From contig CAWGLD010000005.1 of NCBI GenBank assembly GCA_963823335.1, positions 64,001-128,000 of the forward strand: a stretch of DNA of 64,000 nucleotides, read 5' to 3'. The notes beneath the pieces are model-generated. The model was not told the DNA's origin, did no database searches, and worked only from the letters and a program-made list of their open reading frames with translations. Made by a program: the position numbers and the translations under genes. How positions within the stretch are numbered: position 1 is the stretch's first letter; each line of letters begins with the position of its first letter. This stretch comes from an uncultured delta proteobacterium (GTDB lineage Bacteria > Desulfobacterota > Desulfobacteria > Desulfobacterales > B30-G6). Shown in pieces: positions 1 to 64,000 of the stretch.

Positions 1-1
1 C

Positions 2-181
2 TCCATACTACTGGTAGAAGAGGATGATGACCTGATGCTCATGACGGATATAGGCAAGATTATCCGGATGCCCATCAGGGGTATTTCCGTGATCAGCCGC
101 AATACCCAAGGTGTGACACTGATCGATATAGAAGAAGGCGAGCGTGTGGTTGGTGCCGCACGCCTGGCAGAAAAAGAATAA
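2..181 (+). CDS. gyrA: DNA gyrase subunit A, C-terminal end (partial)
   Basis: Manual translation SILLVEEDDDLMLMTDIGKIIRMPIRGISVISRNTQGVTLIDIEEGERVVGAARLAEKE* contains the GyrA beta-pinwheel motif SRNTQGV; absent from the ORF track because it has no start in the window. Confidence 0.85.
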   Translation, partial: SILLVEEDDDLMLMTDIGKIIRMPIRGISVISRNTQGVTLIDIEEGERVVGAARLAEKE

Positions 182-183
182 AT

Positions 184-1212
184 ATGTCTGAAGACATAAC
201 GAGATATAAAATTGGTGTTGTGGGCGCCGGCAGTTGGGGGACCGCCCTGGCGAATCTTCTCGCCACAAAGGGGTATGCCGTTGACTTGTGGGTTTATGAG
301 GCATCTGTCAGGGATGAAATTCTGAAAAACAGGGAAAACCGGTCATTTCTTCCTGGTATCACCTTGTCCAGTCAACTGACCCCCTGGAATGATATTGCCG
401 ATGTCGTTACGGGTAAAGACATGGTTCTGACGGTGGTGCCGTCCCATCTTGTTCGGCAGGTTGCAGCCAAAATGGAGCCTCACATCTCTGCCGATACGAT
501 TATCGTGTCGGCTTCAAAGGGCATAGAGAATAAGACCTATCTGACCATGACCCGGGTGTTAGGTGACATGCTCCCGAAAATCCGCAAAGGAAACTTTGCC
601 GTACTGTCGGGACCGAGTTTTGCTTCTGAAGTGGCCAGGGCCATGCCTACTGTCTTGACGGTGGCCTCGGGTGACTTGAAAATAGCTGAAACCATCCAGC
701 ATGTTTTTGCGACGCCATTTTTTCGGGTATACACCAACGATGACCCCATCGGCGTGGAACTGGGAGGGTCGGTAAAGAATGTGATTGCCATAGCAGCAGG
801 CATTATCGATGGTCTGGGTCTCGGTTTGAATACCCGTGCGGCGTTGATTACAAGGGGTCAGACCGAAATCAGGAGACTGGGTCTGAAAATGGGAGCCAAT
901 CCCAGAACATTCACCGGTCTTGCCGGTATCGGTGATCTGATTCTGACATGTACGGGTGACCTGAGCCGAAATCATACGGTCGGCAAGAGAATCGGCCAGG
1001 GTGAAAAACTTGCCGATATTCTGTCGGGCATGAATATGGTGGCAGAGGGAATCAAAACATCTGAATCCGTGTATAATTTTTCCCGCAGTCTGGGTGTAGA
1101 AATGCCTATTTCTCATGAGATTTATCATGTGTTGTATGATGATGTCTCTCCGGAGGATGCGCTGTTTCGTCTCATGACCCGGGATCTCAAACACGAGTTG
1201 GATGAGAATTAA
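184..1212 (+). CDS. gpsA: NAD(P)H-dependent glycerol-3-phosphate dehydrogenase
   Basis: GAGSWGTALA Rossmann motif, LSGPSFA, GGSVKNVIAIAAG, GDLILTC..LSRN. Confidence 0.96.
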   Translation: MSEDITRYKIGVVGAGSWGTALANLLATKGYAVDLWVYEASVRDEILKNRENRSFLPGITLSSQLTPWNDIADVVTGKDMVLTVVPSHLVRQVAAKMEPHISADTIIVSASKGIENKTYLTMTRVLGDMLPKIRKGNFAVLSGPSFASEVARAMPTVLTVASGDLKIAETIQHVFATPFFRVYTNDDPIGVELGGSVKNVIAIAAGIIDGLGLGLNTRAALITRGQTEIRRLGLKMGANPRTFTGLAGIGDLILTCTGDLSRNHTVGKRIGQGEKLADILSGMNMVAEGIKTSESVYNFSRSLGVEMPISHEIYHVLYDDVSPEDALFRLMTRDLKHELDEN

Positions 1213-1329
1213 ACCTCAACTGAGCGATTTTTCCCGAAGAGATCGGTGCAGATCGAGAAAAAAAACGCTCAGTTCAGGCCAAACCCAAGGTGAGCAGTTC
1301 AGATTTTAAATTGATTGGGTGGAAAAGCG

Positions 1330-2073
1330 ATGGATCGGAGGCAGGAACATAAGGGTGCCGGCCACAGGCAGCGCTTGAGAGAAAAGTTTCTTGATACCGG
1401 TCTGGCAGGATTTCATGATTATGAAGTGATCGAGCTTCTCTTGACACTTGGGACGCCCCGCAAAGATTGCAAAGAGGCGGCAAAATCAGCCCTGAAACGA
1501 TTTAAGACACTCCAGGGGGTTTTTGAGGCATCTTCCCGGGAATTATGTGAGGTCGCCGGTATCGGTGAGAAGAATCTGTTCGGTATCAAATTGATCAAAG
1601 ATGCAGCAGATCGGTATTTGAATGCCAGGATACTGCGGAAAGATCCCATCAACAACTCAAAGGAGTTGTATGCGTATCTCACCGCCAGCATGAGAGATAA
1701 GAGCAGGGAATGCTTCAGGGCTGTTTACCTGGATGCCAAGAACAGGATTCTGGCCACAGAAACACTTTTTCAAGGGACTTTGACTGCCAGTTCCGTATAC
1801 CCGAGAGAGGTTGTCCGTGCAGCACTCGACCACCATGCTGCGGCGCTGATCTTCGCGCACAATCACCCATCCGGAGATCCCGAGCCTTCTGAGGAAGATA
1901 TCGCCATCACACGGAAACTTGTCTTTGCCTGTCAGATGATGGGCATTGCAGTTCATGAACATGTAATCATTGGACATAACCAATACTTCAGTTTTGCCGA
2001 TCAAGGCTATATGAAGAGATTGAACAGAGAATATGAACGAAGAGAAACCGAGTCGCCCAGCTTGCTTCGCTGA
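1330..2073 (+). CDS. radC: RadC family JAB-domain protein
   Basis: GHRQRLREKF N-terminus, HhH region, VYPREVV, AHNHPSGDPEPSEED JAB motif; start placed at ATG 1330. Confidence 0.93.
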   Translation: MDRRQEHKGAGHRQRLREKFLDTGLAGFHDYEVIELLLTLGTPRKDCKEAAKSALKRFKTLQGVFEASSRELCEVAGIGEKNLFGIKLIKDAADRYLNARILRKDPINNSKELYAYLTASMRDKSRECFRAVYLDAKNRILATETLFQGTLTASSVYPREVVRAALDHHAAALIFAHNHPSGDPEPSEEDIAITRKLVFACQMMGIAVHEHVIIGHNQYFSFADQGYMKRLNREYERRETESPSLLR

Positions 2074-2347
2074 TCTGGAAATTGTCTTTCCGGAAAGTGG
2101 TGACGGACTCAGGGCATCTCCTGAAACCTGCATGGCGTGTCTGCAGAAAACAGAGTGTCTGAGAACTGCCATGAAAGGAACATCCGGTATCAACGTGCGC
2201 GAGGCAGCCGTCGACAGGGCATACACATCCGGTTCAATGGGGTTTGTTGAGCGCTGGTCGAGAAAGAAGGAATTGAGTCGCCGGCTCAAGCAACAGGTCA
2301 AGAGAGAGAAATTACAAAAAGAAAAACAGCGGAGGGATGGACCATGA
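2033..2347 (+). CDS. hypothetical protein (Cys-containing N-terminus, basic C-terminus)
   Basis: 104-aa ORF filling the radC-pgk gap, ATGA overlap with pgk, PACF...CMAC...C pattern. Confidence 0.7.
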
Positions 2348-3543
2348 AAACCATCAAGGACATCGCTATATCAAATAAAAAAGTCTTTATCAGGGTCGAT
2401 TTCAATGTGCCCCTGGACAGCAAACAGCAGATTACAGATGACGCCAGAATAGAAGCGGTGCTGCCGACACTGAAATATGCGTTGTCTCAGGATGCCTGCC
2501 TGATTCTTGCCTCACATCTGGGGCGGCCCAAAGGGCAAATCAAAGCGGAATTCAGTCTGCAACCGGTGGCCAGTCGTTTGGGTGAGATTCTAGGACTGGA
2601 TGTGATGATGGCCCCTGACTGTGTTGGTAAAGATGTGGCCGCAATCGTCGACGGTATGAAAGGCGGACAGGTATTGATGCTGGAGAACCTTCGTTTCTAT
2701 AAAGAGGAAGAACAGAATGACAGTGATTTTGGAAAAGCCCTGGCCGCTTTCTGTGATGTTTATATCAACGATGCCTTTGCCGTGTCCCATCGTGCCAATG
2801 CTTCGGTAGCGTCCATCACGGAGCATGCACCGGTTTCGGCAGCAGGATTGCTCCTGGAAAGGGAGCTCGATTTTTTTGATAAAGCCATGAAGAATCCTGT
2901 CCGTCCACTGGTGGCAGTTGTGGGTGGTGCCAAGATATCAAGCAAGTTGTCTGCACTGAAAAATATGTTGCAGCATGTGGATAAGATTATTGTGGGCGGC
3001 GCTATGGCAAATACCTTTATCAAAAGCAGCGGCTCTGATGTGGGCCAGTCGTTGATCGAAGAAGATTTGGTGGATACTGCCAGAAACGTTGTCGAAAAGG
3101 CCCGGGAACGCGGTATCAAATTCTATATGCCGGTGGATGTTGTCGTGGCGGATCGGTTGGACCCGGACGCACATGTGAAAAATGTCCCCATACAGGAAAT
3201 TCCACCGCAATGGTTGGCAGCGGATATAGGACCGGCCACATCCTGTCTCTTTTCAGAAGTACTTCAGGATGCCGGAACCATTATCTGGAACGGACCCATG
3301 GGGGTGTTTGAAATGGCACCCTTCAGTCAGGGAACATTTGAACTTGCCCGGGTGGTCGCAGGGTCAAAGGCTACATCCATCATCGGTGGTGGCGAAACCG
3401 GAAGTGCGGTGCAAAAAGCCGGTGTAGCCGACCAGATATCCTATATCTCCACCGGGGGCGGTGCCTTTCTGACACTCATGGAAGGGGAACAACTGGTGGC
3501 GGTAGCAGCCCTGGAAAAGGCCATGTCCCGGGAAATTTCATGA
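2344..3543 (+). CDS. pgk: phosphoglycerate kinase
   Basis: [44 protein letters not shown]. Confidence 0.98.
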
Positions 3544-4250
3544 AGGAGCTGGGTTTTCGTCGCTTGGCAGGCAGATGGGGTCTGGGTCTATTGGTCTTTT
3601 TTCTCATCCTGGGTCTGCTGCTCTTTTTTTATGGTGGAGAACTCTGGTCTTTGATTGTGCGCTTTTTTTCTTTTCTTTCGGACAGGGAAAAAACCAGTGC
3701 CTATATTGAAGGATTCGGCTCTACGGCTCCGCTGGTCTTTATGCTGGTACAAGTTCTTCAGGTTCTTCTGGCACCCGTACCCGGTGAGGCTACCGGGTTT
3801 ATCGGTGGCTATCTATTTGGTGTAACAAAAGGCTTTCTTTTATCGAGTATTGCGTTAAGCATCGGCTCCATCATCAACTTCGGTATCGGTCGGTTTTTCG
3901 GGCAACGGTATGTGAGAAAAGTCATACCACCCAAATACCTGGCACGATTCGATACGGTTGCCAGGCGGGAAGGTGTCTTGATCGTTTTTATGCTGTTCGT
4001 CTTTCCAGGGTTTCCAAAAGACTACCTGTGTCTGTTTCTGGGATTAAGCTCCCTTCCGTTCAAAATATTTTTTTTAATGACGACCATCGGCAGGATGCCG
4101 GGCACATTTATCCTGAGTCTGCAGGGCGCCATGCTGTTCGAACAGAACTATTTGATTCTGGCACTGGCGACAGTGATCTGTTCCATAATTTTCCTGATTG
4201 TTTACCGATACCGCGAATCTTTCTATACCTGGATCGAAAAGCAAACCTGA
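3540..4250 (+). CDS. TVP38/TMEM64 (DedA/VTT domain) membrane protein
   Basis: Hydrophobic; [31 protein letters not shown] motifs. Confidence 0.88.
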
Positions 4251-4315
4251 CATCGTAGAACGATTTTGTGGGTCCAAACATTTCTTTTCTCATCTGCAAT
4301 ACCTGTTCCTAATAG

Positions 4316-4344
4316 TTGACCATTTATCGATTTGATGGTATGAT
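4316..4344 (+). promoter_or_regulatory. sigma70-type promoter (TTGACC-N17-TATGAT, extended -10)
   Basis: Near-consensus hexamers with 17-nt spacer, 40 nt upstream of the 4384 ORF (RBS AGGAG). Confidence 0.6.
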
Positions 4345-4383
4345 CTACCTATTATTCCATATTCCTAAAGACAGGAGAACGGC

Positions 4384-5445
4384 ATGGCATTTTGGGGTGT
4401 CCGGGAAGAGTTGAGCCGTGCAAATCAACTGAGACGTTCCTATTACGAGCTCTTGAGAGATGAGCTCGATCAATTTGTTCTTCAGTATGCATTAGTCGAC
4501 TCATTCAACAACTTCTTGTCGAAAAATGAAACATATCCCTTTGTAGCTAAGCGCGAATTAAAACCACGTGCCCGAATACCCGACCTCGAGTACGGAAGTC
4601 ACAACACCTTCCTGCTGCTCTTCGTAGAGGAAGCGGTGTCCGCCATTCATAAAAAATATATCCGGTTTTTTGATGTCAACAAAACAACCCTGGCAAATCT
4701 TCTCAATTCGCAGGCACTGACACTTTCCGAAAAGTACGACAGAAACCAGAAAAACCTGGAATCGGTTCATTTTTTCAACTTTCTGAAGGATCTTCTTCCG
4801 GTTGATTATGCATTGCTCATTCAACGAGATCCGGCCAGCAAAAAGAGACATCGATATTCCCTGTCCCACTTCCATGTCCGCGTAGACTGGCCTATCGCTG
4901 ATGCCGCCGAGGACCTGGCCAAGAGTCTTCGTTATATATCCCAGGACTTGTACGAAAGAGGGGACAAGTATGCCGAGGATATTCAAAAGAAATATTTTGA
5001 GTATTACGGTGTTCCTGTAATGGTCGGTGGCCGACGCACAGCGGCCATTGTCGCTGCCCAATACTTCAAGAGGATCAGCTGCATCACAACGGTTTATGTG
5101 GGCAGCAGTGAGTCGCGGGCATTGATACGGATTTCAGAGCGGGGAACTTCGAGGATCGTGCTCATCAAACTCAACGAGATGGAACTCAATGCGATTGCAG
5201 TGTCCAACCGGATCAAGCCCAAGACTTTCAAGAAAAACTATGTCGCCGTAAAGTACAACAATACCAACATCTGCCTGTTTCAGACCACCTATGGTTACAC
5301 CAACCATGCCCGACCGCCCGATGACGGCAAACTGCGGGATCTAAAGCCGGATCTCAACTGGCTTTCGGTCAGCGGGCAGCATATCCTGCCTAAACCCGGC
5401 GCCTGGAAAAGCCCGCCCATACCCTGGAACCTTGTTTACACATAA
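4384..5445 (+). CDS. hypothetical protein (353 aa, soluble, family not recognised)
   Basis: Long ORF with RBS and its own promoter; no motif I recognise. Confidence 0.8.
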   Translation: MAFWGVREELSRANQLRRSYYELLRDELDQFVLQYALVDSFNNFLSKNETYPFVAKRELKPRARIPDLEYGSHNTFLLLFVEEAVSAIHKKYIRFFDVNKTTLANLLNSQALTLSEKYDRNQKNLESVHFFNFLKDLLPVDYALLIQRDPASKKRHRYSLSHFHVRVDWPIADAAEDLAKSLRYISQDLYERGDKYAEDIQKKYFEYYGVPVMVGGRRTAAIVAAQYFKRISCITTVYVGSSESRALIRISERGTSRIVLIKLNEMELNAIAVSNRIKPKTFKKNYVAVKYNNTNICLFQTTYGYTNHARPPDDGKLRDLKPDLNWLSVSGQHILPKPGAWKSPPIPWNLVYT

Positions 5446-5519
5446 TCGTTACTACGAAATGTATCCCTGGAATCCACATTTCATGGAAACGCTCAGCTTA
5501 GGTTGAAAGAGGAGAGGAG

Positions 5520-6998
5520 ATGTCCGAACTCATTTTATCCATCGACCAGGGCACCACGGGAACGATGGTGCTGCTCATGGATGAAGAACTCACTATTCGT
5601 GGGAAAGGGTATCGAGAACTCAGACAGATCTACCCAAAACCCGGATGGGTCGAACATGATCCTGCAGACATATGGGCGTCCGTTCTAGGAGCCATCGAAC
5701 AAGCAATTCAGACAGGCGGCGTGACAGCATCGGAGATTGTCGGCATCGGTATTACCAATCAGCGTGAAACCAACCTAATCTGGAACCGCGGGACCGGCCA
5801 GCCTTATCACAATGCCATTGTGTGGCAATGCCGCAGAACTTCCGGGATCGTCGAGGAGTTGAAAGCCAAAGGGCACGAAACACTGTTTCAGAAGAGAACC
5901 GGTCTTTTGCTGGATCCCTACTTCAGTGGCACCAAACTCAAATGGCAGCTCGATAACATCACCGGCCTGCGAAAGGAAGTTGAGGCTGAAAGGGCTATTG
6001 CCGGAACAGTAGACACTTTCCTGGTCTGGAAACTAACGCAAGGAAAAGCCCATGTCACAGACGTCACCAACGCCTCCAGAACCTTGCTCATGAATCTTGA
6101 AACCTTGTCGTGGGACGATGAACTTTGCTCGATTCTCCGTGTGCCGAAAAGCATGCTGCCCGAAATCCGGAGCTGTTCCGAGATATATGGACACACCCGG
6201 CGTGTACCGGGCTTACCGGATGGCATTCCAATCTGCGGCATAGCAGGTGATCAGCAGGCCGCCTTGTTTGGCCAGGCCTGCTTTGAAAAAGGTGAAGCAA
6301 AGTGTACTTATGGAACCGGCGGGTTTCTGTTGATGAATACCGGGTCAACCCCGGTGCCCAGCAAAAACAGACTTTTGACAACGGTAGCCTGGAAAGTCAA
6401 AGATACGGTCGCCTATGCGCTCGAAGGATCGGCATTTATCGCTGGATCAGCCGTAAAATGGCTTCGGGATGGCTTGCAGTTTTTTGATGAGGCCTCTCAG
6501 ATAGAAGCTTTGGCGAGTCAGGTGGCGGATTCCGGGGGGGTTACAGTGGTTCCGGCATTTGTTGGACTGGGAGCGCCGCACTGGCGTTCGGAGGCCAGAG
6601 GACTGATTTGCGGATTGACCCTCGGGACCCATCGCGGGCATGTGGCTAGGGCGACCTTGGAAGGAATTGCCTTGCAGAACGTAGAGATTTTGCAAGCCAT
6701 GATTGCGGACACCAAACAGCCGCTGGTGCAGCTCAAAGTGGATGGCGGTGCGAGCGCCAATAACCTGTTGATGCAGATGCAGGCCGATTTTCTAGGCTGC
6801 CGTATCGTCCGCCCAGAAATGGTCGAGACCACGGCGCTGGGAGCTGCGTTTCTGGCCGGTCTGGGGGCGGGTGTGTGGCGGAATTTTGATGACATCGCCA
6901 GGGCCTGGAAAATGGACCGGGATTTTCAACCCGGTATTGATGAGCAAGAACGTTTAGAGGCTCTTCGTCGATGGCGTGAGGCGGTTCTAAAGGCTTGA
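5520..6998 (+). CDS. glpK: glycerol kinase
   Basis: SIDQGTT, GITNQRET, AIVWQCRRT, DPYFSGTK, GDQQAALFGQ, KCTYGTG, VDGGA. Confidence 0.97.
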   Translation: MSELILSIDQGTTGTMVLLMDEELTIRGKGYRELRQIYPKPGWVEHDPADIWASVLGAIEQAIQTGGVTASEIVGIGITNQRETNLIWNRGTGQPYHNAIVWQCRRTSGIVEELKAKGHETLFQKRTGLLLDPYFSGTKLKWQLDNITGLRKEVEAERAIAGTVDTFLVWKLTQGKAHVTDVTNASRTLLMNLETLSWDDELCSILRVPKSMLPEIRSCSEIYGHTRRVPGLPDGIPICGIAGDQQAALFGQACFEKGEAKCTYGTGGFLLMNTGSTPVPSKNRLLTTVAWKVKDTVAYALEGSAFIAGSAVKWLRDGLQFFDEASQIEALASQVADSGGVTVVPAFVGLGAPHWRSEARGLICGLTLGTHRGHVARATLEGIALQNVEILQAMIADTKQPLVQLKVDGGASANNLLMQMQADFLGCRIVRPEMVETTALGAAFLAGLGAGVWRNFDDIARAWKMDRDFQPGIDEQERLEALRRWREAVLKA

Positions 6999-7293
6999 AC
7001 CCCTGATGATGTTCGCATCCTATGCCGTTTCAATCACAGGATCTTTTTCATCTGCAGCTAATGCGCGATGTTCCCCCAATTCTATTCACAGTAAATCAGG
7101 GATCACCTATCAGTCTTGGAGACTTACTTTTGTTTGGTTCTTATTCTGTTTGCCGTCACCCGCCGAAGCGCAAGTCGGAAGCCAAACGGAACATACTTAT
7201 GACAACGCTGTTCGTTTAAACAAAATGTTGCAATAATACGATGGCTGTGTTAATAAAACTAAACAATTGAACAACAAATAGATAGGTTCTAAT

Positions 7294-7947
7294 GTGAATT
7301 CAGCTGATTTTGAGGCAATTATTCAAAGAGTGTTTGAGGCCACGGGAATCGATTCCCAAAACGAATTGGCCCAGGCTCTTCAGATCAATCGCTCAGCGGT
7401 CACCCAGGCAAGGAAAAAGGGGCAGGTGCCGGATCGCTGGCTGCTTAAGCTGTACAGGAAATACGGCTTGAACCCGGAATGGCTGGAAAAAGGTGACGGG
7501 CGCACCTTCTTAAAAAAAAACAATAGCGGGGCAGTTTCGGAATTTGAAAGAATACCCAAAGTCCATGCCAGGCTTTGTGCGGGTGACGGGTCTTTTGAAA
7601 CGGATGGGGATATCCAGTGCTTTTATGCCTTTCAAAAGGACTGGTTGCGAAAAAGGGGTTCAGCTGGGGCCATGGTGTTGTTCGATATTTTTGGGAACAG
7701 CATGGAGCCGGAGATCAGAAGCGGTGATACTGTTTTGGTCGACCAAAGTCAGAAGGCGATCCTGGCCGGGGCGATGTATGCCGTCGGTATTGAAGATACC
7801 ATTATGGTGAAACGGATTGAGAAGCGACCCAATAAGCTGGTATTGTTGAGCAATCACATGGACTATCTCCCAATTATGCTCAATAGGGAAGATGCCGACG
7901 CGGTGAGGATTATCGGTAAGGTTATCTGGAGTTGCCGTGAAATTTAA
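7294..7947 (+). CDS. phage CI-like HTH repressor with S24 (LexA-type) peptidase domain
   Basis: N-terminal HTH (SQNELAQALQINRSAVTQA), CAG cleavage-like site, GNSMEP catalytic Ser, VKR catalytic Lys, RIIGKVIW. Confidence 0.9.
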   Translation: MNSADFEAIIQRVFEATGIDSQNELAQALQINRSAVTQARKKGQVPDRWLLKLYRKYGLNPEWLEKGDGRTFLKKNNSGAVSEFERIPKVHARLCAGDGSFETDGDIQCFYAFQKDWLRKRGSAGAMVLFDIFGNSMEPEIRSGDTVLVDQSQKAILAGAMYAVGIEDTIMVKRIEKRPNKLVLLSNHMDYLPIMLNREDADAVRIIGKVIWSCREI

Positions 7948-8030
7948 ACAAATAGGATATTTAATTTTTGTTGGTATGTTCATATAAATAAACATCATGC
8001 ATAAATAAATTAAGCAAAGGAGACAGGAGA

Positions 8031-8183
8031 ATGACCGAGGATATGGTTCGGTGCCCCAAAGATTCAAAAATTATGTATCAACGGGATGTCTGTGAAAATG
8101 TTTTTCGCAAAGGAAATATCCGCTGCTGGTGTAAAACGTGTGAGGTATTTCAGGATGAAGAACTGGAGACGGAGGACCTGTAG
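8031..8183 (+). CDS. small Cys-rich protein (50 aa)
   Basis: MTEDMVRCPKDSKIMYQRDVCENVFRKGNIRCWCKTCEVFQDEELETEDL*; preceded by AAGGAGACAGGAGA; below the ORF-track length cutoff. Confidence 0.6.
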   Translation: MTEDMVRCPKDSKIMYQRDVCENVFRKGNIRCWCKTCEVFQDEELETEDL

Positions 8184-8400
8184 CCCGAATTTTTATGTGA
8201 GATGCGCGGGCTGGCGACGTCCTCAATTTGAGTCTCTGTTCTTTGGATGGCGTTTTGATGACCGAATAAAACCAAGCCGGGGATTGACATGTAAGTCAGA
8301 TCGCAGGAAAGATCAAACCGGCTGAACATGAAATCGTTGACAACACAGATTGCTATCTGTTCTGTTCAGCCGGTTTGCGTGGATATATTGCAGGGCGTGT

Positions 8401-8574
8401 TTAATATTCAAAATGTTCTGGGCAGGTATCGGTCTTTATCAGCGCTTGTCCACAATGGGGGCAGAAAGGCGTGGCTATATTATGCTCATCGACACATGCT
8501 TCTTGTGGAATACTTAACACATAGGGTCCTACACCGTCGTAATTGCAAGCTTCTTCTGGACAGGAAAATTCCAT
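8401..8574 (-). CDS. small zinc-ribbon-like protein (57 aa)
   Basis: MEFSCPEEACNYDGVGPYVLSIPQEACVDEHNIATPFCPHCGQALIKTDTCPEHFEY*; GGAG RBS; CxxxxC and CPHCG knuckles. Confidence 0.7.
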   Translation of the reverse strand: MEFSCPEEACNYDGVGPYVLSIPQEACVDEHNIATPFCPHCGQALIKTDTCPEHFEY

Positions 8575-8794
8575 TGTTGTATCTCCATTTTTATGTTTTT
8601 ACCCGACAACGTCATCCGTCTCATACCCTATGTACATTGGGTATGCAAGCGTATTTTGTATGAAGGCAACGCCTTGATGTGTTACCGGATAGTCACTTCA
8701 AATAATTCCTTTTATTGTTATATTCACCTAACTTAAACAAAATAGTCACAGTTCCGTCAATGGCAAGTCTATTTCATTCTAAAAGATCAAAATC

Positions 8795-8940
8795 ATGAAC
8801 CCATCTCAAAAATAGGATTTTGTTTCAAGATCAAGGCGATCTCAAGTTTCAACCCGCAGGAATACTTTTGTATTTTGAGGAGTTGAAACGAGAGAGCAAC
8901 ACAGAGATTGAGGCAAAAGACATTTTTGAGATAGGTTCAT
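8795..8940. mobile_element. MITE-like element, copy 1 (146 bp, 19-bp terminal inverted repeats)
   Basis: ATGAACCCATCTCAAAAAT ... ATTTTTGAGATAGGTTCAT (1 mismatch); interior homologous to the reverse complement of 35523-35670. Confidence 0.8.
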
Positions 8941-8961
8941 ATAAAAATGCATCAGGAGGAA

Positions 8962-9813
8962 ATGGTGAAACACGAAGAAGGGTATATGAAAGGTATTCGG
9001 AATTCCAATATTTACTATCAACAATGGTTATCGGAAGATAAACCCAAAGCTATTCTTTTGATAGTACATGGACTGGCAGAACACAGTGGGCGATATATGA
9101 ATGTTGTCAATCACTTTGTTCCATTGGGCTATGCCGTGTATGGGATCGATCACATTGGACATGGGAAGTCAGATGGAGAGAGAGCGTATGTGGAGGGATT
9201 CCAGGATTACACCGACACCCTGAGCACCTACGTTGATATGATTCGCGATTGGCAGCCGGGAAAACCACTGTTTTTAATCGGGCACAGTATGGGTGGTTTG
9301 ATCGGGGGCGCCTACCTGCTGGAACATCAGCACGAATTTGCAGGCGCCGTTCTTTCCGGCCCGGGTATTAAGGTTCCTGATAATATATCGCAGACCGTCA
9401 TTTTCATAGGCAAGATACTGTCCAAGATATTGCCCAAGATCGGGATTCTGCAACTGGATTCAAAAGGCGTCAGCAGGGACCCGGCCGTGGTGGATGCATA
9501 CGTCAATGATCCTATGGTATATACGGGAAAAATCACGGCCCGGCTGGGTGCTGAAATGCTAAGGACAATGCAGGAAGTTACAGACAATGCAGCCCGGATA
9601 AAGCTGCCGCTGACAATTCTGCAGGGAAGCGAAGATATATTGATTGATCCGAGAGGCGCTCAATTGCTTTATGAATCTGTAAGCTCAGAGGATAAATCGA
9701 TCAAGATCTATGAGGGTCTTTACCATGAAGTGTTCAATGAGCCGGAGCACGAGCAAGTCTTGAATGATGTCCAGAAATGGATAGAAGCGCATCTCGGTAC
9801 AGGCGCAACATAG
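8962..9813 (+). CDS. lysophospholipase/monoacylglycerol lipase (alpha/beta hydrolase)
   Basis: VHGLAEHSGRY, GHGKS, GHSMGG nucleophile, GLYHEVFNE; AGGAGG RBS before 8962/8965. Confidence 0.92.
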   Translation: MVKHEEGYMKGIRNSNIYYQQWLSEDKPKAILLIVHGLAEHSGRYMNVVNHFVPLGYAVYGIDHIGHGKSDGERAYVEGFQDYTDTLSTYVDMIRDWQPGKPLFLIGHSMGGLIGGAYLLEHQHEFAGAVLSGPGIKVPDNISQTVIFIGKILSKILPKIGILQLDSKGVSRDPAVVDAYVNDPMVYTGKITARLGAEMLRTMQEVTDNAARIKLPLTILQGSEDILIDPRGAQLLYESVSSEDKSIKIYEGLYHEVFNEPEHEQVLNDVQKWIEAHLGTGAT

Positions 9814-9886
9814 AGCGCAAGAACGAGGTCTTATGAAACAGCCTTTTTTATGGCGCATAAGATCTTCATGGGAGTCCATAACCACA

Positions 9887-11434
9887 ATGGGAAAAAAGCA
9901 CCGGTTTTATAACAGCATATTCACACAGGCCGTTCTTATCGTGATCGGGTTTACGTTAGTCGCCCTGGTGATGAGCAGCTACCTTTTCCAGCAAAGTATG
10001 AGAATGGTAGCCATGAAAGAGGTGAAAAACAAGGCCACGATATTTCTTTCCGCCATGGAGACATCTTTACGCCGGCTTGTGATGAGCAGTGAGTCTGACC
10101 GCCTGACAGAATTGGTGGAAGAACGCGCAACCCTACTGGAAAGTGAGTTGAACTTTACAATTATCAGAATAATCGTGCTTGATCCCCAAGGTCAAATCCT
10201 GGACCACACCAGACCGGAGAAGATAGGACAGTCCCATTTGGACAGCGATTTTCAAAAAGTGATAAGCTCTAATCGTCTACTGATTAACCAGCAGGTCAAG
10301 ACCTTTGAACGGGAGCCTGGAAAACCGGAAATACAGGTCATTGAGATCACTTCTCCGGTTCGTAACCACCTGGGACATATAATAGCGGCTGTCAAAATCA
10401 TTCTCGATGTCAGGCGCACTCTTGAACTAATCCATGGGGAATATTGGCGCTATGGGAGAAGGGTGTTTTTCGGATTCTTTCTAGCTGCCGTTCTTCTGAT
10501 TTTGGGAACACTTTATTCCCTGAGTCGTCGAATTATTACCCCTGTGCTATCCGTCGCAGAAGCTTCGGCAAGGGTTGCCGCAGGGGATTTGGATACACGC
10601 CTTGTTTCCCTGGGTCAAGATGAGATCGGAAACTTGATACAATCGTTCAATCAAATGGTAGAAGGTCTAAAACATCGAGATCAGATGCGCCAATCACTGG
10701 AAATAGCCATGGAAGTTCAGCAAAATCTTCTGCCGAAAGACAATCCTGTTTTTGAGGGGCTGGATATTGCAGGTAAAAGTATTTACTGTGATGAGACGGG
10801 TGGAGATTATTACGATTTTTTTGAATTTGACGACCAGAGAACAGAAAAAATCGGAATTGTCTTAGGTGATGTTTCCGGGCACGGTATTTCCTCAGCCCTT
10901 CTGATGGCCACTGCCCGGGCATTTCTTCGTCAGCGGTCTGCCTTGCCCGGTACTATATCTCAGGTTATTTCAGATGTAAACCGGCAGCTTGCAAGAGATG
11001 TCGTAAACTCTGGCAGTTTCATGAGTATGTTTTATATGATCATCGATAGAACAAACAAAAGTTTAAAGTGGGTTCGTGCCGGGCACGATCCGGCCATATT
11101 TTATGACTCGAATACGGATGCAATATCGGAATTAAAAGGTGTCGGAATGGCACTGGGTATAGATGAAAACTGTCAGTATGGAGAAAATATAAAACAGAAT
11201 CTTGCAACCGGGCAGATTATCGTTCTTGGAACCGATGGTATTTGGGAGGCGCGTAACCCAAAAGGCGAAATGTTTGGGAAAGAACCTATCTTCACCATCA
11301 TCAGAGAAAAAGCCAATCTCAATGCCAAGTCGATTTTAAACACAATTATTGAATCATTAACAAAATTTAAGGAAAACTTTAGTCTTGAAGATGATGTTAC
11401 CTTAGTCGTAATAAAGATTTTGCCCAAATTCTAA
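9887..11434 (+). CDS. membrane-bound HAMP + SpoIIE (PP2C) phosphatase
   Basis: Two TM segments, HAMP (DEIGNL..SFNQM), GGDYYD, GDVSGHG, AGH, TDG, DDVT; start uncertain (9833 or 9887). Confidence 0.9.
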   Translation: MGKKHRFYNSIFTQAVLIVIGFTLVALVMSSYLFQQSMRMVAMKEVKNKATIFLSAMETSLRRLVMSSESDRLTELVEERATLLESELNFTIIRIIVLDPQGQILDHTRPEKIGQSHLDSDFQKVISSNRLLINQQVKTFEREPGKPEIQVIEITSPVRNHLGHIIAAVKIILDVRRTLELIHGEYWRYGRRVFFGFFLAAVLLILGTLYSLSRRIITPVLSVAEASARVAAGDLDTRLVSLGQDEIGNLIQSFNQMVEGLKHRDQMRQSLEIAMEVQQNLLPKDNPVFEGLDIAGKSIYCDETGGDYYDFFEFDDQRTEKIGIVLGDVSGHGISSALLMATARAFLRQRSALPGTISQVISDVNRQLARDVVNSGSFMSMFYMIIDRTNKSLKWVRAGHDPAIFYDSNTDAISELKGVGMALGIDENCQYGENIKQNLATGQIIVLGTDGIWEARNPKGEMFGKEPIFTIIREKANLNAKSILNTIIESLTKFKENFSLEDDVTLVVIKILPKF

Positions 11435-11513
11435 TTCTAATCTAAATCCTCCACCCCTGGTGGAGGACCCGGAAAGGTTATAGAAGGGATTCCTTCACAA
11501 CAGGGGATAGCAA

Positions 11514-12761
11514 ATGATCGCAGAAATCCTTGCAACCGGTGACGAAATACGATCCGGAGCACTCATCGATTCGAATTCCGCTTATATCGCAGAAAAACTC
11601 GAGGAAATCGGGATACCGGTCACCCGTCACAGTTGTGTGGGAGACGATTTTGAAGCACTGGTTTCGATTCTAAAAGAAATCTCCACCCGGGTGGACATCT
11701 GTGTGGCTACCGGTGGCCTGGGACCCACGGCAGATGATCTTTCATCGGAGGCAGCTGCATCTGCAGCGGGAGAACCCCTTGTGCTGGACTCCAAAGCGCT
11801 TGCTGACATCGAAACTTTTTTCAGGCATCGCAAACGGGAGATGGCCGATTCAAACAGGAAACAGGCCCTCCTGCCGCGCAGTGCCGAAGCCATGTACAAC
11901 CCTGTCGGAACAGCACCTGGATTCAGCCTGAAGATCGAAAGGTGCATATTTTTCTTCCTTCCGGGTGTGCCGCCTGAAATGAAACACATGCTTTCCCATG
12001 AGGCACTTCCCAGAATTGAGAAGATGCCGGGGGCCACAAAGGAACACTGTCTTGTCAGGAACATTTCAACCTTTGGCTTGACCGAATCCGCAACCGGGGA
12101 AAAAGTGGCCGAGCTTGAAAATGAATTTCCTGGTATCAAGCTGGGATTACGGGCCAAATTTCCGGAAATTCATATCAAACTTTATTTAAATGGGCTGGAT
12201 CTGGCTGCCATGGAAACCAAGTTGGCATCGGCCTCAGAATGGATTTTATACCGACTGGGACAACATGTGCTGTCACTGGAGGGCGCATCCATGCAGGCCG
12301 TGGTGGGGGATCTTCTGAGAAAAAAGAGCGCGACCGTTGCAGTTGCCGAAAGCTGCACCGGGGGCCGAATCGCCAACTGGCTGACCGACGTACCCGGCAG
12401 TTCCGACTATTTTCTTTTTTCGGCTGTAAGCTATTCCAACCACGCCAAGACCAAGGTCTTGGGCGTCAGGCCTGATTTGTTGAAACAATACGGGGCTGTG
12501 CACGAGGAGACCGCCAAAGCCATGGCACAAGGCGCGCGTCTCGTATCAGGTGCGACGTATGCCATATCCACCACAGGGATCGCCGGGCCCACCGGAGGAT
12601 CCGATGACAAGCCCGTGGGGACGGTCTGCATCGGTCTGGCGACACCGGAAAAAGTAATGGCCAAGCGCTTCTATTTCCCCTTTGGACAGCGTTCCATGAA
12701 CAAAAGCATTTTCGGTATGGCGGCTTTGAATATGCTCAGAAAAGAATTGTTAAACCAATAG
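11514..12761 (+). CDS. cinA: CinA family competence/damage-inducible protein (NMN deamidase PncC domain)
   Basis: TGDE..SG...D.N, GGLGPT.DD, LPGVP.EM, AESCTGG, TGIAGP.GG. Confidence 0.95.
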   Translation: MIAEILATGDEIRSGALIDSNSAYIAEKLEEIGIPVTRHSCVGDDFEALVSILKEISTRVDICVATGGLGPTADDLSSEAAASAAGEPLVLDSKALADIETFFRHRKREMADSNRKQALLPRSAEAMYNPVGTAPGFSLKIERCIFFFLPGVPPEMKHMLSHEALPRIEKMPGATKEHCLVRNISTFGLTESATGEKVAELENEFPGIKLGLRAKFPEIHIKLYLNGLDLAAMETKLASASEWILYRLGQHVLSLEGASMQAVVGDLLRKKSATVAVAESCTGGRIANWLTDVPGSSDYFLFSAVSYSNHAKTKVLGVRPDLLKQYGAVHEETAKAMAQGARLVSGATYAISTTGIAGPTGGSDDKPVGTVCIGLATPEKVMAKRFYFPFGQRSMNKSIFGMAALNMLRKELLNQ

Positions 12762-12852
12762 GGTTCAAGGGGTCGAGGATTCGAGGGTTCAAGTGGCGCT
12801 CCTCGCTGAGAGCTTTCACTCGAATCCTTGAACCCTCGAATTTTCGGACCCT
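12761..12852. repeat. palindromic element built of ~8-nt tandem units (GGGTTCRA / TYGAACCC)
   Basis: GGGTTCAAGGGGTCGAGGATTCGAGGGTTCAAG followed by its imperfect complement CTCGAATCCTTGAACCCTCGAATTTTCGGACCC. Confidence 0.75.
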
Positions 12853-12884
12853 TCAATGTTTTATAGGGTAATTGGGAGTCATCC

Positions 12885-13730
12885 GTGACTATTATTATAA
12901 TTATTATCGGCACCATTGCATTCTACCTCCTATCCACATTTCTGCTGTCTTTTGTTGTGCAGCGAATTCCAAGAAATCCCATTGTGGATGAACCGGATTG
13001 GGGAAAGGTGATCGATACAAGGATACCTGCCACGGATGGCGGGTCCCTGGAGGTCTGGCGTGTCGAGCCGGATGGGGAATCTCAGGGAATCGTTGTTTTT
13101 GTACACGGCTGGGGTCGCAACCGGGACCGCATGGTTTACAGGGCCCGACTGTTTGCCGATCTCGGTTTTACCACGGTCATGCACAGCGCACGCGATCATG
13201 GTGGCTCCACCAAGTCGTGTATTGTCAATGCGGTCAAGTTTGCCGAAGATGTCGAGGAGGTTCTGAAGTGGATCAACCAACCTGTCATTTTATACGGCCA
13301 CTCGGCTGGTGCGGCAGGTGCTATCATTGCCGCCCACAGGAACCCCGAGAAAATTAGACGACTCTTTATAGAAGCGAGTTATGCCTATACCAAGGAAGGC
13401 TTGTTAAGTCTCTATACCTGGGTTAACCGGTTTTTCGGAAAAGCAATCGGTCCCATGATCATTTTCTGGTGGGAGCTATTGTATCCGGGTGCCATGGATC
13501 AATACAGCCCTGCCAATCTGGCACCTGCTCTTTGCATGCCCGTGATGATCATTCATGGCGAGAAAGATCAACGATTCCCGGTGGCATTTGCCCATACCCT
13601 GAAGCATCGCTTCCCGGCTGGCAAGGTGGATATGTATATTGCGCCTTGCGCCGGCCACAGTGATGCGAGTCTTACGCCCGGTTATTCGGAGGCTATCCGC
13701 TCCTTTCTCAATAGCCATGGTGAAAAATGA
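12885..13730 (+). CDS. alpha/beta hydrolase with N-terminal membrane anchor
   Basis: VHGWG, GHSAG nucleophile elbow, IIHGEKD, AGHS. Confidence 0.88.
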   Translation: MTIIIIIIGTIAFYLLSTFLLSFVVQRIPRNPIVDEPDWGKVIDTRIPATDGGSLEVWRVEPDGESQGIVVFVHGWGRNRDRMVYRARLFADLGFTTVMHSARDHGGSTKSCIVNAVKFAEDVEEVLKWINQPVILYGHSAGAAGAIIAAHRNPEKIRRLFIEASYAYTKEGLLSLYTWVNRFFGKAIGPMIIFWWELLYPGAMDQYSPANLAPALCMPVMIIHGEKDQRFPVAFAHTLKHRFPAGKVDMYIAPCAGHSDASLTPGYSEAIRSFLNSHGEK

Positions 13731-15028
13731 CGTCCGAATCGATATTGGCGGGATGGCTGGTGGATGGCAGCGGAGGGCCTGCCAGAGAGAATGTTTTGCT
13801 GACCATCGATAAGGGCACGATTACGCACATCGAGGAGGCAATTCCTGAAAAGACTTGTCAACTGGAAGTAACCGATTTTTCACATTGCACTTTGTTGCCG
13901 GGCCTGATCGATGCCCATATCCATCTTTTCATGTCAGGTACTGAGGATCTGGATATCAGAGATAAACAGTTGAACTTGACCTTTGATGACCTGATCGGTG
14001 GTATGGAAGAGCGACTTGGCAATTTAATTGCTTGCGGGATTGTGGCATGCAGGGATGGTGGAGACCGACATGCATATACCCTGAAGTATAAGATAGACCG
14101 TCTGGCCGGAAACGCATTTCCGCTGCACCTCAAAGTGGCGGGTGCCGCCTGGCACCAGATCGGTCGGTACGGTAAAATGATCGGCAACTCTCCCGGAATT
14201 TCTGAAAAACTGGGCCAGAGCATTTGTAAACAGATCCAGGGTATCGACCATATTAAGATCGTCAATTCCGGATTGAATAGTCTGGTACATTTCGGTAGAG
14301 AGACATCGCCTCAGTTTGATGTCCTGGAATTGCAGGACGCCATAACAATCGGTGAGGGCTTCGGTTGTAAAACCATGGTGCATGCCAATGGGAAAAAACC
14401 GGTTGAAGTTGCCCTGGAAGCAGGGTGTCATTCAATAGAGCATGGGTTTTTCATGGGGCAAGAAAATCTCAAACGGATGGCGGACAAGCAGATATTCTGG
14501 GTGCCCACAGCCGTGACCATGCAAGCCTATCGTGACACATTTGAGCGGCGGATCAAAAAAAACAGAATCCAGAGCCCTTCGATAGATCCATCCCTGGTGC
14601 GGATCGACAAGATGGTTGAGGTAGCTTCAAGAAATCTGGAGCACCAGTTGGAACAGATCCACCAGGCAAAAGGACTGGGGGTACCGATTGCAGTGGGAAC
14701 CGATTCAGGAAGTATCGGGGTTTACCATGGCGTGTCTGTAAAGGAGGAAATACGGTTGCTCATGATGGCGGGATTTTCAGGTCCGGAGGCCATTCAATGT
14801 GCAACACAGAACAACGCACGTCTGCTCAATTTAAAGAATTGCGGTCTGATCGCCAAGGGAACGGTGGCTACGTTTGTTGCCGTGGCCGGCCCGCCTCAGG
14901 ATCTGCCGGACAGCCTTGGCAGGATAGCGTATCTGTATATAAAGGGCAGTGAATATGGAAGAAGAGAAGAAATAAAGCAACAAGACATTTCCCGAACCAG
15001 TGGAGCAGGAACGACTAACATTGTATGA
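13727..15028 (+). CDS. amidohydrolase family protein
   Basis: LPGLIDAHIH, MVHA, SIEHG, GTDSG metal-binding motifs. Confidence 0.9.
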   Translation: MTSESILAGWLVDGSGGPARENVLLTIDKGTITHIEEAIPEKTCQLEVTDFSHCTLLPGLIDAHIHLFMSGTEDLDIRDKQLNLTFDDLIGGMEERLGNLIACGIVACRDGGDRHAYTLKYKIDRLAGNAFPLHLKVAGAAWHQIGRYGKMIGNSPGISEKLGQSICKQIQGIDHIKIVNSGLNSLVHFGRETSPQFDVLELQDAITIGEGFGCKTMVHANGKKPVEVALEAGCHSIEHGFFMGQENLKRMADKQIFWVPTAVTMQAYRDTFERRIKKNRIQSPSIDPSLVRIDKMVEVASRNLEHQLEQIHQAKGLGVPIAVGTDSGSIGVYHGVSVKEEIRLLMMAGFSGPEAIQCATQNNARLLNLKNCGLIAKGTVATFVAVAGPPQDLPDSLGRIAYLYIKGSEYGRREEIKQQDISRTSGAGTTNIV

Positions 15029-15062
15029 GTACGACAACACCAGCATTTGAAATTCTTTTGAC

Positions 15063-16286
15063 TTACAGGTTTTTTGCATGCGCCAGCATATTTTTGTTGA
15101 CGGCCAGACCCATCCCGGGCTGAACCAGATCATGCTGTTTTTCAACAAAAGGTAGATATACAAGGACAAAGCTTCTGGGTGTTATCTGGATATCCGGCAG
15201 GATGCTCATTACCTTTCGCCGGGGCTTGATAATACCGGACAAGGTCAATTTCAGACTTTCGAGAGCTTCTTTCAGGGGCAGGTTGACCGGGTGCAGGTTG
15301 CTGCTGGGTGTTCCCCGTAAAAATTTTCCGGCAGGTTGAGCAATGGTCATGGTTTGGGAAAGTTTGATAAAAAACTGTGGTCGAACTTTAAAAGCCAGAG
15401 CCCAGAAGTGAAATGCGGGATCCGGCATCCCGGGCTGGACAGTCTTGGGAAGATTGGCCTCCCGGACCAGATCGGCATAGGAGTTCAGTGCTATATTGGA
15501 GATATCTGCCTTGATACGCCAGAAGGGCAAATAGCGCAGATGTTCTCCTGCTCCTGCAAGATGGACAGCGGTGAGCTTGGAAAAGCCATTTTGGCCGGGT
15601 TTATACACCGATCTGCAATTGCCACATCCCAGCACCAGTGAATCCCGTTTTCCCTCAAGATCCCATCCACAATGCGGGCACAGGGTGGGCAGAAAACGAA
15701 GGTTCCAGTCGAGATGGTTACCGGCATACACGGAAGTGTCAAAATCGTCCGCAAGTTTTTTCGTAATTGGCTGGTTCAGGATTGCATCCACCAGACGTCC
15801 ATCAAAATAGAAGGGTGAATATATGATGCTGAGACTATCCCCGATGTTCGCCTGGTGGACAATGGGTCTGGAAAGCGAAGCATTGAAACGTTTGTCGACG
15901 ATATCGATCATCTTGGAAAACGACAGAGTGGTTGTGAGAAACCGGCCCTTTATTTCGGATGAGGCAAATCGGAGTTTTTGCGTCTGGCTGCGAAGACCTA
16001 CGGAAGAGGGGAACTGCTCGTCATCGATGGCCTTGTGACTGACATCCACCAGCTGGTGCTCCATCTTGCCGGCAAGACAGGAGAAGCGCATACCCTTAAA
16101 ACGCCAGTAGGGAACATATAAAAGCTCTTTATCTTCAGGCGCATTGCTCGGCAGCACGTAGCGAAATTGCGTGGTCTGTAGATATGATTTTACCCTGCAG
16201 TACTGGCATTGGAACAGCCTGTCGGTTTCTTCCAGGATTGCCGGGGCGCCACACTGGGGGCATTGGTGCTCGATCTGAAAACGGAT
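15063..16286 (-). CDS. zinc-ribbon domain protein, probably starting at ATC 16286
   Basis: Frame is open 43 codons upstream of the track start (IRFQIEHQCPQCGAPAILEETDRLFQCQYCRVKSYL); second CPHCG..CGNC knuckle internally; AGGGAG 6 nt before ATC. Confidence 0.75.
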   Translation of the reverse strand: MRFQIEHQCPQCGAPAILEETDRLFQCQYCRVKSYLQTTQFRYVLPSNAPEDKELLYVPYWRFKGMRFSCLAGKMEHQLVDVSHKAIDDEQFPSSVGLRSQTQKLRFASSEIKGRFLTTTLSFSKMIDIVDKRFNASLSRPIVHQANIGDSLSIIYSPFYFDGRLVDAILNQPITKKLADDFDTSVYAGNHLDWNLRFLPTLCPHCGWDLEGKRDSLVLGCGNCRSVYKPGQNGFSKLTAVHLAGAGEHLRYLPFWRIKADISNIALNSYADLVREANLPKTVQPGMPDPAFHFWALAFKVRPQFFIKLSQTMTIAQPAGKFLRGTPSSNLHPVNLPLKEALESLKLTLSGIIKPRRKVMSILPDIQITPRSFVLVYLPFVEKQHDLVQPGMGLAVNKNMLAHAKNL

Positions 16287-16364
16287 GGGGAACTCCCTGA
16301 AAATCTGTTTTAGGTTTTAAGCAGTGCTAAGAGCCAAAAGCAAAGAGCTACAGGCCAACAACCG

Positions 16365-17510
16365 TCAGGTTGTTCCTAATTTTTCCCCACAACTCCCACA
16401 GAATTTCGAATCCGGCAGGTTTTCCTGATTGCACTTGGTGCAGTGTTTTGGCACCGGTTTTTCTTCGGCAGGGTGACCGCAGCGTGAGCAGAATTTGGCA
16501 CTGGCTGTCAAGTTCTTCCCGCAGGCGGCGCACTGCCGAATGACAAGTTGTTGATGGCCGCAATAAGGGCAAAATTTAGCATCGGTGGGAATCTCGTTGT
16601 GACATTCCGGACAGGAAAAAATTTCTGCCAGGCTTTGTTTTTGGGCACCGCCCCCCCCGGTAAAATATTGGGCAAACATGGCAGGCATCATGAGTCCCAG
16701 CCCGGTTCCCATACCCATGCCTGCGCCGGAAGAGTCAGCCTCCGCGGCTTTTTCCATAGCCATGGCGGCTTTCATTTGCATGAGCTTGTTCATATCGTTG
16801 AAGACACCCATCCGACTCCGGTCGTCAATGGCCTCTTGCACCTCAGGCGGCGGTGTAATCGAATTCAGATACAGATGGGTCAAGGCCAGTCCGAAATGGC
16901 TGAAATCTTCCTGAAGACGCCGTATCAGCCCGTTGGCGAGCTCGTCATATTTTGCGGGAAGGTTCAGAATGGAGTCGATGGTTTCCCCCATATAATCATT
17001 GAATCTGGAAACGATGACGCGGTTCAGGTATTCATCGACCTCTGCCGTGGTGTAGATTCCCTGGGTACCAACCATGCTGTTGATAAACAGCACGGGTTGC
17101 ACGACCTGCAGGTTGAAGATGCCGAATGCCCGCAGACGGATCAAGCCCAGTTCACTGTCTTTGAACGCGACAGGATCACGGGTTCCCCACTTGAGGTTGG
17201 TGAAGATCTTCAGGTTGATGAAATATACTTCTGCTCGCAACGGGCTGTTCATGGCCCAGGGAATACTGGCTATTTTTGTGAGAATCGGTATGTTGCCGGT
17301 TTTGAGCGTATGCCGGCCCGGTCCAAAAGCTTCGATTGCCTTGCCTTTATAGAAAAAAACCCCTGCCTGGCTTTCCCGGACGGTCAGCTGGGCCCCGTAT
17401 TTGATTTCACCGGAGCCTGTTTCCGGAAGCCGGTGCACCAGCTCCTGACCGGTATTGTCAAACCATTCTAAATTTTCTAAAAAGATGAGATTGTCTGTAC
17501 CCATAGTCAT
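16365..17510 (-). CDS. SPFH/band-7-like protein (YdjI-like) with C-terminal double zinc ribbons
   Basis: GAQLTVRESQ, GPGRHTL.T.NIP, KWGT..P..F.D, three CxxC...FCxxCG repeats. Confidence 0.88.
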   Translation of the reverse strand: MTMGTDNLIFLENLEWFDNTGQELVHRLPETGSGEIKYGAQLTVRESQAGVFFYKGKAIEAFGPGRHTLKTGNIPILTKIASIPWAMNSPLRAEVYFINLKIFTNLKWGTRDPVAFKDSELGLIRLRAFGIFNLQVVQPVLFINSMVGTQGIYTTAEVDEYLNRVIVSRFNDYMGETIDSILNLPAKYDELANGLIRRLQEDFSHFGLALTHLYLNSITPPPEVQEAIDDRSRMGVFNDMNKLMQMKAAMAMEKAAEADSSGAGMGMGTGLGLMMPAMFAQYFTGGGGAQKQSLAEIFSCPECHNEIPTDAKFCPYCGHQQLVIRQCAACGKNLTASAKFCSRCGHPAEEKPVPKHCTKCNQENLPDSKFCGSCGEKLGTT

Positions 17511-17597
17511 ATACTCCCAACCCGGATAAACCGGAAAAGTAAAAGATCCTTTATCACAAAGTACACCATTTTTACAATTAAGGAACTAAGAAGATTA

Positions 17598-19289
17598 TCA
17601 TTCTGTCTGTTCATTGTCTATCTGGTCTGGATTCATGAATGCTTTGGCATACTCCAAAAGCAATCTGCTGTTGACAACCAGGTCGTGTATATCCGGATCG
17701 ATGTGCCCGTCTTTTTTTAAAAAAGATAGAATTTTCAATGCCTGTGAAAGCTTCATGGGTTTTTTATAGGGCCGGTCCTTGGCCGTCAATGCTTCAAAAA
17801 TATCTGCTACTGCCATAATGCGTGACTGCAGGGGGAGTTCGTCTTTGCTGAGGTGCCTGAAGTATCCGGATCCATCCAGTTTCTCGTGATGTCCGGCAGC
17901 ATATTCAGCTACCATTGCGTGTTTTTTTGGAAAGGGGAGTTCATTGAGCATCTTGTAGGTAACTTCCACATGGTTTTCAATGATCCCGCGTTCTTCTTTG
18001 GTGAGGGTTCCTTTTCGGATACTCAGGTTTTTGATCTCATCTTCGCTAAGATAGGGACGCTGCCTGCCATTCATGTGGTATGTCTTTTGGGCGATTTTAT
18101 GGAGTTTTTCGAGATTGTCGTCATCCATAAACTCGACAGCCTCGTTAATGGTCCGTAGAAAATCGAACTCCCTTTTAACCGTGGCGATTTGTTCAGACAT
18201 ATCCTTATCGAGACGGGACTTCACCTGCGGGTCAAGTTGCCCTTGGGCGGACAATTCGAGCTTATGCTTGAGACAAGCGTTTTCTATGGCTGTCGCGATG
18301 AGATCGAACCGGGTTTCGATAAATTCAATCCGATCGACAAAGGACTGCAGTTTGGTGGCTTTGTCTACAATGACCTCAGGCGTGGTAATTTTGCCGACAT
18401 CGTGCATCCAGGCTGCCAGACGCAATTCTTCCATTTCATCGTCGCTGAAGCAGGTGTCCTGAAAAGGCGTCTGGCCTGTATCATTGATCTCTTTGGCAAT
18501 CATCATGGTGAGATCAACCACCCGTGTAATATGCCCGCCGGTGAAAGGCGATTTTTCATCCATGGCAGTTGCAATGCTTTTGATGAAGGCATAAAAAAGA
18601 TCGGTCAGGTTCTGGATCAGCTGTGTGTTGGTCAGCGCAACGGCTCCCTGGGAGGCGAGGGAGACCACCAGATCGATGTATTCGGGAGAAAAAGAGATGA
18701 CTTCTGCGGTTTCCAGGTCCTGCGCATTCAGCAACTGAAGCACCCCGATGGTCTCGTTCTCGTGGTTCTGCATGGCAAGTACCAGCATTGATTTAGATAT
18801 GTAGCCGGTTGATTTGTCATAACCCCGGGTTCCGGAAAAATCAAAACCTTCAGCATCATAGACATCGGGGATGTTGATAATCTCTCCTGTCAGGGCCGCA
18901 TACGAGGAAACATTTGCATGGTTTGGCTTACCCTGGGAATCAAACAGCGGCACGTTGGGGAGATTGATTTCAGCGCCACTCGTTCCGCCGAGCCGGATTC
19001 CCATGGTATCGTTCTGAAGGATCTGGAACTGGAGGGTCTGTTTTTCCTTGTCCAGGATATAGAGCGTCCCTGCATCGGCGTTTGTCAGGCTTTTGGCTTC
19101 ATCGACAATCATTTCGAGAAGCTTGTGAATATCCTTTTCTACCGACAGAGCTGCACCGATTCTGGTAATTTTTTTGAGATGTATGGCGAGGTGATTTTCC
19201 AGGGACTCATCCTTGGATGGGCTATAGGAGTATTGGCTCAATCTCTTTGAAATGCTGCCGGGCGGATTCAAGTTTGAAAATGCGCTCAT
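17598..19289 (-). CDS. GAF + HD-GYP phosphodiesterase
   Basis: GAF domain, T.GH..RV, WMHDVGK, HHEKLDGSGY, ADIFEALTA.DRPYK. Confidence 0.92.
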   Translation of the reverse strand: MSAFSNLNPPGSISKRLSQYSYSPSKDESLENHLAIHLKKITRIGAALSVEKDIHKLLEMIVDEAKSLTNADAGTLYILDKEKQTLQFQILQNDTMGIRLGGTSGAEINLPNVPLFDSQGKPNHANVSSYAALTGEIINIPDVYDAEGFDFSGTRGYDKSTGYISKSMLVLAMQNHENETIGVLQLLNAQDLETAEVISFSPEYIDLVVSLASQGAVALTNTQLIQNLTDLFYAFIKSIATAMDEKSPFTGGHITRVVDLTMMIAKEINDTGQTPFQDTCFSDDEMEELRLAAWMHDVGKITTPEVIVDKATKLQSFVDRIEFIETRFDLIATAIENACLKHKLELSAQGQLDPQVKSRLDKDMSEQIATVKREFDFLRTINEAVEFMDDDNLEKLHKIAQKTYHMNGRQRPYLSEDEIKNLSIRKGTLTKEERGIIENHVEVTYKMLNELPFPKKHAMVAEYAAGHHEKLDGSGYFRHLSKDELPLQSRIMAVADIFEALTAKDRPYKKPMKLSQALKILSFLKKDGHIDPDIHDLVVNSRLLLEYAKAFMNPDQIDNEQTE

Positions 19290-19436
19290 AGCATCACCCT
19301 GTTGTGTGTGAAAGATGCAGCTCCTGTCGTGTTCTGATGCAAGCCAAACATACGTGGTATCCCAAGGATAGAGAAATTTCGCCCATGATTAGATGCGCTG
19401 GAAACATATCATAATCTGTCGGCGGGTGCAAATAGC

Positions 19437-20093
19437 TCAGCCTGTCAGGATATGCTTAAAGGTTGCGATGGTTTTTGCGTAGTCGGGGCTTTTGAAAATA
19501 GCCGATCCGGCGACAAAGATGTCGGCACCGGCTGCAGAAATTTCGCCAATGGTGTTTTCATTTACACCCCCATCAATTTCGATGCGTGTCTCAAGCTTTT
19601 TTTCATCAATCGTTCTTCTGAGAGCTCTAATTTTGTCGAGACAGCTCGGAATGAATTTTTGCCCTCCGAAACCGGGGTTTACACTCATCAGCATGACATG
19701 GTAGACGTTCTCCAGCTCCCAATCCAGTGTTGACAGAGGGGTGGATGGATTCAATACAACACCTGCCCTGGCACCTGTTTCCTTGATCATCTGTATGGTC
19801 CGGTTCAAATGGCCGCAGGCTTCCACCTGAACTGAAATAAGATCGGATCCTGCATCGGCAAAGGCCTGTATGTATCGTTCTGGTTTTTCTATCATCAAAT
19901 GAACATCGAGAGGCAGATCGGTCACCCGCTTGGCGGCTTTGACAACCAATGGACCGATGGTGATGTTCGGCACGAAGTGGCCGTCCATGACGTCGATGTG
20001 TATCCAGTCGGCGCCTGCGGCCTCAACAGCCCTGATTTCGTCCCCCAGTCTGGTAAAATCTGCTGAAAGAATCGATGGTGCAATCAATTTCAT
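19437..20093 (-). CDS. rpe: ribulose-phosphate 3-epimerase
   Basis: IAPSILSADF, HIDVMDGHFVPN, DVHLM, MSVNPGFGGQ, DGG. Confidence 0.97.
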   Translation of the reverse strand: MKLIAPSILSADFTRLGDEIRAVEAAGADWIHIDVMDGHFVPNITIGPLVVKAAKRVTDLPLDVHLMIEKPERYIQAFADAGSDLISVQVEACGHLNRTIQMIKETGARAGVVLNPSTPLSTLDWELENVYHVMLMSVNPGFGGQKFIPSCLDKIRALRRTIDEKKLETRIEIDGGVNENTIGEISAAGADIFVAGSAIFKSPDYAKTIATFKHILTG

Positions 20094-20128
20094 TTCTTTA
20101 CTCCTCATATCAGCCTACAGCCTATGGT

Positions 20129-21103
20129 CTATGGTTCATTGAATACCTGGGTTTTTACAAGTTCACCGTCTACATACAGAAACAATGTCGCGATGGTGTT
20201 GGTGGGAACCAGCAGCCAAAGTTCTTCACCTGGGTTCATGAAGTCGTTGTAGAGTTCACTCGACACCCCCATGCTGTCCAACCGGACCAGGACATGTTTG
20301 TTCAGAAATCCGGAATCTATTTTGTGTCTGAAAAAACCAGATCGCCGGGCTTGGTCTACACTATGTCCGGAATCCGACCCGGGTTTTCTGTTGACCACCA
20401 GGTCGATGGGGGATTTCTCTATAACACGGTATCCTGAATTTGGATACTGTCCTACGATGATGCTGTCGGGCTTGTCCTGATGAAATTCATGCCGGAAGCG
20501 GCCAACCTGTAAATGACTTCGTTCAATATCTACGACAGCCTCATCAACGGACAATCCTCTCAAATCCAGCATTTGATAGGCCCTGGGTCGTTGTCCCATG
20601 CTTATCAGCAGGTTCACGCAATGGCCGCGGTTAACCAGAATGCTGTAAGAGGGCTCCTGCGCGATGACAACATCCTTGCCGGTTGTCTCATTATCATGCA
20701 CATAGGTGTCATGCCCCAGGCATAATCCGCTTTCTTCCAATAAAAGCTGGGCTTGCCTTAGCGGAAGTCCGGTGACATTCGGCATGGTAATGACTTTCGG
20801 TCCCTTGGATAGTAGAATCCTTAAGTCCCTTCCTTTCTTGATTTCCGAGCCGGGTAGGGGTTCCTGGAATATAACATGATTTTTTGGGTAGTCATCATTG
20901 TACTCGGAACCTTTTATCTTGGTATTGAGCCCGAGATCCGTGAGTATTTCCAGTGAATAAACCACATCTCTTCCCAGCAGGTCCGGCACCACCACGGTAT
21001 CTTCGCTTTTGATGATAAACGTCAGGGTCAGATATGCCGTCGTGCCGGTGATCATGAGAAACACGATCAGTAGTGCGGATATTTTTGCAAAGCGTCGTAT
21101 CAT
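20129..21103 (-). CDS. membrane-anchored PASTA-repeat protein (no kinase domain)
   Basis: N-terminal TM, three PASTA-like repeats (VPDLLG, MPNVTG, MLDLRG ... Q.P). Confidence 0.88.
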   Translation of the reverse strand: MIRRFAKISALLIVFLMITGTTAYLTLTFIIKSEDTVVVPDLLGRDVVYSLEILTDLGLNTKIKGSEYNDDYPKNHVIFQEPLPGSEIKKGRDLRILLSKGPKVITMPNVTGLPLRQAQLLLEESGLCLGHDTYVHDNETTGKDVVIAQEPSYSILVNRGHCVNLLISMGQRPRAYQMLDLRGLSVDEAVVDIERSHLQVGRFRHEFHQDKPDSIIVGQYPNSGYRVIEKSPIDLVVNRKPGSDSGHSVDQARRSGFFRHKIDSGFLNKHVLVRLDSMGVSSELYNDFMNPGEELWLLVPTNTIATLFLYVDGELVKTQVFNEP

Positions 21104-22464
21104 TGCATCCGTTTAAACCGAACGGAAAAAAAGCCATCCATATGGCTGGTATGGGGATACGTTCTGAAAAAACCATTGTTGTCGACAAAGGGTTGAACCG
21201 TTTTTAATAGAGAGTCGTGTGTTTTGTAGATCATAAATTTCTGATGAGTGTCCATAAACTTGGCCACCACCTGTTCATTTTCTTCCGGCTCCAGGCTGCA
21301 CACAACATATTGCAGGATCCCGCCAATTTTTACCATGGGTGCCAGTGTCTGCAGAAATGTGCATTGTCGCTGCTGATAGTGCGCGAGATTCATTTTTGAA
21401 AAAGCCCATTTTGCATCGGGGTTTCTTCTCAGAACTCCCAAACCCGAGCAGGGGGCATCCAGTAGAATCCGGTCAAAGGTTCTCGAGGGATCTTTTGCAA
21501 AAGGAGTGTTCAAGTCATGGGAGTTGGTGGTGACAATCGATATGCCCAGGTGCATCATTTCGGATCGAAGTTGTGAAAGTTTCTGCTTTTGATGATCCAT
21601 GGCAATGATACGCCCCTGGTTTGACATTAACTGGGCCATATGTCCGGTTTTTCCTCCCAGACCGGCGCAGGCGTCCAGAACGGTTTCACCGGGCTGGGGA
21701 TTCAAAAAACAGGAGACAAGCTGCGCTGCTTCGTCCTGCACCTGAAACCAGCCCTTATGGAATGCGGTCAGGTTTGCGACAGGCAGTTTTGGATGATAGA
21801 ATGAAACGCCGTCCGGGGAATGGGGTGTTGCCTGTACATCCACGGCTTCGTCACTCAGTAGCCGAATCAAGCTCTCACGGTCGGTTTTGAGGCGGTTTGT
21901 CCTGACGGTTATAGGTGGAATGGTGTTGAATGCGTCACATAATTTGCGTGTTTCAAGGGGCCCGAATCGATTCACCCAGCGCTGGACCAACCATTCCGGA
22001 AATGCATGTGAGGCTGCCAGGGAGGCCACTGGATATTTCCTGAAATCAGGAAAGTCTACATCCTGGTATTGGACACTCGCTTTTCTCAGCAGGGCATTGA
22101 CATAGTTGACGGTCCGGGTATCTGCAACGGTTTTGGCCAATTCCACGGATGTGTTCACAGCTGCGGATATGGGTACACGCGTGAGATACATCATTTGAAA
22201 GAGCGCCATACGCAGGATATTGAAAATCTTGGGATCTATTTTGTCCGGTTTGGTGTGTGAAAAATGTTTAACGATCCAATCCAGGCGACCGCGCCATCTG
22301 AGAACGCCATACACCAGACTATAAATAAAGGCCTTGTCCAGTTTTGACTGTTGACCGGTGCTGAAAACGGAATCGATAATCGTATCGAGAGTCATCTGGG
22401 AATTATCAAGCGTGTTCAGGACATCGAGGGCGGTTTCGCGTGCTTTGTCTCTTGTTTTCTTCAT
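21100..22464 (-). CDS. rsmB: 16S rRNA m5C967 methyltransferase
   Basis: NusB-like N-domain, VQDEAAQ, LDACA..GGKT, LLDAPCSG.G..RRNPD, CSLEPEEN; ATGA overlap with the fmt stop. Confidence 0.95.
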   Translation of the reverse strand: MKKTRDKARETALDVLNTLDNSQMTLDTIIDSVFSTGQQSKLDKAFIYSLVYGVLRWRGRLDWIVKHFSHTKPDKIDPKIFNILRMALFQMMYLTRVPISAAVNTSVELAKTVADTRTVNYVNALLRKASVQYQDVDFPDFRKYPVASLAASHAFPEWLVQRWVNRFGPLETRKLCDAFNTIPPITVRTNRLKTDRESLIRLLSDEAVDVQATPHSPDGVSFYHPKLPVANLTAFHKGWFQVQDEAAQLVSCFLNPQPGETVLDACAGLGGKTGHMAQLMSNQGRIIAMDHQKQKLSQLRSEMMHLGISIVTTNSHDLNTPFAKDPSRTFDRILLDAPCSGLGVLRRNPDAKWAFSKMNLAHYQQRQCTFLQTLAPMVKIGGILQYVVCSLEPEENEQVVAKFMDTHQKFMIYKTHDSLLKTVQPFVDNNGFFRTYPHTSHMDGFFSVRFKRMQ

Positions 22465-23408
22465 GTAAGAACCGTGCCTGTTTCCATGCTGCATCCACAC
22501 AGATACTCTTTTGTGGCCAGGCATTTTCCCGAGGCGCCTTGAAGCTCTTCGATGAGAAGTGCGCCTTTACCCGTGGCCACAAGCATTTCATCCGGAAAAG
22601 ACATGAGCACGGTGCCGGGTGCCTCATGGGTTTCCTTGTCCAGGCATTTTGATCTGTATATTTTCAGCCGTGTGTCACCGCAGAACGTAAAGGCACCGGG
22701 CCAGGGGTTGATACCCCGGATGAAATTTGCAATATCGCTTGCCGGCAGTCCCCAGTTGATACGGCCGTCTTTTTTTTTCAGCATTGGGACATAGGATGCT
22801 GCAGCTGGATCCTGGGCTGTGGAAACGAGCTTTCCGGTGGCGAGCTTTTCCAGTGTTTCCAACAGCAGACAAGCCCCTTCCCGGGCCAGTTTGTCATGAA
22901 GTGTTACAGAAGTGTCTTCGGGAGAGATCTGCACAGTTTGTTGCAGAAGGATGTCTCCGGTGTCGAGGCCTTCATCCATCATCATGGTTGTAACGCCGGT
23001 TTCTTTTTCTCCGTTGATAATTGCCCATTGAATTGGAGCCGGACCCCGGTACCTGGGAAGCAGTGATGCGTGAACATTGATGGCCTTGAAAGGAGGGAGT
23101 TCAAGCAGACGTTTGGGCAGAATCTGTCCGAAGGCGACAACGACGAGCAAATCCGGTTTAAGGTCTGCAATGACGTCAAGAAACGTATCTGGTTTAACGC
23201 TCTCGGGCTGCGAAAAACCATATCCATAACGAATAGCCGACTCCTTGATCGGAGAGGGCATGATTTTGCGCCCACGCCCACTGGGCCTGTCCGGTTGCGT
23301 TACCACCAGAACAATATCATGGCGGCTTTCATGGAGAGCCTGCAGGGAAGGGACCGCAAATTCAGGTGTTCCCATGAATACGACCTTGAGTGGTGTTGTG
23401 GTTTCGAT
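22461..23408 (-). CDS. fmt: methionyl-tRNA formyltransferase (probable ATC start at 23408; first ATG at 23375)
   Basis: LKVVFMGTPEFA, VVTQPDRP.GRG, INVHASLLPRYRG.API, GLDTGD. Confidence 0.95.
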   Translation of the reverse strand: METTTPLKVVFMGTPEFAVPSLQALHESRHDIVLVVTQPDRPSGRGRKIMPSPIKESAIRYGYGFSQPESVKPDTFLDVIADLKPDLLVVVAFGQILPKRLLELPPFKAINVHASLLPRYRGPAPIQWAIINGEKETGVTTMMMDEGLDTGDILLQQTVQISPEDTSVTLHDKLAREGACLLLETLEKLATGKLVSTAQDPAAASYVPMLKKKDGRINWGLPASDIANFIRGINPWPGAFTFCGDTRLKIYRSKCLDKETHEAPGTVLMSFPDEMLVATGKGALLIEELQGASGKCLATKEYLCGCSMETGTVLT

Positions 23409-23409
23409 A

Positions 23410-23922
23410 CTACTCTCCCCGTTTTATCTGTTTCTGTATACGTCTGGCGTAAAGCTGTCTCTTGAGCGCACTGATCCGGTCGATGAAAAGTTTGCCCTTC
23501 AGATGATCTATTTCGTGCTGCAGAACAATGGACAAGAAATCGTGAGCCTCAAAGCGAAGCAGTTTTTCATTCCTGTCGTAGGCTTCCACCAGGATCGAGG
23601 CAAAGCGTTTAACATCCGAGCGATATTCCGGAACACTCAGACAGCCTTCATTTTCAGACAACACGTCCCCTTCGCTTTCGATAATCCGTGGGTTAACCAG
23701 GACCTTTATGGAACGGTCTTCGTCCTGAGGTGAAATGTCATATATGAGCAAGCTCCGGTCGATGCCCACCTGGATCGCAGCCAATCCTACCCCGGGTGCT
23801 TGATACATGGTTTCCCCCATGTTGTCGATAAGTTCCTGAAGGGCACCATCAATATTCTCAACCGGTTTTGTGGGTTGTTTCAGAAATATGTCAGGGTAGG
23901 TTACTATGTCGAGTATGGCCAT
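23410..23922 (-). CDS. def: peptide deformylase
   Basis: GVGLAA.Q, EGCLS, QHEIDHL.G. Confidence 0.97.
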   Translation of the reverse strand: MAILDIVTYPDIFLKQPTKPVENIDGALQELIDNMGETMYQAPGVGLAAIQVGIDRSLLIYDISPQDEDRSIKVLVNPRIIESEGDVLSENEGCLSVPEYRSDVKRFASILVEAYDRNEKLLRFEAHDFLSIVLQHEIDHLKGKLFIDRISALKRQLYARRIQKQIKRGE

Positions 23923-24132
23923 GAGATATCCTGTTGAACGTCTGGGTCAGTGATAAACAGGTAACGGTTTATCCGAACTTGTAAATTATTATACCAAAGG
24001 ACCTGAGGGGTCAAGGGTTTGGCGTTAGGGTCTTTGTTGATCAGACGGTAGCCCTAAACTGTACGTCACAAGCAATAAAAGGCTTACAACGTAACCGCCG
24101 AATTCTTGGCTCCTGGTTTTATTGTACAATAG

Positions 24133-25104
24133 TCATTTTATGCAGAATTGCAATGGAGACAGGTGGCGGTTTGTCAAGATGTGTCTTGCCGTTACAACAT
24201 CATTGGCAATCTGTTGGGAAAGGGCATCTATTCCCGAAAACTTGATCTCATCCCGGATGCGCTCGATGAACTTGACGATGATGGATTGTCCGTAAAGATC
24301 CTTGTTAAAGTCCAATATGTGTACTTCGACGGTCAGTTCATTTTCATCAAAAGTGGGGCTGTACCCGATATTGGCTACGCCCTGGTAGGTTTCATCCAGA
24401 CAGTCGACGGTGACGGCGTAGATGCCGTTCTTTGGATAAAGTTCTTCTTTGAGTTTGATGTTTGCCGTAGGAAATCCCAGGAGTTTACCACCTCTGTTTC
24501 GTCCAGGGGTTACGATGCCGCTGACCTGGTAGTGGCGACCCAACAGTTTATGTGCCTCGCCGACCTCCCCATCACGCATCAGCAATTCCCGGATGCGGGT
24601 ACTGCTGATGCGTGATGGAATATTGTTTGAGACCGGAATCCAATCAACCACATCGACTTCAAAGTCGAAAGCTTCGGCATACGATTTTAACAGATTGAGA
24701 TTTCCTTCACGGTTTTTTCCGAAGGTATAGTCTTTTCCCACGACAATGGCCTGGATACCAATCCGGCCCAGCAATATATCCAGAACAAATTCTTTGGCCG
24801 TAATGGCTGCAAACTCGCGGGTAAAAGGAACACAGATAAGCACATCAATTCCCGACTTCTCGATCAGTTCGATTTTTTGAGCATAAGGGGTGATGAGTGG
24901 AGGGTGTCCATTATTTTTCAGGACACGAATCGGGTGAGGCTCGAACGTCATGGCAATGGCCGTGCCATTTCTCATGTCGGCATTCTCCATGACCTCATGA
25001 AAAAGTGCCTGATGCCCGATATGAACGCCGTCAAAATTGCCGATGGTTATAACGGCGTTAGGGAAAGGGGTTTCAATATCTTCAAGTTTTTCAATAAGTT
25101 TCAT
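24133..25104 (-). CDS. ribF: bifunctional riboflavin kinase/FAD synthetase
   Basis: IGNFDGVHIGH, TFEPHP, ISST.IR, GFPTAN, EVHILDF. Confidence 0.97.
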   Translation of the reverse strand: MKLIEKLEDIETPFPNAVITIGNFDGVHIGHQALFHEVMENADMRNGTAIAMTFEPHPIRVLKNNGHPPLITPYAQKIELIEKSGIDVLICVPFTREFAAITAKEFVLDILLGRIGIQAIVVGKDYTFGKNREGNLNLLKSYAEAFDFEVDVVDWIPVSNNIPSRISSTRIRELLMRDGEVGEAHKLLGRHYQVSGIVTPGRNRGGKLLGFPTANIKLKEELYPKNGIYAVTVDCLDETYQGVANIGYSPTFDENELTVEVHILDFNKDLYGQSIIVKFIERIRDEIKFSGIDALSQQIANDVVTARHILTNRHLSPLQFCIK

Positions 25105-25244
25105 TCATTTACCCAGCAGCAATTAATGCCTTGACATCAAAAATAAAAAGATATACCTATAGCATCCTACGAATTACATCAATCTCTTTTTGTTCGAAGT
25201 GCTGAAAGAACATGAAAGGGACTGATCAACGCCAATCCCATCGT

Positions 25245-25331
25245 GCCGAAGTGGCGGAACTGGTAGACGCGCTAGGTTCAGGGTCTAGTAAGGGTTTCCT
25301 TGTGGGAGTTCAAATCTCCCCTTCGGCACCA
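25245..25331 (+). tRNA. tRNA-Leu(CAG)
   Basis: GCCGAAG acceptor pairs with CTTCGGC+ACCA; D loop GGAACTGGTAGAC; anticodon arm CTAGG-TTCAGGG-TCTAG; long variable arm; GTTCAAAT T loop. Confidence 0.97.
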
Positions 25332-25472
25332 CTTTTTTTCTTAACTTCCTGTTTTATATTAATATCCTAAGCCTAAAAATACGCCAAAAATGGCGTTTTT
25401 CCGAATAATGGGGCAAAGCCACTACACTGGTACATAATGAAACTTGTACCGGAGATAGAGAGGAGCTGGCTT

Positions 25473-25835
25473 ATGACCACACGGTCTTCCCCTTCGTACC
25501 TTTTTCAATCCCCGTATTCCTATTATTTCAGAATCCGGATCCCAGATGATTTGCGGTTGCACTTCGCTGGCAAAACTGAAATAAAACGATCACTCCAAAC
25601 CGGATATCTGTCTGATGCAAAGTATAAGGCTCGGTTGCTTGCTGGTCAAGTTCAAAGGCTGTTCAGATACTTGCACGGAAAGGAAGCTAATGCCATGACC
25701 GCAAAAAAATACTCCAAACTTACAGACGATCTGCTGAACGACATTGTGTCTATAACTTTCTTGGACGGGTTATTAGGATTTGTAACCTGTGGCATATACA
25801 CACCGCATACGGCTAAAGTTTATTGCACCGATTAA
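25473..25835 (+). pseudogene. truncated integrase N-terminus (DUF6538-like); no catalytic tyrosine-recombinase domain
   Basis: YYFRIRIPDDLR..F.GKTEIKRSLQT....A...A motif; GAGGAG RBS; resemblance appears to end near 25745. Confidence 0.75.
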
Positions 25836-26101
25836 ATAGCGAATAATCGCTTTGGGTAAACCACAATATGTATGCATTCTAATTATCAAGAGAAATGGAA
25901 GATTACTGGCATAAGTCTTCAATGACCGGTGTTGCTATCTCCTACTCATCCAAGATCTTTGTTGGCTTGAATATGCTGTGACACTAACAATATTTGATCT
26001 AAAAGATGGTTGATGGTATTTTCATTGAACCACAACTATTCGGACATTAATTTGTCATATGGTATTCTCTATTATTCATTCAAATAAGGAGGTCAAAAAT
26101 C

Positions 26102-27187
26102 ATGAGCGAAGAAATGTATCTAAAGTTAGCCAAAGTGCTTGACACCCTCCCAAACGGCTTTCCTACAACAGAATCAGGCGTTGAAATCAAATTATTGAAA
26201 AAGATATTTAGACCCGAAGATACAGAGCTTTTCTGCGACTTGAAACTTAGTTTTGAGACTGCGGAGCAGATTTCAGAGAGAACAGGAAGACCGATAGATG
26301 GCTTGGAAGATCACTTGATTGAAATGTGGCGGAGAGGGCAACTTTTTGGAGCTGATATTGGAGGAATAATGGTTTTCAAAATGGTGCCTTGGGCATTCGG
26401 AATTTATGAATTTCAACTGCCCCACCTGGACCGTGAAATGGCAGAAATGTGTGAGGAGTACATGAAAGTTTTTGGTGAACAGTTTTTCAAAAATAAGCCG
26501 CAACTCATGCAAGTCGTCCCAGTTGAGAAAGAAATTTCTGCCAAACAGCAAACTCTTCATTACGAGCAGGTTTCCAATATAATTGAAAATAGCCAGTCAT
26601 TTGCTGTTTTTGACTGCATATGTAAAAAAGAAAAACACCTATTGGACAAAGGCTGCGATAAGCCATTAGAAATTTGTACTGCATATGCTCCTATCCCAGG
26701 CGTTTTCGATGAAGTACCGCATTACCGTTCAATGTCAAAAGATGAGGCATATGCCGTCTTGGACAAAGCAGAAAAGGCCGCTTTAGTCCATCTAACATGG
26801 AATATGGAAAGTGGTCATTTTTTTATCTGTAATTGTTGTGGCTGTTGCTGCCATGTTTTGACCTCTATCAATGATTTGGGGATAAATGCTTCCGACGTAA
26901 TTAATTCAAACTATTATGCTGAAATCAACTCTGATTCATGTATCGTCTGCAATACCTGCATTGATGAACGCTGCCAGGTAGTGGCAATTGAAGAGGGAGA
27001 TGATGCGAACCATATCATCCGTGAAAAATGTATTGGGTGCGGGCTTTGTATATCAACTTGTCCGACAGAATCCATAAAGCTGATACGAAAAGATCCCGAG
27101 GAAATAATTACGCCACCAAAAGATGAGATGGAATGGTTTGAAAAACGTGCAAACCAAGTAGGAGTAGATATCAGTAAGTATACATGA
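26102..27187 (+). CDS. 4Fe-4S binding protein (wHTH-like N-terminus, C-terminal ferredoxin domain)
   Basis: AAGGAGG RBS; C.C, ICNCCGCCC, CIVCNTC...C, CIGCGLC...CP. Confidence 0.9.
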   Translation: MSEEMYLKLAKVLDTLPNGFPTTESGVEIKLLKKIFRPEDTELFCDLKLSFETAEQISERTGRPIDGLEDHLIEMWRRGQLFGADIGGIMVFKMVPWAFGIYEFQLPHLDREMAEMCEEYMKVFGEQFFKNKPQLMQVVPVEKEISAKQQTLHYEQVSNIIENSQSFAVFDCICKKEKHLLDKGCDKPLEICTAYAPIPGVFDEVPHYRSMSKDEAYAVLDKAEKAALVHLTWNMESGHFFICNCCGCCCHVLTSINDLGINASDVINSNYYAEINSDSCIVCNTCIDERCQVVAIEEGDDANHIIREKCIGCGLCISTCPTESIKLIRKDPEEIITPPKDEMEWFEKRANQVGVDISKYT

Positions 27188-27228
27188 TTAATTATCCCAT
27201 GCTTATCAGCCGTGAGAAACGGTGATGC

Positions 27229-27395
27229 CTCCAACGAAAATGTAGATATCAGGCTCCTAATATTTTACCGGTGTGCGAAAATTATCACAACAGGCCAAAT
27301 CTTGCATTCATAAGCCCTGCCGTGATACCTTGATGATGACCAGATGGTATCGTTAATAATACCATAATTCAAAAACGCACGATGTTCTCCATGTA
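27229..27395 (+). repeat. island intergenic module, copy 1 (interrupted at its 3' end by the intron)
   Basis: Shares CCAAC, GTAGATATCA, ACCGGTGTGCGAAAAT, ATCACAAC, ATCTTGCA, ATGGTATCG and CTCCAT blocks with the 29777 and 33542 copies. Confidence 0.9.
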
Positions 27396-28064
27396 GTGTG
27401 CCAAGAGCGCACTTTTAAATATAGTGTGTGCAACTGTGTAAAAGATGAGGGTTGTTTGGCCCCTCGGAGCCGGCTTGCAGGAGCAGGCTTCAAACCGCCT
27501 AAAGCTGCGTTGGTTAAGAGCCAGGGTGGTGAGCGTTTAGGAAAAGTCACGGCATAGGATCGTGGCAGGTACGACTCAGAGAGATGAGCGCAAGCGAACC
27601 ATTCGATGAAGCGTCGAAAGATCATGGACGAGGTCAAAACTGAGCTGATATATGGGGTTCAGGATGAGCTTAGGGGGAGCCTGCGTATTGCCTAAGTGGC
27701 CTCCGGCGTTAAGGTGGCATGAATCTGAGTTAGGCTTTTGCATGGAACTTGGGAACCTGTCGTCTCGATGTTAAGGGAGAAATTCAAGTGGAGATCCCAC
27801 AAGAATGAGAGTACCGATGCGAGGCACAGGGGCGGATCATCCCGTATTAGTGTTGAAGTCTCTGTAATGGGGATGGAGTGAAGGGGATGAGCCAGCTCGC
27901 AGCAAGTGAAGGTCAACCAGGAAACTGGGAGGAACCGGATTTATTTCTGCGTAGGCTTGAGACCGTGAGGTTTCAAGAGAATGGCTGGCAGGAGCGGTAT
28001 GACGGGAGACTGTCACGTACCGTTCTGAGAGGGCCTGGGGGTGAAATTCCCCCGGGCACTCGAC
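27396..28064 (+). ncRNA. ORF-less group II intron (IIB-type, resembling bacterial class D)
   Basis: 5' GTGTG; domain V GAGCGGTATGACGGGAGACTGTCACGTACCGTTC; domain VI GGCCTGGGGGTGAAATTCCCCCGGGCACTCGAC ending AC; 669 nt with no RT ORF. Confidence 0.9.
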
Positions 28065-28260
28065 TCGGTATTGTTGAAATCGTCGAACCTTGACCAATCC
28101 GCTCAAATCATGTACGTATCTTACATTGCACTCAAATCACACTTGGGCTGAATCTTCAAACTGAACCTGATCTATCCTCATTCTCGACCTGTTCTTACCT
28201 TTCAAAGATGTATCATCTTTTTTTATCAATTGCTTTATTACAGACTCAGGAGGACAGATC

Positions 28261-29742
28261 ATGACGCTTTTCAAGAGGGTTCTTCAGCTAAGTGCAATCA
28301 TGTTTCTCATCAGTGCCCTCTTTTCCTGTGGAAAGTGTTCTGTCAAATCTCCCCATGACATCGACCTTGTCCATTTCAAATCCGCTACTGAGTTGACAAG
28401 CTCCATTCGGCGCGGCGAAATCACTTCCCTTGATCTTCTCAACCTCTACCTCGACCGCATAGAGCGTTATAATAATGATATCAATGCAGTCGTTGCCCTG
28501 GATATAACTGCAGCCCGGGCGCGAGCAGCGGAAGCAGACAAAGCTCTCGTGGAGGGCAAAGACTGGGGGCCACTCCATGGCCTCCCAATGACGGTTAAGG
28601 ATGTATTTGAAGTGGTTGGCATGCCCACAACATCGGGTGACCCAATGCTCAAAGGTTACATCCCAGATCGTAATGCAATAGCGGTACAACGTCTAATCGA
28701 TGCAGGTGCAATAATATTTGGCAAAACGAACGTTCCATTCCATGCATCGGATATTCAAACTTACAACGAAATCTATGGTACGACTAATAATCCCTGGGAT
28801 TTGTCCAGAACTCCAGGCGGTTCATCAGGCGGCTCGGCCGCGGCTCTCGCTGCCGGATTTACTCCTCTCGAACTGGGGAGCGACATAGGGGGGTCAGTCC
28901 GTAATCCAGCCCACTACACAGGGGTTTTCGGACATAAACCTACTTTTGGAATTGTTCCGAGATATGGACATATACCACCAATGCCCGGCCAGGTTCCCCC
29001 ACACGTAATGCCTGCGATTCCGCTTTTCGTAGTCGGACCTCTTGCTCGTAGTGCCGATGACTTAGAATTAGCTATAGAAGTATTGACGACTCCAAATAGG
29101 ATGGACAAGAGCGCTAACAGACCAGAGCTGTTGCCACCGCGAAGGCAGCAATTCAAAGATTATCGTGTTGCTGTGTGGCTCACGGATCCCTATCCAGCAG
29201 CCGAAATCGATGATGAAGTCTTGGCAGCACTCAAGATGACCGTAGAAAAACTGCGTGGTGCCGGTCTTGACATAGACGAGGAAGCGCGGCCTAACATCGA
29301 TTTGTTAATAGACGGATCACTTTGGTATGAAATATACAGTCAGATGATGATCGGCTCATTACCGCTGGATGAGGTGCTTGTCGAAAGACAGAAAAAGCAA
29401 CAAGCAATGTGGGCTGAACTATTTGAACGTTATGATGTACTGCTCGCTCCTATATCGCCAACTGTTGCCTTTCCGCATGACCATAAGGGGACGTTAACGA
29501 CCCGCAGTTTGGAGATCAATGGCCAGCAGAAACCCATGCTAAACAACATGACTTGGGCTTATATGGCAGTTGTATCAGGATTGCCGGCAACTGTTGCACC
29601 CGTTGGGCTGAGCGAATCAGGTCTTCCAGTAGGTATTCAGATTATTGGTGCCAGATTCGAGGATAGGACAACCATAGCTTTTGCTAAAGCTTTATCTGAG
29701 CTAATTGGTGGATTCAAACCTCCACCAGGCTTTGATAATTAG
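28261..29742 (+). CDS. amidase-signature family amidase with a lipoprotein-like signal
   Basis: GPLHGLP.TVKD, GKTN, PGGSSGGSAAA, GSDIGGSVRNPA; LFSC lipobox-like; AGGAGG RBS. Confidence 0.93.
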   Translation: MTLFKRVLQLSAIMFLISALFSCGKCSVKSPHDIDLVHFKSATELTSSIRRGEITSLDLLNLYLDRIERYNNDINAVVALDITAARARAAEADKALVEGKDWGPLHGLPMTVKDVFEVVGMPTTSGDPMLKGYIPDRNAIAVQRLIDAGAIIFGKTNVPFHASDIQTYNEIYGTTNNPWDLSRTPGGSSGGSAAALAAGFTPLELGSDIGGSVRNPAHYTGVFGHKPTFGIVPRYGHIPPMPGQVPPHVMPAIPLFVVGPLARSADDLELAIEVLTTPNRMDKSANRPELLPPRRQQFKDYRVAVWLTDPYPAAEIDDEVLAALKMTVEKLRGAGLDIDEEARPNIDLLIDGSLWYEIYSQMMIGSLPLDEVLVERQKKQQAMWAELFERYDVLLAPISPTVAFPHDHKGTLTTRSLEINGQQKPMLNNMTWAYMAVVSGLPATVAPVGLSESGLPVGIQIIGARFEDRTTIAFAKALSELIGGFKPPPGFDN

Positions 29743-29776
29743 CACAAATGCACTTTTATTTAGCTAATAGATGAAA

Positions 29777-29938
29777 CCAACAAAACCGTAGATATCAGAC
29801 CCCTAAAAATTACCGGTGTGCGAAAATAATCACAACCGACCGAATCTTGCATTCATAGACCCTAGTGTGGTACCGTGGGGATGACCAAATGGTATCGGCA
29901 ATATTGTCTATAATTCCAGTTGGTAAGATACTCTCCAT
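29777..29938 (+). repeat. island intergenic module, copy 2
   Basis: Same conserved blocks as the 27229 and 33542 copies. Confidence 0.9.
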
Positions 29939-30068
29939 CAATCACCATTCTGAGATTCAGGTTTATTGCCTAATCTACAGATTAGAACTGGTTTAATTAT
30001 TACGCTCGTAATATATCCAGAACCACACAATAACTTTTCACGTGTTAAAGAATAAAGGAGGTTTCCAT

Positions 30069-30359
30069 ATGAGTGCATATATTGTTGTTGACACCAAGAT
30101 AAACAATCCAGAGATATATGAAGAGTATAAAAAACTTGCGAAGCCCATCGCTGAAAAATACGGAGGTGTTTATCGAGTTAGAGGTGGAGCGATGGATGTT
30201 AGGCAAACTGAGCTTTGGACGCCCACCAGGATCGTAATTATCGAATTTCCTGATGTTAAAAGCGCGCAGGCATTTGCAGACTCAGATGAATATGCTCCGG
30301 TAAAATCTATGCGTTTAAAAAATGCCGAATGCACGTTATTTATCGTGGATGGAGGGTAA
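30069..30359 (+). CDS. DUF1330 domain protein
   Basis: MSAYIVVD...PE.YEEY....P..EKYGG....GG, RIVIIEFP...A..F..S.EY; AAGGAGG RBS. Confidence 0.88.
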   Translation: MSAYIVVDTKINNPEIYEEYKKLAKPIAEKYGGVYRVRGGAMDVRQTELWTPTRIVIIEFPDVKSAQAFADSDEYAPVKSMRLKNAECTLFIVDGG

Positions 30360-30600
30360 CCGACAACGACTCTACCAAGATGTATACATCGCACGGTACG
30401 GTCCAGGGTTATAACAGCCAGGCGATCGTCGACTCCAAACACCAGGTGATCGTTCATGGTGAGGCTCTTGGGAGGGGCCCGGACAACGAAAATCTACCAC
30501 CGGTATTGGATGGAGCCAAAGAGAATCTTCAAAGCATCGGCAAGCCCCCGGATTATTTTGAAGACAAGATCCTAACGGCTGATTCAAGCTATCACAGCAT
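30356..30600 (+). pseudogene. internal fragment of an IS1182-family-like DDE transposase
   Basis: TDNDSTKMYTSHGTVQGYNSQAIVDSKHQVIV ... LTADSSYHS; both ends missing. Confidence 0.75.
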
Positions 30601-30864
30601 AGCGGAGCGTGCAAGGTGTGTCGAATGTAGAGTCTTAGTGATTGGATTAGCCAACAGGTTATTGCGTTGGTGATGGTGATGGTGCCATGCAATAAATCAG
30701 GCTTATGCAGGCGGTCGGAAATGGCTCTAAGTAAGAGTTAATTACCACCGGACTGACGATGAGCAGGGCAATAAACAGATGACCCGGTTATGAATCAGAA
30801 AGCGGCAAAGAGCGGTGACCCAACCGTCTATCTTTTCGAAAAACTCACAAGAGAGAAAGTAACC

Positions 30865-32031
30865 ATGACTCCACAGAAACGAGTAAGTACGACTGTACCA
30901 TTGAACTGGAAAGAAGTGTGGTTCACCAACTGCCCCATGGTATCTGCCAACAACGTCGACCAGGAACTGGGATGGTGCCGTGAAGAGTACAAGAAGATCG
31001 GCGTCGAGTACGCCTACTTCCGCCATGCACCGGAGAACAACTGGTACCCGCACTACATCCACAATCTCGACAATCTCATCCGATTCGGCGGTTTGTATCC
31101 CCCGATCCATGTTCACGCCGACTACCGTCGAACCAAACTGCTCGGGGCCACCTGGGTCTACGAAGGTGGTGGTTTGATCGTGCGCGCCCGCGACAGAATC
31201 TTCCGCGTGAAGGATCTGAAAGGGAAGAAGATCGGCATCTCCAAGAGCCTGAACACGATCAAGAACGACTGGTGGCGGATTCAGGAACACATGGCCATCG
31301 AAAATATCCTGATGCTGAACGACATGACCATGGACGATATAGAGCTCGTAGAGTTCCCCTACCCGGATGACTGGTATGACAAACCCGAGATGCTGACCCC
31401 GCCGATGAACAACCCCTCTGAGCTGTGGATGCGTCGCGACCACAAGCACGATCTGGCTTTCCGCCCGCTGGAAACGGCGCTCCTGGATGGCACCGTCGAT
31501 GCCATCTACACCCAGAGCAAGGTCTTCCAGCACCTCCAGGAGGCAACAGGTAAGATCAAGATGATTGTGGACCTGGCCAAGCTACCGGACTGGACCTTGC
31601 AGGTTGCCAACACCCCCGCCGTCATCACCTGTACCGAGGTGATGGCCAAGGAGCACCCCGAGCTGGTGATCGCCTACATGAAGGCCATGATCAAGGTCGG
31701 CCGTTGGGCCAACGAGCACAAACGCGCTGCTGCAGCGATTCTCAACCGGCAGACTTTCTACCTGGATGCCGAGGACACATACCAAGGCATCAAGCACGTC
31801 GATATGGTCCCAAGCCTGAGTGCTCAGAATTTGGAATGCATCAATATCGGCAAAGATTTCATGTTCAGCCACGGCTACATCAAGAACGACTTCAATGTGA
31901 ACGAATGGGCGGCCCCGGAGTTTCTGGAGAAGGCGGCGATGGAAGTGCTCAAGGAGGAATGGGAAAGAAGAAGCTGGAGCAAGCTTCCTCAAGGAGGTGG
32001 GCTCGAGGTAGATGGCGCACGGCTCGGGTAG
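30865..32031 (+). CDS. DszB-like / sulfonate-type substrate-binding-fold protein
   Basis: WFTNCP motif resembling the DszB YSNCP catalytic Cys, DLKGKKIG, AL.DG.VDA, HPELV..Y, W..PEFL; no signal peptide; GC-rich codons. Confidence 0.7.
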   Translation: MTPQKRVSTTVPLNWKEVWFTNCPMVSANNVDQELGWCREEYKKIGVEYAYFRHAPENNWYPHYIHNLDNLIRFGGLYPPIHVHADYRRTKLLGATWVYEGGGLIVRARDRIFRVKDLKGKKIGISKSLNTIKNDWWRIQEHMAIENILMLNDMTMDDIELVEFPYPDDWYDKPEMLTPPMNNPSELWMRRDHKHDLAFRPLETALLDGTVDAIYTQSKVFQHLQEATGKIKMIVDLAKLPDWTLQVANTPAVITCTEVMAKEHPELVIAYMKAMIKVGRWANEHKRAAAAILNRQTFYLDAEDTYQGIKHVDMVPSLSAQNLECINIGKDFMFSHGYIKNDFNVNEWAAPEFLEKAAMEVLKEEWERRSWSKLPQGGGLEVDGARLG

Positions 32032-32133
32032 TCTGGACAAAACGTAACTGAAAACCTGCGGCGCTTTTTTTCGGATTTGGTCATCGGATGCGAAAAAGTG
32101 CCGCTCTCACAACTCAAGTCAAAGGAGAATGCC

Positions 32134-33402
32134 ATGAAGAAATATGGCCTCAGTGTGTTCATTTCAATGGTGTTCACAATTCTGGTTGTCACGTCGGCCC
32201 ACGCCGGCGGGATGTGGTTAGACGGTCAGGCAATCCCCGACATGGGGGTGGGGGGGGCAGGCCGCCAGGCGGCGGGGCTGGATGCTTCCACCGCCAGCGG
32301 CAACCCGGCCGCCATGACGCGCCTGGACCAATCCCAGGTGGCAGGCGGTATCATGGGCATCTATCCCGATGTCCAGTTCGATGTCCAAAATTCCACTTTC
32401 GGGGGCGGTGACGGCGGCAACGCCGGCAATTTCACCCCCGTACCGACGCTGTATTACGTGCACAGTCTGAGTTCGGATTTAAAACTGGGACTGGGGGTGG
32501 GGTCTTATTTTGGTCTGGGCCTCGATTACGGTAATGACTGGGCCGGCAGGTATTACGTTCAAAGCGCCAGCTATGAGACGGTGGCAATCAACCCCACCAT
32601 CGCCTATCGGATCGCTCCGTGGCTGTCGGTTGGCGGCGGCGCCAACATCGTCAGAGGTGAGATGAGCGCAAGGGTGGCTGTCAACACACTCCTGGAACCG
32701 GGCGACGGGCGACTCAAGTACGATGCCACGGACGTGGGCTACGGGTTCAACCTCGGGGCACTGTTCGAATTTAGTTCCCGGACCCGCCTGGGCATCACCT
32801 ATATCTCGGAAGTCGACCTGGACTTCAAGGACGACCTGCGCTTCAAAAACCTGAATGGCACGTTACTGGGGGCTGCTCTGGAGGCAAACGGGCTGATGGA
32901 TTCCCGGTTGAAAATCGACTCCACCATTCCCAGTCAAGTGGCTTTGGGGGTCTATCACGCCTTCACCGACAAGCTCGCCATGGTGGGCTCGGTCAACTGG
33001 CAGGACTGGAGTAAATTTGGCGTGCCCGAAATCGCAGTGGCAGACAGCGACACGACCACGGCAGACCTGGACTACCAGGACACCTATCATGTGGGTCTGG
33101 GGGTCTATTACCGCGTGGAAGATTCCTGGCTGCTGATGGCCGGCTTCGGCTATGACAGCTCACCTATATCCAGCAGCAAAGATCGTTCTCCCACGCTGCC
33201 TTTTGACGAAACCTACAGCTATTCCGGCGGTGTGCAGTACGACTGGACCGGTAATTTTTCAATAGGTGCCGCCTACACGTTGATAGCTTCGGGCAAAGGC
33301 GAGGTGAACAAAACCGGCGGGCCGCTTCAGAGGGACCTCAAAGGGGAGTACGACACTTACTTCATTCACGCTTTTAACCTGAACTTTGTTTACCGGTTCT
33401 AA
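32134..33402 (+). CDS. OmpP1/FadL/TodX family outer-membrane channel
   Basis: Signal peptide AHA-GG, DAST...NPAAMT, FGL..DY..W.GRY, INPT.AY, C-terminal YRF. Confidence 0.88.
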   Translation: MKKYGLSVFISMVFTILVVTSAHAGGMWLDGQAIPDMGVGGAGRQAAGLDASTASGNPAAMTRLDQSQVAGGIMGIYPDVQFDVQNSTFGGGDGGNAGNFTPVPTLYYVHSLSSDLKLGLGVGSYFGLGLDYGNDWAGRYYVQSASYETVAINPTIAYRIAPWLSVGGGANIVRGEMSARVAVNTLLEPGDGRLKYDATDVGYGFNLGALFEFSSRTRLGITYISEVDLDFKDDLRFKNLNGTLLGAALEANGLMDSRLKIDSTIPSQVALGVYHAFTDKLAMVGSVNWQDWSKFGVPEIAVADSDTTTADLDYQDTYHVGLGVYYRVEDSWLLMAGFGYDSSPISSSKDRSPTLPFDETYSYSGGVQYDWTGNFSIGAAYTLIASGKGEVNKTGGPLQRDLKGEYDTYFIHAFNLNFVYRF

Positions 33403-33541
33403 GATGGGCATGATGTTATTGATAAGGGAAAAAAAGTATTTATCTGATTTTGTCCCTGACGATGGCGACCGGTCTGTTAACCATAGCCTGGGGGAAGAAA
33501 CGGATAAAAACAACAAGGAGCGGTTTCAAATAGTTGAATGA

Positions 33542-33711
33542 CTCCAACAAAACGGTAGATATCAACCCCCTAAGATTTCACCGGTGTGCGAAAATAATCA
33601 CAACTGGCCATATCTTGCACTCATAAGACCCTATGTGGTACCGTGGGCATAACCAGATGGTATCGGCAATAATTTTGATGAGGCTGATAACTGGACTTGT
33701 CTCCATGTATC
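33542..33711 (+). repeat. island intergenic module, copy 3 (intron-free target TCTCCATGTA|TC)
   Basis: Same conserved blocks as copies 1 and 2. Confidence 0.9.
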
Positions 33712-33716
33712 TGTGA

Positions 33717-33774
33717 TCCCAACCTGTCGCTGGTGGCGGACTCGGTCCCCTCGCCGCGAAGCTTGTCGTTAAAT
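33717..33774 (+). other. attC-like recombination site (58 bp)
   Basis: TCCCAAC ... GTTAAAT ends; imperfect inner palindrome GCTGGTGGCGGA / TCGCCGCGAAGC; ORF starts 17 nt later. Confidence 0.55.
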
Positions 33775-33791
33775 GCTTATTAAGGCCAATT

Positions 33792-34268
33792 ATGGAAAAA
33801 GAATCAAATGATAGTGCGGCTATTCGTATACCGCCGCCGCTATATTTCTTTGCATGTTTGGGAATTGGTCTTTTGTTGGAATACCTTTTCCCCATTCATC
33901 TCGCCAGTATTTCATTAATCCCTCGGGTTGTCGTCGGCGGAACATTTATACTTATATCCATCTATTTTGCATTGAGTGGATTTGTTGCGCTGATCAAGAA
34001 TAGGACTCCATTTGACACTGCAAAATCTACCAATAAGATAGTGCAAGAGGGTCCATATCGTTTTTCTCGAAATCCATTGTACCTATCACTACTGCTTCTA
34101 TTATTTGGGTTTTCAGTTTTACTTGTGTCTCTCTGGCTACTCTTTACACTACCGATTCTCTATATTCTTTTCTTATTCAAAGCTGTGAAACCTGAAGAAA
34201 GCTATCTGTCACAAAAATTTGGAGAAGAATACTTAGATTATTCGTCAAAAGTAAAAAGATGGATTTAA
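33792..34268 (+). CDS. isoprenylcysteine carboxylmethyltransferase/PEMT family membrane protein
   Basis: RIPPP, GPYRFSRNPLY, PEE.YL..KFGEEY..Y..KVKRWI. Confidence 0.9.
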   Translation: MEKESNDSAAIRIPPPLYFFACLGIGLLLEYLFPIHLASISLIPRVVVGGTFILISIYFALSGFVALIKNRTPFDTAKSTNKIVQEGPYRFSRNPLYLSLLLLLFGFSVLLVSLWLLFTLPILYILFLFKAVKPEESYLSQKFGEEYLDYSSKVKRWI

Positions 34269-34381
34269 ATAAATACCCCAGAAAGTGAAAGATTAATATT
34301 CCAACTTAGAGCGGTCATGTCTAATCAATGAAACACCTAACAAAGGACAGCAGATTACCCCAGTCGTACGAATCCAAGTAG

Positions 34382-34462
34382 CTCCAACACATTGGTAGAT
34401 TTCAGATTCCAAAATACTAATGATTTTGGTTTTATTTCAAAACCTATCGACATTGTTGGTTA
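34382..34462 (+). other. second attC-like imperfect hairpin
   Basis: CTCCAACA..GGTAGATTT pairs imperfectly with AAACCTATCG..TGTTGG; inner CCAAAAT/ATTTTGG stem; lies between two cassette-sized ORFs. Confidence 0.4.
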
Positions 34463-34489
34463 TGAGTTCGATAGGGGAGTAAATAGAAG

Positions 34490-35071
34490 GTGATGGAAAT
34501 GAAGAGTTCTGTGCTCATTATTTTGAGCCACCAAATTGTCTTTCAAGGCATGTTCTTTGCAAAAAACATCTTGCTTCGTCAAAGATTGGGGATGCAGGTT
34601 AGAGGGAGAAATCGAGAAGCCAGCTTATCGATTGTGTTCTTAGGTTTTTTCATCACTGTTTCTTTTCTATTTAGTTCGTTCAACGTCTCATTTGGAACCG
34701 TAGGTCTAATATCGAAAAGTGTTGCAACGGCCACAGCAATAGTACTCCTTGCTGTGAATATTTTGATAGGAGCAGCATCATTGATAGGATTGAAGGATTC
34801 ATGGCGTGTGGGCATATTGGAGGATCAACAAACTGATCTGATAGAAGGAGGTATATATCATTTCTCAAGGAATCCCTACTTTCTCTCCTATCTGATTATG
34901 CTTGCTGCTTACACAGTTCTCCTACAGAATATCATACTCCTTATTCTATCGTTATTGGGATTTGTTTTCATCCATAGGATGGTGTTGAAAGAAGAACAAC
35001 ATCTCACAGAGCAACACGGGGATATTTATCGCCTATATCTGAAAAAGGTCCCAAGATACTTCATTATTTGA
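34490..35071 (+). CDS. isoprenylcysteine carboxylmethyltransferase/PEMT family membrane protein
   Basis: SWRVGI, GIY.FSRNPYF, EE.HL...HG..Y..Y...VPRY. Confidence 0.88.
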   Translation: MMEMKSSVLIILSHQIVFQGMFFAKNILLRQRLGMQVRGRNREASLSIVFLGFFITVSFLFSSFNVSFGTVGLISKSVATATAIVLLAVNILIGAASLIGLKDSWRVGILEDQQTDLIEGGIYHFSRNPYFLSYLIMLAAYTVLLQNIILLILSLLGFVFIHRMVLKEEQHLTEQHGDIYRLYLKKVPRYFII

Positions 35072-35431
35072 ATTTTCTTTTGACTTCATGCCCACGAAAT
35101 ATGGGATCTGAGAACCGTTGATCCAACTCATCAACGGTGAAAAGGGTTTCTGAAAACTTGTGATAGCTGCACGTGGCGTCTTTGATACTTGAGGATGTAC
35201 GGGATTATTAGGGGTAGCGCTATCATCTGGGGTTGATATTTTGTCTGAAATTTGGGATACAACAGTCCTAAGCACTAACACACATTCGGCACCTAACCAG
35301 ATGGAGTTGATTTAAATTATGCTGTGTTTACAACACATTGGAAGGGTAGGGTAGCCTCAAAATTCCGTGTCTCCCCTTCGGCACCACTTTTTTATTAACT
35401 ATCTGATCTAACTTCTAATATAAAACCTCAA

Positions 35432-35507
35432 TCCAAACCGGATATTTGTCTGATGCAAAGTATAAGGCTTGGTAACTTGCTGGTCAAGTCCAGGGGCTGT
35501 TCAGATA
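35432..35507 (+). pseudogene. second DUF6538-type integrase remnant after the att repeat
   Basis: 76 bp closely matching 25594-25669 (TCCAAACCGGATAT.TGTCTGATGCAAAGTATAAGGCT...GTTCAGATA) with an in-frame TAA. Confidence 0.8.
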
Positions 35508-35522
35508 TATAGCTACCGCATG

Positions 35523-35670
35523 CTAGAAGCTATCTCAAAAAAGTTTTTTGGCTCAATTTCTGTGTTGGTCCCTTGCTTCAACTCCTCGGAATACTTCAGT
35601 ATGCCTGCGGGTTGAAGTTCGGGTCCGCCTTGAACTTCAACCAAAACCCTTTTTTTGAGATGGCTTCTAG
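35523..35670. mobile_element. MITE-like element, copy 2 (148 bp, inverted relative to 8795-8940)
   Basis: CTAGAAGCTATCTCAAAAAA ... TTTTTTGAGATGGCTTCTAG TIRs; shared interior (TTCAACCCGCAGG, GAGGAGTTGAA, AACACAGA on the minus strand). Confidence 0.8.
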
Positions 35671-35693
35671 TCATTTTCATTGGATGATATATT

Positions 35694-36509
35694 CTAATCC
35701 ACAATCCTCAGCTTATGCGTATCTTTTAGTTTCTTCCATATCTTCACAACAATCGCCATCGCAGGATTGGAGTCATCCAAACCTTCTTCTTCACAAAACT
35801 GCAAACACGATTCCTTGAGGGCTTCATTAACCGACCAGACCTCCAATTGCTGTTTGATATACCTGGCGAGAGTCAGATGAAATGGAACAAGGTCCTCTTT
35901 TGATAAATTTCCCAGAATCGAACGATCCCTGAGATCCATTTCGTTGATGATATCTACAGCGGCCTCATCAACCGTTTTTGGCATATCTGATGGATGTTCA
36001 ACATCGTTCCATTTTCTGGCTTTATGAATAAAGTTATTTTCAGAAAGACATACGAATAAAACAGATTCGATAATATCCAGTGTCGATTGATAGATTTTGG
36101 AGTCTTTACTTGCCCTTGGGCCAGCTACATTTAAAGTCTTTATGTCGTAATCCACAATCCAGTTGTTGATCTGGACAGCGGCATCAAACGGTGTAATGAT
36201 GGAGAGATTAATATGGAGCATTGACTTACCATACTTCAGGGCCATCTTTTCGGTGTGCTCAGAATCACCAGTAATCATCCCATGTGACAGAATGAGCGTA
36301 CCATCCGACTCCCGGATGTTCTTTTTGGTTCTTTCAGGATAGGAGTCTGTGTGCATTTCGATGAGGTTGTATTTATCTGACAGGGGGCCATTTTCAGTTA
36401 GACGACCCTTGGGTAACCAACCACCATGAGGTATGCCCAGTTTGATTGCGGCATCCAGTGCTCCTTGAGCAGCACCAGTTTGTCCACCTGATATTATCTT
36501 TTCAATCAT
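35694..36509 (-). CDS. putative molybdenum carrier (SLOG-like) protein with a C-terminal extension
   Basis: KIISGGQTG, GGW.PKGR..E.G, Y.ERT.KN..SDGTL, LNVAGPRAS. Confidence 0.85.
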   Translation of the reverse strand: MIEKIISGGQTGAAQGALDAAIKLGIPHGGWLPKGRLTENGPLSDKYNLIEMHTDSYPERTKKNIRESDGTLILSHGMITGDSEHTEKMALKYGKSMLHINLSIITPFDAAVQINNWIVDYDIKTLNVAGPRASKDSKIYQSTLDIIESVLFVCLSENNFIHKARKWNDVEHPSDMPKTVDEAAVDIINEMDLRDRSILGNLSKEDLVPFHLTLARYIKQQLEVWSVNEALKESCLQFCEEEGLDDSNPAMAIVVKIWKKLKDTHKLRIVD

Positions 36510-37018
36510 GGTTCTACTGACTGGGCTATGAGGGGTTCAAAAAAATTCTTGATATGATCGTCAGTTACAATGCCTATTCTTTTTGCCAGCTTTGGTGATA
36601 GGACGGTGAAATCACCCTTTGATTTTGCACACAGTTCATCCTTTTGGTTGAAAAGGAAACCCTCAACTAAAGCCGTTCGTTTTCCATTAAAATCTATCAC
36701 CCTTCCTTCAGCCCTCAGCTTTTCACCAACACGAACCGCTTTGATAAAATCGACCGTCATTGAGGTTGTTAGGGAAACTTTCTTAAGGAGATGTAATGCA
36801 GCCCAACTCATTATCTCGTCAAGGATCGTGGAAACAATTCCACCATGCGCGATCTTTTTCCATCCACCCATGTGTTCAGGTATTGATGGCCAAGAGTAAA
36901 CAGTCTCTTCGTTGGAAAAAAATTTCATTTGCAGGCCAAGACTATTGGTCGGGCTGCATCCGAAACAGGTATTGGTATCGGTGTTGAGAATCTCTTTGAA
37001 AATTGTATTGTTATCCAT
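36506..37018 (-). CDS. PaaI family thioesterase
   Basis: CFGC...N..GL, HGG...ILDE hotdog motif; start uncertain. Confidence 0.88.
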   Translation of the reverse strand: MDNNTIFKEILNTDTNTCFGCSPTNSLGLQMKFFSNEETVYSWPSIPEHMGGWKKIAHGGIVSTILDEIMSWAALHLLKKVSLTTSMTVDFIKAVRVGEKLRAEGRVIDFNGKRTALVEGFLFNQKDELCAKSKGDFTVLSPKLAKRIGIVTDDHIKNFFEPLIAQSVEP

Positions 37019-37211
37019 GGTGTTCATCCTTTTGTTATAGAAAACTACGAACATCACACATCCCATTAAGTTTCTTTACAGTCTGATCATTCAGTAGTCA
37101 ATGCTTTGGCGTATTGATTATGGTCAGCTACATCTGAGGATTCTTTAAAAGTGGGCATGTTTCAGTGTTCCAGCAGGCACATCTGGTGAAGGTTAGTGTC
37201 TCAGTGAATGC

Positions 37212-37400
37212 TTGGTTGGTCATGGCACCTATGCCGAACGTTCCGAAAAGGACCTGGCCGCAGGCAAATGCGATCTCATTGCCGTAGGACGGCCTTTTCT
37301 TGTGACTCCCGACCTGGTGGAGCGTTGGAAAACCGGCGCGGATGTTAATGCTCCGGACATGGATACATTTTATACACCTGGAGCCAAAGGCTATACCGAC
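37212..37400 (+). pseudogene. C-terminal fragment of an Old Yellow Enzyme-like alkene reductase
   Basis: DLIAVGRPFL.TPDLVER....N.PD..TFY..G.KGYTD; no N-terminus; cut at the GYTD motif. Confidence 0.75.
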
Positions 37401-37540
37401 ATTGTGTCTAAACGTCCAAGGCAACATGGACGGTTTCGAGGACTACATCCTAATAAGTTTAGAAATATCAACATCTTAACAGCAGCTGGAATACCCATTT
37501 TGTGATACTGTTTTCCGATGGCCGATCTAATGGCTGATGA

Positions 37541-37569
37541 TTGACAAACCCGAACGATAAGGATATGAT
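37541..37569 (+). promoter_or_regulatory. sigma70-type promoter (TTGACA-N17-TATGAT)
   Basis: Perfect -35, 17-nt spacer, 5/6 -10; about 270 nt upstream of the GAF gene. Confidence 0.55.
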
Positions 37570-37841
37570 TGATTTTAATCTTTCTGACTCTCTATTTCCA
37601 CCTTGTATGAAGCGTAAAGCAGTTCTCGATACGCTGACCGAATCTTGTTTCCCATCGAATTTTCGCACCAGTGAGCAAACCATATACACTCGTCATACTC
37701 CAGGTAACACCTATCTGTAGATGATGGCCAACCGCCATCATTGTGCCAATCAAATTATTTTTAGTGTATCATCGCTACGGATGCTCTGGTCTTGTCCGGT
37801 TCTATTTAGGACTATAACAAATAAACAAAGGAGGTAACATC

Positions 37842-38414
37842 ATGGAAAAACAAATAAAGAATTATGAGACCATGCTTAGGGTTGCAAAATCAATCTCGCA
37901 CTCCAAGGACCCAGAAGAAGTTGCCTTAATGACAGTAGATAGTATTAAGACTGCTTTGGGTGTCAAAGGCTGTTCTTTATTTCTATTCAATCGGAAAACA
38001 AATGAACTGGAGTTGGCAACCTCATTCGGGTTGAGCGATGAATACATAAATAAAGGTCCTGTGAGTGCACTTCGCTCTGTTGCCCAATCTTTGGAGGATG
38101 GTCCAGTGGCGATTTATGATGTTATGGATGATCCCAGAATCCAGTATCCTAAAGAAGCGCATGAAGAAGGAATATCCTCCATACTATCCGTACCTATAGT
38201 TGTCGGGGGAAAACTGATGGGGGCAATGCGGGTTTATACCTCTGAACCTTGGGAGTTCACGTTAGATGATGTAAATTTTGTTCAGGCGCTGGCGCAAATA
38301 GCTGGAGGGGCAATAAATATGGCCAGATATGTTAAAGGATTAAAAAGCAGCATTGACGTTTTAAAAACAATGAGGGATGTTCAGATCCAGCGATCTACGA
38401 GAAGCACCCCTTAG
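37842..38414 (+). CDS. stand-alone GAF domain protein
   Basis: AAGGAGG RBS; GLS.EY..KG, D...DPR.QY...A..EGI.SILSVP. Confidence 0.88.
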   Translation: MEKQIKNYETMLRVAKSISHSKDPEEVALMTVDSIKTALGVKGCSLFLFNRKTNELELATSFGLSDEYINKGPVSALRSVAQSLEDGPVAIYDVMDDPRIQYPKEAHEEGISSILSVPIVVGGKLMGAMRVYTSEPWEFTLDDVNFVQALAQIAGGAINMARYVKGLKSSIDVLKTMRDVQIQRSTRSTP

Positions 38415-38449
38415 CTAAAAATACTGTTTTCAAATATGAAATGTCCGGG

Positions 38450-39403
38450 TTAAACTGCAACACCGTATTTATCCAGGATGAACGTCAGGTTGTTGATGGC
38501 GTTCTCATACTTGATTTTTCCGTAGTTGTAGTAATCGAACTCGATCTTTGAAACATTGAGTTGGATAAGGCTCCATAAAAACCAGTAGATGTCCGGAAAG
38601 GGTTTGAAGAGATCGACGAAGAAGAGGGTCCGATCTATTTTTTTCCCGCTGCAGTAGGCTTTTATGATATCCTTTTCTACGTCACGGGGCACGAGAACTT
38701 CCTGAAACATATCGGCAATGTCGTAGTATTTCGGGGCCATGCCACCATACTCCCAGTCGATGAGATACATGGCAGCATCGTATTTGTGGGCGGCCTCATC
38801 CTTGATGAGGATGAAATTGTCTGCCAGCAGATCGTTGTGGCAGGGGGTGTATTCAGATTCTGGAATATTGATGATGCTCGACAGCTTGATAAGTCTCTGG
38901 ATGGTGCCTGGGACATCGAATTCCGGATATTCGACATTGAGTTGTCGCAGGACAACGGACATTTTCATGACCTCCAGCAGGGGGTTGAATATTCGTTTGA
39001 GTTTGACCCCGCTGGTGTGAATTTTCCGGATCGGATCGACGATTTTTGGATGCAGTTTTTTATCTAAAAAATGATCGTTGGTCAATACAATGGCATCATC
39101 AATGAATTCAACGATGGTTACACCTTTTTCGGGCATGAATTTTACGAGCCGTGACCCCACGCCGATTTCTGCCATTTCCCGGATGGTGTGGGCCTCATAT
39201 TCACGGTCGATAAAAAGGTCGGTCTTGTCCCCATATACCCGGACGGTACAATCGCCTTTTTCAGACTGGATTCGATAGAGTTTGTTGGTAATACCACCAC
39301 TCAGGGTGGAAATTTTTACGTCGAGACCTTGCCACTCGGGCAACAATTCATAGCAGATGTCTTGGGTGAATTCTGTCTCTAAAAGGCTTATGGCTGCAGG
39401 CAT
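38450..39403 (-). CDS. choline/ethanolamine kinase family phosphotransferase
   Basis: LSGGITN, VRVYG..T..FIDR..E, PCHNDLL..N (Brenner motif), LIDWEY. Confidence 0.9.
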   Translation of the reverse strand: MPAAISLLETEFTQDICYELLPEWQGLDVKISTLSGGITNKLYRIQSEKGDCTVRVYGDKTDLFIDREYEAHTIREMAEIGVGSRLVKFMPEKGVTIVEFIDDAIVLTNDHFLDKKLHPKIVDPIRKIHTSGVKLKRIFNPLLEVMKMSVVLRQLNVEYPEFDVPGTIQRLIKLSSIINIPESEYTPCHNDLLADNFILIKDEAAHKYDAAMYLIDWEYGGMAPKYYDIADMFQEVLVPRDVEKDIIKAYCSGKKIDRTLFFVDLFKPFPDIYWFLWSLIQLNVSKIEFDYYNYGKIKYENAINNLTFILDKYGVAV

Positions 39404-39755
39404 GCTGGTTCCCCTTTTTCAGGTTTAGATCAGTATACGTTTGGGTATTATGATGAGCGCCAGGAAGTCATCCCACCAGATTAGGTGTCACGATGACCAT
39501 ACAAACATTTTAAAGAAGTTTATATAAATGGGGGTATAAAATGAGTCAATCTCTTTTTTGAAATTTACAGTCACCGAGGTCGGTCTGATCTATCGATAGC
39601 CATGGGAAACTGATAGACATTGCCGACTATATCGTTTATTATCACCAAAGTATTTGTGCATTTTTCCTGGAGGTGAGGTTGATAGCTAAAGACAAAGTTT
39701 CTTGTGGCATTGGCGCCCATCTCTAAAAATCATTTAAGGTGGGAGGATCATCATC

Positions 39756-40148
39756 ATGCTACTGGAAGAGGCTGAAAAAGTTATGGCTGCCGCAAGGGCA
39801 AAAGCACAGGAGATGAATGTTGCCATGTGTATTGCAGTGGTTAATGAAGCGGGCTTTTTAACAACATTTGTTCGCTCTGACAACTCGGAATTATGTGCCA
39901 TCCAATTTGCGATAGATAAAGCATATACGGCGCTTGTAAACCGATTAAGCACGATGGAATTAGGTGAACAATGTCAACCAAGCGGACCGCTTTATGGTCT
40001 TCAGAATAACCTAGGGGGACGTATGGTTATTTTTCCGGGTGGTATTCCAATCTGGAGAGAAGGGAATCTCATTGGCGCCGTCGGCGCAAGTGGGGGTGCC
40101 GTGGAAGAGGATCACGAATGTGCAATGGCGGGCGCGGCTGCGTTGTGA
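39756..40148 (+). CDS. GlcG/HbpS family heme-binding protein
   Basis: IAVV.E.G....F.R.D, A..KAYTA, GG.PI...G..IGAVG.SGG..EED...A. Confidence 0.9.
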   Translation: MLLEEAEKVMAAARAKAQEMNVAMCIAVVNEAGFLTTFVRSDNSELCAIQFAIDKAYTALVNRLSTMELGEQCQPSGPLYGLQNNLGGRMVIFPGGIPIWREGNLIGAVGASGGAVEEDHECAMAGAAAL

Positions 40149-40358
40149 GGTAATCGTATTCGGATGATATGTATTCGTGATGTGGAACACTCTATTTGGA
40201 CGGGAGCCATTAAAAAAAGGAATCAATTGTGGGAAACAGGATTTTCTTGTACGTGGGGGTTGCTCTGTTAGCAATTATCTGATAAACGTCCAACTCTCAC
40301 CTATTCGATTGTTTTATAAACGTAAATTAACCCCAACAGATGAAAGGAGCCTATTGAA

Positions 40359-41435
40359 ATGAAAGAGAAAAAAGAAGCAGGTAAAATCAAAAGGCGTGAT
40401 TTTATCAAGAAAGTAGGCGTCGGAGCCGCTGCGGTTGCAGCGACAGCTGTAAACGCACCCTTTGTACATGCGGCCAAGAAATCTACCATCAAGTGGAGAA
40501 TGCAGACGTATGCTGGCCCGGCACTGGCTGCCCATGTCGCAAAACCCTTCGTAGATGCGTTCAATACGGCTGCCAATGGGGAAATGATCATCGAATTGTA
40601 CAATGCCGATCAGCTCGTACCCCATGGCGAACTCTTCAGAGCTCTGCAAAAGGGCACCATTGATTTCGTTCAAAGTGATGACGACTCCATTGCTTCACCG
40701 GTTGATGTGTCTGTATTTGCGGCTTATTTCCCCCTGGCCTCGCGCTACAGCCTGGATGTCCCCACGCTGTGGAACTGGTACGGGTTTAACGAAATTTGGG
40801 AAGAAGCTTATGCAAAAATCAAAAATGTCACCTGGCTGGGTTCATGTGGTCAGGACCCGTGTAACTTTGCTACCACCAAACCCATCCGCCATATTGAAGA
40901 TTTTAAAGGCTTGAGAATGTATATGTTCCCCACCGGCGGAAGGTTTATGCAGCAGTTCGGCGTTGTTCCCATGGCCCTTCCTTACGAAGATGTTGAGATG
41001 GCCATTCAAACCGGCGAACTGGACGGCGTTGCCTGGTCCGGAATTACCGAGGACTACACAGTTGGCTGGGCCGACGTGACCAAATACTATCTTACCAACA
41101 ATATCTCCGGTGCCTGGGTAGGTTCCTATTTCGCCAATACCGAAAAGTGGAATGCCATCCCGGCACATCTGCAGCAGATGCTCAAGCTGGCAATGGATAG
41201 TGGTAACTACTACAGAGACCACTGGTACTGGTGGGGTGAGGCTTACTATCGTACCCAGAAAAACAAACTGGAACTTACCACCATCCCCGACAATGAATGG
41301 AAAGTCGTGGAAGATGCGGCCCTGAAGTATTGGGATGAAATTGCCGCCAAAAATGAGACGAATGCTAAGTGTGTAAAGATACTCAAAGAATACAACGCAA
41401 TCATGAAGGCAGCCGGTCCTCCTTACCGGTACTAA
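40359..41435 (+). CDS. dctP: TRAP transporter substrate-binding protein (Tat signal)
   Basis: KRRDFIK Tat motif, IKWRMQ, GELF.A.Q.GTID, DFKGLR, A.QTG.LDG. Confidence 0.92.
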   Translation: MKEKKEAGKIKRRDFIKKVGVGAAAVAATAVNAPFVHAAKKSTIKWRMQTYAGPALAAHVAKPFVDAFNTAANGEMIIELYNADQLVPHGELFRALQKGTIDFVQSDDDSIASPVDVSVFAAYFPLASRYSLDVPTLWNWYGFNEIWEEAYAKIKNVTWLGSCGQDPCNFATTKPIRHIEDFKGLRMYMFPTGGRFMQQFGVVPMALPYEDVEMAIQTGELDGVAWSGITEDYTVGWADVTKYYLTNNISGAWVGSYFANTEKWNAIPAHLQQMLKLAMDSGNYYRDHWYWWGEAYYRTQKNKLELTTIPDNEWKVVEDAALKYWDEIAAKNETNAKCVKILKEYNAIMKAAGPPYRY

Positions 41436-41471
41436 TGACATGAACACCACGTATTTATTATAAACAGGAGT

Positions 41472-41512
41472 GACTTTCCCCGGCTTCAACTTAGAGGACG
41501 CCGGGGAAAGTC
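41472..41512 (+). terminator. strong stem-loop after dctP
   Basis: GACTTTCCCCGGC ... GCCGGGGAAAGTC; no U-tract, so possibly an mRNA-stabilising hairpin. Confidence 0.55.
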
Positions 41513-41723
41513 CCCATAAGACCCTGAATTAAATTTATTGAGCGGTTTTTTACAAGAGATAAACCGGAATATTTTGTTAAAGGGTCCACGAGAATAAATG
41601 ACCTGCATCCAGTAGATCGGGGATGTTTCGTGAATTGCTTTTGCAGAATAGACTCGGTTCAGATCGGGTAAAAAATGCGCTCAATTTAATTTTGGACAAT
41701 GGTACCAAGAGAAAGGGGCTGAT

Positions 41724-42248
41724 ATGCCTAAATCAATTAAAGCCTTTGTGCGGTGGGTCGATGCGGTCAACAAGAAGGTCGGCTATTTTTCAATGTATCT
41801 GGTATTTGCCATGACCGGTGTTCTGCTGTACGAATCCATTTCCAGAACCATATTTGACAAACCCCATATATGGGTTGTGGAAATCGCACAGTTCACCATG
41901 GCGGCTTATTACCTGCTCGGCGGGGGGTACTCCATGATTCTGAAAGGACATGTCAGAATGGATCTTCTCTATGGCAGGTGGTCGGTGAAGAAGCAGGCGG
42001 TGATGGATCTGATAACCATGCCGTTTCTCATGTTCTACCTCGTATTTCTCCTCTGGGGAGGATTATCCAGCCTGCAATATGCCATCGAATACCAGCAGGT
42101 GAATTATACTTCATGGGCACCGCTCCTGTGGCCCATCAAATTGATTATGGTTATTGGGATCGCACTGATGCTGCTCCAGACCATAGCGACATTCTTTAAG
42201 GACCTGGAAAAAGCCATCAATGGAACAGAAGGAGAAGAAACAACATGA
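41724..42248 (+). CDS. dctQ: TRAP transporter small permease
   Basis: Four TM segments, W..E, GHVRMDL.Y. Confidence 0.92.
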   Translation: MPKSIKAFVRWVDAVNKKVGYFSMYLVFAMTGVLLYESISRTIFDKPHIWVVEIAQFTMAAYYLLGGGYSMILKGHVRMDLLYGRWSVKKQAVMDLITMPFLMFYLVFLLWGGLSSLQYAIEYQQVNYTSWAPLLWPIKLIMVIGIALMLLQTIATFFKDLEKAINGTEGEETT

Positions 42249-43570
42249 GCCATGAACTAATTGCTCTTTTAATCTTTTTTTCGATGATGCTCATGCTTCT
42301 CACGGGACAGCGTGTTTTTGCCGCCATCGGAGGCGTTGCCACTCTTTTTGCACTCATGCTGTGGGGCGACGGAGCGGCAGAGATGCCTTTCAACGCAAGT
42401 TTTGCACTGCTGAACTGGTATCCGCTCCTGACCCTGCCCATGTTCATCTATATGGGGTATATGTTTTCCGAATCAGGCATTGCCAGTGATCTTTATCGCA
42501 TGTTTCATGTTTGGATGGGGCCGATTCACGGCGGGCTTGCCATCGGGACGATGGGGTTGATGGTTGCTGTCTCCGCTATGAACGGCCTGAGTGTGGCGGG
42601 CATGGCCATTGGTGCCAGTATCGCCATGCCGGAGATGCTAAAGCGGAAATATGACAAAGTCATGGTTACCGGCGTTATCCAGGCGGGCAGTTCCCTGGGT
42701 ATCATGGTCCCTCCCAGTGTCGTTCTGGTTCTTTATGGTATGATCGCCAGACAGCCGGTGGGTCAGCTGTGGCTGGCAGGTGTTTTCCCCGGTCTCCTGC
42801 TGGCAGGTTTGTTTATCGCTTACATCGCTATTCGCTGCCGACTTCAGCCGCATCTGGGGCCGACCTTGGCCAAAGAAGAGCTGGCACTGATCTCATGGGG
42901 AGAAAAATTACGGCTCCTCAAAGCCGGGATTATTCCCCTGGTCATTATCTTTTCCATGACAGGCCTGTTTCTGCTGGGGATCACCAGCCTGGTGGAGTGC
43001 TCTGCAGCGGGTGCCGCGGTAACGACCCTTGTGGCTTGGCTCAAAAAACGCTTAAACCGTCAAGTCCTGGAAGATACGCTTCGGCTTACCTTGAGCGTCA
43101 GTTGCATGTTCATGTGGGTCATTTTGGCGGCGCTCTGTTTTGGTGCCGTCTTTGACGGTCTTGGCGCCGTGCACGCAATTAAAAGACTGTTTCTGGATCA
43201 ATGGGGTCTCAGTCCCTTTGGTATCCTTGTTATGATGCAGCTCTCCTACATCGTAATGGGTATGTTTCTGGATGACACGGCCATGCTCATCATTGTTGCA
43301 CCGCTATATGTGCCCCTGGTTATCGAACTGGGTTACAACCCCATCTGGTACGGTGTTCTCTATACGATAACCTGCCAGATTGCTTACATGACGCCGCCGT
43401 TTGGTTATAACTTGTTCCTGATGAAAGCCATGGCGCCCAAGGAAGTGTCGCTTGCGGATATCTACCGTTCCATTGTACCCTTTGTACTGGTCATGATACT
43501 GGGCCTGATTGTTTGTATGTTGTTTCCCCAGATATCCCTGTGGCTGCCAGGTGTATATTTCGGAAATTAA
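42245..43570 (+). CDS. dctM: TRAP transporter large permease
   Basis: LPMFIYMG, PEML.R.Y, LGI.VPPS, PIWYG, TPPFG.NLF. Confidence 0.93.
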   Translation: MSHELIALLIFFSMMLMLLTGQRVFAAIGGVATLFALMLWGDGAAEMPFNASFALLNWYPLLTLPMFIYMGYMFSESGIASDLYRMFHVWMGPIHGGLAIGTMGLMVAVSAMNGLSVAGMAIGASIAMPEMLKRKYDKVMVTGVIQAGSSLGIMVPPSVVLVLYGMIARQPVGQLWLAGVFPGLLLAGLFIAYIAIRCRLQPHLGPTLAKEELALISWGEKLRLLKAGIIPLVIIFSMTGLFLLGITSLVECSAAGAAVTTLVAWLKKRLNRQVLEDTLRLTLSVSCMFMWVILAALCFGAVFDGLGAVHAIKRLFLDQWGLSPFGILVMMQLSYIVMGMFLDDTAMLIIVAPLYVPLVIELGYNPIWYGVLYTITCQIAYMTPPFGYNLFLMKAMAPKEVSLADIYRSIVPFVLVMILGLIVCMLFPQISLWLPGVYFGN

Positions 43571-43713
43571 AATCAGGCAGTGACGCTGGTCTTAAGTTAT
43601 TTACGTTTTAACTTTAAAGAAAGCTTGCATTTGATTCAACCGGGAAATTGACTTTCCTGACATCACGCATGAAACAGCAACGCAAAGTTTATCATCAAAA
43701 AAAAGGATGCAAA

Positions 43714-44247
43714 ATGAATTTTCCTAATATTCAGATCAAAAAGATTCTTTATGCAACCGACCTGTCGGAAACGGCAATTCACGCTTTTTCCTATGCCCTA
43801 AGTCTTGCCGCGGCGTACCATGCCGGCATAATCATGCTTCATGTGGTTTCTGAAAGTTCCGGCGAAGAATTCATATCAAGCATGATCAGTGCCAAGACAT
43901 TGAAAGAAATCAAGGAACAGTATCATTCAGACGCCCGGCAAAATATGATTGGAAAGAGACGGGAGTTTGGTGTCATAAAGGATGCACTTCAGGCATTTTC
44001 CGACAAGGCAATAGCTGCCAATGATACTAATCAAAACCTTCTCACCGATGAAATTTTAGTCGAAGATGGCCCACCGGCTGAAACTATTGTTAAAACAGCC
44101 AGAACACTGAATTGTGATCTCATCGTCATGGGCACCCACGGCCAAGGCGGTATCACGGAGCTTCTTGCCGGGAGTACTGCAAAGAAAGTGGTCAAACAAT
44201 CTCCCATTCCGGTTATGGTTATTCGTTTGCCAAAGGTTAAAAATTAG
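43714..44247 (+). CDS. universal stress protein
   Basis: KKILYATDLS, LHVV, G.P..TI, DLIVMGTHG, GSTA..VV..S..PV. Confidence 0.92.
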   Translation: MNFPNIQIKKILYATDLSETAIHAFSYALSLAAAYHAGIIMLHVVSESSGEEFISSMISAKTLKEIKEQYHSDARQNMIGKRREFGVIKDALQAFSDKAIAANDTNQNLLTDEILVEDGPPAETIVKTARTLNCDLIVMGTHGQGGITELLAGSTAKKVVKQSPIPVMVIRLPKVKN

Positions 44248-44258
44248 TCCGACCCAAA

Positions 44259-44289
44259 AAAACTCCCCGCCCAAAAGCGGGGAGTTTTG
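44259..44289. terminator. bidirectional intrinsic terminator
   Basis: AAAACTCCCCGC-CCAAAA-GCGGGGAGTTTT between the convergent usp and moaD-like genes. Confidence 0.8.
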
Positions 44290-44311
44290 TAAACACCGGG
44301 TGTCGCTATTT

Positions 44312-44548
44312 CTATCCTCCACAAATAAAACCCCAGATTTTAATCCTATCTCCATCTTTCACGATATACGCTTCGGTCTGGGGCGTATTGTTTACCAGGA
44401 AGGTTTTTCCCGGTTTTTTGGGAAAATTAAAATAGGCTGACAATTCCTTGAGCGACAAGGGTCCAGGCAAGCTAACGGTATTGTCTGAATCAATCTTGCC
44501 TTCACCGTATTTCTTGAGAATTGTATATAGGTACACCTTGATTTTCAT
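44312..44548 (-). CDS. MoaD/ThiS family sulfur carrier
   Basis: 78 aa, VN...., KDGD.I, C-terminal GG; downstream of AOR. Confidence 0.85.
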   Translation of the reverse strand: MKIKVYLYTILKKYGEGKIDSDNTVSLPGPLSLKELSAYFNFPKKPGKTFLVNNTPQTEAYIVKDGDRIKIWGFICGG

Positions 44549-44554
44549 GGGCGA

Positions 44555-46435
44555 TCAGATATTTTCCAGACCGAGCTGTTCAAGTTTCTCTTTTGAAGGC
44601 TTACCTGTTTCGCTATCCCATTCCCTGGCTTCATAGTACTCGTCCAGCATGCTGTCAAAGTCACTGATAGCACACCGGGTTTCATTTTCGTAGAATCCAA
44701 AAGCGGGTTGCTGGGCAGCTCTTTCAGGCAGGCGGTCATCCTTTCGCTGCAGGCCTTCGCGTATGTTAAACATGCGCTGAAGGTTCAGTACCCGCTCACC
44801 CACTGCCATCAGATCCTGACCGCTGGTTTGCCATCCTGTGGCTGCCGAGTAGATATCTGCCAGATGCTCCAGAGAAATACCGGCGTACATGAAAAATTTA
44901 CAGGTATTCAATATGTCGGGTACCACGAGTCCATCCTGCAGCATTTTAACGGCCTTCCCTTTGCCTTTTTCATCCCACCGGTCTACCTTTTCAGGGTCGG
45001 GAAGACCATATTTCATTAAACCAAAATCCATTTTGCCGGAATCCCAAGCCATCCCCTCCAACGGCTGAATATGGCACATACCTCTGTTGCCAGTACCATA
45101 GGTAATTGCCAGGGCCTTGCCAGACCTGGCGTCGTGGGCCGGTCCTTCAAGACCTTTTATGTGAACAGCAAAGGCTTTGGAACCTTTCCCGATCAGCTCG
45201 GATGCTTTTTTAACGCCTTCCGCCAGCGTGTTACCGATGCCCTCCCTGAGAGCCATCATTTTGACCAATACGGGCAGGACATCCGGGTTTCCCCAGCTGA
45301 GATCCAGACCGGAAACATCCTCTTTCGTTAGCATACCGTTTTCATAGCATTCCATTGCAAATGCTATCATGGCACCCGCAGTTATGGTATCAACACCGTA
45401 TTCATTACACAGGTAGGTACTGTGAACGGCCGACGCGACATTTTCGTTCAGCACGAAGGCCGTAAATGCTGAAAGAGACTCGTACTCGCTGCCTTCATGG
45501 GCCGGGGTTTCAAATTTGCCCGATTTTACATCGGCGATCCTGCCGCAGGCAATGGGGCAGCCCAGGTAGCATCCGTTATTCTTGACCAGGTGATTTTTAG
45601 AAAAGGTATCATATATTTTTTCGCCTTTACCCCAGGAATTGGATTGCCAGTTTTTCGAGGGCCAATCACCGCCAGCATCATTGCCGCCTATGTCACCAGC
45701 TGTTCCATGCTCACGGAATCCATCGGCGGTTTCGCTGGATCGAATAACATCCATGGCGCTTTTGATGGCCGTTTTCAATTTGTCCGGGTCTGCCACCGGA
45801 GCCTGACATGAGCCCTTGACGGCGATGCCTAAAAGGTTTTTGGATCCCATTACGGCGCCGCCCCCGCACCTTCCAGCGGCACGGTGCCCCACCATGAGGG
45901 TAGCAAACTTGACCAGCTTTTCTCCGCCAGGTCCGATACACAGCACGGAAATTTTCGTGTCGGTCAGGGATTCCCTGATCAGGCTGGTCTTTTCTGTGAC
46001 GGTTTTGTTCTTGAGATGACCGGCAGGATGAAGGGACACGTCCTGGTCGTTTATAGAAAGAAAGACCGGCTCAGGTGAAGCGCCCTCGATAATGAGCGCA
46101 TCATAACCGGCTTTTCTGAGGTCGGGGCCGAAATTGCCACCGGATCTGGATTCCCCCCAGACGTGTGTCAAGGGCGATTTGAAGCAGACCATAATGCTGC
46201 CCCCGCCGGGTATCTTATTGGCCGTCAGAGGGCTGGTGGCAAAAACGATTTTATTGCTCGGAGAAAGCGGATCAATACCTTTTTCAAGCTCATCGTAAAG
46301 CACACGGGCGCCGTACCCTACGCCACCGATATACTTTTTTAATATCTCAATGTCGATGTCTTCTGTTTTTATCTCACCAGTATCAAGAGAAACGCGTAGC
46401 TGCTTGCCGTAATATCCATAAAGTGCTTGGTTCAT
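44555..46435 (-). CDS. tungsten-type aldehyde:ferredoxin oxidoreductase family protein
   Basis: KSPLT, IGP.GE, AAGR.G.GAVMGSKNL, C..CPI.C, EYE, G.DTI, YYE.R.WD. Confidence 0.94.
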   Translation of the reverse strand: MNQALYGYYGKQLRVSLDTGEIKTEDIDIEILKKYIGGVGYGARVLYDELEKGIDPLSPSNKIVFATSPLTANKIPGGGSIMVCFKSPLTHVWGESRSGGNFGPDLRKAGYDALIIEGASPEPVFLSINDQDVSLHPAGHLKNKTVTEKTSLIRESLTDTKISVLCIGPGGEKLVKFATLMVGHRAAGRCGGGAVMGSKNLLGIAVKGSCQAPVADPDKLKTAIKSAMDVIRSSETADGFREHGTAGDIGGNDAGGDWPSKNWQSNSWGKGEKIYDTFSKNHLVKNNGCYLGCPIACGRIADVKSGKFETPAHEGSEYESLSAFTAFVLNENVASAVHSTYLCNEYGVDTITAGAMIAFAMECYENGMLTKEDVSGLDLSWGNPDVLPVLVKMMALREGIGNTLAEGVKKASELIGKGSKAFAVHIKGLEGPAHDARSGKALAITYGTGNRGMCHIQPLEGMAWDSGKMDFGLMKYGLPDPEKVDRWDEKGKGKAVKMLQDGLVVPDILNTCKFFMYAGISLEHLADIYSAATGWQTSGQDLMAVGERVLNLQRMFNIREGLQRKDDRLPERAAQQPAFGFYENETRCAISDFDSMLDEYYEAREWDSETGKPSKEKLEQLGLENI

Positions 46436-46581
46436 CGATTCCTCCTTTGATCATCCGCTTATAGGTGGTGAACGTTAATTCTTTAATGGCTCATCGTAAT
46501 CAATGGCGATTTTAGGGGACCTCTAAGCATATCTAATAAATTTGTGATGAATTTAATACATTGTCAATATGTTTTCCCAAT

Positions 46582-47487
46582 CTATTGAGATATTCGGGAT
46601 AAAAGCGTGTCAATTCGATCCCGGGCATTGAGGGACTCCAGCCAATCTTTGGGCAGGGCATCCATCCCGTTGTGGGCGCCCAGAACCATGCCCGCGAGCA
46701 TACCCCTGGCTGCTGAATCCCCACCGGCCATGACGTTTTCAACCAGTGCTTCCCTGAAGTCATTTTCGTATTTGGTTATCAAATGGATGGTACCTGGAAG
46801 ACCGGCCTCTACACTGCACATCTGCCCGAATTCTGCGATGACGGCCCGGGTATCCTTGTCCTGACTTGTCAAACCCAGGTACAGGGAGTCTGTGATATCC
46901 GTATTTTGAAATCGATTTTCAAGCAGATGGGAAATAGCGGCTGACGGCTTTTCGCCTGCCAGGGTACGAAAGGACAGCCTTATAAAAAACTCGGCACTGT
47001 TCAGGACAGCGGAATTGTTGTGGGTCAAGGCTGTCTGGTGCCTGGCAGCCTGAATGGCCGATTCCAGATTGTCGGTATACCTGTACACAATGGGAGCTAT
47101 TCTGGCTGCGCCGGCAAGTTCGTCCGAAGATGACCCGTTGTCCAGAAGGCTGTTTCTTTCCGTCATATTCTGGAGCGTCGTGAGAGTTGCCTTGTCCCGA
47201 TATCCTTCGTAGCTCTCGAAGAAGGATTGCCATGCCTGGGCAAACTGTGTCTGATCAAATCCTGAAGCGTCCACCAGAGACTCGAGCAGCAACAGCATTT
47301 GATCACCGCAGTGGGTGAAGTCTCCTTTCTTTTTACCGGCATGGTAGCTGACCAAAGGATCAAAATAGTGTTGTACCCGACCGAATTTTTTATCGATGAC
47401 ATTCGTGTTGTAGACCCAGTGGGGTCCCAATGCCAGCGCATCACCCACAAATGAGCCGAAAATCATTGCCCTTTTATTTTCTTTCAT
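46582..47487 (-). CDS. ADP-ribosylglycohydrolase family protein
   Basis: GDALAL..HW, GDFT..GDQ, LTH, AGGDSAARG...G...GA; start at ATG 47487 after AGGAG. Confidence 0.88.
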   Translation of the reverse strand: MKENKRAMIFGSFVGDALALGPHWVYNTNVIDKKFGRVQHYFDPLVSYHAGKKKGDFTHCGDQMLLLLESLVDASGFDQTQFAQAWQSFFESYEGYRDKATLTTLQNMTERNSLLDNGSSSDELAGAARIAPIVYRYTDNLESAIQAARHQTALTHNNSAVLNSAEFFIRLSFRTLAGEKPSAAISHLLENRFQNTDITDSLYLGLTSQDKDTRAVIAEFGQMCSVEAGLPGTIHLITKYENDFREALVENVMAGGDSAARGMLAGMVLGAHNGMDALPKDWLESLNARDRIDTLLSRISQ

Positions 47488-47548
47488 ATCTGCTCTCCTT
47501 TTTCTATCAATGTATTCCCCGTTGCCAGCCGCGGCGAATACTCGGAAG

Positions 47549-48118
47549 TCATGACCGATAATAGACTGACAAATAGAGATGTTCACCCATATCGATTGTT
47601 TTGGCCGGGAGCAATTTAAATGGCCGCATAAATGCTTCCAGGGTGTTTGGCGAAATTCTTATTTTCATGGGAGGTCCAGGCGGGCCTTCTTTTTTTTTGA
47701 ACTCGATCACGGCTAACCGGCCATCCGGCTTCAATGTTCTTTCTATCTCTTTCAGGGCCCCCTGATCCGTGTTGTCTTGAACGAGGTCGTGCAGCACCGT
47801 GGCCATGAGACATAGATCCACAGAATGATCTGCCATGGGTATGTGCTGACTGGCATCGGCAATATGGGGGAAAATGTTGTCGATATTTCTGGTTTGAATC
47901 TCAGTTTTCAAGGAATGGATACCGTCTTCCCACAAGTCAACGGCAACTATTTTTCCTGACGGACCCACATGAGTAGAAGCTGCCATGGCGTACGCGCCCA
48001 CACCGCAGGCGAGATCCAGCATGGTAATATTTTTCATCAACCCGAGCTCAGAGAAAAGTTTACTGGAATCGATGAGTGAAAAACTGCTTTTTCCTGCGGC
48101 TATCGGTTTATCTGCCAT
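47549..48118 (-). CDS. class I SAM-dependent methyltransferase
   Basis: LDLACGVG, AVD, VLHD, LKP.GRL..IEF, GPP. Confidence 0.9.
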   Translation of the reverse strand: MADKPIAAGKSSFSLIDSSKLFSELGLMKNITMLDLACGVGAYAMAASTHVGPSGKIVAVDLWEDGIHSLKTEIQTRNIDNIFPHIADASQHIPMADHSVDLCLMATVLHDLVQDNTDQGALKEIERTLKPDGRLAVIEFKKKEGPPGPPMKIRISPNTLEAFMRPFKLLPAKTIDMGEHLYLSVYYRS

Positions 48119-48419
48119 ATAAAACACCTCACACTTTCGCGGTTTATAAGATTGTGGAATGATTTCATACTAAGTACGATCTCAACGGGATGCAAGCAAA
48201 AGGTGGTCAGCATCGGCTCAAAATGCTCGGATCATATCCCGAATTGAACTGCAACAGTGAACGCTATCTTCCTGGCCTGCTGCGGAGTAATCTGCAATTC
48301 ACAGTTGATGTTTGGGTTGATTTGATTTAGGTTTTGACTCTTATTAGCCTAAGCAGCGACAAGATCGCGCCCACAAAAGTGTTGATAGGTTTTTACGCGT
48401 GTAAGGATGTTATCGATAT

Positions 48420-49943
48420 ATGGAGTTACCAGCAGAAATCATCGATTCAAAACACAGGACGATGATTATCTTTTCCGCATTGCTGGCCCTGTTTCTGGGG
48501 GCCATGGATGCATTGATCATGACGGCAGCCATGCCGACGATTGTTTCAGAACTAGGGGGGCTGCACCTGTACAGCTGGGTTTATTCAGCCTATCTTCTGG
48601 CAAGGGCTGTTTCATTACCGGTTTTCGGCAAGCTGGGCGATCTATTTAAAAACAAACACATTTTCTTGATTTCTATCGCTGTTTTTCTGTTGTCGTCCGC
48701 CACGGCCGGGTTTTCGCCCAACATGGCCTTCTTGATCGTCTGCAGGGTGTTTCAAGGTATCGGTTCCGGCGGAATCTTTGCCATGGTATATATTGTACTG
48801 GCAGATATCTCGCCACCAGGCCAACGGACCAAGACCATGTCCTTTGCCAGTTCGGTTTGGGGGATCGCCAGTGTTCTAGGGCCAACGCTGGGCGGTTTCA
48901 TTGTCTCCTATGCATCCTGGCGATGGATATTTTTTATCAATGTGCCTTTAGGCCTGTTTTCATTAGCGGGTATTGCTTTTTTCCTGGTGGAGATAAGGGA
49001 AAAACGCAGCAAAGTGTCCCTGGACCTGCTTGGCGTTTTGACCCTTTCCGTATCCATTGTGGGATTGTTGAGTCTGTTTCTGGCGGGGGGCCAAGATTTT
49101 GCATGGGGCTCTCCCCAGGTCATAGTCCTCCTGCTGGTGAGTATTTCAGCGGCCATAGGGTTCGTTTATTGTGAAAAGCGTGCTGAAGATCCGATCATTT
49201 CCCTGGCGTTTTTCAAAATAAGAGGATTTGCCATCGGAAATGCTTCTGTATTTATGAGCAGCTTTGCCATTTTTGCTTTTTTTGCATTTGCACCTATATT
49301 TATGCAAGGTGCCCAGGGCAAGAGCCCCATGCAGGTGGGTATCGCTATGCTTTCCCTGAGTCTTGGATGGTCCATCGGCTCGATCATTTTCGGTCAGATA
49401 TCGAATCGACTCGGCGCAAAAGCTGCGGCAATCATGGGTGCCATGTGCCTGGTTGCGGGCTGTGGCCTTTCTTTGACATTTGATACGGAAACTTCCATGC
49501 TTTTCAGTTTTCTCGTATTCCAGCTGGTGGGGCTCGGCATGGGGTTCGTAGCACTGGCAACCCTTGTGATTGTTCAAAATGCCATGGATCCATCTGATCT
49601 TGGGGTTGCGACCGCTTCTCATCAGTTTATGCGAACATTTGGTGGTACGGTGGGTATCGGTATCTGTGGCGGCTTGCTGATGTCCAGACTGACTGCCGCC
49701 ATGGATAATCTGGTGAATAAGGATGTTATGGGGATTCTGCCGGAGACATTGTCAAATCAGTCCCAGAGAAGTTTTGAGTATTTACTACGCCCGGAATTTC
49801 AGGCGTTATTGCCGGAGACAACCAGGGGGGCGCTTCAGGTATCCATTGCATCCAGCGTTCAATTCGTTTTCTGGGTTACACTGTTTATTTCACTGCTTTG
49901 CCTGGTTATCTGTTTTCTTCTCCCTGACAGCAGGGATGAATAA
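48420..49943 (+). CDS. MFS drug-resistance transporter (DHA2-like)
   Basis: LGAMD..I...A.P.I, GKL.D..., R.FQGIG.GG, GPTLGG...WRWIF.INVP. Confidence 0.92.
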   Translation: MELPAEIIDSKHRTMIIFSALLALFLGAMDALIMTAAMPTIVSELGGLHLYSWVYSAYLLARAVSLPVFGKLGDLFKNKHIFLISIAVFLLSSATAGFSPNMAFLIVCRVFQGIGSGGIFAMVYIVLADISPPGQRTKTMSFASSVWGIASVLGPTLGGFIVSYASWRWIFFINVPLGLFSLAGIAFFLVEIREKRSKVSLDLLGVLTLSVSIVGLLSLFLAGGQDFAWGSPQVIVLLLVSISAAIGFVYCEKRAEDPIISLAFFKIRGFAIGNASVFMSSFAIFAFFAFAPIFMQGAQGKSPMQVGIAMLSLSLGWSIGSIIFGQISNRLGAKAAAIMGAMCLVAGCGLSLTFDTETSMLFSFLVFQLVGLGMGFVALATLVIVQNAMDPSDLGVATASHQFMRTFGGTVGIGICGGLLMSRLTAAMDNLVNKDVMGILPETLSNQSQRSFEYLLRPEFQALLPETTRGALQVSIASSVQFVFWVTLFISLLCLVICFLLPDSRDE

Positions 49944-50170
49944 AAAGGGTTCGAGGGTCAGAGGGTGATACAAGGGTTCGAGGGGAATAGCGGTTCATTG
50001 AGTATTTTTGACGTATTAGGTTGGTGAAACCGGGTCAAAATTCGAGAACTGTATACCCCTTGCCGAGAGCAACCCAATAAACAAAATAACAAGTATTCAG
50101 GATTCCAGCGCTTACAGAGCTTGCAGCTGCGGAAGTTGGGTTATGACAATTGTTGGAGAGGAGGACAAAA

Positions 50171-50956
50171 GTGAATCGTCCATCGATATCAGAATTGAGA
50201 CAATTAGTGGAGGCCTATGTAGCAGAAGAACCGGCCAGGTTGAAGCATGAGGGGTGGTGGCGAAAGCCCCTGCTGGTTTCGGCGCCCATTGACCAGCGAT
50301 TTGATGTCTTGCCGGAAATTGCCATGGACGAACATCTCCATCCACAGGATTTGCTGAAATCAGCCAGATCGGTCATCGTGTTCTTCCTTCCGTTTGTCAA
50401 AAAACTCATCAAAGAGAATCGTTCAGGTGCCAGACCCAGCAGGAACTGGGGGGTTGCCTACGTTGAAACCAACGACCTTATCAGCCGGGTAGGGGAGGCT
50501 ATCGCCAATTTTTTAAAAAGTAAAGGCCATGCATCCGGATTGACACCGGCCACGCACAACTTCGACGAGGAACGTCTCATGGCGCGCTGGTCCCACAAGC
50601 ATCTTGCCCACCTGACGGGTCTGGGGCGGTTTGGAACCCACTACATGCTGATAACACCTGCGGGTGTGTGTGGACGATTTGGCAGTCTGGTCAGCGAAGC
50701 GGACCTGGGTGACAATCCGCTTATGAAGACACCTGAAGCCTGCCTGCTCAAGTCTGGAAAAAAATGTGGCAAATGCATCCAGAGATGCCCGGTGAATGCT
50801 CTGACAGAGAATGGGTTTGATCGTCGGACATGCTGGGACCGATTGAACGAAAACCGCCATAGCCTCGATTATTTTGCAGACCTGCCCCTTAGCACCCATG
50901 TGTGCGGAAAATGTAATACCATGCTTCCGTGCAGCTTTGTCAATCCCGTGAAATAG
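50171..50956 (+). CDS. epoxyqueuosine-reductase-like 4Fe-4S protein
   Basis: SVIVF.LP, WSHKH.A...GLG.FG, R.GS, CGKCI.RCP, CGKC...PC. Confidence 0.8.
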   Translation: MNRPSISELRQLVEAYVAEEPARLKHEGWWRKPLLVSAPIDQRFDVLPEIAMDEHLHPQDLLKSARSVIVFFLPFVKKLIKENRSGARPSRNWGVAYVETNDLISRVGEAIANFLKSKGHASGLTPATHNFDEERLMARWSHKHLAHLTGLGRFGTHYMLITPAGVCGRFGSLVSEADLGDNPLMKTPEACLLKSGKKCGKCIQRCPVNALTENGFDRRTCWDRLNENRHSLDYFADLPLSTHVCGKCNTMLPCSFVNPVK

Positions 50957-51126
50957 GTGTTGCTGGAATCGCAACAGCGAGTGCATTCCCCATGGATAGT
51001 CGAAGATCTAGATTTGTCGAGGCTGCATGGCCTCTTTTGTTTTACCGCTCTGACGTAATTCGACGGCCTTCTCATAGAGACTCCAGGCACTCAATCACCC
51101 TGTGTCTCATACTGTTTTCCTGCCTT

Positions 51127-52470
51127 TTACTTGCCGCCACCTTGCACTTTTATATATTCTCCGGGGGCAAGACCGGATACAACTTCGATGTGAATGCCAT
51201 CTGACAAACCGGTTTCTATTTTTCGCCTTTCAAATTGCCGGGGACCTGTCTGCACTTCCACCAAGACGTCATTTTCCTTAAAAAGTATATTGCCCTCGTC
51301 AATTGCCATGACATTTTCGCGTTTTTCCAGCACGATATCAGCGGTGGCGGAGTATCCGGATCGGATAAAGTAGGTGGCTTCCAGAACAACTTTGGCGCGC
51401 AATCCAAATTGAATGGTGCCGCTGATTTCCTTTCCCTTGGGTGCGATATGCTCGATCCTGGCCCCAAAAGACCTGTTTTCAATGGCACCGATAGTGAGAA
51501 CAAGAGGCATGTCCAGGCGAAGTTTGCCGACTTCGGCTTCATCGACATTCCCCTCAAATATCATGTCCGTCATGTCCGCAACAACAGCAATTGTCGTGCC
51601 CGATGACTGGGTGCTGGTTTCCACCACAAGACTGCCTTCCTTGATCGGAACTTCAAGGACCGCTCCATCGATGGTGGCGCGGATCAAGGTATTGCTTTTA
51701 TCTTTTGTGCTTGGTGTAACACCTTCCTGGATCAACTGTAGATTGTTTTGCGCAGCCGCTAATTCTTCCATAGCCTGTTTACGCTCTATTTCGGCTTTCT
51801 GGTATTCTTCTTCCGTTGCATCAAAGGTTTCTGTACGAACCATCGTATAAAACGTCTCTGCTTTGTCATACTCTTCACGAGCTTTGGAGAGCTGCAGGCG
51901 TGTATTCTGAAACGAGGATTCCGGGATAATCTTTTTGTCCATGAGTTCTTTTTCCCGATCATAGGTGTTCTGGGCATCCTGCAGACTCAGTTTCGCCTGG
52001 TTGAGATCCTTCTCGGCCAGGTGCAGCTTGATCAGGTTCGGTGATTGTTTCTGCGTTAACAGGCTACCTCCTTTTATGGACGCTTCGTACCGGCGCTTGA
52101 CGCGCTCGAAGGTCTTGTTCGTGTCTTCCAATGCAATATATGCTTTTTTTACCCGGGTCTCGGCTTCATTGACGCGGAGCAGGTTGGGTATAAGGAAAAG
52201 CCTTGCCAGTACCTGGTCTTTTTTTACGGAATCACCGGCTTCCACCATGATTTCATCGACAATTCCTGAAAGCTGGGCCTTTATCTCGACCTCCCGGCGG
52301 GCAACGATGCTTCCCGTGACCACGGTTTTCTTAACGATATCCATCATCACAGGCGAAACTGTTTTTACAGGAGCGGTTTTGGGTCTGGACTTGACATATA
52401 GAAAAACCAATGTTCCAGTAAACAAGAGCAAAAACAGTATGAACAGGAGTATACGGAATAATTTTTTCAT
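51127..52470 (-). CDS. efflux periplasmic adaptor (MacA-like)
   Basis: N-terminal TM, lipoyl half-motifs (GIV.EI.V..GD.V; GAV....KEG), VDE..VG, TGLSDG..IEV.SGL; start 52470 or 52497. Confidence 0.9.
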   Translation of the reverse strand: MKKLFRILLFILFLLLFTGTLVFLYVKSRPKTAPVKTVSPVMMDIVKKTVVTGSIVARREVEIKAQLSGIVDEIMVEAGDSVKKDQVLARLFLIPNLLRVNEAETRVKKAYIALEDTNKTFERVKRRYEASIKGGSLLTQKQSPNLIKLHLAEKDLNQAKLSLQDAQNTYDREKELMDKKIIPESSFQNTRLQLSKAREEYDKAETFYTMVRTETFDATEEEYQKAEIERKQAMEELAAAQNNLQLIQEGVTPSTKDKSNTLIRATIDGAVLEVPIKEGSLVVETSTQSSGTTIAVVADMTDMIFEGNVDEAEVGKLRLDMPLVLTIGAIENRSFGARIEHIAPKGKEISGTIQFGLRAKVVLEATYFIRSGYSATADIVLEKRENVMAIDEGNILFKENDVLVEVQTGPRQFERRKIETGLSDGIHIEVVSGLAPGEYIKVQGGGK

Positions 52471-52636
52471 AAGACCATCTTTCTTTAAAAAAAGCATTTT
52501 ATCCCGCCGGACTATAGGCGGGCAAGTCTTTTGTTTCCGAAGGACAACATCGCTTTTATTCTATCATTTAAAACCTGGTTCTTTGGGCCAGGTCAGATAG
52601 GGTTGAATCAGTGCCGGGCCCTTTGGATCCGGGTAT

Positions 52637-53911
52637 CTACTGTTCGTATCGTAATGCCTCTATGGGTCTACCTTGTACAGCCTGGTATGCCGGTATCAGG
52701 CCTGCCAGTGTCCCGGCGATGGTCAGGACGGCAAGAGCCAGCAGGGCGGCCGTAAAATCGATGCTGGGATCTTGAAACATCTGGGCATCTACTTTCAGAA
52801 GATGGATCAGGTAGCCAACACCCTCCAACACCGCGACACCGCAAACAAGGGACAAATACCCCGGAATGGAGGTGAGCAGCAGTGCTTCCACCAACACCTG
52901 GCTGATTACCGAGAAGGGTGTGGCGCCTACGGTGCGCTTGATCCCGATTTCCCGGGTTCGCTCTTTGACGGCGATCAACATAATATTGGAAACACCGATA
53001 ATCCCTGCAATCAGCGTAAAGATACCAACAAACCAGACAATAAACCTGATACCCACAAAAAGATCGGCAATTTTCTGGAATTCGATCTCCATATTCCAGG
53101 ATCCAAACGCGCGCTCGTCCTCCGGTGCGACGGCATGTCTGGCGGCCAGGACCCGGATGACCTCGTCCCGCACATCAGAGACTCTGACCTGGGGCTGGGA
53201 TGTAATGGAAAACCACCCGACCGTCTTGCCCCAGTTGAATACCTGCTGAAAGGTCGACAAGGGCAGGAAAACAGCCTTGGCTTCCTCTTCATAGTCCTCG
53301 TCATCCTTGCTTGGCAATCGATAAACGCCGACGACTTGAAAAGTGATGTTGTTGATGCTGATGGTCGCTCCGATGGGGGACGCATCCTTTTCAAAAAGCA
53401 GTTTGACCGTTTCTTCTCCTATGACGGCCACTTTTCGACGTTCGGCCAAATCCAGGGGATTCAGAAAGCGACCGGAAATCATCTGAAGCAAACGGATGTC
53501 CTGTACTTCCGGATGATCCCCATAGATGGTCAGGCTTGCGGTCCGATCATTGTGGGTAACATTGTTGTCGCCATCTTGCCCACGTTTGCGACCCCGGGGC
53601 GCAATGGAGGAAATACCCGGGACCATCTGCCGGATGATCTCGGTGTCTTCATTTGTAAACTTGAAGCGTCTGCCGATGGGAAAACCCTTGTAGGGTCTGG
53701 TTGTAAGTTGCGGCCAGATGAAGACACTGTTGGTGGCATAACCGCTGAATTCGGAATAGGCGCCTTTTTGAAGGCCGTGACCGGTACCGATCATGATGAC
53801 CAGCATAAAGAGACCCCAGAAAACACCAAATGCCGTCAACAGCGACCGGAGACGGTTTTGTCGAATCGTGTGCAGAATTTCCTGCCAGATGTCCAATTCA
53901 AAGCGGATCAT
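52637..53911 (-). CDS. ABC transporter permease (MacB/FtsX-like)
   Basis: RS.LT.FG..WG, GR.L...D, GVSNIML..VKERTREIGI, IPA..A....PIEALR. Confidence 0.92.
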   Translation of the reverse strand: MIRFELDIWQEILHTIRQNRLRSLLTAFGVFWGLFMLVIMIGTGHGLQKGAYSEFSGYATNSVFIWPQLTTRPYKGFPIGRRFKFTNEDTEIIRQMVPGISSIAPRGRKRGQDGDNNVTHNDRTASLTIYGDHPEVQDIRLLQMISGRFLNPLDLAERRKVAVIGEETVKLLFEKDASPIGATISINNITFQVVGVYRLPSKDDEDYEEEAKAVFLPLSTFQQVFNWGKTVGWFSITSQPQVRVSDVRDEVIRVLAARHAVAPEDERAFGSWNMEIEFQKIADLFVGIRFIVWFVGIFTLIAGIIGVSNIMLIAVKERTREIGIKRTVGATPFSVISQVLVEALLLTSIPGYLSLVCGVAVLEGVGYLIHLLKVDAQMFQDPSIDFTAALLALAVLTIAGTLAGLIPAYQAVQGRPIEALRYEQ

Positions 53912-53925
53912 TTATTTTCATTCAA

Positions 53926-53958
53926 AATTCGATGTTGGACGTTGGATGTTGGGTGTTC
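53926..53958. repeat. 7-nt tandem repeat (GAYGTTG-like) in the spacer between the permease genes
   Basis: GATGTTG GACGTTG GATGTTG GGTGTTC. Confidence 0.6.
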
Positions 53959-53989
53959 ATTTTTTTCGTACTTTTTTCCAATTTCAATC

Positions 53990-55234
53990 TTATTCATCAT
54001 GCAGCGCCTCCACGGGCCGTATTCCCGCAGCCCGCCGGGCCGGGAAAAGACCCGCCAGGGTACCGGACAGCACCAGTAAAAATACAGCGCCAAAGGCGGT
54101 TGTCAGATTCACTTCGGGATTTTTAAAGTAGGCTACGCCCTGAATTGTGTGAGCCATGATCTCCAGGGCAGCAATACCGGCTACCAGACCGAGATAGCCA
54201 AAGAAAAAAGTGATCAAAATCGCTTCTGTTAAAATCAGATCGATGATGGATCCTGGCGATGCACCGATGGCTTTGCGAATACCGATTTCCCGGGTCCGTT
54301 CCTTGACTGTGATCAACATGATATTGCTGACACCGACAATACCGGCCACGATGGATCCGATGCCGATGATCCATATAAATATACGTATGTTGGCAAAAAG
54401 GCGCATGTATTTTTGAAAGGACACCAGCGTATTGTGCATGAACACGGTCCGACGGTCCTCCACATTGAAGCGGTGGCGCTGAGCCAATCGTTGTCTGATG
54501 TCATGTTCAACCGCCTGGGGAGACCGCACTATCTTGGTGTCAATGGTCATGGCAAGACTGTGAACCCTATCACTCCGGGTGAACAGTTGCTGCATGGTGC
54601 TGATAGGGATATAGACACGGTCCAGACCCCATTCATCGCCTTCATCCGTGAAAACGCCCACGATTTGAAAAGCGATGTTTTTAATTTGCACATACTGCCC
54701 CACGGCAGAACCGGAGGGGAAGATCTCTTGCTTGGTTTTGGGCCCAATAATTGCTACCTTGCGTTGAAGTACCTGATCTGATGCATTCAGCAGACGGCCA
54801 GTACCGGCTTTGAGCATTTCCAGAGCGGAATACTCAGGATGTATTCCCACAACCGGGAATTTTCCTGCCAGGGATCTGTAACGAACCGTCGTGTCACGTC
54901 CCAGGAAATTTCGCGCGGCTATGTATTCCCGTCCTTTGATGGACTGTTTCAGGTCTTCATAATCATCGTTTTTAAATCGTATGCGCCGACCTTGCTTTAA
55001 CCCCTGGTATGGCATAGACGTCTGGCCGCCTCTGATCCACACGCTGTTGACGGCATCTTCGGAAAATGCCTTGCGAACACCGTTTTCAAGGCCGTACCCC
55101 GATCCCAGAAGAATAATGAGCATGAAAATTCCCCATGAAACGGCAAAACCGGTCAGAATCGTCCGCAGCTTGTTTTTTGCAAGGTTGTGGAAAATTTCTT
55201 GCAGTTTGTCTTGAAATGAACCCGGGGAGAACAT
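53990..55234 (-). CDS. ABC transporter permease (MacB/FtsX-like), paralog of 52637-53911
   Basis: NKLRT.LT, VGVSNIML..VKERTREIGIRKA.GA, PARRAA..PVEAL. Confidence 0.92.
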   Translation of the reverse strand: MFSPGSFQDKLQEIFHNLAKNKLRTILTGFAVSWGIFMLIILLGSGYGLENGVRKAFSEDAVNSVWIRGGQTSMPYQGLKQGRRIRFKNDDYEDLKQSIKGREYIAARNFLGRDTTVRYRSLAGKFPVVGIHPEYSALEMLKAGTGRLLNASDQVLQRKVAIIGPKTKQEIFPSGSAVGQYVQIKNIAFQIVGVFTDEGDEWGLDRVYIPISTMQQLFTRSDRVHSLAMTIDTKIVRSPQAVEHDIRQRLAQRHRFNVEDRRTVFMHNTLVSFQKYMRLFANIRIFIWIIGIGSIVAGIVGVSNIMLITVKERTREIGIRKAIGASPGSIIDLILTEAILITFFFGYLGLVAGIAALEIMAHTIQGVAYFKNPEVNLTTAFGAVFLLVLSGTLAGLFPARRAAGIRPVEALHDE

Positions 55235-55271
55235 GTGGTGCTTCCTTATAAAACTGTCAACTATTTATAAA

Positions 55272-55931
55272 TTAATCGATGACGCCGTCCCTGATGTTTA
55301 CGATGCGATCCGTCGCAGCAGCGATGTCCTTTTCATGGGTGATGACCACAATGGTTGTACCCTGGGTATTGACTTGTTTAAAGACCTCCATCACTTCCTG
55401 AGATGTATGGCTGTCCAATGCGCCTGTGGGTTCATCCGCCAGCAGAATCAAGGGGTTGGCGATCATGGCGCGGGCGATGGCTGTGCGTTGCTTCTGCCCT
55501 CCGGAAAGTTCGGCCGGCAGATGATTGGCCCAGTCTGCAATACCGAATTTATCCAAAAAATCCATTGCAATTTGATTGCGCCTTTTTCGGTTTACGTTGC
55601 GGTAGTAAAGGGGCAGTGCCACGTTCTCGAGAGCTGTTTTGAATGGTATCAGATGGAAAGACTGGAACACAAAACCAATGTTCTGGTTGCGGAACCGGGC
55701 GGCACGGGTTTCATTCATGTTTTCCAAGAGCTTGCCATTGAAACGATAGTGCCCGGCATCGTAAGAATCCAAGAGTCCTATGATATTTAAAAGGGTCGAT
55801 TTTCCAGACCCGGATGATCCCATGACCGCAACCATTTCGCCCCTGCCAATGGTAAGGTTGATGCCTTTGAGCACATGCAGCTGACTGGCGCCGGTTTTAT
55901 AGGATTTATGGATGCCTGTGAGTGCAATCAT
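55272..55931 (-). CDS. ABC transporter ATP-binding protein (LolD/MacB-like)
   Basis: GSSGSGKST, LSGGQ.QR, LADEPTGALD, ITH. Confidence 0.95.
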   Translation of the reverse strand: MIALTGIHKSYKTGASQLHVLKGINLTIGRGEMVAVMGSSGSGKSTLLNIIGLLDSYDAGHYRFNGKLLENMNETRAARFRNQNIGFVFQSFHLIPFKTALENVALPLYYRNVNRKRRNQIAMDFLDKFGIADWANHLPAELSGGQKQRTAIARAMIANPLILLADEPTGALDSHTSQEVMEVFKQVNTQGTTIVVITHEKDIAAATDRIVNIRDGVID

Positions 55932-56005
55932 ACTTATATTTCAGTTTGATACGGATTCTATGAACCGTAACATCGAGCGCATTTCCCGTAACTTGCTGCG
56001 AGATT

Positions 56006-56875
56006 TTAAAATGCAGTGACAATTATACCAGCGATAGCTGTAATGATTCCAAGTCCCTGAAGTTTCGTGATTTTGTCTTTCAAAAAAATAATAGCCAGTG
56101 TTATGGTCACTATCGATAAAGCAGAAGCTATAGGCGTAATCAATATTGCATCTCCGATCGTTAATCCGTAATTGACGATGGCTACTGCACCAGCTTCAAT
56201 AATACCCATTATTGCAACCATACATTTTGTTTTAGGGCTAGCTTTCGTTATGTCAAGTTCTCTTTTTATGAGAAAGGAGAAGAGCAGCAAAAACAAAATA
56301 ATCCCAAACTTCACAAGCAGGGTCGTTAACAGCCACCCGATTTCTTCAGATATAATTTCGCTAACGTTCCAAAAGACCCCAAAGAAAAAAGCCCCGAAAA
56401 CTGTCTCTTTGACACCCGATGAAAGTTGAAATCTTTGCTTTCTAATATCGCGCCAGTTTAGAGCTGCCAAAGTGACGCCGGAAACAATCATCAAGACGCC
56501 TAGCGACTGTATTGTGGAAAGCCGCTGGCCCATAAAGATAAAAGCAAACAGCATTGTAAATACAGCCCATAGATTCATGGTTGCGGCAACAATCGACACA
56601 TTGCCCATCTCAAAACCTTTGAAAAAAAACAAGTATCCAGCAGAATAAATAATTGCCGCGATTGGGATCAAAATGATTGCCAGAATTGGGATGTTGAAGC
56701 TTATTGTAAAAACGAATATAAGTAGAAGGATAGATATTAAACCAGCCAGTTGTGACCAAAAAATAGACTTAAAAGGTCCTATCTGTTTGGCATAAACACC
56801 CCCTAGAAAGTCGTATATCCCCCATCCAAACATACCTCCTATTCCAATTAATATGCTTAATATGGCTGTACTCAT
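56006..56875 (-). CDS. DMT/EamA family transporter
   Basis: About 10 TM in two repeats; G.VSIV, P.....L.....LKD; AT-rich. Confidence 0.85.
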   Translation of the reverse strand: MSTAILSILIGIGGMFGWGIYDFLGGVYAKQIGPFKSIFWSQLAGLISILLLIFVFTISFNIPILAIILIPIAAIIYSAGYLFFFKGFEMGNVSIVAATMNLWAVFTMLFAFIFMGQRLSTIQSLGVLMIVSGVTLAALNWRDIRKQRFQLSSGVKETVFGAFFFGVFWNVSEIISEEIGWLLTTLLVKFGIILFLLLFSFLIKRELDITKASPKTKCMVAIMGIIEAGAVAIVNYGLTIGDAILITPIASALSIVTITLAIIFLKDKITKLQGLGIITAIAGIIVTAF

Positions 56876-57004
56876 GCGTGACTCAAACCTTCTTATGGTA
56901 ATTTTGTAGGCATGTCTATTTGGATTTAGCAGAACCTATATTGTGGTTTGCAATTACAACTCTCGGTAGTGTCATTTTATTTGGTCAAGATGCGTGCTTC
57001 CTGA

Positions 57005-57916
57005 TCAGATGGCCACCGGAAACAAACGCCGATACAGCCGCAAGACCGTCCGGGGTCTGGTCAGGATAACCAGGTTGCCCATCAGTACCAGAACGATTCC
57101 GGAAACACCGTTCATCCCCCAACGATACCCTTCGAAAACTGTTGACAAAAGCAGGGCAAGTACTGGCACCAGCAGCATGACATAAGCAGCGTAGTCGGCG
57201 CCGATGCGGCCTATGAGCAGCATATAGCAACCAAAGGCCAGGATGGAACCGAATAGGGTCAGGTAGAGCATGGGTCCCAGGTAACCGGGGGACCAGTCCA
57301 TGATCAGTTCGCCGCCGAAACCAAAGTGGATGCAAAGGGTCAGCAGCCCCCCATAGGCCATACCATAGGTGTTGGCCTGGGTCACGGGAATGCCGGCCCT
57401 CGCATTTCTGGAGCCCACAACATTTCCGATGGACGCCAGATATGCCCCGATAAGGGCCAGGACCAGCCCGATCAGTCCACTGGTGGCGCTGAAGATAACC
57501 AGGTCATGCCAGAACAGTACGCAAATCCCGCTTAAACCGATCATGCTGCCTGAAAAGGCCTGCAAATCGATTGGTTGGGACATAAACAGTTTGAGGTTTA
57601 AAATATTCCATATCATGATGGTTGAAAACACCACTGCGACCAGTCCACTGGTGAGGTATACGGTGGATAGATAACTCATACAGTAGCCCAGACCGAACAC
57701 GGTAAACCCCTGGATGGCCATGAAGAGATGGTTTTTGCGGGAGAATACCAGCTTCTTGTGCCTGATCAGACAGAACATGAGCAGAATCAGAGCTGCCAGG
57801 CAGAAACGGTATCCCACGGATAGAATTGGCGGTACCTGGGTCAGTTGCAGTTTAATCACTAACCAGGTGGATCCCCAGATCAGTGTGGCTGAGATGTACA
57901 GCAGGACATTGACCAT
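57005..57916 (-). CDS. DMT/EamA family transporter
   Basis: IWGSTW, YRF.LA, YL.LFGS..AF..Y..L...IG. Confidence 0.9.
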   Translation of the reverse strand: MVNVLLYISATLIWGSTWLVIKLQLTQVPPILSVGYRFCLAALILLMFCLIRHKKLVFSRKNHLFMAIQGFTVFGLGYCMSYLSTVYLTSGLVAVVFSTIMIWNILNLKLFMSQPIDLQAFSGSMIGLSGICVLFWHDLVIFSATSGLIGLVLALIGAYLASIGNVVGSRNARAGIPVTQANTYGMAYGGLLTLCIHFGFGGELIMDWSPGYLGPMLYLTLFGSILAFGCYMLLIGRIGADYAAYVMLLVPVLALLLSTVFEGYRWGMNGVSGIVLVLMGNLVILTRPRTVLRLYRRLFPVAI

Positions 57917-57919
57917 GAC

Positions 57920-59257
57920 TTATTCCCCGGAGAGGACCGCGATTTCAGCTCTGCCTTTTTCTTCATCCACAAAGTAGAAGAGAACAGCTCCGGTAATAAA
58001 GAGCAGCAGAATGGAACCAATGCCCCAACGCGAGGCGATCTGTCCGACTGTATCAATTTGTTCTGGCGTGGGGGTGGGTGGCATCAGACGTTGCCTGACG
58101 AGAAGGCCGATGATGCCCATGAGCATGGGGCCGAGGATAGCGGCAAATTTGCCGAGCATGTTGTAAAACCCATAGAATTCTGCGGCCATATTTTTGGGGA
58201 TGAGTCTGGAATAGTAGGAGCGACTGAGGGCCTGGATTCCGCCCTGAACCAGGCCGATGACAATGGCCAGGATGTAAAACTCGTATTTATCGCTCATCAT
58301 GGTCCCCCAGATGGTAATGCAGATGTAAATACCGATGGCCAGATATATGGACTTCCGGACACCCCACTTCTGACCGAGTCTGCCAAACAGAAGCGCAGCG
58401 GGAAATCCGACAAACTGGGTAATGAGAAGCGCTTTAATCAGATCATTCGGTTCAAAACCGATGGACATCCCATAATCGACGGCCATTTTGATAATTGTGT
58501 CCACACCATCGATATAAAACCAGTAGGCTGCCAGAAAGGTCAGAACTGTTTTTAAATGGCGGATTTTTTTTAGCGTACTGAAGAACTGGCGGAAACCGTC
58601 AGCGATGACATCCAGGGTCTTTTTCGGCTGAACCGATGAGCGGTCTTCAGGCACCCACAGGATGGTAAAAATCGTAAAAAAGCCCCACCAGACGGCTACA
58701 AGAACAAAGGAAACCCTGACGGCCATGCCGGCATCCGGGAGACCGAATTTGTCAGGCATGAGGGTCATCAGTACATTCACCAGAAACAGGATACCCCCAC
58801 CGAGATATCCCATGGAGAACCCAAAGGCCGACACAAAATCAATATTTTTCTTGTGGGTGATGCCGGGCAGCAAGGAATCATAGAAGATATTGGCCCCGGC
58901 AAAACCGATGGAACCCATGGCATAAACAAAAATGGCCCAGGCCCATTCTCCTTTCTGCACCACAAAGAGGGCAGCCGTCATGAGGACACCCAGGTAGGCA
59001 AAAAAGATCAAAAGCTTCTTTTTTGCGCCCCCTTTGTCGGCAATGGCGCCCAGAACCGGCGCCATGAGGGCTACCAGCAGGCTGGCCAGCGCATTCCCAA
59101 TACCCAGCTGGGCTGTGCTCATGTTGACATCCACACCGTGACTCCAGTACTGCTTGAAAAATATAGGAAAAAAACCGGCCATGACCGTCGTTGCAAATGC
59201 CGAGTTTCCCCAGTCGTAAAGGGCCCAGCCCAGAATGGCTTTTTTTTCCTTGTCCAT
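57920..59257 (-). CDS. MFS transporter (Atg22/UMF1-like)
   Basis: WALYDW.NSAF, APVLGAIAD, FYD.LL, G.Q.LSRS...LIP, EF.GFY...GK. Confidence 0.9.
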   Translation of the reverse strand: MDKEKKAILGWALYDWGNSAFATTVMAGFFPIFFKQYWSHGVDVNMSTAQLGIGNALASLLVALMAPVLGAIADKGGAKKKLLIFFAYLGVLMTAALFVVQKGEWAWAIFVYAMGSIGFAGANIFYDSLLPGITHKKNIDFVSAFGFSMGYLGGGILFLVNVLMTLMPDKFGLPDAGMAVRVSFVLVAVWWGFFTIFTILWVPEDRSSVQPKKTLDVIADGFRQFFSTLKKIRHLKTVLTFLAAYWFYIDGVDTIIKMAVDYGMSIGFEPNDLIKALLITQFVGFPAALLFGRLGQKWGVRKSIYLAIGIYICITIWGTMMSDKYEFYILAIVIGLVQGGIQALSRSYYSRLIPKNMAAEFYGFYNMLGKFAAILGPMLMGIIGLLVRQRLMPPTPTPEQIDTVGQIASRWGIGSILLLFITGAVLFYFVDEEKGRAEIAVLSGE

Positions 59258-59384
59258 GTTCCCTCCCTACATGCTTTGGTATGATTTCTTGAAACCGGGT
59301 ATCAGTTTTTTTAAATTGGTGTTATGAAATCCGTATCGCTCTCTGTTCAATCTTTATCTGCACCGAGTGCTTTGATCTGATACG

Positions 59385-59455
59385 TGAACCGCAACAGCGA
59401 TCGCATTCCCGTAGGTTCTGCCATTCGGCAGTGCTTCGCATGCTGCGGGGTTCTT
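59385..59455. repeat. REP-like palindromic element (one of about 5 copies)
   Basis: TGAACCGCAACAGCGATCGCATTCCCGTAGG...TGCTGCGGGGTTCTT, similar to 61867-61938, 55961-56005, 48245-48288 and 50966-50991. Confidence 0.75.
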
Positions 59456-59525
59456 AAAAAAGTGCCAAAATCGCATCAAATATAATTGTTTCACAATTTT
59501 ATTTGGGTTATAGCTTCTTTGAGAA

Positions 59526-60539
59526 ATGATGTCAAAAAAAGTCTTACAGGTTGTCTGTATCTTTTTCTGGCTGTGGATGCCGATCCAATGGCTCGAGGTG
59601 GTTCATTGTGCAGAATTAGGGCCCCTGCGTGCACAGCAACGTTATCCGCTGTATCTCATGTTTCTGACACCCGCACCCGATTCACCTGGGCTGATTGACA
59701 AAAAACGCTTTGTGACGTCCCTGTCTGTCGATTACACGAGTATCTATATCGATGAAACGAGCGAAGAATGGTCCGCGTTGATGGATATGGAAATGACGGT
59801 GGTTGAACTTTCCCTTACGTACGGCATCACCAATCGTGTGAATATATCTCTGGCTCTGCCGTGGATCAACCAGAATGGCGGATTCCTGGACAGCCCCCTG
59901 GAAACCTACCATGATTTTTTTGGGTTTCCCAATTACGGCAGGGAGAATGGCCCGACCGATGAATTCGGCTACCATATCGCGGTCAATGACGACACCTGGT
60001 TTGATGCCCGGTCGGGCGGCCTGCACCTGGGAGAAAGTGTGGTATCTCTCAAGATTCAGCTGGTTAACGCCGGACGCTATCGGGGACTTAGCAGCAGTCT
60101 GTTGATGGCCCTCAAGATACCCACGGGTGACGAGAATCATGGTTTTGGGAGTGGCCGATTTGACCAGGCTCTGGTTTTCCTGAACCAGTATCGGGTTTCT
60201 TCTTTCACGCTGTATCTGAACCCGGGGATCGTATTGCTTTCGGATCCGGAAACACAAGGCGCCGATATCCATGTAAGGGATATGATGACTCTCTTGGCGG
60301 GCGTTGAATACAACCTAAGCGATAACTTGTCCTTGATGGGCCAGCTCAATTTTGTCACATCCCCGTTCCACCATACCGGAATCGAGCAGATGGATCAGGA
60401 CAGCCTGGAACTTGCGCTGGGGTTTGCCGTGTCGATGCCCCATGATGTGATATTTGAATTCGCTTTCAGCGAAGACCTGACACGCACGGCTCCTGATTTT
60501 ACGGTACACGGGGCACTGCGGTATGAATTTGGTCCTTGA
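59526..60539 (+). CDS. DUF3187-like outer-membrane protein
   Basis: Signal peptide, D.E....L...YG, GG.LD.....H.FFG.P, K.PTGD.....GSG..D, EDL....PDF. Confidence 0.7.
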   Translation: MMSKKVLQVVCIFFWLWMPIQWLEVVHCAELGPLRAQQRYPLYLMFLTPAPDSPGLIDKKRFVTSLSVDYTSIYIDETSEEWSALMDMEMTVVELSLTYGITNRVNISLALPWINQNGGFLDSPLETYHDFFGFPNYGRENGPTDEFGYHIAVNDDTWFDARSGGLHLGESVVSLKIQLVNAGRYRGLSSSLLMALKIPTGDENHGFGSGRFDQALVFLNQYRVSSFTLYLNPGIVLLSDPETQGADIHVRDMMTLLAGVEYNLSDNLSLMGQLNFVTSPFHHTGIEQMDQDSLELALGFAVSMPHDVIFEFAFSEDLTRTAPDFTVHGALRYEFGP

Positions 60540-60683
60540 CTGTAAAATTAGTGTATTTCGTGATAAAAGAGCTTTTTCTTTTCCGGTTTATCCGGGTTGG
60601 GTGATTAAACAGCAGACCGATAGACATATAGCAGCTGATCGTCTGTACCCGAATTTGAGCGACACAAAAAGGCAGTCGACATT

Positions 60684-61304
60684 GTGAACATACCGACACA
60701 AAAAGAATGCTACGACCTTATCCAGGAGATGGGCATGATGGATCATATTGTGGACCACTCCGAGCAGGTGTGCCGTGTGGCAGTTTGTCTGGCAGAAAAG
60801 CTGTGCCATGAAGGAAGCGACCTGAATATAGAACTGATACGGGCTTCTGCGCTGCTGCATGACATTACCAAAACGAGAAGTTTTGAAACACGCGAAAATC
60901 ATGCCGAGACCGGAGGTAGATTTCTGCAGGAAAGGGGATTCAATGAGGTAGGGCATATCATCGCGCAGCATGTCAAGTTGGATACCTATGTCGCTTCCGG
61001 CAGCCCCGTTGAAGCGGAGATCGTCAATTATGCAGACAAGCGTGTGCTGCATGACCAGATCGTTCTCCTGACGGATCGTTTGGCGTATATCCTTGAGAGG
61101 TATGGGGACGGTATGGAAAGCCGTGAGAGGATCATGGGGTTGTGGGGTAAATCAAAAGAGTTGGAAAAGAAAATTTTCAGTTGCCTGCCGTTTATTCCTG
61201 AGGCGTTGAAGCGTGTGGTTGGGACACACCCAGGGGCCAAGGGGTCGAGAAAACCAGGTTCGAGGGTGATACCAGGGGTGGTAAGAGGGTCAGAGGGTGG
61301 CTGA
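60684..61304 (+). CDS. HD (HDIG) domain protein
   Basis: HI..HS..V, ALLHDI.K, HA..G, V.YADKRV. Confidence 0.88.
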   Translation: MNIPTQKECYDLIQEMGMMDHIVDHSEQVCRVAVCLAEKLCHEGSDLNIELIRASALLHDITKTRSFETRENHAETGGRFLQERGFNEVGHIIAQHVKLDTYVASGSPVEAEIVNYADKRVLHDQIVLLTDRLAYILERYGDGMESRERIMGLWGKSKELEKKIFSCLPFIPEALKRVVGTHPGAKGSRKPGSRVIPGVVRGSEGG

Positions 61305-61388
61305 CGGCGTAGTGCGAAAGGCACCTAACGGTCTACAGTCTGAACCGCTAAAAGGCGGACCAGGGTTCGAGGGGAAGATCCGCCATCA

Positions 61389-61838
61389 TCAGGCAAATTC
61401 AATGTGCCAAGATTTCTGATTATCTGAAACAACGGTATATTTTTTTATGAAATAAGATAATTGTAATTTATGGTAATCAGATAACTTCCCGAATTTGATT
61501 CCACATCTTCGAACAAAAGTACCATCTTGCAGATATTTAACTTTGCGATCGGAAATAATTTTGCATGGAATATCATTGATCGAAATAGTGTTATCAGCGG
61601 TGACAATAGACATCTTGTCAAAGTTTCCGAACCAAGCCGTAGCTGTTGAATATTCAGCTCTAATACCGGTGAGGCTTATATCGACAATGGTTCCCGAATA
61701 AACGGTGCGATGTTTAAAAAGACCAAATGCGAATGATTTTCTAAATAGAACTGAGGCTTCCGTTTTAACGGCGTAACGTTCCTCTTTTCTTTGCACACTG
61801 CCACTATCAGTAAGTTTCGATGATTTATTTTTAATCAT
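61389..61838 (-). CDS. PilZ domain protein
   Basis: RKEER and DISLTG c-di-GMP motifs, RCGIKF. Confidence 0.85.
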   Translation of the reverse strand: MIKNKSSKLTDSGSVQRKEERYAVKTEASVLFRKSFAFGLFKHRTVYSGTIVDISLTGIRAEYSTATAWFGNFDKMSIVTADNTISINDIPCKIISDRKVKYLQDGTFVRRCGIKFGKLSDYHKLQLSYFIKKYTVVSDNQKSWHIEFA

Positions 61839-61866
61839 GGCTAAAAACTGGATTCGTATTGCAAGC

Positions 61867-61938
61867 TGAACCGAAAAAGCGAGCGCACTCCCCGTAGGTT
61901 TTGCCTTGCGGCAGTGTTTCGCATGCTGCGAGGTTCTT
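61867..61938. repeat. REP-like palindromic element (copy)
   Basis: TGAACCGAAAAAGCGAGCGCACTCCCCGTAGGTTTTGCCTTGCGGCAGTGTTTCGCATGCTGCGAGGTTCTT. Confidence 0.75.
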
Positions 61939-62245
61939 CAATCTGAAATTCAGGTGAGTTCGAGATGACTGAGATAAAGATCTGCTTCAGGTTGCCTGAA
62001 AGAGTAGGTTCGAATTGTAATTCAGATTGCTGTCAGATATCATATTGGAATAGAAGAAAAAAAATCAAGGCTTTTCTCAGTGTCGGCACAAAAAAAAGTA
62101 GATAGAGCCAACCATACAAATATCAATATTGCAAAATACATTTCCGTTCAATGACACATCGAGATTCTTCGCGTCACTCTCGTCTTGATGCCTTTTGGGA
62201 AACGTCACATACTGAGCAGTGTGCCTGGAGGTAGAATAGATACCC

Positions 62246-63274
62246 ATGAAAGCCATGATCCTGGAAAATATCGTCAGCATGCTAGAAAATAGAGCCCCCC
62301 TGACATTGGTTGAAATGAAACCTCCTGTTCCTCATGGCGATGACCTGCTGGTGAAGGTTTCTGCGTGTGGTGTCTGTCATACCGAACTGGATGAAATAGA
62401 GGGGCGGACACCACCACCGACGCTACCTGTGATACCCGGTCACCAGGTTGTGGGGCAGGTTTACGAGCTGGGTCCTGATGCCCATCGATACAAGCCGGGT
62501 GACCGGGTCGGGGTAGCCTGGATCTTTTGGGCCTGTGGTGTCTGTCGCTTTTGCAGGGAAGGGAACGAGAATCTGTGTCAAAACTTTCAGGCAACCGGAA
62601 GGGACGCTCATGGTGGATATGCTGAATACATGACCGTTTCGGAGAGATTTGTTTACAGGCTTCCGGATTTTTTCTCAGACAAGGAGGCTGCTCCTCTTTT
62701 GTGTGCAGGTGCCATTGGATACCGATCGTTGCAGCTGACGCATCTTGTCAACGGTCAGTGCCTTGGTTTGACCGGATTCGGTGCATCAGCCCATCTTGTA
62801 ATGCAGCTGGCATCTCATCTTTATCCGGATACCGCCATCTATGTTTTTGCACGAAGTGAAAACGAACAGGTCTTTGCCAGGGAACTGGGGGCTGTCTGGG
62901 CAGGAAACACCCATGATACAGCGCCTGTGAAGCTGGATGCCATCATCGATACGACTCCGGCCTGGAAACCTGTGGTGGAAGCGTTAGGCAATCTTGCAGC
63001 CGGGGGCCGTTTGGTGATCAACGCCATCCGCAAGGAGGGTTTTGATCAGGAGTACCTTCTCAAGATGGATTACCCCTCTCACCTGTGGCTCGAAAAGGAG
63101 ATCAAGAGTGTTGCCAATGTGACGCGCCAGGATGTTGAAGCCTTTCTGGCGCTGGCTGCTGACATGCGCATCAGACCCGAGGTCCAGGGATATGCCTTGG
63201 CAGATGCCAACCAGGCCTTACTGGAGCTGAAAGAACGAAAGATCCGCGGGGCCAAGGTGCTGGTGGTGGAATGA
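62246..63274 (+). CDS. zinc-dependent alcohol dehydrogenase family protein
   Basis: CGVCHTE, PGHQVVG, CGVC.FC..G.ENLC, APLLCAG, GFGASA. Confidence 0.93.
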   Translation: MKAMILENIVSMLENRAPLTLVEMKPPVPHGDDLLVKVSACGVCHTELDEIEGRTPPPTLPVIPGHQVVGQVYELGPDAHRYKPGDRVGVAWIFWACGVCRFCREGNENLCQNFQATGRDAHGGYAEYMTVSERFVYRLPDFFSDKEAAPLLCAGAIGYRSLQLTHLVNGQCLGLTGFGASAHLVMQLASHLYPDTAIYVFARSENEQVFARELGAVWAGNTHDTAPVKLDAIIDTTPAWKPVVEALGNLAAGGRLVINAIRKEGFDQEYLLKMDYPSHLWLEKEIKSVANVTRQDVEAFLALAADMRIRPEVQGYALADANQALLELKERKIRGAKVLVVE

Positions 63275-63505
63275 AGGGTGTAAGGGGTGGAGGGTTGGAG
63301 GGGACAGAAGGGTGTAAGGGGTGGAGGTTTGAAGGGGGCGGCATCCAGGTGCAAGCACTTAGGCATAGGGTTTCAGGCTGAAATGTCTTGTGCCGAATCC
63401 GAGCAGTTCGTGAAAATTGCAGGTTAGATCTGAAACTACTATACGGTATACTCCCCCTCCAACCCTCCGACCCTCCAACCCTCCAACCCTCAATCCCTCC
63501 AACCC
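63275..63505. repeat. G-rich/C-rich 8-nt tandem repeat arms (AGGGTTGG / CCAACCCT) between convergent genes
   Basis: 63275-63338 G-rich arm; 63452-63505 CTCCAACC repeats are its complement. Confidence 0.7.
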
Positions 63506-63570
63506 TTTTTAATTTCATCAATGATCCAGTGGGTTAATGACCACTATAGCTATAACCGCTGCCGTCACTT

Positions 63571-63999
63571 CTACAAAAGCCCCCTCTTCTGGGCCATAAG
63601 GAACATCTGCTCTGCCGTATTTACGGGCGGTAATCGTAGTGTGCCCTCGGGTTTTGCTATCAGCTTTATGGCTTCAACCGGGCAGGTTGTCACACACAGA
63701 CCACAACCAATGCACCGATCCGGTATCACCTGGGCCAGTTCATCGTCGTTCATGAAGATGGCCGTCATCTGGCAGCGCTCCAGGCACTGTTCACACCCCG
63801 TGCATTCATCGCTATCAACTCTTGCCAGGTGATTAGAAAAAACCATCTCAGCCGGTTTGGGATGTTTGTTCAAGGCCTTGAGCACTCCACAACAATCGCC
63901 GCAGCAGTTACACATGCCGGAAGGGTTTTGAGAGGTGGCAGGCTGGGTGACCAGACCGGCATCCCGGCAGTTTTCCAGGATGGTGGTGGCTTCCTCGAG
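63571..63999 (-). CDS. 4Fe-4S binding protein, C-terminal part (partial; same family as 26102-27187)
   Basis: Frame open to the window edge; MCNCCGDCC, CTGCEQC...C, CIGCGLC...CP. Confidence 0.88.
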   Translation of the reverse strand, partial: LEEATTILENCRDAGLVTQPATSQNPSGMCNCCGDCCGVLKALNKHPKPAEMVFSNHLARVDSDECTGCEQCLERCQMTAIFMNDDELAQVIPDRCIGCGLCVTTCPVEAIKLIAKPEGTLRLPPVNTAEQMFLMAQKRGLL

Positions 64000-64000
64000 A

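Follow-up and report, generated by a model that had tools for sequence, protein, structure and literature searches.

A repeated intergenic module with a recombinase-bearing copy points to a probable integron-like gene-cassette system in uncultured Desulfobacterales

Results

Organization of the locus

We analysed a stretch of 64,000 nucleotides (the window) from the genome of an uncultured Desulfobacterales bacterium (contig CAWGLD010000005.1; genome G000). The locus begins at an island boundary with a tRNA gene and comprises three copies of a module that alternate with cargo genes. The features are as follows; module units were read from the sequence.

25245–25835, + strand: island boundary region with a tRNA gene (25245–25328) and a truncated integrase N-terminus (DUF6538; ORF 25437–25835)
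26102–27187, + strand: 4Fe-4S cluster protein, 361 aa, cargo preceding copy 1
27229–27395, + strand: module copy 1, full unit (5' core CTCCAAC 27229–27235; palindrome 27272–27289; predicted -35 TTGCAT 27302–27307, TG 27323–27324 and -10 TACCTT 27326–27331; 3' core TCTCCAT 27386–27392)
27396–28095 (3' end approximate), + strand: ORF-less group II intron (Rfam RF01999 and RF00029)
28261–29742, + strand: amidase, 493 aa, cargo between copies 1 and 2
29775–29943, + strand: module copy 2, full unit (variant 5' core AACCAAC 29775–29781; palindrome 29817–29834; predicted -35 TTGCAT 29847–29852, TG 29868–29869 and -10 TACCGT 29871–29876; 3' core TCTCCAT 29932–29938; ATC 29941–29943)
30042–33402, + strand: cargo block between copies 2 and 3, made up of the next four features
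30042–30359, + strand: DUF1330 gene
about 30359–30673, + strand: transposase remnant, no Pfam hit
30790–32031, + strand: NMT1/THI5-like binding protein
32077–33402, + strand: FadL/TodX outer-membrane channel
33542–33711, + strand: module copy 3, full unit (5' core CTCCAAC 33542–33548; palindrome 33585–33602; predicted -35 TTGCAC 33615–33620, TG 33636–33637 and -10 TACCGT 33639–33644; 3' core TCTCCAT 33700–33706; ATC 33709–33711)
33792–34268 and 34490–35071, + strand: two PEMT/ICMT-family methyltransferase genes, cargo following copy 3
34382–34405, + strand: isolated 5'-type core (CTCCAAC 34382–34388) plus head start, no module behind

The 3' end of the tRNA gene (25315–25338) is repeated at 35370–35393 with 24 of 24 positions identical. 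The group II intron, recognized by RF01999 (27447–27570, 106.7 bits) and RF00029 (27990–28069, 53.5 bits), is inserted immediately 3' of the 3' core of copy 1 (TCTCCATGTA followed by GTGTG) and truncates this copy right after GTA (27393–27395). Further copies of this intron exist, and their junctions were compared.

A repeat search of the window returned a family, D1, at 27225–27360, 29770–29905 and 33538–33673, the second and third members having 66% and 81% ungapped identity to the first. Together with the alignment this bears out the three same-strand copies of the preliminary description. The motifs listed there are all present in the order given: CTCCAAC (AACCAAC in copy 2), GTAGATATCA, the palindrome TGTGCGAAAAT(T/A)ATCACA, TTGCA(T/C), 18 nt, TG-n-TACC(T/G)T, GGTATC and TCTCCAT. 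The head motif noted at 34382 is likewise real, in the form of an isolated core plus head start between the two PEMT/ICMT-family genes. The remainder of the palindrome in which it lies (34382–34460) occurs only once in the genome. In two Logan contigs from other samples, in which the upstream gene is about 96% identical, the match stops or the contig ends at 34388.

Family size and module architecture

An HMM search, as proposed in the earlier work, was run with a model built from the three copies. Across the genome it gave 84 nhmmer hits at E ≤ 1e-3 (30 on contig C1, 19 each on C4 and C7, 9 on C9, 5 on C5 and one each on C10 and C11), 55 of them full length, so that the family is far larger than three copies and beyond chance. 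It is also present in 12 of 14 other genomes from the same family of uncultured Desulfobacterales. The copies are clustered as same-orientation runs in low-GC islands (41.6% GC for the C7 array, 48.8% for the genome), between unrelated, mostly single co-oriented genes. Sixty inter-module intervals have a median length of 1.75 kb, and 35 of them hold one ORF. ORFs of at least 80 aa in these intervals lie on the module strand in 102 cases and on the opposite strand in 21, and the Pfam families of the cargo are mutually unrelated.

The module is approximately 170–175 bp long with about 80% identity across copies, including the stretches between the motifs. It consists of five parts in the order CTCCAAC 5' core, 18-bp palindrome, promoter (as predicted below), tail and invariant TCTCCAT 3' core. 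Both edges are direct copies of a short CTCCA core, with GATA(A/T)C-type arm motifs on either side, of which the cargo-side arms are only weakly conserved. In a Xer/dif-type site, exchange takes place in a centre of 6–8 bp between two inverted arms of about 11 bp each. For the 3' site of the module, the consensus by eye is GATAACTGG, 8 nt, CCATnTATC. The palindrome would permit an 11-6-11 layout; the apparent exchange maps to the CTCCA cores and not to the palindrome.

The conservation profile between palindrome and tail fits TTGcAT ... TGnTAC..T, with bases one, two and six of the -10 element best kept. Three unrelated middle segments keep the -35 and -10 elements at 18-nt spacing, 7–8 nt before the tail:

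Standard module: TTGCAT/TACCGT
Variant module: TTGACA/TAGACT
Recombinase-bearing copy: TTGACA/TATTCT

The standard version matches only 6 of 12 consensus positions, and a consensus promoter scan omits the module promoter. The conserved position suggests a sigma-70-type promoter that would face, and probably serve, the next gene.

Cargo shuffling and identity breaks at the cores

To compare flanks we took all pairs of 94 full modules (G000 plus 20 loci of G004 and G007). One flank was shared at ≥75% identity by 28 pairs and both flanks by none. The neighbours of a module are therefore not fixed, and the question raised earlier, whether flanking genes shuffle, can be answered with yes. None of the 28 flank-sharing pairs showed an empty site, in which both flanks would persist whether or not the module is present. 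Cargo is common to different species at 85–97% identity, and its order is wholly different between congeners. In G004, for example, the NMT1-like gene, FadL and the module likewise stand together and have different neighbours.

Three cross-species cargo orthologues are 90–97% identical until the 5' core and then only 64–80% identical inside the module, the higher identity ending after CTCC, CTCCTA or CTCCAACAA. For the cargo of copy 3, the G004 orthologue keeps 96% identity as far as CTCCAACAA, beyond which the modules are only 71–77% identical. Two within-genome duplications, 94–100% identical, comprise a cargo and its downstream module and terminate within TCTCCATG. At their upstream ends, as at one first-in-array cargo, there is a bare TCTCCA-type core with no module. 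After refinement, 10 of 76 homology ends had CTCCA within 20 nt in both genomes, compared with 0.85% of random positions; the other 66 lie away from any core. A mosaic scan of module pairs yielded only 4 clear internal breakpoints, so that exchange within modules is either rare or undetected. No recombination product, neither a circle nor an empty site, was seen among the Logan contigs, which are short for this purpose and confounded by paralogous modules.

A module copy enclosing a recombinase gene

One module of the genome is interrupted by a gene:

C1:163777–164845: recombinase-bearing copy, consisting of the head (HMM positions 14–75), a PF00589 gene on the opposite strand and the tail (120–187)

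This copy is the first module of the array C1:147873–164845; the other arrays of G000 are without a recombinase. The order head-recombinase-tail recurs in G001, where the contig ends inside the head, and in G015, a genome from a different family, which has a further partial module upstream. The preliminary description saw no recombinase because the gene lies outside the window, and it considered that the enzyme might have been deleted. This idea finds no support, since a candidate cognate gene sits inside one module elsewhere in the genome. As for whether any copy abuts a recombinase gene, one copy in fact encloses an antisense gene for a tyrosine recombinase. The protein is Xer-like and about 277 aa long. 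Its best NCBIfam match is XerA-like (87.7 bits, under the cut-off of that family), and it scores 28.3 bits with TIGR02249 (IntI). In the whole genome TIGR02249 scores 88.5 bits at best, below its cut-off of 265.

On metagenome contigs carrying a recombinase at least 80% identical, a head lies behind this gene in 14 of 24 eligible cases and a tail in front of it in 10 of 18. Of the junctions compiled, 20 are tail-side (17 from metagenome contigs) and 18 head-side (16 from metagenome contigs), the remainder coming from G000, G001 and G015. The DNA past the cores differs from case to case, save for two contig pairs that share a flank (L144/L172 and L144/L146). Among module-rich genomes, G005, G012, G013 and G014 gave no close recombinase at E ≤ 1e-20, and the match in G004 is partial with only 63% identity; these five are MAGs of 81–99% completeness. 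In most alleles an A9 run puts the start codon of the recombinase in a different frame from the main ORF, and the enzyme may accordingly be rare or inactive.

Discussion

Proposed mechanism

We favor an integron-like gene-cassette system, in which every junction supplies recombination sites and a promoter, as the probable explanation. The preliminary description had suggested a portable unit of recombination site and promoter that assembles a gene array. The arrays, the shuffling, the breaks at the module edges and the position of the promoter all agree with this suggestion; its recombination step we infer.

Based on these data we propose the following scheme. The module would be a gene-less miniature of an element of about 1.1 kb that encodes the antisense Xer-like recombinase between the same head and tail. 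The recombinase would act at CTCCAAC and TCTCCAT and exchange DNA at the two cores of each module. Single genes or small groups, with or without an adjoining module, could thereby be excised, duplicated and re-inserted, and repeated rounds would yield one-directional arrays. Transcription from the promoter of the module is expected to cross the 3' core and enter the cargo gene that follows. Since this promoter is part of each module, every junction would bring its own, unlike in an integron. The 18-bp palindrome is a putative module-specific protein-binding site, either an accessory recombination site or an activator site.

A more far-reaching version, which we put forward tentatively and with less confidence than the scheme itself, is that the integron principle was invented a second time, independently. 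Here, an Xer-like recombinase inside one copy of its own double-stranded site of about 170 bp, throttled by the conserved A9 frameshift tract, would capture and reorder genes at two fixed cores per junction, with a promoter at each junction. Accessory genomes in a marine-sediment Desulfobacterales family might turn over mainly through such a system.

Alternative explanations

The alternative that survives best, in our view unlikely, is a MITE-like, non-autonomous copy inserted between the genes of existing islands, with the cargo shuffled by ordinary horizontal gene transfer, deletion and homologous recombination. Like MITEs and their parent insertion sequences, the modules are short, gene-less and multi-copy, and both of their ends are common to a longer, rare, enzyme-encoding element, as seen in G000, G001, G015 and the metagenome loci. 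This element behaves as a discrete unit in many different contexts, the same short core at both edges is expected for integration by a tyrosine recombinase, and one cargo gene in G007 lacks an upstream module. The ends, however, are direct CTCCA cores, with neither terminal inverted repeats nor a target-site duplication, and the enzyme is a tyrosine recombinase instead of a DDE transposase. Nor would random insertion lead one to expect ordered arrays in which module and cargo alternate strictly and 102 of 123 ORFs (83%) are co-oriented. The missing empty sites, the totally different order of otherwise well conserved cargo in congeners and the duplication of cargo plus module up to a core argue against it as well.

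A promoter/operator region of a large accessory regulon, kept alike by selection and gene conversion and with no role in recombination, is improbable. It would account for the conserved -35/-10 positions, the strongly conserved palindrome upstream of them and the co-oriented genes downstream. However, identity of about 80% over 170 bp, between the motifs too, exceeds the needs of a regulon, and the identity breaks coincide with the module edges; one copy even embeds a recombinase gene. The palindrome had been likened to CRP/FNR or Rex sites, a comparison that its distribution does not support: 64 of 64 matches in the genome lie within modules and none outside. Depending on module type, the palindrome is between about 20 nt and about 1 kb away from the promoter.

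We consider it very unlikely that the module serves as a gene, be it for a structured RNA such as a leader, riboswitch or small RNA, or for the product of the 43-codon ORF on the minus strand of copy 3, which by eye opens with ATGGAGA. The G-T-tolerant hairpin described earlier can indeed be drawn (78% of cells Watson-Crick and 13% G-T in 94 copies), and the inverted repeats of the tail keep their pairing potential (86% Watson-Crick for TATC/GATA, 68% for CCAG/CTGG). Support for the hairpin does not extend past sequence conservation, though, as only 2 cells in the 94 copies are changed on both sides and RNAalifold on 55 copies gave no consensus structure for either strand (-1.2 and 0.0 kcal/mol). 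Rfam 15 at gathering thresholds returned only the intron and the tRNA in the window, and three module-bearing loci at E ≤ 1 gave nothing on the modules, so that identity with a known Rfam family, considered at the outset, did not materialize. Stops, again by eye, break the minus-strand frame of copy 1 and that of one tail variant.

Least probable of all is a classical integron or CALIN (attC cluster without integrase) with the modules as its attC sites: the array layout fits, CTCCAAC resembles the RYYYAAC box (the earlier comparison was with an integron R'' box) and copy 1 has a group II intron at the site, in the manner of IIC-attC introns, but no IntI reaches the cut-off, the embedded recombinase is far from it, neither strand has a consensus hairpin, the 3' end is TCTCCAT and not GTTRRRY, and about 170 bp is above the usual attC range.

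Comparison with known systems

The cassette reading favored here has its closest counterpart in sedentary chromosomal integrons and CALINs. Both have long arrays in which unrelated cassettes, mostly of a single gene, all point the same way and are set apart by a family-specific repeat, and in both the cassettes are reshuffled such that their order differs between related genomes. In the recombinase-bearing C1 array, a tyrosine recombinase gene also stands at the head, is transcribed away from the array and has a predicted outward promoter beside it. In contrast to integrons, the recombinase is Xer-like and scores far under the IntI cut-off, the repeat is about 170 bp long, lacks a single-strand hairpin signature and brings a predicted promoter of its own, the recombinase gene lies inside a repeat copy, and we postulate two exchange points, one per edge, where integrons have one.

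The pdif modules of Acinetobacter plasmids are discrete gene modules bounded by short Xer recombination sites, and in cer/psi-type sites a core adjoins about 150 bp of DNA to which proteins bind. The system described here would share with them the Xer-family chemistry, gene modules between short sites and a core with some 150 bp beside it. It differs in that the recombinase is encoded by the element itself, the sites are unlike dif, no exchange was traced to the dif-like palindrome, and the modules, with their predicted promoters, form direct repeats in chromosomal arrays. PeSL (promoter-stem-loop) units have been proposed to shuffle genes in T4-like phages by homologous recombination. They, too, are repeated intergenic promoter units between unrelated small genes, thought to drive modular exchange, but have no dedicated recombinase, whereas here the breaks fall at fixed cores and one copy bears a recombinase.

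Implications

To our knowledge, the storage and reshuffling of single-gene cassettes through site-specific recombination is well described for integrons only, a platform that relies on a single integrase clade and on attC sites that fold. Should our interpretation be correct, cassette stores could also be built from another recombinase lineage and plain double-stranded, promoter-carrying sites. Recombinase and sites are small and simple enough for testing in a laboratory host, and the module would give genome annotators a new marker of such islands. An uncultured sediment bacterium would then store, shuffle and switch on accessory genes in an integron-like way, which would explain the turnover of dozens of accessory genes in abundant uncultured relatives of sediment sulfate reducers.

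Repeat family and array architecture

The repeat module is approximately 170 bp long and is present in three same-strand copies in the window:

27229–27395, copy 1
29775–29943, copy 2
33542–33711, copy 3

In the window sequence we found every motif that the preliminary description had assigned to a three-copy module, in the order it gave. Searching the 4.37-Mb assembly of the same genome (G000) with a profile of these copies gave 84 matches (E ≤ 1e-3), 55 of them full length. They are distributed over contigs C1 (30), C4 (19), C5 (5), C7 (19), C9 (9), C10 (1) and C11 (1), and pairwise identity among copies is ~75–85%. The conserved stretch, which sets in abruptly a few bases 5' of the 5' core CTCCAAC, extends to TCTCCATnTATC. 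Within it, conservation is strongest in the 5' core with GTAGATATCA and ~27 nt around the palindrome TGTGCGAAAATAATCACA in the 5' part, in TTGCAT and TGnTACCGT in the middle, and in ATGGTATCGG, GATAACTGGACTT and the invariant 3' core TCTCCAT in the 3' part. The profile matches are grouped in runs of a single orientation, for example:

C7:199783–235836, + strand, array of 19 matches, all +
C1:85952–117306, + strand, array
C4:145165–181425, − strand, array with 11 of 12 matches on −
C9:11189–47421, + strand, array

The 60 intervals between neighbouring same-strand matches (median 1.75 kb, range 0.49–8.8 kb) contain 102 ORFs of at least 80 aa on the module strand versus 21 on the opposite strand; in 35 of the intervals there is just one ORF. 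The GC content of the C7 array is 41.6%, compared to 48.8% for the genome. The genes between modules (cargo) have mixed, unrelated functions: URO-D, SUI1, GDSL lipase, pentapeptide, MFS, DnaJ, Ni-SOD, YceI, acyltransferase, serine-hydrolase fold, thioesterase and methyltransferases, together with many family-less ORFs and some IS and group II intron genes. Both the existence of this repeat family and its array context are beyond doubt.

Just 3' of the 3' core we observed a few short leader types, each common to different cargo genes (examples: G000 C7:213589–213650 and C1:1763250–1763320; fetched loci L134, L143, L147, L168 and L213). One type holds CTGATATTTGGTTTTC, again with an arm-like GATAT motif, and another holds TTTGAAG.CTTATTAGCG.

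The module was detected in 14 of the 41 genomes searched, G000 included: in 12 of 14 further members of the G000 family and in 1 of 26 genomes from other families of the order. The profile search did not find it in two congeners, G008 (94% complete) and G009 (93% complete). The 24-nt head motif also occurs in public records, whose titles name MAGs of uncultured Desulfobacterales, 'delta proteobacterium' or Thermodesulfobacteriota; the one exception is a 2.6-kb contig binned as Zixiibacteriota. The motif was absent from the viral contigs searched, and neither module nor recombinase (see below) was found in PLSDB plasmids.

Cargo shuffling and identity breaks at the cores

For comparison, 20 array loci were taken from two congeners, G004 and G007. 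Many of their cargo segments recur in G000 at 85–97% identity in different places. The preliminary description had raised the question of whether flanking genes shuffle, and they do: among all pairs of 94 full modules, 28 have one flank in common (≥75% identity) and none has both.

At the 5' edge, the upstream cargo is 90–97% identical up to the 5' core in three cross-species pairs. Identity stops after CTCC, CTCCTA or CTCCAACAA and is 64–80% within the module. For the 3' edge we compared two recent duplications, each within one genome (G000 C7:213415/226817; G007 L073). The duplicated units consist of cargo plus downstream module, are 94–100% identical and end inside TCTCCATG. The modules upstream of both duplicated units resemble each other no more than any module pair. 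Bare TCTCCA-type cores without a module adjoin the far ends of the duplicated units, and such a core also adjoins one first-in-array G004 cargo. CTCCA lies within 20 nt in both genomes at 10 of 76 refined homology ends versus 0.85% of random positions; the remaining 66 do not have it there, and many of these reflect ordinary divergence within multi-gene cargo, IS elements or introns.

The PEMT gene in the window has ~96% identical counterparts in Logan contigs assembled from other sediment samples. The match stops at 33717, beside the copy 3 3' core, and at 34388, the position of an isolated core, which is a weak hint of breaks at the cores. Apparent joints among modules in these short contigs, from four sediment runs, contain foreign letters between the two sides and originate from paralogous copies; they are therefore no evidence of excision. 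Exchange at the palindrome was also discarded, because a mosaic scan of the 94 modules gave only four clear breakpoints, none of them at the palindrome.

A recombinase gene embedded in the module

Some profile matches cover the head only (HMM positions to 75–76) or the tail only (from ~107–125). The preliminary description had stated that the window has no cognate recombinase. Elsewhere in the genome, a candidate is embedded in a module:

C1:163777–164845, head and tail separated by ~940 bp holding a PF00589 tyrosine recombinase gene on the opposite strand
C9:36157–36758, second, truncated recombinase copy after a head

The embedded gene has an open frame of 277 codons. Its best NCBIfam hit is XerA-like (87.7 bits, below the cut-off) and the closest solved structure is XerA (4a8e, E = 3e-11). 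The module copy that holds the gene comes first in its array; the next upstream match is 600 kb away. The order head, antisense recombinase, tail was observed again in two other genomes, G001 (98% protein identity) and G015 (84%, different family).

We examined 80 metagenome loci for a head or tail beside the recombinase with the three-copy HMM and with a core-plus-arm regex.

Table. Head and tail adjacent to recombinase homologues (adjacent/eligible), by protein identity
≥80%: HMM head 14/24, tail 10/18; regex head 12/23, tail 8/17; wrong-strand regex controls 3 and 0
70–80%: HMM head 2/19, tail 5/19; regex head 8/17, tail 6/19; wrong-strand regex controls 0 and 0
60–70%: HMM head 0/28, tail 0/24; regex head 0/27, tail 0/24; wrong-strand regex controls likewise 0

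In 20 tail-side junctions (17 metagenomic) and 18 head-side junctions (16 metagenomic), the rest being from G000, G001 and G015, the DNA past CTCCAAC and past TCTC(C/A)AT..ATC varies from case to case, except for the contig pairs L144/L172 and L144/L146, which have the same flank. This marks the recombinase element as a discrete unit, bounded by the same two cores as the module. Judged by sequence, the module is evidently a gene-less miniature of this element. The first cargo beside the element differs despite the 98% identical recombinases: it is an MttB homologue in G000 and another gene in G001, which in G000 is located between two ordinary modules. A close recombinase homologue (E ≤ 1e-20) was not found in G005, G012, G013 and G014, all of which bear modules, and G004 has only a partial match of 63%. 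Module-bearing genomes of this kind speak against a simple one-recombinase story.

Because of a run of nine adenines at approximately codon 20 (C1:~163955–163965), the start codon of the G000 recombinase is not in the reading frame of the main ORF. We surveyed this run in loci L115–L118, L120, L122, L123 and L134–L213.

Table. A-run classes in 71 classifiable metagenome loci
A9, out of frame: 39
A9, scored in frame: 5
A8: 7 (3 in frame)
A7: 3
A10: 2
No run, intact in frame: 12
Unclear: 3

Loci L140, L155, L170 and L173 are examples with an A8 or run-less allele. The A9 tract is kept from 62% to 98% protein identity across many assemblies and looks like a candidate site of programmed slippage or phase variation, not an assembly error or a pseudogene.

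The MttB (trimethylamine methyltransferase) homologue, the first cargo past the recombinase-bearing module (G000 C1:162034–163521, L108:2034–3521, minus strand), has one in-frame TAG, at codon 328 and flanked as GG*GD. This is approximately the place of pyrrolysine in MttB.

In G037, from a module-negative family, a ~90-bp stretch with a TCTCCATGTAT motif is located 5' of a 64%-identical recombinase homologue. This stretch has three further copies in the genome (C17:22142–22412 and three other contigs; L130–L133), which form no arrays. The further copies suggest putative diverged sister systems.

Predicted promoter, module subtypes and palindrome

Standard modules contain TTGCAT and TACCGT separated by 18 nt, with TG-n directly 5' of TACCGT; bases 1, 2 and 6 of the −10 element are best kept. 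A second module type, with at least six copies in G000, has the same head, whereas its whole middle is swapped for unrelated sequence: an intrinsic terminator after the head, a TGGCAC-containing stretch, then TTGACA, 18 nt and TAGACT.

C10:28070–28138, second-type copy
C11:7359–7438, second-type copy
C4:546723–546784, second-type copy
C1:110098–110344, second-type copy
C1:161590–161824, second-type copy
C4:176411–177047, second-type copy

Some of these copies have a divergent tail, and an IS630-like remnant is inserted in one. The recombinase-bearing copy contains TTGACA, 18 nt and TATTCT. In all three versions of the middle the −10 element ends 7–8 nt 5' of CCAGATGG in the tail. That the −35/−10 pair keeps this position in otherwise unrelated sequence is the strongest argument for the outward promoter that we predict in each module; transcription from it would start ~7 nt past the −10 element, before CCAGATGG. 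The standard module promoter, which matches 6 of 12 consensus positions, did not appear in the output of a generic promoter scan. A sigma-54 reading of TGGCAC in the variant modules was rejected, as by eye the GC element is one base out of register.

All 64 genomic matches to the palindrome (≤3 mismatches in 20 nt, G000) lie within modules and none outside, and five permuted controls had no genomic match. The distance between palindrome and promoter varies among module types. The palindrome is therefore a module-specific site and not part of a wider regulon; it may have a role in recombination or in activation.

Alternative readings of the module

The module is very probably neither an RNA nor an attC site. 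The hairpin of the preliminary description retains its pairing potential, but only two compensatory cells occur among 94 copies, RNAalifold gave no consensus structure on either strand, and the Rfam search it had called for resulted in no match on the modules. No integron integrase reaching the family cut-off was found in the genome. A protein-coding reading was dropped: by eye, the 43-codon minus-strand frame seen in copy 3 does not stay open in copy 1 or in one tail variant, and three-base periodicity is missing.

Island setting in the window

A tRNA gene adjoins the start of two arrays, the one in the window and the one on C7. The window contains:

25245–25328, tRNA gene
25245–25835, region with the tRNA gene and, 3' of it, a truncated DUF6538 integrase N-terminus
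27396–28095, ORF-less group II intron
30359–30673, DDE transposase remnant
35370–35507, repeat region

The 3' end of the tRNA recurs ~10 kb downstream (24/24 at 35370–35393), and 80 nt of the integrase remnant recur there too, at 90% identity. Because of the repeated tRNA 3' end and the truncated integrase, we place the window array in a tRNA-linked island, a decayed and perhaps tandem tRNA-integrated one.

The transposase remnant is located between DUF1330 and an NMT1-like gene and has no Pfam match (E ≤ 0.001); 245 bp of it match a G005 stretch at 95% identity. The group II intron lies exactly 3' of the 3' core of copy 1. Related introns (G007 L077:12332–12617; G000 C7:204658–204817) are found directly 3' of a 5'-type core, CTCCAA or, on the opposite strand, CTTCCAA. 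These introns seem to home to module cores. In three module-plus-intron copies of G004, a further ~2 kb is inserted at the site that corresponds to window position 27541/27542.

Proposed mechanism

The system resembles integrons in its array form and shuffled cassettes, in the recombinase at the head of one G000 array and in the predicted outward promoter, whereas neither the defining IntI nor a folded attC was found. In its derivation it resembles a MITE and its parent, and in its enzyme family it resembles Xer-site modules. A full-text literature search, which is no proof of absence, brought up neither arrays of this sort in Desulfobacterales nor comparable Xer-type cassette arrays.

GATA(A/T)C-type motifs flank both cores. 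By eye, the 3' site consists of 9-bp inverted arms around 8 bp (GATAACTGG / ACTTnTCT / CCATnTATC) and the 5' site of GATATCTCC / AACAAAAC / GGTAGATATC, with a weak cargo-side arm. Recombination of a core with the like core of a neighbouring junction would excise the cargo together with one module. Over time, exchange at both core types would part a cargo from both its modules, in line with the old cargo orthologues. The best-supported reading, and to us a reasonably probable one, is that the module would be a junction for recombination that also supplies a promoter, with the embedded Xer-like recombinase as its enzyme.

Follow-up and report, generated by a model that had tools for sequence, protein, structure and literature searches.

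Group II introns without a gene of their own are a rare but already known kind of element. Bacterial ORF-less introns occur nearly always in genomes that also hold a closely related IEP (PMC4424553; PMC3245105), and the one independent exception named among them is C.te.I1 of Clostridium tetani, an intron that self-splices in vitro and for which no related IEP gene is found although the genome is complete (Zimmerly & Semper 2015, PMC4424553). The TeI3 introns of Thermosynechococcus elongatus are ORF-less introns of the IIB type described as going back to one ancestral ORF deletion common to all copies; 17 of them share one genome with 8 related RT-bearing introns, DIVa is kept, and the EBS/IBS matches suggest retrohoming with an RT in trans, which belongs to class CL and carries an En domain (Mohr, Ghanem & Lambowitz 2010, PMC2882425). 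RmInt1, RmInt2 and Sr.md.I1 of Sinorhizobium are class D introns (IIB3) whose RTs lack D/En; the C-terminal motif of the class is given as LX3AX3PXLF[V/A]HW, the targets described are IS elements, and head-to-tail copies were reported from an RmInt2 assay (PMC4615759). Finally, IIC-attC introns and the IIB introns of integrons and CALINs reside in cassette arrays with a repeated recombination-type site, their insertion point within this repeat being constant (PMC4424553; Sonbol & Siam 2021, PMC7923331). The literature search returned no paper on non-autonomous ORF-less class D group II introns.

The window analysed here is a stretch of 64,000 nt of contig CAWGLD010000005.1 (contig C5 of assembly GCA_963823335.1), from an uncultured member of the Desulfobacterales. 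Its positions 27396-28064 on the forward strand are a genuine 669-nt group II intron without an RT or maturase gene, for which TeI3 is the closest precedent. As in TeI3, a single ancestral ORF deletion is found, the DIV remnant being alignable in 11/11 copies; an RT-bearing close relative of the intron is not found alongside it, in an assembly that is 93.9% complete. While the TeI3 introns crowd one genome, the present form is scattered over 18/401 genomes of one order, with a single full-length copy in the source genome and no cognate RT found there, and the RT class differs as well, being class D-like without an endonuclease domain. The Sinorhizobium introns resemble the family in the length of the RT (~414-419 aa in the relatives, without D/En), in the match of the ribozyme to RF01999, in a class D motif that is nearly intact in the relatives, in targets that lie in repeated DNA (here a repeat module) and in head-to-tail copies (here in the genome of G196). 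They differ in that the window copy is ORF-less and in that the RT identity to the S. meliloti intron, 61%, falls short of family level. With C.te.I1 the window copy has in common that it is ORF-less and that no related IEP gene was found in its genome, although here the genome is 94% complete and contains two unrelated RTs, and the intron is known from sequence. From this comparison and the results below, the window intron would be, at a probability of roughly 0.7, a non-autonomous class D-like intron of the IIB type that homed with an RT supplied in trans and is now most likely stranded.

The ribozyme comprises the following parts.

27396..28064, + strand: ORF-less group II intron ribozyme, 669 nt (Rfam; consensus fold of 11 homologues; no RT domain)
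27447..27570, + strand: part of domain I matching RF01999 (full model 1-118, 106.7 bits)
27891..27989, + strand: domain IV remnant (alignment, covariation and comparison of ORF-less/RT-bearing pairs)
27992..28025, + strand: domain V, 34 nt, with AGC triad and 2-nt bulge (RF00029 alignment)
28029..28061, + strand: domain VI (MFE fold; alignment column 674)

The intron begins with GTGTG at 27396 (GUGUG in the RNA, in agreement with the consensus GUGYG) and ends with ...CACTCGAC at 28064, its 3' terminal letters being also given as ...GGGCACTCGAC. At the gathering thresholds of Rfam, RF01999 (group-II-D1D4-2) matches 27447-27570 with 106.7 bits (E 5.3e-21), and RF00029 (DV/DVI) matches 27990-28069 with 53.5 bits (gathering score 40; E 1.1e-07). 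The latter alignment overruns the true intron end by 5 nt; empty sites and homologues place the end at 28064. The 669 nt have an MFE z-score of -5.43, with 0/20 shuffles equally stable, and the RNAalifold consensus fold of 11 copies (one ORF-less copy from each of 10 genomes, and the truncated second copy of the source genome) contains 205 pairs, 51 of which show compensatory changes, including pairs of DIV, DV (alignment columns 604-642) and DVI. Whole-genome searches with RVT_1 and GIIM found no RT or maturase domain at the window intron, where the sole + strand frame is a 71-aa GTG frame (27878-28093). Within DIV, a DIVa-like hairpin with covarying pairs is retained, carrying GGGAGGA (27927-27933) on its 3' strand, and a hairpin segment of ~50 nt occupies the place of the ~1.24-kb ORF. 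Thus, the first-pass annotation was right in describing a 669-nt ribozyme with recognisable ends, DV and DVI, which keeps the GGGAGGA hairpin in DIV and has no RT gene.

The window copy has some peculiarities. Its candidate branch-point A is 28058, located 7 nt from the intron 3' end. The residue at alignment column 674, which is U in 9/10 other aligned copies, is absent in the window copy only; because this adjoining U is missing, the branch A would lie opposite a G in a 1x1 loop and would not be bulged. One hairpin of domain I is longer by an insertion of 4 nt, which only the copy of the sister genome G353 shares, and CCAAGAG is read where other copies have CCACGAG.

The intron is inserted into a repeat module, of which the window holds three copies.

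27193..27395, + strand: module copy 1, the 5' exon (nhmmer match C5:91193-91395, HMM 13-216, 167.8 bits)
28065..28089, + strand: start of the 3' exon, TCGGTATTG..., a right-hand module extension whose flank type follows other modules
29768..29955, + strand: module copy 2, unoccupied, with the site CCATCAA|TC (nhmmer match C5:93768-93955)
33515..33722, + strand: module copy 3, whose target site TCTCCATGTA|TC (33700-33711) is empty (nhmmer match C5:97515-97722)

When these copies are aligned, copy 1 stops exactly at the intron insertion point. Excision of 27396-28064 in silico gives TCTCCATGTA|TC, identical to 33700-33711, and the joined-exon sequence TCTCCATGTATCGGTAT recurs on a different contig, in a module copy that holds no intron (C1:~96361). 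The profile, which was made from BLAST copies, has 88 nhmmer matches (E<=1e-3) in the 4.37-Mb genome. The first-pass claims that the empty site fixes the boundaries, that copy 2 has a differing target (CCATCAA) and that a repeated non-coding module is the target are all upheld by these data, the first of them now with a second empty copy. Module arrays are co-oriented on contigs C1, C4, C5, C7 and C9, with a spacing of ~0.7-4 kb. Among 56 long copies the module is conserved up to TCTCCATnTA|TC, where conservation falls, so that the intron lies at the boundary between conserved and variable sequence; the flanks 3' of the modules are of few types or unique, and the 3'-exon flank type of the window intron follows, besides other modules, two truncated intron copies. 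The 11-nt junction CTCCATGTATC occurs unoccupied 32 times, 22 of these in module matches, and occupied once. Applied to loci from other genomes, the module profile gave a match only in G353, of the same genus, and at the profile sensitivity used the sequence family would be a genus-level one. The amidase cassette that follows the window intron was sought elsewhere as an orthologous empty site; the search of 9 congeners did not recover it, G311 having only a 70% paralogue.

Three other identities of the module were rejected. It is not recognisable as a canonical integron attC, there being no integrase above the cut-off (the best TIGR02249 match in the source genome scores 88.5 bits, the cut-off being 265), no consensus hairpin on either strand in RNAalifold of the 56 copies, and no R''/R' core sites by eye. 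Nor does it appear as a structured RNA, with no consensus fold and with the intron and a tRNA as the only Rfam matches of the window. As a small gene it is unconvincing: the consensus holds a 42-codon frame on the minus strand, with its ATG at the TCTCCAT edge, whose codon-position entropies are 0.68/0.64/0.76 and which meets an early in-frame stop in many of the 56 copies.

Recognition of the module site would be based on two pairings with the 14 nt of the 5' exon that adjoin the intron.

27382..27388, + strand: IBS2, ATGTTCT (6/7 positions paired with EBS2, with a central U.U)
27389..27395, + strand: IBS1, CCATGTA (7 bp with EBS1, one G-U; anchored-run test)
27619..27625, + strand: EBS2, AGATCAT (segment 3' of the conserved TCGAAA; covariation in homologues)
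27649..27655, + strand: EBS1, TATATGG (loop of a domain I hairpin; covariation)

The TATATGG motif lies in the 11-nt terminal loop of a 6-7-bp domain I hairpin (consensus-fold columns 248-271). Among 23 copies with an intact 5' end, taken from 401 genomes of the same order, a 7-bp run anchored at exon position -1 is found in 13, one of 6 bp in 3, one of 5 bp in 2 and one of 3 bp or less in 5; that is, 16/23 homologues pair over at least 6 bp. The pairing sum of 130 compares with a shuffled mean of 75.9 (sd 6.8) and was reached by 0/2000 shuffles; for EBS2 the sum of the cognate helix is 116, compared with a shuffled mean of 104.7 (sd 4.5), and was reached by 24/2000 shuffles. The 23 rows of these permutation tests are not independent, since related copies have exons in common, but comprise at least 9 distinct IBS1 sequences. 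Loop and exon change together in UAGAUGG/CCAUCUA (G353), UAGAUUG/CAAUCUG (G240), UAUUAUG/CAUAGUA (G383) and UUGGAG/CUCCAA (G028), and further in UAGCAG/CUGCUA (G175), UCAGAC/GUCUGA (G010), UAUCUGU/GCAGAUA (G326, G011) and AGUCGUU/GAUGACU (G155). On this covariation the TATATGG loop is identified as EBS1. The pairing with CCATGTA over 7 bp with one G-U, which had been proposed from the window alone, withstands this comparison, as does the assignment of the loop itself. Because EBS2 is present and the length is 669 nt, the window intron does not belong to group IIC. Specifically, a IIC-attC intron is ruled out by EBS2, by the lack of a hairpin in the module and by TIGR02249, which exceeds its cut-off in 0/1 genome. 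The likeness to the introns of integrons is one of cassette arrays and fixed insertion points; in contrast to them, no integrase exceeds the NCBIfam cut-off here, no attC-like hairpin is seen, and the intron is co-oriented with the cassettes.

Further copies of the intron in the source genome are incomplete.

C5:11013-11555: decayed copy, intron positions 128-669, 88% identity, with the common right-hand module-type 3' flank
C4:502337-502378: remnant, last ~42 nt of the intron, with a 3' flank similar to window 28065-28180
C4:183566-183646: 81-nt internal piece of the intron
C7:204658-204816, - strand: first 162 nt of the intron, after ...GCTTCCAA, a non-module site

The two longest copies of the genome are hence only 88% identical. 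Close relatives in other genomes occupy sites of the same kind. An RT-bearing copy in G353, with 94% identity over positions 1-494, has the 5' exon ...GATGTTCTCCATCTA and the EBS1 UAGAUGG, and another RT-bearing copy in G191 is followed at its 3' side by TCGGTACTTGGATGATATTT...; both are located at the same module junction as the window intron. The 5' flank of an ORF-less copy is a repeat in G191 (11 matches) and in G200 (6), the place of the query included. Distant relatives have different targets, with an EBS1 that matches them. The possibility that other copies would sit in unrelated targets, raised beforehand against the targeting claim, is therefore not realised for the close relatives.

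Matches to the intron family (E<=1e-5) are present in 77/401 genomes of the order, the source genome included. RT-bearing copies match positions 1-494 (or 1-541/554), and in three of them (L062, L063 and L065) positions 595-662 resume after ~1.3 kb, 3' parts having been matched where the fetched locus was long enough and the 3' ends of the copies of G353 and G191 having been read by eye. The RT-bearing ORF begins just 3' of GGGAGGAGCC and ends adjoining DV. The ORF-less form, defined by a contiguous match over positions 494-586 or beyond, is found in 18/401 genomes (G000, which is the source genome, G191, G200, G003, G240, G311, G085, G383, G028, G244, G353, G228, G189, G196, G107, G356, G389 and G351). 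In 11/11 aligned copies the same segment of ~50 nt with a covarying hairpin replaces the ORF, and in two ORF-less/RT-bearing pairs this segment is without counterpart in the RT-bearing partner; judged from the alignment, the DIV remnant of the ORF-less form is of single origin. The remaining ribozyme behaves differently. In a tree built by maximum likelihood from the first 494 nt of 25 copies, ORF-less and RT-bearing rows are interleaved, and the well-supported branches force at least 4 changes of label. The window copy groups with the RT-bearing copy of G353 (support 100/98), the ORF-less copy of G028 with the RT-bearing copy of G328 from the same family (99/99), and that of G244, with weak support (91/56), with that of G175, likewise of the same family. 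A DIV remnant of single origin in a ribozyme that otherwise follows the local RT-bearing intron would be explained most simply if, within host lineages, the two forms had exchanged sequence by recombination or gene conversion.

The cognate RT, as found in G175, is a group II RT/maturase of 414 aa (TIGR04416, 411 bits) with no further domain at its C-terminus. An intron RT of 419 aa that is present in several copies on pSymA of S. meliloti shares 61% identity with it, and the S. meliloti intron also matches RF01999 (123 bits). The C-terminal motif of class D is present in the relatives with one deviation each, as LGRFARREPRLFASW (L065) and LGRIAKKRSYLFAHW (G353). From the RT identity of 61%, the common match to RF01999 and the nearly intact motif, the family may be placed beside bacterial class D (IIB3, RmInt1-like, without endonuclease domain). 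The best matches in the PDB (the GsI-IIC RT with E 1e-42, and others) do not discriminate between classes.

The source assembly, which is 93.9% complete in 11 contigs, contains GIIM matches at 3 loci and RVT_1 matches at 2, none of which is cognate.

C1: 491-aa RT frame, whose element (L036) is without an Rfam ribozyme match
C7: 440-aa RT frame, in a full intron of another type (RF02005, 70 bits; DV, 38 bits)
C5, 9.3-9.9 kb: 166-aa maturase-domain remnant (L037)

Neither the RT element on C1 nor the remnant on C5 gave a DV or D1-D4 match at E<=0.01. With three cognate RTs as queries, tblastn against the genome returned only the genes on C7 and C1 (32-37% identity), and an order-wide protein search found no cognate RT in this draft at E<=1e-60. 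Near-full ORF-less copies occur in 12 genomes: an intact frame of the cognate family is present in 3 of them (G244, 80% identity; G228, 62%; G196, 57-58%), fragments only are present in another 3 (G191, G200 and G353), and no match was obtained in the remaining 6 (G000, G003, G240, G085, G383 and G028; completeness 92-97%). These genomes being drafts, the figures do not prove that the cognate RT is absent. Multi-copy RT-bearing introns are often missing from such draft assemblies. The first-pass suggestion of a maturase acting in trans accordingly finds no backing in the source assembly, where the only two intact RT ORFs are those of 32-37% identity.

Taking these results together, a complete ribozyme of six domains, whose EBS1 and EBS2 pair with the final 14 nt of the module, would have arrived by RNA-guided reverse splicing into the module site followed by reverse transcription. 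The RT would have come in trans from an RT-bearing relative like the one that occupies the same module site in the sister species. The ORF-less form would be an old lineage in which the ORF was swapped for the same hairpin of ~50 nt while the DIVa-like RBS hairpin was retained, and the tracking of the host-clade RT-bearing intron by the ribozyme outside DIV would reflect recombination between the forms. Since the source genome no longer yields a cognate RT and just 1/33 perfect junctions is occupied there, the intron has most likely become stranded and immobile. Past homing at this position would not have been at a perfect target, given the missing U beside the branch A and the U.U mismatch between EBS2 and IBS2.

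The neighbourhood of the intron was considered with regard to its expression.

28090..28118, + strand: TTGACC-N17-TACGTA, a promoter-like motif 3' of the intron, read from the sequence as an inference only
28261..29742, + strand: amidase gene, the next downstream ORF (Pfam PF01425, E 3.9e-100)

Between the intron end and the amidase ATG (28261) there are 196 nt. Similar motifs of the type TTGACC-N17-TATnnA (TAnnnA) follow other modules and are common to many cassettes; a consensus scan called no + strand promoter in 28065-28260, the TTGACC motif included. The earlier placement of the intron in the leader of the amidase transcript is therefore supported neither way. Being intergenic and co-oriented with its neighbours, the intron would need read-through transcription for its expression, which may come from the Fe-S protein gene that ends upstream at 27187; at an intergenic position, failed splicing would cost the host little. 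In public runs, at most 42% of the sampled words of 27200-28260 were present in any one run. Four runs at 90% likeness yielded contigs from relatives that hold intron and module pieces only and span neither the exon-intron junctions of the window nor ligated exons. Two side observations were made on run contigs: one from an RNA run has the intron 3' end plus one T joined to the intron 5' end, and one from a DNA run has the intron 3' end followed by the left end of the module.

An unlikely alternative is that the intron is still active, either by self-splicing in the manner of C.te.I1 or because it is spliced and mobilised by one of the two non-cognate RTs on C7 and C1 or by a cognate RT that was not assembled. 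The well-kept ribozyme, which runs counter to the stranded state, is also compatible with ongoing function: across copies of 80-92% identity, the EBS loops, the DIVa-like hairpin and domains V and VI have been kept, with changes that compensate one another. Moreover, half of the 12 near-full ORF-less genomes are without a match to the cognate RT, so the form could do without it; relaxed "driver" IEPs are known (PMC2882425); and contigs of the intron family in two RNA runs, from other organisms and with the flanks uncovered in one, point weakly the same way. Against ongoing activity stand the 32 perfect junctions that are empty, compared with one occupied, and the state of the copies within the genome, which are diverged (88%) or truncated. 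The resident RTs, at 32-37% identity to the cognate family, are associated with other ribozyme types (RF02005 or no Rfam match), and the U beside the branch A is missing.

It is quite improbable that the intron was carried to its present place in a duplicated segment consisting of module end, intron and 3' flank, in which case its position would be uninformative on targeting here. This is brought up by the remnant at C4:502337-502378, where the last ~42 nt of the intron are followed by a flank like window 28065-28180; because this remnant and the window copy share a 3' flank of ~100 nt, segmental duplication is an alternative to independent insertion. However, the complementarity of EBS1 and EBS2 to the 5' exon of the window copy itself is what retrohoming predicts, independent relatives elsewhere are at equivalent sites with matching EBS1 variants, and a duplication merely shifts the question one copy back.

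Least probable of all is loss of the ORF in place from a G353-like RT-bearing intron at the module site: although the G353 copy is the nearest relative of the 5' 494 nt (94%, the 4-nt insertion in common, grouping at 100/98) and the 5' exons are near-identical (...CGATGTTCTCCAT[G/C]TA), the DIV remnant and the hairpin of ~50 nt align with ORF-less copies from nine other genomes of at least 7 families, G353-type DIV sequence diverges from position 495 onward, no deletion breakpoints inside G353-type ORF sequence were seen, and the flanking genes differ, a pilin-like ORF lying downstream in G353 and the amidase cassette not having been recovered from 9 congeners, so that recombination with an ORF-less copy fits better, since a plain deletion would not recreate the common DIV segment.

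Two wider readings go beyond the window copy. The cassette arrays might be partly intron-built, through recombination between intron copies or because introns reverse-spliced into foreign transcripts and were later lost, which must be regarded as highly doubtful. In dozens of copies the constant module stops within ~2-4 nt of the place where the intron is inserted. Other elements that border on module edges are a second one with an RT gene, the remnant of a maturase domain and an intron variant at the left edge. If the arrays were built in this way, the constant module, always as the 5' exon, would have been joined to new downstream genes, and the idea proposed for IIC-attC introns and integron cassettes would be extended to a IIB/class D lineage and a repeat that is not of the integron type.

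The milder reading is that the ORF-less lineage may persist across the order without an RT of its own, by self-splicing or by borrowing unrelated RTs. Taken alone, the window copy is an ordinary, probably stranded copy of a mobile element with little effect on its neighbours. What deserves attention is that one ORF-less form occurs in 18/401 genomes, that 6/12 are without a match to the cognate RT, and that in sequence its ribozyme follows the RT-bearing intron present in the same host clade. The well-defined code of EBS1 and EBS2 has potential for retargeting tests, and if these observations hold in closed genomes, the family would provide a natural system for the persistence of non-autonomous introns and for their recombination with drivers.

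The repeat module, which forms the 5' exon of the ORF-less group II intron, yields 88 nhmmer matches in this genome; these lie on five contigs, where cassettes of 1-4 kb follow one another in co-oriented arrays. A GATATCT-N13-AGATATC hairpin lies within the left end of the module, and in approximately one quarter of the copies the right side is extended by a sequence that roughly inverts this left end (TGATATTTGGTTTTCAGACAAGATATC). Neither a consensus fold nor an Rfam match was found for the module, and no integron integrase was found in the genome; several arrays are adjoined by tyrosine-recombinase genes or fragments thereof. The repeat module may represent a non-integron cassette system.

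Features of the cassette region and of the arrays (window positions, followed by positions on other contigs of this genome)
25245-25328: tRNA gene
25437-25835: 132-aa frame with DUF6538
25590-25669 and 35428-35507: two copies of an 80-nt direct repeat
27193-27395, 29768-29955 and 33515-33722: copies of the repeat module
28090-28118: TTGACC-N17-TA(T/C)nnA motif
C7:240.6-241.1 kb, C1:163.9-164.5 kb, C1:1516.4 kb and C4:151.8-152.1 kb: tyrosine-recombinase genes or fragments beside arrays

The cassette region in the window (25.6-35.5 kb) is bracketed by the direct repeat, the copies of which are 90% identical. The 132-aa frame, located downstream of the tRNA gene, combines an integrase N-terminal domain (DUF6538) with a Bor-like tail; the tRNA gene, this frame and the direct repeat together look like an island boundary. 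Many module copies are followed, 25-90 nt downstream, by the conserved TTGACC-N17-TA(T/C)nnA motif, a possible promoter belonging to the cassettes themselves; a consensus promoter scanner did not call the window instance.

The left end of the module (window 27242) is a second intron target site. In a DNA contig from public sequencing run X3, which has its joint at this position, the intron 3' end is followed by CAAAACG and GTAGATATC..., that is, by the module left end. The 5' exons of two related introns (L052 and L054) and of a 5' fragment on contig C7 of this genome (G000:C7:204816) end in (T)CTCCAA or CTTCCAA. The EBS1 of L052, UUGGAG, matches its 5' exon, while L054 still has the EBS1 UAUAUUG and is mismatched to its site.

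Two further elements abut module copies, and a joint between intron ends was found in a metatranscriptome contig.

Further elements and the intron end joint
L015:1686-3123 and L036 (G000:C1:96378-98440): second RT-encoding element
G000:C9:19329-19586 and G000:C1:147762-147662 (-): 5' pieces of this element
L037:1427-1987 (G000:C5:9300-9860): maturase-domain remnant, 166-aa frame, GIIM 72 bits
Window 27396 and 28057: joint in run X15 (intron 3' end consensus ...TACTCGAC)

Both RVT_1 and GIIM domains are encoded by the 491-aa frame of the second RT-encoding element, for which no ribozyme match was found in Rfam. The start of this element was seen in three copies of the module, 7-12 nt 3' of the junction at which the ORF-less intron is inserted (...CCATGTATCGGTATTGCGACACGAAGTCGCG). 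Its long copy appears to be devoid of a 3' end, because module-type right flank follows directly after the ORF. The maturase remnant stops precisely where the left edge of a module copy starts (...CTACTCGAT|ATGTCCAACGAAAAC); a DV/DVI-like hairpin pair was read by eye 3' of its frame, and at this locus no DV was called by Rfam at E<=0.01.

In genome G196, of the same order, three ORF-less intron copies, the third of them truncated, lie head to tail in DNA without any spacer (L059:1105-2814, minus strand), the joint reading ...CTACCCGAC|GTGCGCC.... For the class D intron RmInt2, PMC4615759 describes head-to-tail insertion. A 180-nt contig from the random-primed metatranscriptome X15 connects the intron 3' end, via one extra T, to the first base of the intron. 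It could stem from an intron circle or from a tandem DNA copy in a relative; neither of the two DNA runs compared showed this type of joint.

The driver introns in genomes G353 and G191 are also decaying, since the RT frames of the closest RT-bearing relatives are broken, into 181 and 246 aa in two frames in the former (L072, G353:C15:342300-345700) and into 216 and 202 aa in the latter (L073, G191:C14).
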